Shown: piece after piece, positions 1 to 32,000 of the stretch
How the letters are laid out: the number at the start of each line of letters is the position of its first letter
Position numbering within the stretch: the first letter of the stretch is position 1
From: Methanobrevibacter sp.
GTDB lineage: Archaea > Methanobacteriota > Methanobacteria > Methanobacteriales > Methanobacteriaceae
Reading direction: 5' to 3'
Length of the DNA stretch: 32,000 bases
Assembly: GCF_045114555.1 (NCBI RefSeq)
Contig: NZ_JBGUKT010000018.1
Span: 1,907-33,906, forward strand
The notes under the pieces: model-generated
Told to the model about the DNA's origin: nothing
Seen by the model: the letters and a program-made list of their open reading frames with translations, nothing else
Database searches by the model: none
Position numbers and translations under genes: made by a program

Positions 1-1
1 G

Positions 2-1372
2 GCAATAGCTAAATACGTATCTGAATACAATGCTCTTGATGAAGAGGATTTGGCTCGCCAAACTGTCTTTACAGCGTTGAAGATAATGGTCTTTTTAGGA
101 TTTTTCTTTGGGCTCATTATGGTATTCGTTGCAGCACCTATCATTACAGTATATTTCCAAAAGCCAGAGGCATTATTGCCACTTCAGGCTGTTGGTCTGA
201 TCACACCATTCAGTGTAATCGTTGGAGCATTCAGAGGTGCGTTCCAAGGGGTATATAAAATGGAATATATCCTTTATACACGTGCAATTGAACAGATATT
301 CATGATTCTATTTGCTACTGCACTTGTAATACTCGGTTTATCTACCTTTGGTGCAGTATTAGGTTCCGTGCTTGGTTTTGCAGCATCTGCAGCATCTGCA
401 GTTTATATATTCAAAAGGTATATGGGAAAATACATCCCTCCTGCAAACCCTGACTTCAAGTTCACATTGAGACAGGAATTAGGCCTTGCAAAGAAGCTCC
501 TTTTCTTCTCAATTCCAGTTACAATTACAGCACTTGCTGAAATGGGTATCTACAGTATCTGCACATTGCTTATGGGAGGATTCTTAGCGGCATCTGCAAT
601 CGGTTACTTTACAGCTGCAGACCCTATATCAAGGCTTCCTTTGATTGTATCAAGTTCCCTTGCTACAACAATTCTTCCTGCAGCATCTGAAGCATTTGCC
701 TTAAAGGATCAGGCATTGCTTGAAAAATATGTGGATGCGTCCTATAAGTACGGCATGTTCTTTGTAATTCCAATGTGTGTAGGAATAGCCATATTCGCTA
801 AAGAGATTATGGGTCTTGTATACTTTACCAATTCTGCATACATGAATGGTGCAATGTCCCTTGCAATTCTTGTTATCGGTATGACATTCTACTCCATTTA
901 TACAATTTCCGGAAGTATCGTTCAAGGTATCGGTAACCCAAGAATACCAATGTATCTTTTGATATTCGGCTGTATCATCACATTAGGACTTGGATTGTAC
1001 CTTATTCCAAATTATGGTATTGAAGGTGGAGCATTGGCAACTACAATAGCTTCATTTATAATGATGATTCCTATGTTCCTATTGCAGTTCAGACTGACCA
1101 AAACCCATGCCCCATATGTGTTTTTAGCCAAGGTTACAATAGCTTCAATTATCATGGCATTGCCTGTACTTGTGCTTCCAAGCAATAGCTATGGACTCAT
1201 TGCAGGATTGATCATCTGTCCAATAATCTATATGATTGCAATCGTAGCACTCAGAACATTGTCACATGAGGATGTGGCAGGATTCAGAAAATTCACCAGA
1301 AAGTTAGGCCCATTAAAAGATAAGGCAAACAAGTTCATTGACTTCTTGGATAAATACAGTTCAGATGACTGA
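2..1372 (+). CDS. MOP-superfamily polysaccharide biosynthesis protein / lipid-linked oligosaccharide flippase (Wzx/RfbX-like), 5' end cut by the window edge
   Basis: The frame is open back to base 2: AIAKYVSEYNALDEEDLARQ precedes the TTG at 50 chosen by the ORF track. The protein is polytopic with many TM helices, and the FRGAFQG region and C-terminal helices are typical of COG2244-type flippases. Stop TGA at 1370-1372. Confidence 0.7.
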   Translation, partial: AIAKYVSEYNALDEEDLARQTVFTALKIMVFLGFFFGLIMVFVAAPIITVYFQKPEALLPLQAVGLITPFSVIVGAFRGAFQGVYKMEYILYTRAIEQIFMILFATALVILGLSTFGAVLGSVLGFAASAASAVYIFKRYMGKYIPPANPDFKFTLRQELGLAKKLLFFSIPVTITALAEMGIYSICTLLMGGFLAASAIGYFTAADPISRLPLIVSSSLATTILPAASEAFALKDQALLEKYVDASYKYGMFFVIPMCVGIAIFAKEIMGLVYFTNSAYMNGAMSLAILVIGMTFYSIYTISGSIVQGIGNPRIPMYLLIFGCIITLGLGLYLIPNYGIEGGALATTIASFIMMIPMFLLQFRLTKTHAPYVFLAKVTIASIIMALPVLVLPSNSYGLIAGLIICPIIYMIAIVALRTLSHEDVAGFRKFTRKLGPLKDKANKFIDFLDKYSSDD

Positions 1373-1735
1373 ATCTTCAAATCATTACTTTTTACTCTTT
1401 ATCTTAACTCTATATCTTAACTCTTTTTCTCACCCTTCATCATAAACTTCATTAGAGATTTTTTAGATTAGATAACCTTGTTAATTCATATCGAATCGGA
1501 TTCTCCCATATTTTTTGATATATTATCGATTACGAAAAATCATCATATCGAAGCAAAACTCTTTAAAATAATTTATTTTCCATTATAATCAGTTTTAAAC
1601 AATAATAAAAAAATAAAAATTCAAAAAAATCATACGAAATTCAAATAAAAAATCTTAATTATTAAAAAGTATAAAAATATATATCAGTATAAACTTTTGT
1701 ACGATATAAATATTAAGGTAAAAGGGACGATTCAA

Positions 1736-2461
1736 ATGACTGAAGTAAAAGCTGGTGTGGAATATAAAATTAATGTAGATGGAAATTCTTTTCTGTTGGA
1801 TGAGAAGAAGTACAATCTATTGACATATATTAATGAAAATGAATCCATTACAGAAGCTGCAAAGCTTTGTAAAATTTCATATAGAACTGCATTAAACTAT
1901 ATTGACAAGATAGAATCAAGTTTGGATATTGCTATTGTAAACACCAAAAAAGGAGGCAGCGGTGGTGGAGGCAGTACCACCCTTACTGAAGAGGGCCAAC
2001 TAATTCTCAAGGAATGCAAAAAGATCAATGCAATCATAGAACTCCACAAGGAAACAAATGAACTTGAAGCTGAAATTGTCAATATAAACAAGGAAAAAAA
2101 GGACATGACTCTAAAAATCAAAGATTTAGAGTTAACCATTCCGTTAAATAAAAATTATTCTATTGGAGATAAAATCTTAGCATTGATAAGCTATGATAAT
2201 ATTTCAATAACTTTAAAGCCACATAAATCAAGTGTTTATAAAGCATTGAACCCTCAAAACTCAAGTATACGAAACGTTTTGGAAGGAACAGTTACTGAAT
2301 TGAAGCTAAACGACGAAACAGTTCGTGTCAGGATAACTGTAAGCGGAGTAGATATATATGCAGACATATCCCTATCCGCATTGAAGGATTTGAATCTTGA
2401 ACTTGGAAAAGAGGTATTCATTTCATTTAAGGCATTGTCAGTAGCTACCTTAAAATTATAA
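1736..2461 (+). CDS. modE: ModE-family (molybdate/tungstate-responsive) transcriptional regulator: N-terminal ModE-type HTH plus C-terminal TOBE/Mop domain
   Basis: ITEAAKLCKISYRTALNYIDKIE followed by KKGGSGGGGSTTLTEEG matches the ModE HTH plus glycine-rich signature. The C-terminal SIRNVLEGTVTEL..VRVRITV.GVDIYADISLSALKDLNLELGKEVFISFKALSV is TOBE-like. I moved the start from TTG 1697 to ATG 1736, which follows AAGGTAAAAGGG. Confidence 0.7.
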   Translation: MTEVKAGVEYKINVDGNSFLLDEKKYNLLTYINENESITEAAKLCKISYRTALNYIDKIESSLDIAIVNTKKGGSGGGGSTTLTEEGQLILKECKKINAIIELHKETNELEAEIVNINKEKKDMTLKIKDLELTIPLNKNYSIGDKILALISYDNISITLKPHKSSVYKALNPQNSSIRNVLEGTVTELKLNDETVRVRITVSGVDIYADISLSALKDLNLELGKEVFISFKALSVATLKL

Positions 2462-2560
2462 AATCATAGGAAACAACTTAAAGTAATGAATTTTGTAAAT
2501 AATTTTATATATAAAAATAAATTAACTAATAAATAGGATTATTACAAATTTATTCAATAG

Positions 2561-2770
2561 GTGATGCAAATTTTAAAAATTATAGTTGATGAGGACAAAT
2601 GTATTGCATGTGGTAACTGTAAGGAAATTTGTCCAAAAGGTGGGTATATTTGGACAATTGAAGAGGTTGCTAGTGTATCAAATCTAGATTATTGCCATGT
2701 CTGTACACTATGTGCAATGAAATGCGGTCCAGATGCAATTAAAATAGAGAGAAATGCGCCTGATGAATGA
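2561..2770 (+). CDS. 2x[4Fe-4S] ferredoxin (small, 68-69 aa)
   Basis: Two CxxCxxCxxxC(P) clusters are present: CIACGNCKEICP and CHVCTLCAMKCGP. The start is ambiguous between GTG 2561 and ATG 2564. A TTTTATATATA box lies about 55 nt upstream. Confidence 0.8.
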   Translation: MMQILKIIVDEDKCIACGNCKEICPKGGYIWTIEEVASVSNLDYCHVCTLCAMKCGPDAIKIERNAPDE

Positions 2771-2847
2771 ATAATTAATCGTTGCTTTAATTAAATTATA
2801 GTTTAAAAATTTGCTGAAAATGGTTACAATTTTAAGTGAGTGATTCG

Positions 2848-3426
2848 ATGACAAGAGTAGCTAATGCTTCAAGAAAAACATCTGAAACAGATATCGAAAT
2901 AGAATTGAATATTGATGGAACTGGAAAATATGAAATTGATACCGGAGTCAATTTCTTCAATCATATGTTAGAGTCCTTTTCCAGACACAGTTTCATTGAT
3001 TTGAAAATCAAGGCAATTGGTGATATAGAAATAGACGATCACCACACTGTAGAGGATGTAGGCATATTGTTAGGTGAAGTTTTCGCTGAAGCGATTGGCG
3101 ACAAGAAAGGAATCAGAAGAATGGGACATGCCATTGTCCCTATGGATGACTCAGTTGCAACTGTTGCCATAGACATAAGCGGAAGAAGCTACTGCAATAT
3201 GGACTTGGATTTCAAGCATGACAAGATTGGTGACTTAAGCAGTGATGTTATAGTTCACTTCTTTGAATCCTTTGCTTCCAGTGGTAAGATCAATATCTAT
3301 GGAACCTGTGAAGGTGCAAATGATCACCACAAGGCAGAAGCCCTCTTTAAGGCATTTGCAAAATCATTGTATGATGCATGTAAAATAGAGCATGATGAAA
3401 TCCTAAGCACTAAAGGTGTTCTTTAA
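2848..3426 (+). CDS. hisB: imidazoleglycerol-phosphate dehydratase
   Basis: [32 protein letters not shown] and [15 protein letters not shown], plus a second DHH(K)AEA motif, are the conserved HisB metal-binding signatures. ATG 2848 is preferred over GTG 2836. A T-rich tract follows the stop. Confidence 0.9.
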
Positions 3427-3812
3427 ATCTGAACACTTTATTTCTTTTTTTATTTATTTTACTTTAAAACATTAAATTATCTTTTCTTATCATTTTAATC
3501 TTTTATATCCCTAATTTTCACTTCAACTATTTAAATAAACTTATCTAATCATTTTAATCTTTTATATCGGTTGAATAATTAATTTTTAATCCCGATAACT
3601 GTTAAAATATTATCACAATACTTCTTAAATATTTTTAATCCTCAAAAAAATGAGAGCACTTTTGATTAGATTTATGATAATTTTTTTAAAAATCAAAGAA
3701 AAAAAAATTATAGAATGGAAAAAAGTATAAATTTTTAAAACGATTGAAAAGATAGAAAAATTAAAAATATGGAAAAAAGTTTTAAAACTATCAAAAATAA
3801 TTAATTTAATTT

Positions 3813-3851
3813 AAAAAAAGAAAAATGTGAAGACGTATTATTTACGTCTTC
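3813..3851 (-). terminator. Hairpin plus oligo-T terminator of adhesin paralog 1, with the stop codon inside the hairpin loop
   Basis: Minus strand reads GAAGACGT-AAATAAT-ACGTCTTC, an 8 bp perfect stem at 3829-3836/3844-3851. It is followed by ACATTTTTCTTTTTTT. The stem encodes the RRR tail and the loop holds AAA-TAA (Lys-stop). An identical element sits at 9327-9365. Confidence 0.6.
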
Positions 3852-6800
3852 TTCCTAAATTTGTAGATATTATCATTGCGAATGCCAATAAAACAAGCAA
3901 TACTGGATTACCTGTCTTAGCTAATGCAGGTTCAATCTCACTGCCTTGATTTTCAGCAACAACCACGTCATCAGGATTTACATCCTCACCATTGCCATTG
4001 TCAGGGACTGTTTCGTTATTGCCAGTTCCATTATCCGGTTTTGTATTGTTGTTGTCATCAGTACTGTTGTTGTTTTCAGCTTCTGTAACAGCAACTATTT
4101 CAGAGGATGCCTCGTCATTGGATGAATTGACATCATTTCCATTTAGGCTTACAGTAGCAGAGTTTGAGTAATTTCCTGCATTGTCAATCTTGACAGTGAC
4201 AGTTAACTTTACACTGGAACCATTGGACAATTCGCCAACAGACCATACGCCACTAGATGAATCGTAATCATCTGAAGATGCAGAGACAAATGTGAAATCA
4301 GCCAATTGACTGTCAGTAACCTTTACACCGCTTGAATCGTTAGGACCATTATTGGAAACGGTAATTGTGTATGTCACTTCATCGCCAACATTTATTTCTG
4401 TCTTGTCGACTGAGATGTCAATTGCCAAGTCAGAAACAGGATCAACGGTAAGTTTAGTTGAATAATCCTCGCTTGCCTTAAGCTCATTTGCTGAAACAGT
4501 GGATTTCAATTCCTTGGTTCCAACGAAGCTTGCCTTTGCAAGAATGGAAATGCTTGCTTCATCCCCATTAGCCAAGTCTCCAACAGACCATTCTCCAGAA
4601 GATGAGTCATATCCTTGACTTGAAGCCATCAACCTGCTCTTGGTAGAGAGATAATCAGAATCTGTAATGTTGTCAGATACATAAACCAATCCGTCAGGAA
4701 GAGTATTTTTCACAATGACTCCGCTTGCATCGTTAGGACCATTGTTCTTAACGGTAACAACCAATTCAACAATGTCATCGTAATTTACTTCGTTGCTGGA
4801 AAGGCTTATGGATACGCTTAAATCTGCTACAGGAATAGCCTTGACTTCAGGAGCACTAGCCTTATTGTCATCTGTATTGTTATCAAACTCTTTGGAAGTA
4901 ACATTAACCTCATTGGTCAATGCATCCAATGAATTAACAGTAGCATACAAGGTCAAAGAAACCTCACTGCCAGAGTCAATGCTTGCGATTTCCCATACAC
5001 CATTTCCTACATAAGTATCATCTGCTGAACTTACATTCATGCCACTAGGAACGGTATCTGTTACAACCACATTAGTAGCAGTATTCGGACCATTATTGGT
5101 TACAGTGATAGTGTAAGTGACAGCGTCTCCATAATAAGGAGTCATGATATCTACGGTCTTGACAATGCTCAAGTCAACTACAGGCTCAGCAACAACACCA
5201 GGTGCATCTGCACTATTGTCAGACTCTTCAGGATCATATTCATTAGCCCTGACAATGACACTATTTTCAATGGTGCCATTAGCAATTGCCCTGACAGTCA
5301 AATCTAAAGTAACCGGACTATTCGCAGCCAGCTTGTCAATATGCCATTTATTGGTTTGGTTATCGTATGTTCCAACGCTAGGTGAAGCGCTGACAAACTC
5401 AACAAGACTGCTTAAACTGTCATAAACATCAATATCAGTAGCATCGAAAGGACCTAAATTCACAAGATTGACTGTATATGTAATCAAGTCCCCGACTTTT
5501 ACAGTTTTTTTGTCTACGGTTTTGTTGATTCTCAAATCAGCTACAGACAATGCCTTTATGGTGCTGATATTGTCTGCATTGTTGGAATCGTTGGAGTCAT
5601 GCTCGCTGCAGCTTACGCTAACATAATTGTTAATGTCGCCTGCTGAAGTGACATTTGCGACTATTGCCAAAACAGCAGTATATCCACTTCTCAAATTAGT
5701 GATATTCCAAATTTTGCCGTTATAGGTTCCTATGCCGGTCTGGCTGGAATCCAAAGCAAGATGGGAATCCAATGCTTCCTCAACGACTACCTCAGTAGCA
5801 TCACAAGGCCCGTGATTGTGAACTTCTATGGTAAATTCTATTTGGTCTCCGACATGAACCTCGCCGGAGGCTACATTGACCTTTTTAGTGATTTGCAGAT
5901 CAACTAGAGGATGAACAGTGACAAGAACTTTAGTGCTGTTAGAGAAATAATTTTCGTTTCCGGCAAAGCTAACAGTGATATTGGCCTCACCAACGCCTAC
6001 AGCAACCATATTTCCATCTTCATCAACAGCAACAACGCTTTCATTGCTGGAAGCATAATCCAATACTCCCGCATTGGAAGGATCTAAAACCGCACCAATA
6101 TTGACTTGATTCCCTATATACAAGTCAAATGAATCGTTGACTTTGATGGATGTTGGAATCCTATTGTCACTTACAGTGACTGTGACTGTTGCGTTTGAAG
6201 GGGCATAATCGTCATTTCCTGCAAAGCTGATAAATACAGTAGTGGTGCCTACAGCCTTAGCCTCTAAATTGCCATAACTGTCAACTACTACAACGCTTTC
6301 ATTATTGCTTGTGTAGTCTAAAGAACCAGCCCCACTAGGATTCAAGACTGCATTAATCGCATCAAATTCACCAACCATATATGCCAATGCTTCCGGAGCA
6401 TCAATCCAGGTAGGAGTAATGACACGAACAATAACTTCCTTGCTAGCGGATTTATGGTTTTTATCAACAAGAGTGCTTAACTTTACAGTATAATTGCCTA
6501 CATCCAGACCAGTGACAATTACTTTTCCATCACTTACGGTAAAGTTATAATCAATGCCAACATACAAGATGGAACTGCCTTTTTTGATGCCGGTTATAGT
6601 TACAGTACCATTTTCTGCGGTATAGTTCAATTCAGCATCACTGCCTTTGACAATGGTTGTTCCATTTGCATCAAGACTGGAAGAAGCCTTATAGACATTG
6701 AATGAAGTCCTATTATGTGTATACATATAAGGTTCACCCTCTTCAAACTTAGTGAACTGAACATAAGCACCATATCCATCCTTTACATCAAGCAAAGCAG

Positions 6801-9036
6801 GAAGACGTATAATTTTCCCATTTAACTCATTTTCAGCTACAGTGACATTATAAGCCAATACATTTCCCTTTTTAACGTCATCATTGGAAAATGTGACATC
6901 ATAGCTTGAATTGGCAAGGTAAATGGTATAATTTCCTGAAACATTAGTGCTTAAATTAACAACAAGGTCTTCGCCATAAACAGCATCAGCAACATTGATC
7001 TTAAGAGTGTTGTTTAAGTAATTCAAAGATATAAAAGTACCTTTCTCCTTACCACTTCCTGTATAATAACTATCATCTGGATGGTATGCTTCATAGGAAT
7101 ACACTCCATATGGGAGAGTCTTATACTCATCAAAGAAAACCTGACCATTAATATTGGTTTGCTTTGTAATATTTAGCTTTGCTTTTCCAAGACCCGGAGT
7201 AAGGGAATTCCAAACTACTATAGTAATGTTTATACCTGCCTCTTTATTGCTGTTTATAGGAGAGTCACTGGTTACAAAAGAACCATCCCAATAGGTGACA
7301 TTTTGGAAATTAACACTACCGTAATTTTTAATTGCATTAATGTAATCTTCTTCACCTTTAAAAGTGAAGACTTTGGCATATTCTTGGGAATCCTCAGTTA
7401 AACTTACACTATTTGCTTTATTATACCTGAAAGTAGAATCTGCTATAAGGGAAATATTTCCTAGATTGTCTATTGCACCACCATAACTAGCGGAATTGTA
7501 CTCAAAGGTTGAATTTGCAATAAGTCCTAAATTTTCAACAATTGTGATTGCACCTCCATAATTAGCGGAATTGCGCTCAAATGTTGAATCTGCAATTATA
7601 GCCTTTTTAGATTCTTCACCCATCCAATAGATAGCACCGCCGCTAAAGGAAGCGGAGTTTTTCTTAAAGGTACAATTTGTAATGCTAGTGTGATCACCTG
7701 AATTTTCCAAGCAGATAGCACCACCAAAAGATAATAAAGAAGATGCTTTATTGTTTTCAAATAGAGAATTGGATATTTGGCAATTTTTTCCTACAAAAAG
7801 GATAGCACCACCAAGATTAGCCGTATTGCCTCTAAATTGACAGTTATCCACTTTAATATTATCTGCACCTGCCCAAGAATAAATAGCAGCCCCATATCTT
7901 CCCGCTTGATTATTAATAAATTGGGAATTAGATATTACATCATTACTACCCATTACGAGAATAGCACCTTCACTCTCAGCATAATTGTTTTTAAAAATAC
8001 AACCATCAATAGTACTCCGATGATCGATTTTAATAGCACTTCCTGAAGTGGCACGATTATTTTCAAACCTGCAGGAAAATACTACACTTCCATGATCAAG
8101 TTCGACCGCACCCCCCATTTTAGCAGTATTATTTATAAAGGTAGAGTTAGATACTTTAGATTCGCCAAAAATACTGATAGCGCCACCCGTATCATCTATA
8201 ACACTATTTGATATAAAAGTGCAGTTTCTAACATGGGCGAAATTCGTATTGAGAAAAACAGCACCCCCAGAACTAACTTGAAAACCTCCTACCTCATTTT
8301 CAATAAAGGTACAGTTCTCAATGAGGGCAGTACTCACTTCGTTCCTCCTATCTGTTATATATATAGCGCCACCTTTTGTACTAGCAAAATTTTTAGTGAA
8401 AATACAATTAAATATCTTAAGATTTGGAACAGCCTGACAATAAATGGCACCCCCCTCATAGGTTCCTGTGTACCATGTACCGTCATAATAATTATACGCA
8501 TTTGTAAACTTAATATTAGTTAAATTAACATCTTTAGCATATGAAATAAAAAGTATACGAGTAGTTTTCATTCCATTTAATGTTGCATATTGATCAGACC
8601 TATTGGCACCAATTATATTGATAGGTTTATTAATAGTAATCTGACTAAGCCCAATATATGTACGGCCATTTAGATAAATGGTATCCCCAGGGTTTGCCAT
8701 ATCAATTGCATCTTGAATATTTTGAAAGGAACCTCCATTAAGATTGATGTTCTTGCCTAATTTAGAGCTTTGCAAGACATTAGAAGAAGAATCCTTAACA
8801 TTTTCACTTGAATAATCCTCTTCTAGGGAAGCGTTTGTTGAATCTTGCTTAAGGGTTGCAACATCATCTACAGAATTCTCTTCATCAATTGACAGATCTT
8901 GAGTGGCTAAATCTGCATTAATGGAAGAATCGGGAATAGATAAATCGCTTGCATCTTCAGCTGAAACATTGGATAAACAGGTTAAAAGAGTAAAAATGAT
9001 TAAAATACCAAGTAACAGTTTCCTTTTGCTTTTCGT
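3838..9036 (-). CDS. Giant adhesin-like surface protein, paralog 1 (signal peptide, PMP beta-helix repeats, 2 Big_2-like Ig domains, 5 DUF11 repeats, LAKTG-TM-RRRK tail)
   Basis: One uninterrupted minus-strand frame runs from TAA 3838-3840 up to the in-frame TAA at 9061-9063. The ORF-track start (TTG 8775) is an internal Leu. The frame continues upstream through an acidic region and a signal peptide (KTKSKRKLLLGILIIFTLLTCLSNVSA/EDAS) homologous to paralog 2. I set the 5' end provisionally at ACG 9036, 5 nt after AAGGAGGTG, because no canonical start exists. There are about 13 GGAIY...N(C/S)(T/I)F.xN.A repeats and DUF11 units of the form VDLxIxKTV....TNNGP. Confidence 0.85.
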   Translation of the reverse strand, partial: TKSKRKLLLGILIIFTLLTCLSNVSAEDASDLSIPDSSINADLATQDLSIDEENSVDDVATLKQDSTNASLEEDYSSENVKDSSSNVLQSSKLGKNINLNGGSFQNIQDAIDMANPGDTIYLNGRTYIGLSQITINKPINIIGANRSDQYATLNGMKTTRILFISYAKDVNLTNIKFTNAYNYYDGTWYTGTYEGGAIYCQAVPNLKIFNCIFTKNFASTKGGAIYITDRRNEVSTALIENCTFIENEVGGFQVSSGGAVFLNTNFAHVRNCTFISNSVIDDTGGAISIFGESKVSNSTFINNTAKMGGAVELDHGSVVFSCRFENNRATSGSAIKIDHRSTIDGCIFKNNYAESEGAILVMGSNDVISNSQFINNQAGRYGAAIYSWAGADNIKVDNCQFRGNTANLGGAILFVGKNCQISNSLFENNKASSLLSFGGAICLENSGDHTSITNCTFKKNSASFSGGAIYWMGEESKKAIIADSTFERNSANYGGAITIVENLGLIANSTFEYNSASYGGAIDNLGNISLIADSTFRYNKANSVSLTEDSQEYAKVFTFKGEEDYINAIKNYGSVNFQNVTYWDGSFVTSDSPINSNKEAGINITIVVWNSLTPGLGKAKLNITKQTNINGQVFFDEYKTLPYGVYSYEAYHPDDSYYTGSGKEKGTFISLNYLNNTLKINVADAVYGEDLVVNLSTNVSGNYTIYLANSSYDVTFSNDDVKKGNVLAYNVTVAENELNGKIIRLPALLDVKDGYGAYVQFTKFEEGEPYMYTHNRTSFNVYKASSSLDANGTTIVKGSDAELNYTAENGTVTITGIKKGSSILYVGIDYNFTVSDGKVIVTGLDVGNYTVKLSTLVDKNHKSASKEVIVRVITPTWIDAPEALAYMVGEFDAINAVLNPSGAGSLDYTSNNESVVVVDSYGNLEAKAVGTTTVFISFAGNDDYAPSNATVTVTVSDNRIPTSIKVNDSFDLYIGNQVNIGAVLDPSNAGVLDYASSNESVVAVDEDGNMVAVGVGEANITVSFAGNENYFSNSTKVLVTVHPLVDLQITKKVNVASGEVHVGDQIEFTIEVHNHGPCDATEVVVEEALDSHLALDSSQTGIGTYNGKIWNITNLRSGYTAVLAIVANVTSAGDINNYVSVSCSEHDSNDSNNADNISTIKALSVADLRINKTVDKKTVKVGDLITYTVNLVNLGPFDATDIDVYDSLSSLVEFVSASPSVGTYDNQTNKWHIDKLAANSPVTLDLTVRAIANGTIENSVIVRANEYDPEESDNSADAPGVVAEPVVDLSIVKTVDIMTPYYGDAVTYTITVTNNGPNTATNVVVTDTVPSGMNVSSADDTYVGNGVWEIASIDSGSEVSLTLYATVNSLDALTNEVNVTSKEFDNNTDDNKASAPEVKAIPVADLSVSISLSSNEVNYDDIVELVVTVKNNGPNDASGVIVKNTLPDGLVYVSDNITDSDYLSTKSRLMASSQGYDSSSGEWSVGDLANGDEASISILAKASFVGTKELKSTVSANELKASEDYSTKLTVDPVSDLAIDISVDKTEINVGDEVTYTITVSNNGPNDSSGVKVTDSQLADFTFVSASSDDYDSSSGVWSVGELSNGSSVKLTVTVKIDNAGNYSNSATVSLNGNDVNSSNDEASSEIVAVTEAENNNSTDDNNNTKPDNGTGNNETVPDNGNGEDVNPDDVVVAENQGSEIEPALAKTGNPVLLVLLAFAMIISTNLGRRRK
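3841..3924 (-). other. C-terminal LPXTG-like sorting signal of paralog 1 (LAKTG, hydrophobic helix, RRRK)
   Basis: I translated this by hand. LAKTG occupies codons 3910-3924, followed by NPVLLVLLAFAMIISTNLG and RRRK-stop. Confidence 0.6.
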
Positions 9037-9041
9037 TTTTT

Positions 9042-9050
9042 CACCTCCTT
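9042..9050 (-). promoter_or_regulatory. Shine-Dalgarno AAGGAGGTG of adhesin paralog 1
   Basis: This is a perfect complement to the canonical 16S rRNA 3' tail. It sits immediately 5' of the signal-peptide codons and is identical in paralog 2 (14676-14684). Confidence 0.65.
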
Positions 9051-9230
9051 TTACAATCGATTAAATAAAAAATGAAAAAAATATTTCATTCAAAAGCACT
9101 TGAATAAAAAAATAAAAATAATATAAAGTTTTATATTAAACCATTAATTTAATAGAGCTTGAAAAATTTATCGCCTCATTTAAAAATGTTAAATAAATTG
9201 AATATTCACAAAATATTTCTTTCATTATTT

Positions 9231-9255
9231 TATATAAAACTATTATTATATAAAT
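9231..9255 (-). promoter_or_regulatory. Conserved dual TATA-box block upstream of adhesin paralog 1
   Basis: Minus strand reads ATTTATATAATAATAGTTTTATATA, which contains two archaeal TTTATATA-type boxes. The 25 nt are identical upstream of paralog 2 (14838-14862), while most of the surrounding intergenic DNA has diverged. Confidence 0.4.
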
Positions 9256-9326
9256 GTATATAGCTTAAAAAATCCTGAAAAAATATATCGAAATGTTCAA
9301 TTATGATATGGAAATTAGATTAATGT

Positions 9327-9365
9327 AAAAAAAGAAAAATGTGAAGACGTATTATTTACGTCTTC
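9327..9365 (-). terminator. Hairpin plus oligo-T terminator of adhesin paralog 2, with the stop codon in the loop
   Basis: Same GAAGACGT-AAATAAT-ACGTCTTC hairpin (9343-9350/9358-9365) followed by ACATTTTTCTTTTTTT on the minus strand. Confidence 0.6.
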
Positions 9366-12300
9366 TTCCTAAATTTGTAGATATTATCATAACAAATGCC
9401 AATAAAACAAGCAATATTGGATTACCTGTTTTTGCTAATGCAGGTTCAACAGCACCAGCTGGATTTACATCCTCACCACTGCCATTATCCGGAACAGTTT
9501 CATTGTTAATGTCAGGGCCATTGTATGGATCTGTCTCATTAAAAATGTCAGTTTCATTGTCTGGTTCTGTCTCGTTGTTGTTTTCAGCTTCTGTAACAGC
9601 AACTATTTCAGAGGTTGCCTCATCGTTGGATGAATTGACATCATTTCCATTAACGCTTACAGTAGCGGAGTTTGAGTAATTTCCTGCATTGTCAATCTTG
9701 ACAGTGACAGTTAACTTAACGCTGGACCCATTGGATAATTCGCCAACAGACCATACTCCACTATCTGCACTATAATCATCTGAAGATGCAGAAACAAATG
9801 TAAAATCAGCCAATTTACTGTCAGTAACCTTTACACCGCTTGCATCATTAGGACCATTGTTAGTTATGGTAATTGTATATGTTACTTCATCCCCGACATT
9901 TATTTCTGTCTTGTCGACTGAAATGTCAATTGCCAAGTCAGAAGCTGGATCAACGGTAAGTTCAGTTGAATAGTCCTCGCTTGCCTTAAGCTCATTTGCT
10001 GAAACAGTGGATTTCAATTCCTTGGTTCCAACGAAGTTAGCCTTTGCAAGAATGGAAATGCTAGTTTCATCACCATTAGCCAAGTCTCCAACAGACCATT
10101 CGCCAGAAGATGAGTCATATCCTTGACTTGAAGCCATCAATCTATTCTTGGTTGAGAGATAATCAGAATCTGAAACATTGTCAGAAACATAAACCAAACC
10201 TTCTGGAAGAGTGTTTTTAACGAGTACGCCGCTTGCATCGTTAGGACCATTGTTCTTAACGGTAACGACCAGTTCTACGATGTCGTCATAATTTACTTCG
10301 TTGCTGGAAAGGCTTATGGATGCACTTAAATCTGCTACAGGTGTAGGGTTGACGACTGGAGAGCTTGCACTGCTATAGTCAACGCTTTCAACATAAGCGT
10401 CCACGCTATCGACTTTAGCACTTGAACTCAAAGGATCAAGAGTATTTACAGTTCCACCAATCTCCAATTTCGCAGTATCTCCTTCGTTAAGGCCATCTAT
10501 AGTCCATTGGCTGGTTTGAGAGTCATATGTTCCAACGCTAGGAGTGATGGTCATGCCGTCCAAGCCTTCCGGTACAGTGACATTGATTACCAAATTAGTT
10601 GCATCAGACGGACCGTTGTTAGTCACGCTTGTAGCGAATCCGATTGAATCGCCGAAATCAGGACTTGTATTGTTTACTTCACTGCTCACAACCAAATTGA
10701 CAACAGCTTCAACAAGAACTGAATCTGAACTAGCTTTATCATTGGAGTCATTTAAGTCCTTTTCGTTAGCGCTGACAGATGCAGTGTTTGCTATAGTGCC
10801 ATTGCCTATAAGCTTGGTTACTAAAACCAACTCTTTAGATTCCTTGCTTGCTAAGTTTCCAACTGTCCAAACGCCATTGAAATCAATTCCATTGCCGTCA
10901 ACTGTAGCGGAAACAAGCTCAACAAGATTAGAAAGCTCATCACTTACATTTATGCCAGTTGCAGTGCAAGGACCATTATTGGTTACACTGATAGTGTACT
11001 TAATGGTATCTCCAACTTTAGCGCTTGTTGAATTAACCGCTTTGCTAATGCTTAAATCAACAACAGGAACAGCACTGACAGAATCAGATTTAACTGCATT
11101 GTCCTTTGTATTGCTATCAAACTCTTTGGAAGTAACATTAACCTCATTGGTCAATGAATCCAAGGAATTAACAGTAGCATACAAGGTCAAAGACACTTTA
11201 CTGCCAGAGTCAATGCTCGCTATTTCCCATACACCATTTCCTACATAAGTATCATCTGCTGAACTTACATTCATACCACTAGGAACGGTATCTGTTACAA
11301 CCACATTAGTAGCAGTATTCGGACCATTATTGGTTACAGTAATTGTGTAAGTGACAGTATCTGCATAATAAGGAGTCTGATTGTTTACAGTCTTGACAAT
11401 AGCCAAATCAACTAGAGGATGAACCTTGACCAATACTTCAGTACTGCTAGAGTAATAGTCATCGTTTCCAGCAAAGCTTACTGTGATATTGGCCTCACCA
11501 ACGCCCTTAGCGACCATATTTCCATCTTCATCAACTGTAACAACGCTTTCATTGCTGGAAGCATAATCCAATTCTCCAGCATTTGAAGGATCTAAAGAAG
11601 CGCCCATATTAACTTGATCATTTACATGCAAATCAAATGTATCATTCACTTCAATTGATGTCTGTACCCTGGAATTAACAACTGTGATTAGAACTGTTGC
11701 ACTTGAAGGAGCATAGATCTCATCTCCAGCAAATCTGACAGTGACATTGGCTTTGCCTATGCCTTTAGGAATCAAATTTCCATTGCCATCAACTGTGACT
11801 ATGCTTTCATTTCCGCTTTCAAAAGTTAAGCTTCCAGCTCCATGCGGATTTAAGGTTGCAACAATAGAACCTAAACCATCAGCAAATAAATTTACTGTTT
11901 TAGGAGCATCAATGCTGGTTGGAATGAGAACATTTACAGTTACTTCCTTGCTTGAAAGATTATGATTGGCATCAACGACAGTGGTTAGATTAACAGAATA
12001 CTTGCCTGAATCCAATCCGCTTATTATGACCTTATCATCACTTACAGCAAAGGTGTAATCAGTGCCGTTTTCCAATATGGAATTGCCTTTTTTAATGCTA
12101 GTTACGGTTACTGTACCATTTACTGCAGTGTAGTTCAATTCAGCATCACTGCCATTGAGGATAGTTGTTCCATTTGCATCAAGACTGGAAGCCGCCTTAT
12201 AGACATTGAATGAAGTCCTATTGCGTGAATACATATAAGGCGCACCATCTGCATCATTGGTAAACTGAACATAAGCACCATATCCATCCTTTGCATCAAG

Positions 12301-14670
12301 CAAAGCAGGAATTTGTATGACTTTACCATTCAATTCATTTTTAGATACGCTGACCTTATAAGCCAATACATTGCCTTTGCTGACATCATCATTGGTAAAT
12401 GTAACGTCATAGCTTGAATTTGCAATGTAAATAGTGTAATCTCCTGAAACATTTGTGCTTAAATTAACAACAAGATCTTCGCCATAAACCGCATCGGCAA
12501 CATCAATCTTAAGAGTATTCTTTTTGTAATCACTCTGTCTTAAATCAAGGGTATGCCATATATAATTTGATTGAGTGTAATAACTATCATCTGGATGAAT
12601 TACTACATATGTATATGTAGTCTTTCCAAATGGGGCAGACTTATACTCATCAAAGACAACTTGGCCATTGATATTGGTTGCTTTTGTAAAAGTTAGCGTT
12701 TGACCTGAAGCTGTTAGACCTATAGTAATGTTTATGCCTGCTTCCTTATTGCTTTTTATAGGAGAGTCGCTAGATACTAGTGAACCATCCCAATAAGTTA
12801 CATTCTGGAAATTAACTTTGGCAGAATCACCAGTTTTAATAGCATTCATATAATCTTCATTTCCTGTAAAAGTATAGATTTTAGCATCTGATTGGGAAGT
12901 CTCAGTAAGACTTGTAGTATTTGCCTTATTGTTTATGAATGTAGAATTTGCAATAAGGTTCAGATTATGAAGAATCGCTATTGCACCACCATAAACTGCA
13001 GAATTATGCTCAAAGGTAGAATTTGCAATTACAGCCTTTTTTGAAGTATCATTCATCCAGTATATAGCACCGCCGTAAATAGCATAGTTTGCATTAAAGC
13101 TACAGTTTACAATGCTAGAGGAATCAGGAGTATCTTCAATATAGATAGCTCCACCAAAACCTACATAATTATCATCTACTCTATTATTCTCAAATAGTGA
13201 ATCGGATATTTGGCAATTCTTACCGTAAAAAAAGATGGCCCCTCCCCTTTGTCCAACATGATTGTTAATAAATCGGGAGTTTTCCACTACAATACTGGCA
13301 CTATCAGACCATGTATAAATGGCAGCACCATAATTTTTTGCATAATTATTGTCAAATATGGAATTATTTATTACTAAATTTTTAGATTGTGCAGCAATGG
13401 CCCCTTCACTACCTGCATTATTCCTCAAGAAAGTACAATTATCTATAGTGAAAGAGCTGATAGAATATATAGCACTCCCAGTTGCAGCACTATTTTCTAC
13501 AAATTTAGAATTAATAATGCTACCTCCGTTTAGCCGTTTAAAAATGGCTCCACCTCTAGAGGTACCATCACTACCGATCACCCTATTATTCTCAAAATAA
13601 CAAGTTGAAATGACACCGTTTCCATCATCCTCCCATTCTATAGCGCCACCCGCTTTACCGGCAGAATTATTCTTAAAGGAACAATTGAAAATATAGAGAT
13701 CATCAGCAGTAACAATATTAATAGCAGCAGCATATGTAATTGCCACATTATTTAAGAAATTGCAATTTAATATATTATTATTATTACCTTTTATTAAATA
13801 TATGCAGCTACCAGTGGAACCTGTGGCACGACCATTATCACGACCATAATTGCTATCAAAAGTACAATTTAAAATAGTGGAATATGAAGACTGTAGATAT
13901 ATTGCACCTCCATTATATGCAGAATTGTTTGCAAATACACAATTTTCAATATGTTGATTACTAGTTTTAGAGGCATAATAAATTGCTCCTCCACGAAAAT
14001 CCAGTTCATAAGTAGAAATGGCAGAATTATATTTAAAGGCACAATTCTTTATAATACCATTGCTGCCACCCCAATAAATAGCACCTCCATGTGGATCCTC
14101 ATTCTCCTCAACTTCACCACTATAAAATTCGATGTTGATTAAGGTTACATCATTTGCAGTGATATAAAACATACGAGAAAGAACTTGTGCATATAAAAAT
14201 ACATGTTTATTTTCAAAACTGGAGTTTCCTATTATTGTAATGGGCTTATTAATAGTTATATGGGTTCCGGATCCAGTATACATATTATTAGCATTACCTC
14301 CATTTAAATAAATAGTGTCTCCAGAGTCTGCACGGTCGATTGCATCTTGAATATCTTTAAAGGTAGTTCCGCCTACACTGATATCCTTGCCCAATTTAGA
14401 GCTTTGCAAACTGGAAGAATTCTTAATCAGATCATCCTCTAAATAATCATCCGGGGAAGCATTAGTTGAATCTTGATTAGCAATTGCAACATCATCTATG
14501 CCAGTTATAGGTTCTTCATCAATTGATACATCCTGAGTGCTTAAATCTGCATCAATGGAAGAATCTTGAATTGCTAAACTGCCTGTATCTTCAGCTGAAA
14601 CATTAGATAAAAAGATTAGAATACTGAAAATAATTACAATACCGAGTAACTGTTTCCTTTTGCTATTCGT
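9352..14670 (-). CDS. Giant adhesin-like surface protein, paralog 2 (signal peptide, expanded PMP beta-helix region, 2 Big_2-like domains, 5 DUF11 repeats, LAKTG-TM-RRRK tail)
   Basis: The uninterrupted minus-strand frame has stop TAA at 9352-9354. The ORF track extends it to ATG 14724, but that extension (MKYFSHLLTQLIVKGGEK) reads through the conserved AAGGAGGTG. The 5' end is set at the homologous ACG 14670, with ATG 14724 as the alternative. Signal peptide: KTNSKRKQLLGIVIIFSILIFLSNVSA/EDTG. Confidence 0.85.
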   Translation of the reverse strand, partial: TNSKRKQLLGIVIIFSILIFLSNVSAEDTGSLAIQDSSIDADLSTQDVSIDEEPITGIDDVAIANQDSTNASPDDYLEDDLIKNSSSLQSSKLGKDISVGGTTFKDIQDAIDRADSGDTIYLNGGNANNMYTGSGTHITINKPITIIGNSSFENKHVFLYAQVLSRMFYITANDVTLINIEFYSGEVEENEDPHGGAIYWGGSNGIIKNCAFKYNSAISTYELDFRGGAIYYASKTSNQHIENCVFANNSAYNGGAIYLQSSYSTILNCTFDSNYGRDNGRATGSTGSCIYLIKGNNNNILNCNFLNNVAITYAAAINIVTADDLYIFNCSFKNNSAGKAGGAIEWEDDGNGVISTCYFENNRVIGSDGTSRGGAIFKRLNGGSIINSKFVENSAATGSAIYSISSFTIDNCTFLRNNAGSEGAIAAQSKNLVINNSIFDNNYAKNYGAAIYTWSDSASIVVENSRFINNHVGQRGGAIFFYGKNCQISDSLFENNRVDDNYVGFGGAIYIEDTPDSSSIVNCSFNANYAIYGGAIYWMNDTSKKAVIANSTFEHNSAVYGGAIAILHNLNLIANSTFINNKANTTSLTETSQSDAKIYTFTGNEDYMNAIKTGDSAKVNFQNVTYWDGSLVSSDSPIKSNKEAGINITIGLTASGQTLTFTKATNINGQVVFDEYKSAPFGKTTYTYVVIHPDDSYYTQSNYIWHTLDLRQSDYKKNTLKIDVADAVYGEDLVVNLSTNVSGDYTIYIANSSYDVTFTNDDVSKGNVLAYKVSVSKNELNGKVIQIPALLDAKDGYGAYVQFTNDADGAPYMYSRNRTSFNVYKAASSLDANGTTILNGSDAELNYTAVNGTVTVTSIKKGNSILENGTDYTFAVSDDKVIISGLDSGKYSVNLTTVVDANHNLSSKEVTVNVLIPTSIDAPKTVNLFADGLGSIVATLNPHGAGSLTFESGNESIVTVDGNGNLIPKGIGKANVTVRFAGDEIYAPSSATVLITVVNSRVQTSIEVNDTFDLHVNDQVNMGASLDPSNAGELDYASSNESVVTVDEDGNMVAKGVGEANITVSFAGNDDYYSSSTEVLVKVHPLVDLAIVKTVNNQTPYYADTVTYTITVTNNGPNTATNVVVTDTVPSGMNVSSADDTYVGNGVWEIASIDSGSKVSLTLYATVNSLDSLTNEVNVTSKEFDSNTKDNAVKSDSVSAVPVVDLSISKAVNSTSAKVGDTIKYTISVTNNGPCTATGINVSDELSNLVELVSATVDGNGIDFNGVWTVGNLASKESKELVLVTKLIGNGTIANTASVSANEKDLNDSNDKASSDSVLVEAVVNLVVSSEVNNTSPDFGDSIGFATSVTNNGPSDATNLVINVTVPEGLDGMTITPSVGTYDSQTSQWTIDGLNEGDTAKLEIGGTVNTLDPLSSSAKVDSVDAYVESVDYSSASSPVVNPTPVADLSASISLSSNEVNYDDIVELVVTVKNNGPNDASGVLVKNTLPEGLVYVSDNVSDSDYLSTKNRLMASSQGYDSSSGEWSVGDLANGDETSISILAKANFVGTKELKSTVSANELKASEDYSTELTVDPASDLAIDISVDKTEINVGDEVTYTITITNNGPNDASGVKVTDSKLADFTFVSASSDDYSADSGVWSVGELSNGSSVKLTVTVKIDNAGNYSNSATVSVNGNDVNSSNDEATSEIVAVTEAENNNETEPDNETDIFNETDPYNGPDINNETVPDNGSGEDVNPAGAVEPALAKTGNPILLVLLAFVMIISTNLGRRRK
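9355..9438 (-). other. C-terminal LPXTG-like sorting signal of paralog 2
   Basis: EPALAKTGNPILLVLLAFVMIISTNLGRRRK-stop. It has the same length and architecture as paralog 1. Confidence 0.6.
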
Positions 14671-14675
14671 TTTTT

Positions 14676-14684
14676 CACCTCCTT
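14676..14684 (-). promoter_or_regulatory. Shine-Dalgarno AAGGAGGTG of adhesin paralog 2
   Basis: Identical to 9042-9050 and followed by the same AAAAA-ACG-AA(T/A)-AGC-AAA-AGG-AAA sequence. Confidence 0.6.
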
Positions 14685-14837
14685 TTACAATCAATTGAGT
14701 TAAAAGATGAGAAAAATATTTCATTCAAAAGTTCCTGCATAAAAAAATAAGTACAGAAAAAAAATTTTATATATTGAATTATTGAAATTTATGAAAAATC
14801 AAATAATTAAAAATGATAAATGTCTTTTTCAATATTG

Positions 14838-14862
14838 TATATAAAACTATTATTATATAAAT
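14838..14862 (-). promoter_or_regulatory. Conserved dual TATA-box block upstream of adhesin paralog 2
   Basis: The 25 nt are identical to 9231-9255. Confidence 0.4.
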
Positions 14863-14986
14863 CTATATATTTGAAAAATGTCTTAAGTTAAAATAATTGA
14901 ATTTAAAAAACAAGTGAATGAAAAGCAATGCAAAAAAGTTTTTTTAAAAATTAAAAATTGAAAATAAAAATCTATTATGAATTTAA

Positions 14987-15487
14987 TTAGAACTTATCTA
15001 AACAGATTCCATCAACTGCCTTTATCTCGCCATTGCATTTTGGACACTTGTTCCTTGATAAAATATACCTTGAAACAATGCTGTTGCAGTTTGGACAATG
15101 GTAGTCCCTGTTTGAATAGAAGTTCCAATACAAGCCCACAATGTAAAAATCATCCTTTAAATCTGTGTCCTTTATAAAGGGCTTTAGAGTCTTGTTGTCT
15201 ATTCTTTTGTCCTTTGCCAATTTTTCTATCTTTTCGATTGCACTATCCTGATTGTACGGCTCTTTTATATTGGATATGACATAGATCTTTATCTTCTTGT
15301 CACATCCTGTGCAGTAGGTTTCATAAATGTCTCCGGATATTCTTGAATTCAAGTCCAGATCCATGGTTGTGCTAAGTAGAATATATTCCTCTATATTGCC
15401 TTCATCATTTAGGCAGAACAACAATGGCCCCTGGTCTTTCCATCTGAAACCACAGTCTTCACATTCAAAATAATCTATTGATGGCAT
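14987..15487 (-). CDS. Hypothetical protein with four CxxC pairs (two putative zinc ribbons)
   Basis: ATG 15487 is preceded by AAAGGT plus 7 nt. The CxxC pairs are CEDC (res 9-12), CTGC (59-62), CPNC (131-134) and CPKC (148-151). I recognise no family. Confidence 0.6.
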   Translation of the reverse strand: MPSIDYFECEDCGFRWKDQGPLLFCLNDEGNIEEYILLSTTMDLDLNSRISGDIYETYCTGCDKKIKIYVISNIKEPYNQDSAIEKIEKLAKDKRIDNKTLKPFIKDTDLKDDFYIVGLYWNFYSNRDYHCPNCNSIVSRYILSRNKCPKCNGEIKAVDGICLDKF

Positions 15488-15828
15488 GATTAAACCTTTG
15501 AGACTTTTGATATTTATTTTTTAATGATCGAATAAGCTAGATTTTCTTTAAAGACTTAACAGATTAAATATAATATTATAAAAAGACTTAATATTATAAC
15601 GAAATGAGAGCAATTTTATAATATGAAATCAATATTATAACAGTTTAATCATAATTTAACGAAAAAAGACACCTAGATAAATATTTCGAGGCCAATAAGA
15701 GAATAAAAAAATAATGCTATTCACCACAAATAAAAATACTTCAAAGAAAAGTTGGTTTAAATACGAATGAAATCTAGGGCTAAAAAACTTTAAAATTGAG
15801 ATGAATAAAAAGAAAAAAAGTAAATTTT

Positions 15829-15872
15829 GGATTTGATTTGAGATTTGATTTATTTGATTTGATTTGAATTTG
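15829..15872. repeat. Degenerate pentanucleotide microsatellite (GATTT)n
   Basis: The sequence ggatttgatttgagatttgatttatttgatttgatttgaatttg lies just 3' of the mtd terminator. Confidence 0.7.
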
Positions 15873-15876
15873 TTTT

Positions 15877-15916
15877 AAAAAAGAAAAAAGAAAAATAAGT
15901 AGCTGAAAAGCTACTT
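15877..15916 (-). terminator. mtd terminator (7 bp hairpin plus oligo-T)
   Basis: On the minus strand, 13 nt after the stop, the sequence reads AAGTAGC-TTTTCA-GCTACTT followed by ATTTTTCTTTTTTCTTTTTT. Confidence 0.6.
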
Positions 15917-15928
15917 AATCCTCGACAC

Positions 15929-16759
15929 TTATTCTGGTTTGCTGATTAAATCAAGTTTGCAACCAACGTTACCTTCTTTCATGTGAGGGGTTCTTAATAC
16001 AGTGTCGTTGGATTTTTCAATTTCTCTTGCTTCAGCTGCTAATGCAGCAGCACATGCAGCCATTTCGTGAGCAGCAGCTACTAAAGGAATGAAGTTTTCG
16101 AATCCTTTGGTCATGAAACAACCTTTCATGTCTAAACCTGCTACAGCGCCAGCCATTTCGTATGCAGCAATAGCTTTTGCTTTTGCGTATGGGTTTTGGA
16201 ATTTAGCAGCTTCTACAGCTTTTTCAGCAGTTACAATGAGTTTAGGTAATTCGATTTCGTTACCTGCTTCAACAGCTTCGATTACACCGTCAATGGTTTT
16301 TTGTACTAATCTTAAAGCACCGGTTTCAGCTAATACCTTAATGATGTCAGCGTTGAAAATAGCCATTTCAGTTGGGTCTAACCATTCTCTTTTTGCACCG
16401 ATCATTGGGTCTGCCATAACAATAATGTAACCTAAACCTTGTTCGTCCATTTCGTCTTTCTTACCTTTACCAGGAGCGTCACCAATGATAATAGCAGGAA
16501 TATCTTCTGCAGATAATAATTCTCTTGCTCTAGCAGGACCAGGTGCTGCTGGGTTTGGGCTAATGAAAATACAGAAATCTGGGTCGAATTGTTTGAACTT
16601 AGGTACAACGTCTTCGACTTGTTCAGGGTTCATTTTTGCTCCAGATCCAAATACTCTTACGTCGATGTTTGGTCTGTCTGCTCTTTCGTCTAATAATAAA
16701 TCTAATATTGGTGAAGTACCAATATTACCACTTCTTAATATAGCGATTTTAACTACCAT
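15929..16759 (-). CDS. mtd: F420-dependent methylenetetrahydromethanopterin dehydrogenase
   Basis: MVVKIAILRSGNIGTSPILDLLLDERADRPNIDVRV...ISPNPAAPGP...ADPMIGAKREWLDPTEMA...HEMAA...AREIEKSNDTVLRTPH is recognisably Mtd over its full length (276 aa). The start is ATG 16759. The ORF-track extension to 16816 is AT-rich read-through. Confidence 0.92.
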   Translation of the reverse strand: MVVKIAILRSGNIGTSPILDLLLDERADRPNIDVRVFGSGAKMNPEQVEDVVPKFKQFDPDFCIFISPNPAAPGPARARELLSAEDIPAIIIGDAPGKGKKDEMDEQGLGYIIVMADPMIGAKREWLDPTEMAIFNADIIKVLAETGALRLVQKTIDGVIEAVEAGNEIELPKLIVTAEKAVEAAKFQNPYAKAKAIAAYEMAGAVAGLDMKGCFMTKGFENFIPLVAAAHEMAACAAALAAEAREIEKSNDTVLRTPHMKEGNVGCKLDLISKPE

Positions 16760-16982
16760 AATATCACAATAATATTTATAGTATTTGCTTATTATAAAGT
16801 TAATGTAAAAAAACAAATAAAAAACTTTATATATTAGAATAATTTTTTTTAAAATTTATGAAAAATTATTGAAAAAAATAAAGAACAGAAAGAAAGTATT
16901 TTGAGAAAAAAAGGAATATTTAAGCTAATCTAAAAAATTTTGAATCTTGAAAAAATTACCAAGATTTTAAAAAAAAATATAA

Positions 16983-17636
16983 TTATTCTTTTAGATAATT
17001 ATCAATTTTTTCACCAAAAATATTGTTGTAAAATTGAATGATGAAACCAACTGTAATAGCTGAAAAAATGGTTCCTTCACGAACCCCCTCAAGGTGGCCT
17101 ATGAATACCAATGCCAAAATGACACCAATACTTACAACAGTAACATCAAAAAATGGCTTGACCTTACCCCAATCCTTGTTCAGCACTTCACCTATCGCCA
17201 CTACAGCACCGTCTCCTGGAAGCATGGTAATGTCTGACTTTACTTCAATGACAAGCCCGAATGCAAGAACAAGGCAGCTTATTATAAGCAAAATCCATTG
17301 GATTATATAATTTGTTGGATTGATGAAGTCAATTAAACTTAAGTTAAAATCTATCATATAGCCAAATAGAATGCAGACAAGCATTTGAGCTATTTGTGAT
17401 AATGTGATTTTTCTCAAAAGCACCATTTGGAATATGACAAGCAAGGCATTGAAAAGTATTGTGAATTCTCCTACAGTCCAAGGAAAAGCAACAGCCAGAA
17501 CAGCAGGAATGCAGGATATAGGGGGAGTTCCTAAAGTGGACTTAAGAGATAATGCAATGCCTAAAGACATTATTGTCACCCCAAGAATAAGTAAAATGTA
17601 TCTGATAATTAATTTTTTATCCATCCTCATCTCCAT
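16983..17636 (-). CDS. YczE/YyaS/YitT-family integral membrane protein
   Basis: About 6 TM helices. The N-terminal GIALSLKSTLGTPPISCIP motif and a length near 215 aa are typical of YczE-like proteins. Three candidate ATGs exist (17636, 17630, 17624). Confidence 0.55.
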   Translation of the reverse strand: MEMRMDKKLIIRYILLILGVTIMSLGIALSLKSTLGTPPISCIPAVLAVAFPWTVGEFTILFNALLVIFQMVLLRKITLSQIAQMLVCILFGYMIDFNLSLIDFINPTNYIIQWILLIISCLVLAFGLVIEVKSDITMLPGDGAVVAIGEVLNKDWGKVKPFFDVTVVSIGVILALVFIGHLEGVREGTIFSAITVGFIIQFYNNIFGEKIDNYLKE

Positions 17637-17814
17637 TCTAAAACCTTTCCTACCAATTAAAAAAAATAGTATTCCATTTAAATTTAAAGGGATTATGATA
17701 TTTAAAATTTTTTGATGATTTATTTAAGTATTGTTTTGGTTTTCAATTTTTAAAATATTTAAATGATAAGAAATAAAAAATAATTAAAAAATACTAAAGT
17801 TTTAGGTGAATCAA

Positions 17815-18129
17815 TTGAAAAAAGTTAAGATTACTGTCATGAAAAAAGTTAGGCATGACGACTTGATTGAAAAGTATGAAAACCCATTGGAACATGAATG
17901 CGATGTTGAATGTGGAGATGTCTTCATAGCTAATGGTTGGGAAAAGCCAGAGAACTTCTGTCCTAGTGCATGGGAAGTCTTATCCCCATTTGTAATGGCT
18001 TTGGCTAATGGTGCAGAAGACCTTTATGATGGTTGGATGAAGAATAAGAAATCAGCGATGATCTCCTGCAATGATGGTTTCCGTCCTGTAAGCTTTTTGC
18101 TTGAAACCATGAAAGAAGATGCTGATTAA
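17815..18129 (+). CDS. TIGR04076-like small cysteine-containing protein
   Basis: MKKVKITVMKK...C.VECGDVFI....PENFCPSAW..L.....L.......W.......ISCNDGFRPVSFLLE resembles the TIGR04076 family as I remember it. I moved the start to TTG 17815, which lies 5 nt after AGGTGA. The ORF track used GTG 17806, which overlaps that SD. Confidence 0.55.
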   Translation: MKKVKITVMKKVRHDDLIEKYENPLEHECDVECGDVFIANGWEKPENFCPSAWEVLSPFVMALANGAEDLYDGWMKNKKSAMISCNDGFRPVSFLLETMKEDAD

Positions 18130-18192
18130 AAAAAGAAAATTGAAATTAAAAAAATTGAAAAGAAAAAAAGTTAAAAATTAGAGATAAAAAAA

Positions 18193-19314
18193 TTATCTGT
18201 ATACTTTTCGGCTATTCCAAATTTGCTTAGTGGATTTAAAACCGCTTCTTTTTAGTGATTTTTCATCAAAGTCATTTATCAAATCCACTAATCTTTCAAT
18301 AGCTGTCTCACTATTTTTTACAAGATCTGATTCCTTTTGGTCTGGGAGATTTTCAAAGGCCTCTGGAATTTCATCTATTTTAACGATTGGTATATTAAGT
18401 TCCTTTGCCAAATCCACACTTCCGTGGGTTTTGTGAAATCCTTCTATTTTTAATGATGGGATGTTGAATACTCCCGCTTCAATGGTCATTCCCATACCTG
18501 CAGCATATATTAGGTGTGATGCAGCATTCATAAAGCTTAACATGTCCACGTATTGAGGCAAGACCTTGATGTTTGGGGAAAGAACCAATTCCTTAACCAT
18601 ATCCCTATCAAATCTGTAAGGTGCAATCAATGCCTTAAGATTAAGCTCTTCTACAGACCGTATCAATGGTTCAATATCATCATCCTTCAAATCTCCACCA
18701 AGAACCACAAGGACAAATTCCTTCATTCCATATTCTCCGTAGATTTCATCCTTATCGATTAAATTATCTTCTTTTATAAAGTTGTCAACATATTTTGCCA
18801 TAGGATAACCCTCGATATTGACAACATTTTTCAGCCCATAATGGTTCTCCAGATATTCCTTATAGGCATTTGAAGGAACAGTTACAAGGTTGGCTTGTGA
18901 AATTACTTCTATCGGATTATAAATATCCTGCTCTATATGCAAAACCGGAATTTTCAAGATATTTGCAGCTACAATGGCTTTCCTAACATCCCCTGCATTT
19001 CCTGCAGTAATCAGTAAGTCAATGCCTTTTCCCTTAAGGGCATTGAATGACTTTAAGATATCCTTTGAAATTAGGTATGCCAATTTTCCAGTAGAATTCT
19101 TTTTCCCCCTTCTGCCTTCTCCAATAGAATATGTCTCATCACAATAAGGTTCGAGGAAATCCTTTGAAGATTCTCCATGATAAAGGCCGATTAACTTATT
19201 GATCTTAAAGCTTAATTTGCCTTCCTTTTCCCTTTCCCTCAACTTTTCTATGATTGGAATTATTGTTTTGGATGGAGTGATTTCTCCTGCAATGGCTATG
19301 TTTTTAGATTTCAT
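18193..19314 (-). CDS. GT-B fold glycosyltransferase (MurG/GT28-like C-terminal half)
   Basis: The C-terminal LIYAAGMGMTIEAGVFNIPSL resembles the MurG/GT28 nucleotide-sugar-binding segment. The N-terminal half has a Rossmann-like alternation (NIAIAG.., DLLITAGNAG..). ATG 19314 follows AAGGGGTG plus 6 nt and overlaps the upstream gene by 11 nt. Confidence 0.5.
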   Translation of the reverse strand: MKSKNIAIAGEITPSKTIIPIIEKLREREKEGKLSFKINKLIGLYHGESSKDFLEPYCDETYSIGEGRRGKKNSTGKLAYLISKDILKSFNALKGKGIDLLITAGNAGDVRKAIVAANILKIPVLHIEQDIYNPIEVISQANLVTVPSNAYKEYLENHYGLKNVVNIEGYPMAKYVDNFIKEDNLIDKDEIYGEYGMKEFVLVVLGGDLKDDDIEPLIRSVEELNLKALIAPYRFDRDMVKELVLSPNIKVLPQYVDMLSFMNAASHLIYAAGMGMTIEAGVFNIPSLKIEGFHKTHGSVDLAKELNIPIVKIDEIPEAFENLPDQKESDLVKNSETAIERLVDLINDFDEKSLKRSGFKSTKQIWNSRKVYR

Positions 19315-20449
19315 GATTTGCACCCCTTAGGTAATGGATGATAAGTAAAATTCCGATAAAATAGAATAGCCAAACCACGACATCAGTTGGGCCTGTTTCT
19401 ATCCAGATGATTGTTTGTGCAAGCAAAATTCCATAAAATGCTGTAAAGATGCTTTTCTTATGGTTTTGTATGCCATGCAATGTCTTTAAGATAAATCCTA
19501 ATAAAAACATTTGAAGGAGCATTCCTACAATACCAAAATCAAGTAATGCAGGGCCGAAAATTGTAGATGTTATTGAATGAACTCTACCAATTGTAGCTTG
19601 GCCAACCAAAACCCTTGCATCTGAATGTGTAAAGAATCCTGTCAATGTTGTGTAGAATAGGTTTCCCATTGTAGTGAATTGATTTTCAATGGCCTTGGAA
19701 AGTATATTCAATGTAAATGCAGCCCTATAAGAGACCAATTCAATTGGATTCAATGACCAATGCTGCCAGCTGATGGCTTGAACTGCAATGAATCCAACTG
19801 CCAAGAGAACAACTGCAATAGCCAAAATAGCTAAAATTATGTATTTCACATCAACATCACGTGTGTAATACAAAGTAATGAGGGCAGATAGCATGATTGC
19901 AATAGGAGTGGTCCTATATCCTGTAAGGGCAAACAATACCAAACCAATCACTAGCAACAGATAATGTGATTTTCTATTGTATTTTGCAAGCAAGACATTG
20001 ATGGAAGGCAAGAAAATTATGTAGGATATAAGCCAAATTTTAGTTGCGGCCTTTGCCTTTAATGTAGCTGAAAAAAGGGGTATGCCACCCAATAATGCTA
20101 TGTTTATAATCTGCAATAGAATACCCAAAGAAACAAGTCCCACAATAATCAATTCATTTTTTGAATATGAATCAGATAATGATAATTTCTCAGTATATAA
20201 ATTTTCTTTAGTTGTGGAACCAACATCGGCTTTAAAATTATTATTCATGAAATAGTTAGATATGAAAACACCAAAAATAAAGAATAAAAGCCCTAAACCG
20301 ATATAAAGATACAATTCTAAATTAGGAGCAGGCAATTCACGATAAAAATACCACATAGGCATAGCTATGATTAAAAATAGGATTACCATAACTACAAGAA
20401 TCAGCGGATTAAATAGATCAAAATTTCCGTTTTTAAAATCAAAGTTCAT
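19304..20449 (-). CDS. Wzy-like oligosaccharide repeat-unit polymerase (polytopic membrane protein)
   Basis: About 10-11 TM helices with one larger loop. The overall layout and length are similar to archaeal oligosaccharide repeat unit polymerase (TIGR04370-like) proteins as I recall them. ATG 20449 follows AAGGGG plus 5 nt. Confidence 0.5.
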   Translation of the reverse strand: MNFDFKNGNFDLFNPLILVVMVILFLIIAMPMWYFYRELPAPNLELYLYIGLGLLFFIFGVFISNYFMNNNFKADVGSTTKENLYTEKLSLSDSYSKNELIIVGLVSLGILLQIINIALLGGIPLFSATLKAKAATKIWLISYIIFLPSINVLLAKYNRKSHYLLLVIGLVLFALTGYRTTPIAIMLSALITLYYTRDVDVKYIILAILAIAVVLLAVGFIAVQAISWQHWSLNPIELVSYRAAFTLNILSKAIENQFTTMGNLFYTTLTGFFTHSDARVLVGQATIGRVHSITSTIFGPALLDFGIVGMLLQMFLLGFILKTLHGIQNHKKSIFTAFYGILLAQTIIWIETGPTDVVVWLFYFIGILLIIHYLRGANHEI

Positions 20450-20504
20450 AAAAACCCCTTAAATTAAGCGTTATGTAATTAAAAGCATTATTTTAGATTT
20501 TGTT

Positions 20505-20527
20505 AAAACTATTATAATAAGTTTATT
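20505..20527 (-). promoter_or_regulatory. Candidate TATA box for the polymerase-glycosyltransferase operon
   Basis: Minus strand reads AAACTTATTATAATAGTTTTAAC about 60-75 nt upstream of ATG 20449. Confidence 0.3.
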
Positions 20528-21073
20528 AAAAGGGCTTGAAGAGGTCATAAGGACTTTTTGAATAATCATAGTAATTTCATGATTAAAAATGAAAAAAATT
20601 TCCAATGAAAAAGATGAAAAGTGTGTAGGAAAATATTTTGAGAAGATGAAAAGTATACTAGATATTAAGTAAAACTGATTTTTCAAGAAAATAGTTTGAT
20701 GAACATAAAACTAACGTTCCAATAGATAAAAAAAATAACAAAGTAATACAAAAAATCATGAATATTTGATGAAAATCTAAGAAATATTTGGAAAATTCAT
20801 GAAAAATTATTGATAATATCATTTTTAAGAGAAAAAAATCCCCAAAATAAATGATATTACAAAAGATTTGAAATGATGATGAAAATAAATTAACATGATT
20901 ATGTTTTGATAATAACATTTGAAAAAAGTTTGAAAATTTTTAAAAAAAATTACACTTGAAATTTACGTCAAGGAATTTCTGGCCCTAAAATTGGCAAAAA
21001 ATGATAATAACAGGTTAACTCATTATACAGTTGAAATTTATGTCTAAGAGTTACAATGAAAATCAATCGAAAA

Positions 21074-21113
21074 ATACAACTCAATGAATTAAAAATGCAT
21101 ATGAATTGCATAT
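21074..21113 (+). repeat. Left copy of an imperfect inverted repeat bracketing the coiled-coil gene
   Basis: ATACAAC-TCAATGA...ATGCATATGAATTGCATAT matches the reverse complement of 22402-22465. The 19-mer matches at 17 of 19 positions, and the ACAAC/TCAATGA block is split by a 6 nt insertion in the right copy. Confidence 0.5.
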
Positions 21114-21221
21114 CCCCAAAAATAAAATGACATTACAATTATTAGAATAAAAAAATAGAAAAATTAGATGAAGAATAAGCAAATATAGAATGAAAAATAA
21201 GTAAATATAGAATGAAAATTT

Positions 21222-21264
21222 GTAAAAATAGAATAAAAAATAGAAGATGAAAAATTATTCATCT
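21222..21264 (-). terminator. Hairpin plus T-rich terminator of the coiled-coil gene, with the stop codon in the loop
   Basis: Minus strand reads AGATGAA-TAATTT-TTCATCT (7 bp perfect stem, 21245-21251/21258-21264). The TAA stop lies in the loop, and TCTATTTTTTATTCTATTTTT follows. Confidence 0.5.
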
Positions 21265-21950
21265 GTTTTTTCAGCTTCCAAGACATAGGTTTCTTTTGGC
21301 TTGCTTTCTATTTGCAAGTCACTGTCATCAGGTTGCCTATTTAATAGACGATCAATGAAGCTTCTGTTTTTATATCTGTCAATTAAAAGTCTATCCGCAG
21401 TTAACAATTGATCTTTATAAGCGATTTCCTTAAGGGTGTCCTGAAGCTGCTGGTTGACATTATGCAATTCCTTGTCTTTTTCAAGAACCAATTCATCATG
21501 TCTTTTTCTCTCTTCAAGGAGATTTTCTTCAGCCTTTTGCATAGCTAAATCAGACTTTGCCCTTTCAAGCCTAATCTCTTCATTAGCCTGTTTGATAAGC
21601 TGATCTTTCTCATCAATAATTTCATAGCATTTTGCAATGGCAGATTTATTTTCTTCAACCAAGTCCATGATTTCCTTATTCTTGTCTGAAATCTCATGAT
21701 TCCTTTGTTCCATAATCTCATTTATGGAAGAATCCGCTTCGCTGCGTGATTGCTTCAAATCTGAAATGGTATTTTTATTGTCGTCAATTTTAGCTTTAAG
21801 ATCATCGATCTCGTTTAGATAAGATTCATATTCACTTATCCTAAGAATCATTACCTTCTCTCCACCTTCAAAATTATCTTTTTTTGATAAGTCGATACGA
21901 TAAGTGAAACTGTTTCCTCTCTTATATTGTTTGACTTCCTTTTCTAACAT
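21255..21950 (-). CDS. Orphan coiled-coil protein with a possible N-terminal SpoVT/AbrB/MazE-like domain
   Basis: ATG 21950 follows GAAGGT plus 7 nt. The N-terminal KQYKRGNSFTYRIDLSKKDNFEGGEKVMIL resembles the GNS..RIP...l.eGd.V swapped-hairpin pattern. Residues from about 45 to 195 are heptad-rich, charged coiled coil. The tail is acidic. Confidence 0.6.
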   Translation of the reverse strand: MLEKEVKQYKRGNSFTYRIDLSKKDNFEGGEKVMILRISEYESYLNEIDDLKAKIDDNKNTISDLKQSRSEADSSINEIMEQRNHEISDKNKEIMDLVEENKSAIAKCYEIIDEKDQLIKQANEEIRLERAKSDLAMQKAEENLLEERKRHDELVLEKDKELHNVNQQLQDTLKEIAYKDQLLTADRLLIDRYKNRSFIDRLLNRQPDDSDLQIESKPKETYVLEAEKTDE

Positions 21951-21971
21951 AAAAAATACCTTCGTAATGAA

Positions 21972-21986
21972 AATGATATTATCATT
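21972..21986. promoter_or_regulatory. Palindrome AATGATATTATCATT in the leader of the coiled-coil gene (candidate operator)
   Basis: 7+1+7 perfect palindrome located 22-36 nt upstream of ATG 21950. Its half-site, AATGATATTA, recurs five more times in the surrounding island. Confidence 0.4.
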
Positions 21987-22401
21987 GAAATTCTTAAAAT
22001 TTTCTATATGAATAATATAATTAAATCATATAAAAAATTATTAACATTATTATATATGTTAACTCATTGCATATAAACTTAATTTAAAAATCTTTAAAAA
22101 AAACGAATTTGTAACTCAAAAAATTGAAAAAAATTATAAAAAAAGGTTGATGAGTCATAATGATATTACATAAGAACTTCAGTGCAGATAATTTGAGTTA
22201 TCACTTTTTTAAGATGAGTTGAAAATTTGAAAAAATCTAAAAAAAATAGCCGGTATCGTTTCAAGTGTAAAAATTGAGTTACAAAATTTGAAATGAAATT
22301 TTTAAAAAATCATAAAAATCTCAAATGATATTAACATGCTGTTTTTAAAAAAATATGAAGATCCTTGCCATAATTTCTGATTTTCGAAAAAGATTAAAAA
22401 A

Positions 22402-22465
22402 ATATGGAATTGATATGCATAAATGTACAAAAATATAGCATGTAATATCATTGAGTTAACGTTGT
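22402..22465 (-). repeat. Right copy of the imperfect inverted repeat bracketing the coiled-coil gene
   Basis: Minus strand reads ACAACGTTAACTCAATGA...ATGCATATCAATTCCATAT. See 21074-21113 for the partner copy. Confidence 0.5.
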
Positions 22466-22883
22466 ATCTACAAGTAGTTACAAAATGCATTAAAAAAATT
22501 GATGAAAATAATAGTTTAAAATAAATATTTTAAAAAAATAAAGATTCATTATTGTTATTTAAAAATATAACTAAAAAAACTCAAGTTTTAGAATAAAATA
22601 AATAATTAAAATAGATTTTGATATTTAAAAAATTTTATGGAAAAAATCCTCCAGATTCCTGAAGTAATACTTTTTTATGAGAAAAAATTCATCGAAAATT
22701 GAAAAATTTTGTATATTGTAAAAAAATTATGGAAAAAATGATGAAAAAATTGTATACATTATACAAAAGAAAATTTTAAAAAAAGTTCAAGGAAATAGAA
22801 AAAATGTAAAATATTAAACATGAAAAAAATTAAAACTGGAATCCAATAATTTTAAAAAAAGATAAAGAAAAAAAAATGAAATT

Positions 22884-24368
22884 TTAGTCTAACTCAGCTA
22901 TATTTTTAGTGAAATTATATGCAAAGTTAGGACATGAACAAGCATGAATATGAATGTAATTAGCTAAAGTGTTTCCAATGCTTACTCCATCCATATTATT
23001 CAATACACCTCTGCCTCTAAGGACATCAAATACTAAATCATCTGTACTGTCTATGTTGAGTTTAGTGTAATGGAATTCATGAGCACGGAAAATGTCACCC
23101 TCTTCAGATATGAGATTATCCCTATTTGAACTTGCTACAACATAATTCAATCCTTGAACTCTAGGAGTCATTTCAGCGCTGTATGGAATTGCATTTACCA
23201 TTCCTAAGCCATCAATGGATTCTGATAAATAGATTAATCCGCCACATTCACCGTATATTGGTCTATCTTCCTTATGGAATTTATTGATGGATTTCAACAT
23301 TGATTCATTTTGAGATAGGTCTTTCTTGAAGACTTCTGGGTATCCTCCACCAATGTAAAGGGCATCAACATCCGGAATTTCCTCATCCTTATAAGGGCTG
23401 AATGGAACTATCTTAGCGCCATTATCTTCCAGTGATTCCAATGTTTCCTTATAGTAAAAGGTGAATATCTCATCTATGGCAACACCAATTTTTATAGGAG
23501 ATTTATTTCCAGTTTTCCATAGCTCTCCAGGTTTTGAGCCATTGGTGACTTCCAGATTGATTGCTTCATTATGTTCCCTATTAAATTCATCCTCATGAAT
23601 GGATAAATCTACACGATGGCCATAATGATAATCATCTTCCATAGATTCTTTGGCTTTATTCTTATTGTCTTTTACAGCTGATTTGCTGGATGTTTTCATT
23701 ATATCCTTTAAAGCATCCAAGTCTATATATTCCTCAGCAATATGCCCCCAAAGTTCAATATTCCTATTGATCTTTTCCTTTTCAAGAGCAGGGACCAAGC
23801 CAAGATGCCTTTCTTCCACTGCAATCTCTTCATTTCTTGGAATTCCGCCTATTACCGGAACATTTGCCAACTTTTCAACTGACTCCTTTGCCTTTAGGAA
23901 ATGTCTTTGGCCTTTGACCTTATTTAAGATAACCCCTTCTATACGGACATCAGGGTCAAGTGCCTTAAAGCCCAATACAACAGCTGCTGCACTTTTCACC
24001 AAGCTTCTTGAATCCATAAGAAGAACTACAGGCGCATCTAAGGCCTTTGCAATGGATGCGGTATTACCTATATCACTGATAGGACTGATACCTTCATACA
24101 ATCCTCTTACACCTTCAATAATTCCCATATTAGATTTGGATATCTTTAAAGCTCTTTCAAATGAATTGATTATTTGAAATTCATCCATGAAAAATGAATC
24201 CAAGTTCCTTGATACATTGCCTGTAGCAATTGTATGATAAGAAGGATCAATAAAATCAGGGCCAACCTTGAAGGGTTGGACATTTTCATCTTGAAGTGCC
24301 TTCATTATTCCTGTAGAAATAGTGGTTTTTCCAACAGCACTTCCAGTTCCAGCTAGTACGACTTTCAT
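22884..24368 (-). CDS. cbiA: Cobyrinate / Ni-sirohydrochlorin a,c-diamide synthase (CbiA/CfbB family)
   Basis: It has an N-terminal P-loop ([11 protein letters not shown]) and a C-terminal glutamine amidotransferase half ([14 protein letters not shown]). A charged insertion of about 60 aa separates the domains. I cannot tell the B12 enzyme (CbiA) from the F430 enzyme (CfbB) from sequence alone. Confidence 0.8.
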
Positions 24369-24516
24369 AATATTACATTAGCATATATTTTATATAAAAT
24401 TTTCTTAACTCTAGAAGTAATTGTTTTAAATTTTAATTGATTTTTGATAAGAATAATAAAAATAAGGGATTTTTGAAAAAAAAGTAATACAAAAAGAATA
24501 ATTATAATTTATAAGA

Positions 24517-24546
24517 TTTATTAATATTAATATAGATATTAATAAA
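24517..24546. promoter_or_regulatory. 11 bp perfect inverted repeat upstream of the radical SAM gene
   Basis: TTTATTAATAT-(8 nt)-ATATTAATAAA lies about 20 nt upstream of a TATTTATAAAAA TATA-like box and about 95 nt upstream of ATG 24642. Confidence 0.35.
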
Positions 24547-24641
24547 CAGAAGATTTATAAAAAAGGGTATTTATAAAAATTATAAAATGAAAAATACTTT
24601 CTTAACAAAATCAAATATTTAAAAATTAAAAGAGGTGAATT

Positions 24642-25757
24642 ATGTCTACATTAGAAAAAATGCAAGTTTTGGCAGATAGCGCACAATATGATCTCTGCGA
24701 TTATGTCAGCCATAGCAAGAGCTCACAAGTGAATCTCCCTGGGATTTACCATGCCACTGGACATAATGGATGCAAGATACCTCTATTTAAAACATTGATG
24801 ACAAACAAGTGCAAAAACGATTGCAAATATTGCATTAACCAAAGCAAACGCAATTTCACTCGTCTTGAATTAAGTCCTGAAGAACTTTCAAGAGCATTCC
24901 TGCACTACTACAACAACGGTTATGTCAATGGACTTTTTTTAAGTTCAGGAATTGGCGATACAATAGACAACACTATGGAAAAGACCATAGAGACTGCAAG
25001 AATCCTTAGAAAAGACTATGGATATGATGACTATATACATCTTAAAATCATTCCGGGAGCATCAAAGGATTCAATAAAAAGGGCCATGAGCTTGGCTAAT
25101 AGGGTAAGCCTGAATATTGAAGCGGCTACAAAAGACGGCCTTAATGAAATCACAAGCACCAAGGATTACAATAAGGATATCCTGAAAAGACTTGATTGGA
25201 TGAATGAAATAGCAAGAAAGAATCCGACTTTTGTAAAATCCGGCCATACAACACAATTGATTGTAGGTGCAAATGATGAAACCGACCTTGAAATCCTAAA
25301 AAGAATGGAAAGCCTGTATAAAAAAGTGGACTTGAGAAGAAGCTATTTCAGTGCATTTTCACCTGTGGAAGGAACAGAATTTGAGAAAAAGGAATCCTGC
25401 AATACAGATAGAACCGCTAAATTGTATCATGCAGATGCATTAATTAGCGATTATAAATTCGATGTTAAGGAACTTGTATTTGATGAGAACGACAAATTAT
25501 CCTTAAGGGAAGACCCAAAAATTTTAGCTGCAAGGGAAATGGATATTTTCCCTGTAGAAATAAACTATGCATCATACAAGCATTTGATTAGAGTTCCGGG
25601 AATAGGCCCAAAATCTGCAAGGAAGATTATGGCCATACGCAGAAACAAGCCATTTAAAAAATTGGAAGAGCTTCAAAGAATAGGTGTTGTGGTAAAAAGG
25701 GCAGAGCCATATATAAAATTAGATGGAAATTATCAATCAGCTTTGGATAATTACTAA
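24642..25757 (+). CDS. Radical SAM protein with a C-terminal helix-hairpin-helix (putative DNA modification/repair radical SAM, COG4277/TIGR03916-like)
   Basis: It carries the CKNDCKYC (Cx3Cx2C) cluster motif. The N-terminal LADSAQYDLC resembles the family signature. The C-terminal LIRVPGIGPKSARKIMAIRR is an HhH. SD GAGGTGA lies 3 nt before the ATG. Confidence 0.7.
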   Translation: MSTLEKMQVLADSAQYDLCDYVSHSKSSQVNLPGIYHATGHNGCKIPLFKTLMTNKCKNDCKYCINQSKRNFTRLELSPEELSRAFLHYYNNGYVNGLFLSSGIGDTIDNTMEKTIETARILRKDYGYDDYIHLKIIPGASKDSIKRAMSLANRVSLNIEAATKDGLNEITSTKDYNKDILKRLDWMNEIARKNPTFVKSGHTTQLIVGANDETDLEILKRMESLYKKVDLRRSYFSAFSPVEGTEFEKKESCNTDRTAKLYHADALISDYKFDVKELVFDENDKLSLREDPKILAAREMDIFPVEINYASYKHLIRVPGIGPKSARKIMAIRRNKPFKKLEELQRIGVVVKRAEPYIKLDGNYQSALDNY

Positions 25758-25817
25758 TATACAATAAACTAATAGATAAAAAAATAATAAATACTAAAAA
25801 ATAAAAAATTAAGATTA

Positions 25818-25843
25818 TACTTATTAAATCTACTTATTAAATC
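25818..25843 (+). repeat. Perfect tandem 13-mer (TACTTATTAAATC x2) in the leuA-like leader
   Basis: The two units occupy 25818-25830 and 25831-25843. They end 17 nt before ATG 25861, just upstream of the AGGATAGGG SD-like element. Confidence 0.8.
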
Positions 25844-25860
25844 AAAAAGGATAGGGAAAA

Positions 25861-27396
25861 ATGAATGCAATAAACATTGAAGATGTAAAGGAAGAATTGA
25901 AACTCCCTGATAAGATCAGAATTTTTGATACAACCTTAAGAGATGGTGAACAGGCTCCAGGCATCGCATTAACTGTAGATGAGAAAATAAAGATAGCTCA
26001 AAAGCTTGATGAACTTGGAGTGGACACTATTGAAATGGGTTTCCCAACTGTATCAGAAGGTGAAAGAAAGGCTGCAAAAAGAATGGTTGAACTAGGCTTC
26101 AAGTCTAACATATGCGGTCTTGCAAGAGTATTGCAAAAGGATATCGATGCAGTGATCGACTCTGACTTGTCTTATGCACATTTGTTTATTGGAACTTCCC
26201 CACTTCATAGAGACTATAAGCTGAAAAAATCCAAGGAAGAGATATTGAACCAAGCCATTGAAGCGGTTGAATATGCTAAAGATCATGGCCTCACTGTTGA
26301 ATTTTCAGCTGAAGATGCAACAAGGACAGAACTTAATTATCTAATAGAATTCTACAAAGGCGTTGAAGGTGCAGGAGCAGATGTGATAAATGTACCAGAC
26401 ACTGTTGGAATTTTAGTCCCATCCACTACAAGAGATTTAATAAGGATCTTGAGAAAGAAAATCAATGTTCCAATCAGTCTTCATTTCCATAATGACTTTG
26501 GACTTGCTGTATCAAATTCAATCATCGGGATTGAAGAAGGGGCAAACCAGGCGCATTGTACAATAAACGGTATCGGTGAAAGAGCTGGAAACACCTCTTT
26601 AGAGGAACTTGTTGTCAGCTTGAAGATAGCTTATGGTGCAAACATAGGTGTAGACACAACCAAACTTTATGACACATCCAATTTCATCGGATCAATTACA
26701 GGTATAAAGATGCCTCCTACAAAACCAATTGTTGGAGAAAATGCTTTCGCACATGAATCCGGTATCCATGTTGATGGAATATTGAAAAACAGCTCAACCT
26801 ATGAACCGATTCCACCTGAACTTGTAGGCCACAAAAGAAGAATTGCCCTTGGAAAACATACCGGCCATGCTGGAATAAAGTCCAAATTGGAAGAGTTCAA
26901 TATAGAAGTAAGTCCTAAGCAATTCGAAAACATTTACAATCAGGTAAAGACACTTGGTGATAAGGGTAAATGCATTACAGATGAGGATTTGAAATCCATT
27001 GCAATCACTGAATTAAGTACCAGTGGAAAAGAGTACATCAAGTTGCTTGGAATGAGCGTAATGACTGGAGAGTCAGTATCTGCAACAGCAACCGTTAGAC
27101 TTTCAATTGAAGGAAAGGTTATTGAAACCTCTCAAATAGGAGTTGGTCCAGTTGATGCAGCTATCGGTGCAATCAAATCACTGGTTAAGGAAACCGTTGA
27201 TATCAACCTTGAAGAGTACAGGCTTGAAGCGGTTAGTGGTGGTACTGATGCATTGGCAGAAACCTTTGTAGTGATTTCAGACAAGGATGGCCATAGGGCA
27301 ACAGGAAGAGCTACTAGAGAGGACGTTATCATTTCAAGTGTGGTAGCAGTCATCAACTCAATCAATAGATTATTGGCTATTGAGAAAAATAGCTAA
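25861..27396 (+). CDS. leuA: 2-isopropylmalate synthase (LeuA/CimA family, with a C-terminal LeuA-dimer regulatory domain)
   Basis: IFDTTLRDGEQAPG, HFHNDFGLAVSNS and NGIGERAGNTSLEE are present, and the C-terminal GVGPVDAAI...GGTDALAE marks the regulatory domain. The GFP..SEGE and GLAR segments look more LeuA-like than CimA-like, but citramalate synthase cannot be excluded. Confidence 0.8.
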   Translation: MNAINIEDVKEELKLPDKIRIFDTTLRDGEQAPGIALTVDEKIKIAQKLDELGVDTIEMGFPTVSEGERKAAKRMVELGFKSNICGLARVLQKDIDAVIDSDLSYAHLFIGTSPLHRDYKLKKSKEEILNQAIEAVEYAKDHGLTVEFSAEDATRTELNYLIEFYKGVEGAGADVINVPDTVGILVPSTTRDLIRILRKKINVPISLHFHNDFGLAVSNSIIGIEEGANQAHCTINGIGERAGNTSLEELVVSLKIAYGANIGVDTTKLYDTSNFIGSITGIKMPPTKPIVGENAFAHESGIHVDGILKNSSTYEPIPPELVGHKRRIALGKHTGHAGIKSKLEEFNIEVSPKQFENIYNQVKTLGDKGKCITDEDLKSIAITELSTSGKEYIKLLGMSVMTGESVSATATVRLSIEGKVIETSQIGVGPVDAAIGAIKSLVKETVDINLEEYRLEAVSGGTDALAETFVVISDKDGHRATGRATREDVIISSVVAVINSINRLLAIEKNS

Positions 27397-27420
27397 ACTT
27401 TTTTTTATTTTTTAAACAAT

Positions 27421-27540
27421 TTTTCATTTTACTATTTTTTCTTCTTTTACATTTTTTTATTTTTTATTATTTTTCATCTTTTTTCATTTATTATTTTTTT
27501 AATCTTTTACATTTTTTTATTTTTTATTATTTTTTTAATC
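27421..27540. repeat. Imperfect 60 bp tandem duplication in the T-rich convergent intergenic region
   Basis: Units 27421-27480 and 27481-27540 share an identical 32 nt core, TCTTTTACATTTTTTTATTTTTTATTATTTTT (27443-27474 and 27503-27534). Confidence 0.75.
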
Positions 27541-27636
27541 TTTTTTACTATTTTTAAAAATTTATATTATAAAATTTGAAAAAAAATATTTTTCGAAACT
27601 TGAAGAAAAATTTTTTAAATTTTCATAAAATTTCAA

Positions 27637-28494
27637 TCATACAGTACCAAGAATTAATGTCAAAATATTCCTTAATCCTGGTGCTAATCCTAATACAAAT
27701 ACTGTTAATTTTAATAGATTTTTGATTGTTAAGTCATCGAAATATTGGTCGATTATGTATAATACTGCAACTATGACTATAATTTTCATAGGAAATAATG
27801 TAAGATATGTATCGAATAGCTGATTTATAGCATTTGGTAAAACATGCTGTTCCACATAATTGAAGTATTCTACAGCAACATATGTTGTTGATGCATCGAA
27901 CAAATGTGCAAGCACAATGGAAAAATTAATTTTATATTTTTTTATTTTTTCAATGAACTTTGAAAGATTAATCTTATCATCACTTTTGAAAATACTGTTT
28001 CGAATGTATAATGCTAAAAACACAACCCCAAGAAATACCAATAATGACAACATCCATGTCAAGATGACATTAATGAGTGCAGTGTAATTTACATTTGAAA
28101 AAAATATTATATTAGGCAATGAAAAAATAACTCCTAATGAAAATAATAAATATCTATAATCAATTCCTTTTTTATTGAATAGGTAAATACAAAATAAGAA
28201 TGATAGAATTGTAATCAAACCTACAAGAATGTAAAGTCCAGGGGTGATTAGAAAAACAGTTTTTGGAAGAATTCCATTATCCACTAAAGCTCGAGTTGAA
28301 GATCCCAGAAAAATAAATGGAATGATTGAATAGAAAATTGAAAGCGGATCAATCTCCAACTTCTTAAACATTTTAATGATTGCCAATATGAAGATCACTA
28401 AAATTAGTGTATAGACTATTGTATTGAAAACAGTGTATCCAGAGAAAAAAGTAGTTTGTATAATATCTGGAAGAAAAGTGTCTACAGTAGGCAT
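27637..28494 (-). CDS. DUF63-family archaeal integral membrane protein
   Basis: It is polytopic. The GYTVFNT.VY N-terminal motif and HLFDASTTYVAVEYFNYVEQHVLP fit DUF63 as I recall it. The start is ATG 28494 (GTGATGA plus 4 nt) rather than TTG 28518. Confidence 0.6.
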   Translation of the reverse strand: MPTVDTFLPDIIQTTFFSGYTVFNTIVYTLILVIFILAIIKMFKKLEIDPLSIFYSIIPFIFLGSSTRALVDNGILPKTVFLITPGLYILVGLITILSFLFCIYLFNKKGIDYRYLLFSLGVIFSLPNIIFFSNVNYTALINVILTWMLSLLVFLGVVFLALYIRNSIFKSDDKINLSKFIEKIKKYKINFSIVLAHLFDASTTYVAVEYFNYVEQHVLPNAINQLFDTYLTLFPMKIIVIVAVLYIIDQYFDDLTIKNLLKLTVFVLGLAPGLRNILTLILGTV

Positions 28495-28530
28495 ATTATC
28501 ATCACATATCCATATCAATTATGATTTCAA

Positions 28531-29196
28531 TTACTCTTCTCTTTTAGGATATCTTCTAAGGACTTTTTTTACAAAGACTTCCTTAGCTATCAGGAAATTG
28601 CTTGTCCTATGACCCATTGCCTTGCAACGTCTATGCTTAATTGCTTTTAGGATTCCATCTACAGAATCATTTCCCTTGGTATTGACTTCAGTGAATGCAT
28701 CTCCTACAGATTTGAGAAAATGAGAGTCACTTGCACCTAAAGTTGCAAGTCTTTTATTGTATGCCAAAGTTTCTGCCTGCTTGTTTGAGTATCCGAAAAT
28801 GTATCTCGCATTTTTTGTTTCCACTCCATCCACACCGAGATTCTTGTCAACCTTGCAGAAAAGACCATGCCTATAATATGAAAACGGATGAGGAACAATA
28901 GCTAGTCCACCTGCATCATGGATCCGGTCTACAGTTTCTACAGCAGACAACCCTTTTGGAATTATTTCATCTACACCTAATCCTAAAATATGGCCTTTGT
29001 CGGATGAAATTTCTATTGATGGAACTACAATAATGCTTCCACCATAAGACCTAGCAAGCCTTGAACCTTTTATCTCATTATGATCACTGATTGCAATAGC
29101 ATCTAAACCTTTCTTTTCAGCTTGGATCAAAATATCTATAACTTCTGAACGGGAATCACCTGAATAAACACTATGGATATGTGGATCAAATTTCAT
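28531..29196 (-). CDS. PHP-domain metal-dependent phosphoesterase
   Basis: The N-terminal DPHIHSVYS.DS (HxH), then ISDHN, VPHP and SDSH motifs are the conserved PHP metal ligands. Confidence 0.75.
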   Translation of the reverse strand: MKFDPHIHSVYSGDSRSEVIDILIQAEKKGLDAIAISDHNEIKGSRLARSYGGSIIVVPSIEISSDKGHILGLGVDEIIPKGLSAVETVDRIHDAGGLAIVPHPFSYYRHGLFCKVDKNLGVDGVETKNARYIFGYSNKQAETLAYNKRLATLGASDSHFLKSVGDAFTEVNTKGNDSVDGILKAIKHRRCKAMGHRTSNFLIAKEVFVKKVLRRYPKREE

Positions 29197-29571
29197 ATTA
29201 TGCCTCGTTTATTGTATAAAATAAAATTACTATTGATTAATATTGTCAATTGTTATATTAGCATTAATCCATTATAAACTTTTTTTATATATCCGTAAAT
29301 ATCAGTGAAAAATTTCACAAAACTAAAAATATCTTGAAAAAAAATTTACTGTATATTCGAAAAAAGTTGCAAGGAAAAATAAAAAAGTAACTAGGAAATG
29401 AGAAAATATTAGAATAAAATTACTGAATAAAGAATAAAAGTGATAAGAAAAAATAGAAAAATAAGAAAAAATGTATGTAAATACATTGATTTTATAAGAT
29501 TTTATTAAATTATTATTAAATGTAAAATTGAATCTAACTATATTATAATGATTATAATAAATATATAAATT

Positions 29572-30630
29572 TTATTTTTTTCTTAAGAATTCCATTGACT
29601 TTACAAGGCCAACAGTGCCTGTCATCATGACATCTCCACCTGGAGCTGCATGGTAATAGTCAAGATCAGTACCTTCAATCAATGCTCTTTTTGGACCTGC
29701 AACAATAACCTTTTCCAATTTTGAAATAGGATTCAATGCAAATGCACCATGTCCTCCTTCACCATGGACATCCTCATGCTTAATTGTTCCATCAGCAAGG
29801 GCTAAAACGAGTTCTTCGAGTCTTTGAGGGGTTAAATCTCTTGTATGGTGCTCGAATACCCCTTGTATTTTACCGTCTTCAATGGATGCTACAGTAGTAT
29901 GGCCGTTTCCTATATCCATAACAACAAAGCTGTTTAGCTTTAGAACTTCCTTATCGTAGCATACTCCAGCGATTGATGCAAATTTTGTATCCATGAGAAC
30001 CGGTTTAAATTCAGGATTATCTTTAGCTAATGACTTTATTACAGATTGCATCCTTGTAAAGTATTCAGGAACTTCTTCTGCCTCCATTGCAAATGTTTCA
30101 GGCTCCATAGGTTTTGGGAGCTTTTCCTTGATTTTCTCGAATCTGAAGTCCCTATCCCCCATATCCTCACTGTATCCATGATCTTGAACAGCCACTATAA
30201 GCTCATCAACCTTCAAGTCTAGGTCAAATGAAGAGAATATGTCAATCAAATGGTTTACATCCACATCTTTTAAAGAAATTTTTGTATAATTTGAATAGGC
30301 AGAATCCTTTTCATAAGCATTTTCTTCAGCAACTTCAAACCCATATGACTTTACTTGATCTATATTGTCACGGATTGTTCTTGCTGCCAAATCCTCAAAA
30401 GCAACATTATATCCTTTTTCCATATGTTCAAGACATCTATCCTTGATCTTTCCCCCACCCATAATGACGCCGTCAAAGTAAATGTCACTTTCGCATTCGG
30501 ATATCATCTGGCCAATGGTTAAATGAGGAGAAGGGATGACCAATTTCATTGAATTTTCAATCTCTTTTTCACTGTCATACAATAGAATGTCTTCAGTACC
30601 GGTTCCTACATCAATAGCTAAAATTTTCAT
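29572..30630 (-). CDS. DUF1786-like protein of the ASKHA (sugar kinase/Hsp70/actin) fold
   Basis: The N-terminal ILAIDVGTGTEDILLYD phosphate-1 motif and the later VVMDIGNGHT motif are typical of ASKHA ATPases. The overall size and pattern fit DUF1786. Confidence 0.55.
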   Translation of the reverse strand: MKILAIDVGTGTEDILLYDSEKEIENSMKLVIPSPHLTIGQMISECESDIYFDGVIMGGGKIKDRCLEHMEKGYNVAFEDLAARTIRDNIDQVKSYGFEVAEENAYEKDSAYSNYTKISLKDVDVNHLIDIFSSFDLDLKVDELIVAVQDHGYSEDMGDRDFRFEKIKEKLPKPMEPETFAMEAEEVPEYFTRMQSVIKSLAKDNPEFKPVLMDTKFASIAGVCYDKEVLKLNSFVVMDIGNGHTTVASIEDGKIQGVFEHHTRDLTPQRLEELVLALADGTIKHEDVHGEGGHGAFALNPISKLEKVIVAGPKRALIEGTDLDYYHAAPGGDVMMTGTVGLVKSMEFLRKK

Positions 30631-30786
30631 AGTTTTTTATTTATTTTGTAAATATTTAAATTTTTTTGAATTGATGAAAAAATGAATAAAAATCATTAAA
30701 TTGAAAAATAATGCCTAAATATTTGTTTTTTCTTAAAAATAATGGTAGAAATATAACTTAAAGAGATTAATATTTAAGTTCTTTAA

Positions 30787-30842
30787 TGTACAAATATGTA
30801 CTACAAAGCTTTATATAGTACATTATACATAATATTAGTACA
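30787..30842 (+). promoter_or_regulatory. trpB2 promoter: TATA box flanked by four TRP-box-like GTAC elements (candidate TrpY operator)
   Basis: The elements are TGTACA 30787-30792, TGTACT 30797-30802, CTTTATATA 30809-30817, AGTACA 30817-30822 and AGTACA 30837-30842. The GTAC cores are spaced 10, 20 and 20 bp apart. Confidence 0.55.
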
Positions 30843-30908
30843 GAATGATTAAAGGACATTCTTAAAAAATTTTTACAATAGATTATTTAAAAAACAAAAA
30901 GTGATATT

Positions 30909-32000
30909 ATGCAATACAGAATTGATTTATCCAATGACGAAGTACCAACCAAATGGTACAATATTAACGCTGATTTACCTGTAGAACTTCCTGCTCCTAA
31001 AAACAGTGAAGGAAAGGATCAAATAGGTACATTACCTCAAATATTCGTAAACGAATGTCTTAATCAAGAGTTCGCTACTGACAGATACATCAGTATCCCA
31101 AAAGAAGTAAGGGAACTCTACCAAAGATTAGGAAGGCCTACTCCTTTAGTAAGAGCAAGAGGATTAGAAGAAAAATTAAATACGCCCGCGAAAATTTATT
31201 ATAAGCGAGAGGATACATCCCCTACTGGAAGTCACAAGCTAAACAGTGCAATAGCTCAAGCATACTATGCTAAAAAGGAAGGCATTGAAAGAATTACCAC
31301 AGAAACCGGTGCAGGACAATGGGGTACTGCATTATCCCTTGCAGCTTCCATGATGGGAATCGATTGTACCGTTTATATGGTAAGGGTTTCATATGATCAA
31401 AAGCCTTTCAGAAAAACTATCATGCAATTGTATGATGGAGAGGTTCATGCTTCCCCAAGTGAACATACAGAAGTAGGAAGAAAAGTTCTTGCAGAACATC
31501 CAGACACTCCAGGTTCCCTTGGAATAGCTATTTCTGAAGCTGTAGAGGATGCTTTGACTGATGATAAGGTAAAATACACATTAGGAAGTGTATTGAACCA
31601 CGTTATCTTGCATCAAACTACAATCGGTCAGGAAATTAAATTGCAACTTGAAAAAGTTGAAGAAGAGCCAGACACCATGATTGCTTGTGTTGGTGGAGGA
31701 AGTAACTTTGGTGGGTCATTGTTCCCATTCATTAAAGACAAGATCCAAGGCAATTCTGATACTGAATTCATAGCTGTAGAGCCTTCTGCATGTCCTACAT
31801 TGACTCAAGGGGAATACAGATACGACTTTGGTGATGAAGTTGGATTCACTCCTCTCTTGAAGATGTTTACATTAGGACACAACTTCGTTGCTCCTTCTGT
31901 ACATGCAGGTGGACTTAGATACCACGGTATGAACACACAAGTGTCCTTGCTTAGAGACTTAGGCTACATCAAACCTGTAGCTGTTCACCAAAGAGATGTA
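30909..32000 (+). CDS. trpB2: TrpB2-type tryptophan synthase beta-like protein, 3' end cut by the window edge
   Basis: This ORF is not in the ORF track because it runs off the window. ATG 30909 opens a frame that stays open to base 32000 (364 codons). EVPTKWYNINADLP..LP is the TrpB2 N-terminal extension. Also present are EDTSPTGSHKLNSA (PLP lysine), TETGAGQWG and GGGSNFGG. Confidence 0.88.
   Translation, partial: MQYRIDLSNDEVPTKWYNINADLPVELPAPKNSEGKDQIGTLPQIFVNECLNQEFATDRYISIPKEVRELYQRLGRPTPLVRARGLEEKLNTPAKIYYKREDTSPTGSHKLNSAIAQAYYAKKEGIERITTETGAGQWGTALSLAASMMGIDCTVYMVRVSYDQKPFRKTIMQLYDGEVHASPSEHTEVGRKVLAEHPDTPGSLGIAISEAVEDALTDDKVKYTLGSVLNHVILHQTTIGQEIKLQLEKVEEEPDTMIACVGGGSNFGGSLFPFIKDKIQGNSDTEFIAVEPSACPTLTQGEYRYDFGDEVGFTPLLKMFTLGHNFVAPSVHAGGLRYHGMNTQVSLLRDLGYIKPVAVHQRDV

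Follow-up and report, generated by a model that had tools for sequence, protein, structure and literature searches.

The two giant adhesins encoded in the window (i.e., the whole stretch of 32,000 nucleotides analysed here, from a rumen Methanobrevibacter) carry C-terminal tails that belong to a large protein-tail family. We consider, with moderate confidence, that these tails represent a C-terminal sorting signal of the Methanobrevibacter lineage, derived from the LPXTG type, which would be processed by a sortase with pseudomurein as the acceptor. In our best reading, the signal would comprise the core x-x-x-T-G-N-P-[I/L/V], a hydrophobic stretch of some 17 residues and a closing RR(F)KK, and would be both lineage-specific and divergent. 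The tail is probably processed by the sortase conserved in pseudomurein archaea, which is known from the literature.

Read from the minus strand, both adhesins finish in EPALAKTGNP(V/I)LLVLLAF(A/V)MIISTNLGRRRK and a stop codon; the open reading frame ending at 3838 terminates in EPALAKTGNPVLLVLLAFAMIISTNLGRRRK and the one ending at 9352 in EPALAKTGNPILLVLLAFVMIISTNLGRRRK, each directly before its stop. The tail of adhesin 1, LAKTGNPVLLVLLAFAMIISTNLGRRRK, occupies 3841..3924 (minus strand), with LAKTG at 3910-3924, GNP at 3904-3912, the hydrophobic core at 3853-3903 and RRRK at 3841-3852. That of adhesin 2, LAKTGNPILLVLLAFVMIISTNLGRRRK, lies at 9355..9438 (minus strand), with LAKTG at 9424-9438, GNP at 9418-9426, the hydrophobic core at 9367-9417 and RRRK at 9355-9366. 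The 17-residue cores have a mean Kyte-Doolittle value of 2.3 (adhesin 1) and 2.5 (adhesin 2). A low-complexity spacer precedes each tail on the same strand, with 52 aa at 3925..4080 in adhesin 1 (75% N/D/E/T/P/G) and 50 aa at 9439..9588 in adhesin 2 (76%). The sequence-only reading had reported these tails and spacers; its tail coordinates and residues proved exact, and the tripartite architecture that it described (motif, hydrophobic residues, RRRK, stop) is real in both adhesins. Compared with the bacterial signal, both tails show the LPXTG layout of a motif, roughly 15-20 hydrophobic residues and a basic end at the extreme C-terminus; the pentapeptide L-P-x-T-G is absent from both and is replaced by L-A-K-T-G, which also occurs in the orthologues of the window adhesins in RUG344 and GCA_964295765.1. 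A hairpin that resembles a terminator (GAAGACGTAAATAATACGTCTTC, with a T-run after it; 3829..3851, minus strand) overlaps RRRK and the stop codons of adhesin 1, and an identical copy stands at the end of adhesin 2 (9343..9365, minus strand). A sigma-70 promoter scan was uninformative in an archaeon.

Adhesin 1 is a stop-to-stop reading frame of 1740 codons (3838..9060, minus strand) laid out as a signal peptide, a Chlam_PMP/beta-helix passenger, a Big_2 domain, five DUF11/CLIPPER domains, the spacer and the tail. Adhesin 2 (9352..14724, minus strand; 1790 aa) has the same architecture, starts with ATG and has an intact reading frame; an exact look-up of its sequence gave no record. The domain search found five stretches of DUF11/CLIPPER (PF01345) per adhesin (E = 7.5e-127 and 1.4e-115). 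Judged by their domains, both are fibrillar adhesins, as each shows the tandem PF01345 of a secreted surface protein by which CLIPPER/DUF11 fibrillar adhesins are recognised. The N-terminal secretion signal is typical in adhesin 2, where a Sec-type signal peptide read by eye from the sequence (TNSKRKQLLGIVIIFSILIFLSNVSA, ending before ED) lies at 14593..14670 (minus strand). In adhesin 1, the homologous peptide (TKSKRKLLLGILIIFTLLTCLSNVSA, likewise ending before ED; 8959..9036, minus strand) is part of the main reading frame, but the ATG at 9087-9089 is shifted by 1 nt relative to both and cannot give rise to it; the earliest canonical in-frame start is TTG 8775, from which the product would lack a signal peptide. 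The same out-of-frame arrangement is present in the independent assembly GCA_964295765.1. The two adhesins share 78-92% identity over the final ~300 aligned columns upstream of the spacer and tail. As products of tandem paralogous genes, they do not supply two independent tails, and the significance of the signal is therefore taken from the family level.

A profile of the tail alone retrieved 137 cluster representatives (E ≤ 0.001) in a full-HMMER search of the representatives of 1.84 billion proteins; since a word-index search with this profile returned only 12 short fragments, the family count rests on the full search. Almost every match runs to the final residue of the protein, and the motif Gly lies 23-24 residues from the C-terminus in 114 of 136 tails, the set over which residues were tallied. 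The core was occupied by Thr at P1 in 126 tails (93%) and by Gly at P1' in 131 (96%), and the following Asn and Pro were both present in all 136 (100%); a hydrophobic stretch of ~17 residues and then RR(F)KK come next. Ala replaces Thr at P1 in eight tails. Position P3 is held by Tyr (40 tails), His (37), Pro (21), Asn (12) or Ala (2), so that neither P4 nor P3 (the "LP/LA" of the motif) is conserved and only T-G-N-P is kept. The transmembrane sequence is free to vary, and no residue inside the helix is conserved family-wide. Conservation of the motif outside a freely varying helix is what one would expect if the motif serves recognition and the helix is disposable. The sequence-only reading had treated LAKTG, with Ala in place of Pro, as the conserved unit, which the rarity of Ala at P3 contradicts: across the C-termini, its T-G part is upheld and its L-A-K part is not.

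Members were defined by [T/A]-G-N-P-[ILV], a hydrophobic stretch, an R-R/K end and a Gly 21-24 residues from the C-terminus. The window-type representative (P0136) has all of these and scored 43.1 bits on the tail profile (E = 2.2e-6), a match that is partly by construction because the profile included the window tails; a further >115 clusters are independent. The tail is borne by unrelated passengers in a many-to-one manner, including Big_3_5 arrays, DUF11 arrays, mixed arrays, Chlam_PMP/beta-helix and Cna_B proteins, from 200 to 6000 aa in length. Of the 28 large open reading frames present in ~357 kb of related archaeal DNA, 16 end in it as well. Wherever a member has a named host, this is a Methanobrevibacter, namely M. 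olleyae (AMK14572.1), M. sp. DSM 116169 (WP_409199377.1) or a rumen MAG (RUG344, RUG823 and RGIG8874 among them); taxonomy is available for a handful of the 137 clusters. No earlier account of a methanogen signal of the TGNP type turned up in our literature search, and neither the signature nor the extent of the family seems to have been described so far.

On the curated models, the window tails scored 15.0 (adhesin 1) and 14.4 bits (adhesin 2) with PF00746, below its cut-off of 20, and gave no match to TIGR01167. They matched none of the NCBIfam CTERM models at E ≤ 10, those of archaeosortase/exosortase-type signals included, which agrees with the earlier claim that the tail is neither PGF-CTERM nor another archaeosortase-type signal. 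The family is continuous with signals that pass the LPXTG models. [LIVM]Px[T/A/S]G is present in 20 of 136 tails; LPKTG-NP and LPATG-NP tails pass TIGR01167 (17.9, 16.6 and 16.5 against a cut-off of 15.9), and one tail with a true LPxTG passes PF00746 (22.9 against 20). With the LPXTG HMMs that the sequence-only reading had suggested as a check, the window tails fall short of the cut-offs and these members exceed them. The scores of other family tails with non-LPXTG CTERM models were all below threshold, namely 13.4 against 16 for PEP_CTERM and 18.0, 17.4 and 14.2 against 27 for JDVT-CTERM.

As noted from the sequence beforehand, no sortase is visible in the window: Pfam found none among open reading frames of at least 100 aa, and neither phmmer nor a 120-sequence sortase HMM found one among all those of at least 60 aa. 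None was seen in the ~357 kb of related archaeal DNA or within ±10 kb of other family members at 10 loci. A homology search with class A, C, D and E sortases and motif variants gave 2475 matches, of which the best 120 all look bacterial, and the PDB holds no evident archaeal sortase structure. The presence of a sortase in this genome is presumed from the literature on relatives. The host is a pseudomurein methanogen, as had been recognised, with Mtd encoded in the window and window proteins identical to RefSeq proteins of 'Methanobrevibacter sp.'. Sortases in Methanobacteriales, which the sequence-only reading had mentioned, are documented for the genus, with mru1832 in M. ruminantium and one sortase in M. 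smithii (Leahy et al. 2010, PMC2812497), and for pseudomurein archaea at large: the orthogroup OG0001178 (PF04203, TIGR01076, cd05830) is found in all five reference pseudomurein archaea and is missing from other archaea (PMC11915815 Tables S1, S2). Its best CDD match is Sortase_E, cd05830 (PMC11915815). An M. smithii sortase is on record as WP_011954213.1, whereas Methanosphaera stadtmanae is reported to lack a sortase. The older HMM recognised 0-2 LPxTG proteins per methanogen genome (PMC2812497). Our literature search found no report of experimental archaeal sortase activity or of a protein-pseudomurein linkage for any archaeon, in line with the sequence-only reading, which had regarded covalent anchoring of this type as lacking experimental demonstration.

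From these data we infer a sortase as the processing enzyme, the bond between Thr and Gly as the cleavage site and pseudomurein as the acceptor. The adhesin would be exported by Sec via its N-terminal signal peptide and retained in the membrane by the C-terminal helix and its basic stop-transfer end, whereupon the membrane-tethered sortase of pseudomurein archaea (PF04203) would make the cut. The sortase would then link the Thr, through its carboxyl group, to an amine on a precursor or a stem peptide of pseudomurein, leaving the DUF11/CLIPPER stalk and the beta-helix head exposed beyond the wall. More broadly, although we propose this only tentatively, Methanobrevibacter and perhaps other Methanobacteriales might possess a T-G-N-P signal that bacterial LPXTG models miss and a single class-E-like archaeal sortase that reads it, by which dozens of giant adhesins per genome would be joined covalently to pseudomurein. 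If true, this would be the first sortase-mediated wall anchoring in Archaea, with specificity moved from P4/P3 to the primed side (Asn-Pro). Some features of the tails speak against a sortase. P4 and P3, from which bacterial sortases take their specificity, vary in the family, and the invariant Asn-Pro lies on the primed side, abutting the helix, in an arrangement like that of PEP-CTERM/PGF-CTERM signals, which are cut by intramembrane enzymes. The occurrence of Ala at P1 and the position of the window tails under both curated LPXTG thresholds point the same way.

A simpler explanation, which we think unlikely, is a plain C-terminal membrane anchor, in which the helix and basic end hold the adhesin as a type I protein and T-G-N-P is an uncut helix cap or hinge. 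Asn-Pro at the N-terminus of a helix is indeed a plausible capping element, 14 adhesin-like proteins of M. ruminantium were classed as anchored by a C-terminal transmembrane domain (Leahy et al., PMC2812497), and sub-threshold scores such as those of the window tails would be in keeping with it. However, an anchor leaves unexplained the near-invariant Thr-Gly two residues outside a helix that varies freely among 136 divergent tails, the fixed spacing from Gly to the C-terminus and the continuity with tails that pass the LPXTG models; a membrane-anchored stalk would also need to traverse the pseudomurein sacculus. The family probably includes proteins that Leahy et al. placed in this transmembrane class.

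We also judge it quite unlikely that the tails form a separate 'TGNP-CTERM' system served by a non-sortase enzyme, such as an intramembrane protease (CPBP/Rce1, rhomboid or exosortase-like), possibly with lipid attachment as in PGF-CTERM/ArtA. The residues abutting the helix, as in PEP-CTERM, PGF-CTERM and CGP-CTERM, the lack of conservation at the sortase-read positions and the place of the signal outside every curated model fit such a system, and new enzyme-signal pairs are still turning up (Haft's work); a Rce1-like gene (PF02517) 8 kb from the M. olleyae member is a weak pointer and may be coincidental. Against it, Thr-Gly is the exact sortase scissile pair, a canonical LPxTG subset lies within the same tail family, and hardly any substrates have been recognised for the sortase that is conserved in the lineage. 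The helix carries no family-wide conserved residue, and there is no invariant Cys of the kind seen in CPBP-linked signals. A sortase might instead polymerise or cross-link the adhesins into fibres by class C-like pilus assembly, without joining them to pseudomurein, which we hold to be very improbable. In the tree of a 2025 pangenomics paper, the archaeal sortase falls near 'Sortase C'; its gene neighbours a DUF515/RcpC-CpaB-like gene, and the authors connected the two with pili or surface proteins. The stalks also consist of isopeptide domains (CLIPPER, Cna_B) typical of Gram-positive pilins. Yet we saw neither a pilin motif (YPKN-type lysine) nor a sortase-pilin operon structure, and the substrates are giant, multi-domain and genome-scattered proteins, not small pilins clustered with their enzyme.

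Among the surface components of rumen and gut methanogens, adhesin-like proteins are dominant; they are candidate vaccine targets for methane mitigation, and sortase has been put forward as a drug target in these organisms (PMC2812497). The TGNP consensus provides a defined set of putative substrates and specific peptides for assays of the archaeal sortase; it accounts for the few substrates that bacterial LPXTG models count per methanogen genome and would permit proper annotation of adhesin-like surface proteins. Should another enzyme process the tail, the family would represent a new sorting system.

Among known systems, the LPXTG/sortase A pathway of Gram-positive bacteria (PF00746, TIGR01167) resembles the TGNP tails in its extreme C-terminal Thr-Gly motif, hydrophobic helix and basic end, as well as in its low-complexity wall-spanning spacer, presumably Sec-exported adhesins and isopeptide-domain stalks, and some TGNP-family members bear a true LPxTG. 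In contrast, the TGNP host is archaeal, with pseudomurein in place of murein, the window tails score below threshold, and the family lacks the conserved Leu and Pro and has an invariant Asn-Pro after Gly against the helix. Class E sortases of Actinobacteria recognise LAXTG (S. coelicolor SrtE1 and chaplins; PMC5148588), of which the LAKTG of the window is a literal instance, and the archaeal orthogroup finds its best CDD match in Sortase_E. Because Ala is so rare at P3, where Tyr, His, Pro and Asn dominate, the window match to LAXTG looks incidental, and we rejected a class E/LAXTG link as the origin of the pentapeptide.

The underlying concept is not new: in 2010, Leahy et al. described LPxTG-like adhesin-like proteins (mru2147, msm0173 and msm0411) together with a sortase (PMC2812497), a direct precedent in genus, protein class and proposed mechanism. 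Their set differs in comprising 1-2 proteins per genome recognised by a bacterial LPxTG HMM, whereas our count points to a far larger family with a TGNP core. The archaeosortase/exosortase systems (PGF-CTERM with ArtA, PEF-CTERM, VPXXXP-CTERM and PEP-CTERM) likewise use tripartite C-terminal signals, in archaea or Gram-negative bacteria, with the motif against the helix and a many-to-one relation. They differ in their signature residues and in the attachment of lipid by multi-pass intramembrane enzymes, and their models gave no match from the window tails. Lastly, the window adhesins share with the CLIPPER (DUF11) fibrillar adhesins (PMC12617251) a stalk of PF01345 domains, and the co-occurrence of Chlam_PMP noted for archaeal members is also seen here; most archaeal members of that survey carry archaeosortase-type signals (PF18204 and relatives), in contrast to the TGNP tail of the window adhesins.

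Both giant adhesin genes of the tandem pair, which lie on the minus strand, end in EPALAKTGNP(V/I)LLVLLAF(A/V)MIISTNLGRRRK-stop, and the tails described in the sequence-only reading match the translated ORF ends exactly (3841-3924 for adhesin 1 and 9355-9438 for adhesin 2). The hydrophobic core of both tails spans 17 residues (mean Kyte-Doolittle 2.3-2.5), and the preceding spacer of 50-52 aa consists of N/D/E/T/P/G at 75-76%. That reading had proposed an LPXTG-type signal, and the tripartite tail agrees with it. However, neither Pfam Gram_pos_anchor nor NCBIfam TIGR01167 matched the full adhesins or their last 100 aa; on the bare tails, PF00746 (cut-off 20) reached 15.0 bits for adhesin 1 and 14.4 bits for adhesin 2, and TIGR01167 gave no match. 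The adhesin tails therefore fall outside strict LPXTG membership. None of the archaeosortase- or exosortase-type CTERM models matched them either, which bears out the earlier view that the motif is neither PGF-CTERM nor another archaeosortase-type signal.

Because the tails belong to tandem paralogues, they do not count as two separate observations; relatives were surveyed for the same tail. Proteins homologous to the last DUF11 domain with its tail, together with Methanobrevibacter loci of the genome scan, have tails such as LPKAGNP, LPETGNP, MHETGNP, LHETGNP, LEKTGNP, MRPTGNP and DYPTGNP. A tail-only profile of 32 columns was searched against 1.84 billion cluster representatives (full HMMER); at E<=0.001 it retrieved 137 proteins of up to 5996 aa, and almost every match stopped at the last residue. 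Across 136 tails, numbered from a presumed T|G cleavage, Asn (P2'), Pro (P3') and Ile/Leu/Val (P4') occur in 136/136, Gly occupies P1' in 131 (Ala in 5) and Thr occupies P1 in 126 (Ala in 8). Upstream, residues at P3 include Tyr (40), His (37), Pro (21), Asn (12), Lys (9), Glu (6) and Ala (2), and P4 is commonly Leu (26), Met (25), Lys (18) or Asp (17). These counts indicate that the unit under conservation is T-G-N-P rather than LAKTG: the T-G part of the proposed pentapeptide holds across the family, whereas L-A-K does not, and the Ala, at P3 in only 2/136, is incidental. Gly lies 23-24 residues from the C-terminus in 114/136 tails, and typical endings are RRFKK and LRRRK. We also observed a 2140-aa Methanobrevibacter adhesin (comparison locus L074, 7994-14416) ending in ...EMKETGIPIALLIVFALLSFALCSSNISKKR, with Gly-Ile-Pro where Gly-Asn-Pro is otherwise invariant.

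The family straddles the LPXTG models. [LIVM]-P-x-[T/A/S]-G occurs in 20/136 tails; the LPKTG-NP tail of M. olleyae (17.9) and two LPATG-NP tails (16.6 and 16.5) pass TIGR01167 (cut-off 15.9), and one LPATG-NP tail passes PF00746 (22.9 against 20), while YPTG, MHxTG, LPKAG and LAKYETG tails fail. This straddling is the best evidence that the signal is a diverged LPXTG-type signal, not an unrelated one.

We consider a lineage-specific sortase-type signal the most likely reading, with moderate confidence: sortase-type processing would cut the tail at T|G, and the cleaved adhesin would be passed on to a pseudomurein amine. The helix varies freely across the 136 tails, as expected if the motif is read outside a helix that can be discarded, and not as expected if an intramembrane protease recognized residues within the helix (cf. 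Haft's argument). It is unlikely that the tail is a plain membrane anchor with GNP as a structural cap. The unconserved P4/P3 and the invariant primed-side residues abutting the helix favor an undescribed system ('TGNP-CTERM') served by an enzyme other than sortase, which we nevertheless regard as rather improbable. Polymerization by sortase in place of wall anchoring seems very unlikely.

For the sortase-type reading, no sortase was detected in the window, beside ten family loci, or elsewhere in the examined archaeal DNA (about 357 kb). From the literature on relatives, we infer that this strain probably has one. Reported for M. ruminantium M1 are sortase mru1832 and a single LPxTG-like adhesin (mru2147); for M. 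smithii, one sortase with two LPxTG proteins; for M. thermautotrophicus, two sortases with zero detected LPxTG proteins; and for M. stadtmanae, neither (PMC2812497; PMC3087415). In 2025 pangenomics, orthogroup OG0001178 (PF04203, TIGR01076, CDD Sortase_E), which adjoins a DUF515 gene, was present in 5/5 reference pseudomurein archaea and not in other archaea (PMC11915815). Separately, stop-to-stop ORFs of bacterial DUF11 giants (L040 7181-12292, L079 3503-12643 and L080 3-2630; Limnocylindrales, Dormibacterota, Anaerolineales) carry a sortase domain (E 1e-12 to 1e-22) at the C-terminal end, possibly as adhesin-sortase fusions or unresolved adjacent genes.

Each protein combines five DUF11 domains (Pfam; E 1e-115 to 1e-127) with Chlam_PMP/beta-helix repeats and Big_2, the domain layout of a fibrillar adhesin. 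DUF11 has been renamed CLIPPER, a stalk domain with an intramolecular isopeptide (PMC12617251). Other genes of the window code for Mtd, HisB, a MurJ-like flippase, and O-antigen-polymerase-like, CobB/CobQ-like and CimA/LeuA proteins, among others. Several window proteins are identical to WP_405323724, WP_405323728, WP_405323730 and WP_405323736 ('Methanobrevibacter sp.', RefSeq), encoded on an NCBI contig of 273.6 kb, and the nearest genome in a species-representative collection, rumen MAG RUG344, has both tail variants. The tandem pair (3838-14724) is strain-specific; the Mtd-HisB interval of the related assembly GCA_964295765.1 holds one 1503-aa adhesin, also LAKTGNP-tailed (L091 10001-14512), and the pair is therefore a recent duplication. 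The paralogues share 24-57% identity in the N-terminal passenger region and 78-92% over the ~300 aligned columns that precede the spacer and tail; this mosaic points to a duplication whose passengers diversified, or to gene conversion at the 3' end.

The adhesin 2 ORF (9352-14724, minus strand) encodes 1790 aa from an ATG, and that of adhesin 1 (3838-9060, minus strand) spans 1740 codons stop-to-stop, with TTG 8775 as the earliest canonical in-frame start. Because of a 1-bp T-run difference relative to adhesin 2, the adhesin 1 ATG (9087-9089, minus strand) is offset by 1 nt from the frame of the adhesin 1 signal peptide and main ORF, and the ATG frame stops after 12 codons. The out-of-frame start region (9030-9089, minus strand) recurs base-for-base in the independent assembly GCA_964295765.1 (L091 ~9610-9680), where the gene is called from an internal Met; the offset is therefore a stable lineage feature, not a one-off assembly error. 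A pseudogene, a slippage tract and non-canonical initiation are possibilities. Both genes contain an in-frame Shine-Dalgarno-like GGAGGTGA (~9036-9050 and ~14670-14690, minus strand) followed within a few bases by ACG-AA(A/T)-AGC-AAA-AGG-AAA, a Lys-rich signal-peptide start. This RBS-like element sits at the expected start position, yet no ATG, GTG or TTG occurs there, and translation of adhesin 2 may really start elsewhere than at the annotated upstream ATG. Identical terminator-like hairpins (9-bp stem, GAAGACGTAAATAATACGTCTTC, then a T-run; 3829-3851 and 9343-9365, minus strand) overlap the codons for RRRK and the stop in each adhesin gene, so that the codons of the basic tail also form a terminator-like structure.

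Pseudomurein methanogens with a sortase and LPxTG-like adhesin-like proteins were already a public concept in 2010. The literature searched yielded no demonstration of covalent anchoring and no paper describing the family, and the model scans gave no curated model for the TGNP signature. What appears to be new is that the true signature is TGNP, that most members escape standard models, and that the family is large. Members with a source name all come from Methanobrevibacter (adhesin-like protein AMK14572.1 of M. olleyae, WP_409199377.1 of M. sp. DSM 116169, and MAGs); the majority of the 137 are metagenome proteins with no such name. We additionally noted extremely large adhesin genes arrayed in tandem at L094 (1-37991; over 5149, 5996 and over 8339 aa), where at least two neighboring adhesins have YxTGNP tails, and at L095 (1-13261; over 6346 and 1086 aa).

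The tail is carried by unrelated passengers (Big_3_5 arrays, DUF11 arrays, mixtures of the two, Chlam_PMP/beta-helix and Cna_B) and by 16/28 ORFs (>=600 aa, complete 3' ends) in about 357 kb of Methanobrevibacter-type DNA. Several untailed giants of that DNA end instead in a Lys-rich beta-strand domain (...SLKIKK, ...KVKIKVV; L007 2005-8146, L042 305-11131 and other related loci), and the adhesin repertoire seems split between two alternative anchoring modes, the TGNP tail and the Lys-rich end. The latter resembles the wall-binding 'M1-C' class of Leahy et al. and is probably equivalent to it.

Follow-up and report, generated by a model that had tools for sequence, protein, structure and literature searches.

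How translation of a very large surface protein begins, when its gene carries a perfect Shine-Dalgarno (SD) sequence but no canonical start codon, is the question raised by a 32,000-nucleotide stretch of Methanobrevibacter DNA (hereafter the window). All features described below lie on its minus strand. The gene, adhesin-like paralog 1 (3838..9036), comprises 1732 sense codons from an ACG codon to the stop. Direct reading confirmed the arrangement given in the preliminary description: the SD AGGAGGTGA (9049-9041; AAGGAGGTG when read at 9050-9042) is followed by a run of six adenines (A6, 9041-9036) and by ACG (9036-9034), the last adenine of this spacer being the first base of ACG. The SD is complementary at 9/9 positions to the archaeal 16S 3' end AUCACCUCCU; the 16S consensus and a 9-bp SD duplex are described in PMC7531240. 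Its GGAGG (9048-9044) lies 7 nt from ACG, as had been reported. AGGAGGTGA occurs at two sites in the window, both at 5' ends of adhesin-like genes, against a shuffle expectation of 0.17, and two occurrences were reached in 0/100 shuffles.

Upstream of the SD, the frame of paralog 1 is closed by a TAA (9063-9061). Between this stop and TTG 8775 lie 95 sense codons, with no ATG, GTG or TTG among them; the count of 87 given earlier is correct from ACG but not for the whole interval. A GTG does lie inside the SD (9044-9042), one base out of frame, and opens a 14-codon ORF only, which is closed by TAA. ATT 9057 was also considered and rejected as the start, as its position is upstream of the SD and no other SD precedes it. 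Paralog 1 thus shows the complementarity and the spacing (~5-9 nt) of a canonical SD-led start without its ATG, GTG or TTG codon. It offers instead an in-frame codon with a single mismatch at P-site distance, with no canonical alternative for a full-length product, which makes ACG a candidate near-cognate initiation codon.

Translated from ACG, the frame encodes a complete signal peptide (8959..9036), (T/M)KSKRK-LLLGILIIFTLLTCL-SNVSA, with cleavage before ED. The signal-peptide codons gave pN/pS values of ~0.06-0.41 between divergent alleles, with the exception of paralog 1 vs L027 (0.87). Pfam Beta_helix, Chlam_PMP, CLIPPER and Big_2 match identical or orthologous called genes, and the combination of a signal peptide, beta-helix/PMP repeats and Ig-like or CLIPPER domains is that of the Methanobrevibacter adhesin-like proteins. 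Exact-protein look-ups with the products of both paralogs returned no match, DNA-pattern scans yielded only 2 loci in metagenomes and 3 in genomes, and neither Rfam matches nor tRNAs were found in the window. The host is a rumen Methanobrevibacter, RUG344-like, and the Mtd neighbour supports the genus.

The gene is otherwise intact, as had been proposed: in 5/5 assemblies the reading frame stays open for 639-1732 codons, with no decay in any. As a test for expression, the dN/dS ratio among paralog 1 copies gave no information, since the differing sites are too few (5-10 only in most pairs); the values of the single informative pair probably stem from recombination of a 3' segment. An assembly or homopolymer sequencing error, which the preliminary description had asked to exclude, was rejected since the same paralog 1 sequence is present in at least four further independent assemblies (L017, L021, L024, L030). 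A6, ACG and the one-base upstream difference likewise recur in many independent assemblies.

Adhesin-like paralog 2 (9352..14670; 1772 sense codons from its ACG) carries the same SD, AGGAGGTGA, at 14675..14683, followed by an A6 run (14675-14670) and by ACG (14668..14670), again 7 nt past GGAGG. As stated previously, the whole string (14684-14668) is identical to that of paralog 1, and it recurs in over 10 independent contigs from metagenomes or MAGs. Paralog 2 differs in having two in-frame canonical codons upstream of ACG, TTG 14694 and ATG 14724 (14722..14724), the latter of which would extend the protein by MKYFSHLLTQLIVKGGEK. The two paralogs are therefore in different situations. The proposal of either a non-canonical start at ACG or a start-less copy survives in both of its branches; the upstream ATG of paralog 2 had not been noted in the preliminary description.

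Alignment of the 5' ends showed that ACG is kept in 13/13 distinct 5' contexts and is identical across all alleles; ATG was found at this codon in no allele, ortholog or more distant homolog examined. The surrounding 45-nt segment is nearly invariant too, so this conservation has little statistical power. One-base indels occur upstream of ACG, in the region of a short upstream ORF and in the A-run, and no frame-breaking indel occurs downstream. The A-run itself proved polymorphic, a further observation beyond the preliminary description. A6 is found in all of the at least 15 RUG344-like contigs (5/5 for paralog 1 and all of at least 10 for paralog 2), while A7 is found in L025, L026, L027, L028 and L031, representing three allele lineages; no A5 or A8 tract was seen among the alleles examined. 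In A7 alleles the GTG embedded in the SD comes in frame, and gene callers start there, giving MKKTKSKRK.

In ordinary genes of these contigs having an SD match of at least 6 nt, ATG lies 6-8 nt past the GGAGG equivalent (radical-SAM gene, 6; MatE-like gene, 7; L028 gene, 7; 373-aa gene, 8). The start of Fae/Hps is arranged as GGAGG-N7-ATG. ACG falls within this range, at 7 nt in A6 alleles and 8 nt in A7 alleles, whereas the spacing of GTG is below zero, as it overlaps the SD. Furthermore, ACG is a rare codon, accounting for 6/468 Thr codons (1.3%) in the genes of the window, two of those six being the proposed start codons, and for none of the Thr codons in 12 housekeeping genes.

A parallel arrangement was found in two further adhesin-like families on related contigs, a third observation that goes beyond the preliminary description. 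In these families (L005, L007, L033 and L034 in the first, L035 in the second), GGAGG-N7-ATC is conserved before a full signal peptide. There is no canonical start at the ATC position of either family, and 0/13 homologs have M there. ATC is conserved although the flanks have diverged. Differences in length preserve the frame downstream of ATC and break it upstream, and both families lack an A-run and a GTG. In the sample of adhesin-like proteins examined, 31/153 N-termini begin within the hydrophobic core.

SD geometry, the rarity of ACG and the parallel GGAGG-N7-ATC arrangement favour the non-canonical option. Further points for initiation at ACG are the intact ORF of paralog 1, the restriction of one-base indels to the sequence upstream of that codon and the pN/pS values of the signal-peptide codons. 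Our tentative reading, to which we give slightly less than even confidence, is that both adhesin-like genes start by SD-directed initiation at the near-cognate ACG. The 30S subunit would anchor on the 9-nt SD AGGAGGUGA, and initiator Met-tRNA would pair with ACG, with a mismatch at the second position, 7 nt past GGAGG (8 nt in A7 alleles). The resulting protein would begin M-K-S-K-R-K and continue into the hydrophobic core of its signal peptide. The A-run would then be an untranslated spacer, which would explain why A6/A7 variation is tolerated. We infer decoding of ACG by the initiator tRNA, and with it low or regulated expression: the very strong SD would offset a weak start codon, keeping output of this very large surface protein low and possibly tunable. 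In archaea, only AUG, GUG and UUG are generally accepted as starts, and aIF1 destabilises complexes on non-AUG mRNA (PMC7531240, PMC6237735). Against initiation at ACG stand the in-frame GTG in three A7 allele lineages and the more distant homologs, which start MNTKSR, MSKTNKKK or MDKKVSKTNKKK, so that Thr is an internal residue there.

The variation of the A-run adds a third reading, that of a homopolymer frameshift or OFF state. The true start would be the GTG at the 3' end of the SD (GTG AAA AAA ACG, MKKT), A7 alleles being ON and A6 alleles frameshifted OFF. The A-run would be a coding homopolymer, and paralog 1 of this species would be off, either as a contingency gene or as a silent copy; paralog 2 would remain ON through its upstream ATG, which A6 leaves in frame. 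We consider this the main rival to ACG initiation, albeit a less likely one. Three lineages have A7 with the frame open from GTG, and tract length varies between otherwise identical alleles, since L026 carries A7 on a background identical over ~150 nt to the 5' UTR of paralog 1, which has A6. In distant homologs, two to seven residues precede the Thr (MNT, MSKT, MDKKVSKT). However, all calibrating genes have their start 6-8 nt past the GGAGG equivalent, and GTG overlaps the GGAGG core itself; with such a start, the perfect SD would be useless or obstructive. The A-run counts as translated only with a GTG start, and the spacing speaks against that. Moreover, all RUG344-like contigs have A6, there is no A5 or A8, and a tract of 6-7 nt is short for slipped-strand switching, the tracts of contingency genes being typically at least 8 nt long and of mixed length within populations. 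The undecayed state of paralog 1 in every assembly also argues against an OFF copy, and a GTG start would leave unexplained both the rare ACG codon and the ATC families, which have neither A-run nor GTG.

The upstream ATG of paralog 2 bears on several of these readings. It is in frame only through two departures from paralog 1 and the other alleles, an extra base and the replacement of TAA by CAA. These two changes look like the rescue of a missing start, which would count against initiation at ACG, and, on the side of the GTG reading, they fit selection for a canonical start. In another scenario, which we regard as improbable, paralog 1 is a recently silenced start-less copy, possibly a recombination cassette, and paralog 2 is translated from ATG 14724, its AAAGGAGGT encoding K-G-G. 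Some strains have a single gene at the locus (L006, L015, L016, L023), and alleles are mosaic: L026 joins the UTR of paralog 1 to coding sequence like that of paralog 2, and differences between paralog 1 copies rise from 10 in the first 1347 codons (window vs L017) to 32 over 1591 codons (window vs L024). The very low diversity of paralog 1 copies would fit a recent event. On the other hand, the segment between ATG and the SD is not ancestral coding sequence, because in paralog 1, L025, L026 and L027 it is interrupted by in-frame stops and one-base indels. ATG 14724 has a weak SD (AGGAAC), an 18-residue extension before the n-region is atypical of signal peptides, and paralog 1 retains a promoter-like block, its SD and an open frame of 1732 codons.

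In a further reading, recoding on the A-run, ribosomes starting at GTG would slip by -1 on G-AAA-AAA before a rare CGA codon, or RNA polymerase would add an A and so put part of the products back in frame. The consecutive Lys codons form a slippery run, CGA (4/186 Arg codons) comes next in the GTG frame, and direct reading of the sequence shows that a -1 shift arrives exactly at ACG. We nevertheless consider recoding very improbable. Initiation would have to occur at the SD-overlapping GTG, G-AAA-AAA is a slippery site only in part, and A6 is below the tract lengths known for useful transcriptional slippage. Downstream there is only weak predicted structure, with no convincing stimulator and no covariation, and recoding is inapplicable to the ATC families.

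The leader of paralog 1 contains other elements that may bear on its expression. A TATA-rich block, TATATACATTTATATAATAATAGTTTTATATA (9231..9262), recognised by alignment with paralog 2, is a candidate archaeal promoter; the paralog 2 copy (14838-14869) differs by one base (G for C). A terminator-like hairpin with a T-run (9343..9365) overlaps the end of paralog 2 (stop codon 9354-9352), which implies that paralog 1 would have its own transcript. An upstream ATG opens a short ORF (MKYFFHFLFNRL*, 9051..9089) that closes at TAA 9053-9051, directly before the SD; this ATG is conserved, and the frame and length of its ORF vary among alleles. A U-rich stretch, UUUUUUUCAUUUUUU (9067..9081), is predicted to pair with AGGAGGUGAAAAAA and would thereby mask the SD in a weak hairpin (-8 to -11 kcal/mol, z = -0.7 to -3), and no covariation was found for this hairpin.

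Returning to initiation at ACG, a broader possibility, which we hold with clear reservations, is that rumen Methanobrevibacter adhesin-like genes systematically use near-cognate starts 7-8 nt behind very strong SDs, with ACG in a single family and AUC in two or more. If so, their output would be low and could be tuned jointly, for example by the stringency of aIF1, by hairpins that sequester the SD or by the length of the spacer, and current gene callers would cut short or wrongly extend a sizeable part of them. Annotation pipelines assume AUG, GUG or UUG, hence genes starting elsewhere are cut off, over-extended or marked broken. Should ACG and AUC starts be real and recurrent, mis-annotation with loss of signal peptides would affect many surface proteins in the principal methanogens of rumen and gut, which would bear on lists of vaccine and inhibitor targets. 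Archaeal start-codon stringency would also be looser than assumed and nearer to eukaryotic near-cognate initiation, adding a layer of translational control to a large and costly gene family. If instead the GTG start with a coding A-run were true, the locus would be a candidate for homopolymer ON/OFF switching of an archaeal surface protein.

A full-text search found no paper joining Methanobrevibacter, adhesin-like and phase variation. Literature searches gave nothing on start codons or phase variation of adhesin-like genes or on archaeal ACG/AUC starts and, within the library searched, no paper on homopolymer ON/OFF switching of an archaeal surface protein.

Near-cognate starts are known from E. 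coli infC and pcnB (AUU) and, as ACG, from eukaryotic and viral genes such as AAV VP2. Like these, the genes described here would combine a codon with a single mismatch to AUG and a strong context, no canonical codon being available as a substitute for full-length synthesis, and low or regulated output would be expected. They differ in their archaeal host, in encoding adhesin-like proteins and in that the feature recurs across paralog families (one with ACG, two with ATC), and near-cognate initiation is here a proposal based on sequence. These adhesin-like genes are not known to follow an autoregulatory logic. In the contingency loci of Neisseria, Haemophilus and Campylobacter, homopolymer tracts in the 5' coding region switch surface proteins. 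Paralog 1 resembles them as a large surface adhesin with a homopolymer by its start, at which a one-base difference between alleles shifts the frame. It differs in its tract of 6-7 nt, in a candidate GTG that overlaps the SD, in that no mixed lengths were seen within a lineage, and in being archaeal.

The adhesin-like proteins described in the genome papers of M. ruminantium M1 and M. millerae SM9 (PMC2812497, PMC4987999) are likewise large and secreted, with beta-helix/PMP repeats, Ig-like or CLIPPER domains and multiple paralogs. Term searches of these two papers found no mention of frameshifts, pseudogenes or homopolymers, and a start codon is mentioned there only for the Cdc6-1 gene used as genome origin. 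For the initiation site itself, the comparison is with P. abyssi aEF1A, whose site is GGAGG-N8-AUG with a 9-bp SD duplex (PMC7531240, PMC6237735). That site (GGAGGUGAU-UUAA-AUG) likewise has an extended SD, with 9 nt paired to AUCACCUCC and a distance of 7-8 nt from GGAGG to the P-site; the codon proposed to occupy the P-site here is ACG, rather than AUG, GUG or UUG.

We tentatively favour SD-directed initiation at the near-cognate codon ACG in the two adhesin-like paralogs, where the A-run would be an untranslated spacer between the Shine-Dalgarno sequence (SD) and ACG. On the minus strand, the start region of paralog 1 reads TAA TCG ATT GTA AAA GGA GGT GAA AAA ACG AAA AGC AAA AGG AAA CTG and comprises the SD AAGGAGGTG (9050-9042), a run of six A residues (A6, 9041-9036) and an ACG (9036-9034) located 7 nt after GGAGG, a spacing reported in the preliminary description and found again here. 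Our results also confirmed that paralog 1 lacks a canonical start: ATG, GTG and TTG are all absent from the 95 codons that separate the TAA at 9063-9061 from the TTG at 8775. They likewise confirmed the signal peptide of this frame, which is of textbook type (TKSKRK/LLLGILIIFTLLTCL/SNVSA|ED). The SD-A-run-ACG string said to be shared with paralog 2 is indeed identical there (14684-14668), and AGGAGGTGA occurs in the 32 kb at the two paralog sites only (0.17 expected). An assembly error, also raised in that description, or a homopolymer error is ruled out because both configurations recur in independent assemblies: that of paralog 1 is base-for-base identical in four homologous loci (L017, L021, L024 and L030), and that of paralog 2 recurs in more than 10 independent metagenome or MAG contigs.

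Four database homologs (P0001, P0003, P0004 and P0005) start with MKKTKSKRK. At the DNA level, three of these (L025, L026 and L027), together with L028 and L031, carry AGGAGGTG-A7-CG; therefore, the GTG at the end of the SD is in frame (GTG AAA AAA ACG). In the window, the frame of this GTG ends after 14 codons. Across about 150 nt, L026 and paralog 1 have identical 5' UTRs, but L026 carries A7 and joins its UTR to a paralog 2-like coding sequence, the adhesin alleles being mosaic. The main rival to the ACG reading draws on these in-frame GTG codons: translation would start at GTG, A7 being ON and A6 OFF, with paralog 1 switched off and paralog 2 ON via its ATG. We regard this as possible but doubtful; the GTG overlaps the SD, so the SD cannot serve it. 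Recoding on the A-run is the least likely reading and highly improbable. One-base indels are tolerated only upstream of ACG. The T-run preceding a conserved upstream ATG also varies in length among the A7 alleles of the other species (T7, T9 and T10; L027:~589-600, L028:~2838-2850, and L031), thus homopolymer variation extends beyond the A-run.

This ATG, at 9089 in paralog 1 and 14724 in paralog 2, precedes the SD by about 40 nt. The ORF that it opens has 12 codons in paralog 1, L025 and L026, with a TAA just before the SD, and stops sooner still in L027. In paralog 2, one additional base and a TAA-to-CAA change place this ATG in the reading frame of the A6 version. Neither frame nor length is conserved among alleles between the ATG and the SD, so this segment was not coding sequence ancestrally. 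That the in-frame ATG of paralog 2 resembles a rescue counts against the ACG reading. A U-rich stretch, UUUUUUUCAUUUUUU, is predicted to pair with AGGAGGUGAAAAAA (9036-9081 and 14670-14717, minus strand) in a hairpin that would hide the SD and A-run (-8 to -11 kcal/mol, z -0.7 to -3, no covariation) and could be a fourU-like translational control element.

Of the 468 Thr codons counted in genes of the window, 6 are ACG, and two of these six are the proposed starts; the Thr codons of the 12 housekeeping genes include no ACG. All five assemblies keep the paralog 1 frame open, over 639 to 1732 codons. Comparison of divergent alleles over the first 28 codons gave a pS of about 0.26-0.31 and a pN of about 0.06-0.12; pS exceeds pN, therefore the signal peptide evolved as coding sequence. 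The dN/dS among paralog 1 copies is silent on present selection, as the differences are too few. That paralog 1 is a silent or pseudogene copy seems to us improbable, and less likely than a GTG start.

An independent parallel to the ACG arrangement was found in two other adhesin-like families with ATC behind GGAGG. The start region of family 2 is AAAGGAGG-ACATTTT-ATC (L005:17029-17125, L007:17071-17167, L033:119-215, L034:2051-2147); in L005 and L007, a 2208-aa gene follows AAAAAAAGGAGG-ACATTTT-ATC AAT ACT AAA, with two stop codons just upstream. Its complete signal peptide, (I)NTKIINS-ILIILMLFCLISLVG-TASA|ED, requires a start at the ATC, 7 nt after GGAGG. The first canonical codons (TTG, ATG) fall in the hydrophobic core without an SD, and the core ATG reads ATA in L033 and L034. 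The stretch from ATC to TTG has two substitutions, both synonymous. None of 13 homologs (42-61% identity) has Met at the Ile (ATC) position; 8 begin within the hydrophobic core and 3 extend upstream through KGGHF, the SD read as protein. Gene callers truncate or over-extend this gene. In family 3 (GGAGG-AGATAAT-ATC, L035:1304-1400), the 5' UTR shows homology to its family 2 counterpart, and ATC and the 7-nt spacing are retained despite divergence of the spacer bases and of the codons after ATC; the ATC-to-TTG distance differs by 6 nt (in frame) between families 2 and 3, and upstream lengths by 2-4 nt. For family 3, gene callers place the start at a TTG that precedes the SD, giving MYSNGGDN...

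Where genes of these contigs match the SD over at least 6 nt, the spacing from the GGAGG-equivalent to ATG is 6, 7, 7 and 8 nt; Fae/Hps has GGAGG-N7-ATG. In P. abyssi aEF1A, whose initiation site (GGAGGUGAUUUAA-AUG) has been characterised structurally, the spacing is 8 nt and the SD forms a 9-bp duplex with AUCACCUCC; local scanning by the initiator tRNA around the P site follows (PMC7531240, PMC6237735). ACG (7 or 8 nt) and ATC (7 nt) lie exactly at start-codon distance.

Of P0001-P0196, 153 are adhesin-like with a signal-peptide-like core; 31/153 start inside this core with no Lys/Arg before, and several other proteins extend upstream through GG-x-x, the SD as protein (P0053, NGGDN-I; P0107, LGGKI-I). 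Such called sequences hint that mis-called starts may be common among adhesin-like genes. Beside a phage-type integrase, another adhesin-like gene (L036:1985-4799; also L037-L040) starts with ATG AAA AAA ACA (MKKT, A7 run), is split into overlapping 73-aa and 257-aa ORFs in 5/5 contigs retrieved and has an in-frame ATC 8 nt after its AGGTGAT, three codons ahead of the ATG. In L036, it is followed by a separately started 537-aa adhesin-like ORF.

Both large minus-strand ORFs of the window are adhesin-like, their called orthologs matching Pfam Beta_helix, Chlam_PMP, Big_2 and CLIPPER. The window also contains Mtd (F420-dependent methylene-H4MPT dehydrogenase, 15929-16759, minus strand) and further methanogen genes, and the nearest genome record is uncultured rumen Methanobrevibacter sp. 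RUG344 (99% identity across the paralog 1 N-terminus). Gene content at this locus varies by strain: in L006, L015, L016 and L023, the only adhesin-like gene encodes 1550 aa and has hisB (IGPD) directly after it, and L017, L021, L024 and the window carry two paralogs, one of 1790 aa and the other of about 1730 aa. A terminator-like signal made up of a 9-bp GC-containing hairpin and a T-run (9343-9365, minus strand) overlaps the paralog 2 terminus, where the stop codon is at 9354-9352, and would put the paralogs on different transcripts. A TATA-rich block of ~32 nt, TATATA[C/G]ATTTATATAATAATAGTTTTATATA (9231-9262 and 14838-14869, minus strand), differs by one base between paralogs and lies ~190 nt upstream of both SDs; it is likely a shared archaeal promoter, hence long 5' UTRs. 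A second conserved block, T-rich, lies ~25 nt before the upstream ATG.

We favour the ACG reading because six features fit: a perfect SD, its spacing to ACG, the rarity of this codon, a paralog 1 that is intact although start-less, the indel pattern and the ATC families. Thr is internal in more distant homologs (P0035, MNTKSR; P0077, MSKTNKKK; P0044, MDKKVSKTNKKK), which counts against it. The accepted archaeal starts are AUG, GUG and UUG, and aIF1 counter-selects non-AUG complexes (PMC7531240, PMC6237735). Both points weigh against initiation at ACG, as does the in-frame GTG of A7 alleles. Apart from its codon, the paralog 1 site resembles a canonical archaeal SD-led initiation region in all respects. 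Our literature search returned no report of a near-cognate start in archaeal genes or Methanobrevibacter adhesin-like proteins, and to our knowledge none of this kind has been described for them. Near-cognate starts are known elsewhere, namely AUU of infC in bacteria and ACG in eukaryotes and viruses; by analogy, the proposed ACG start would work like these.
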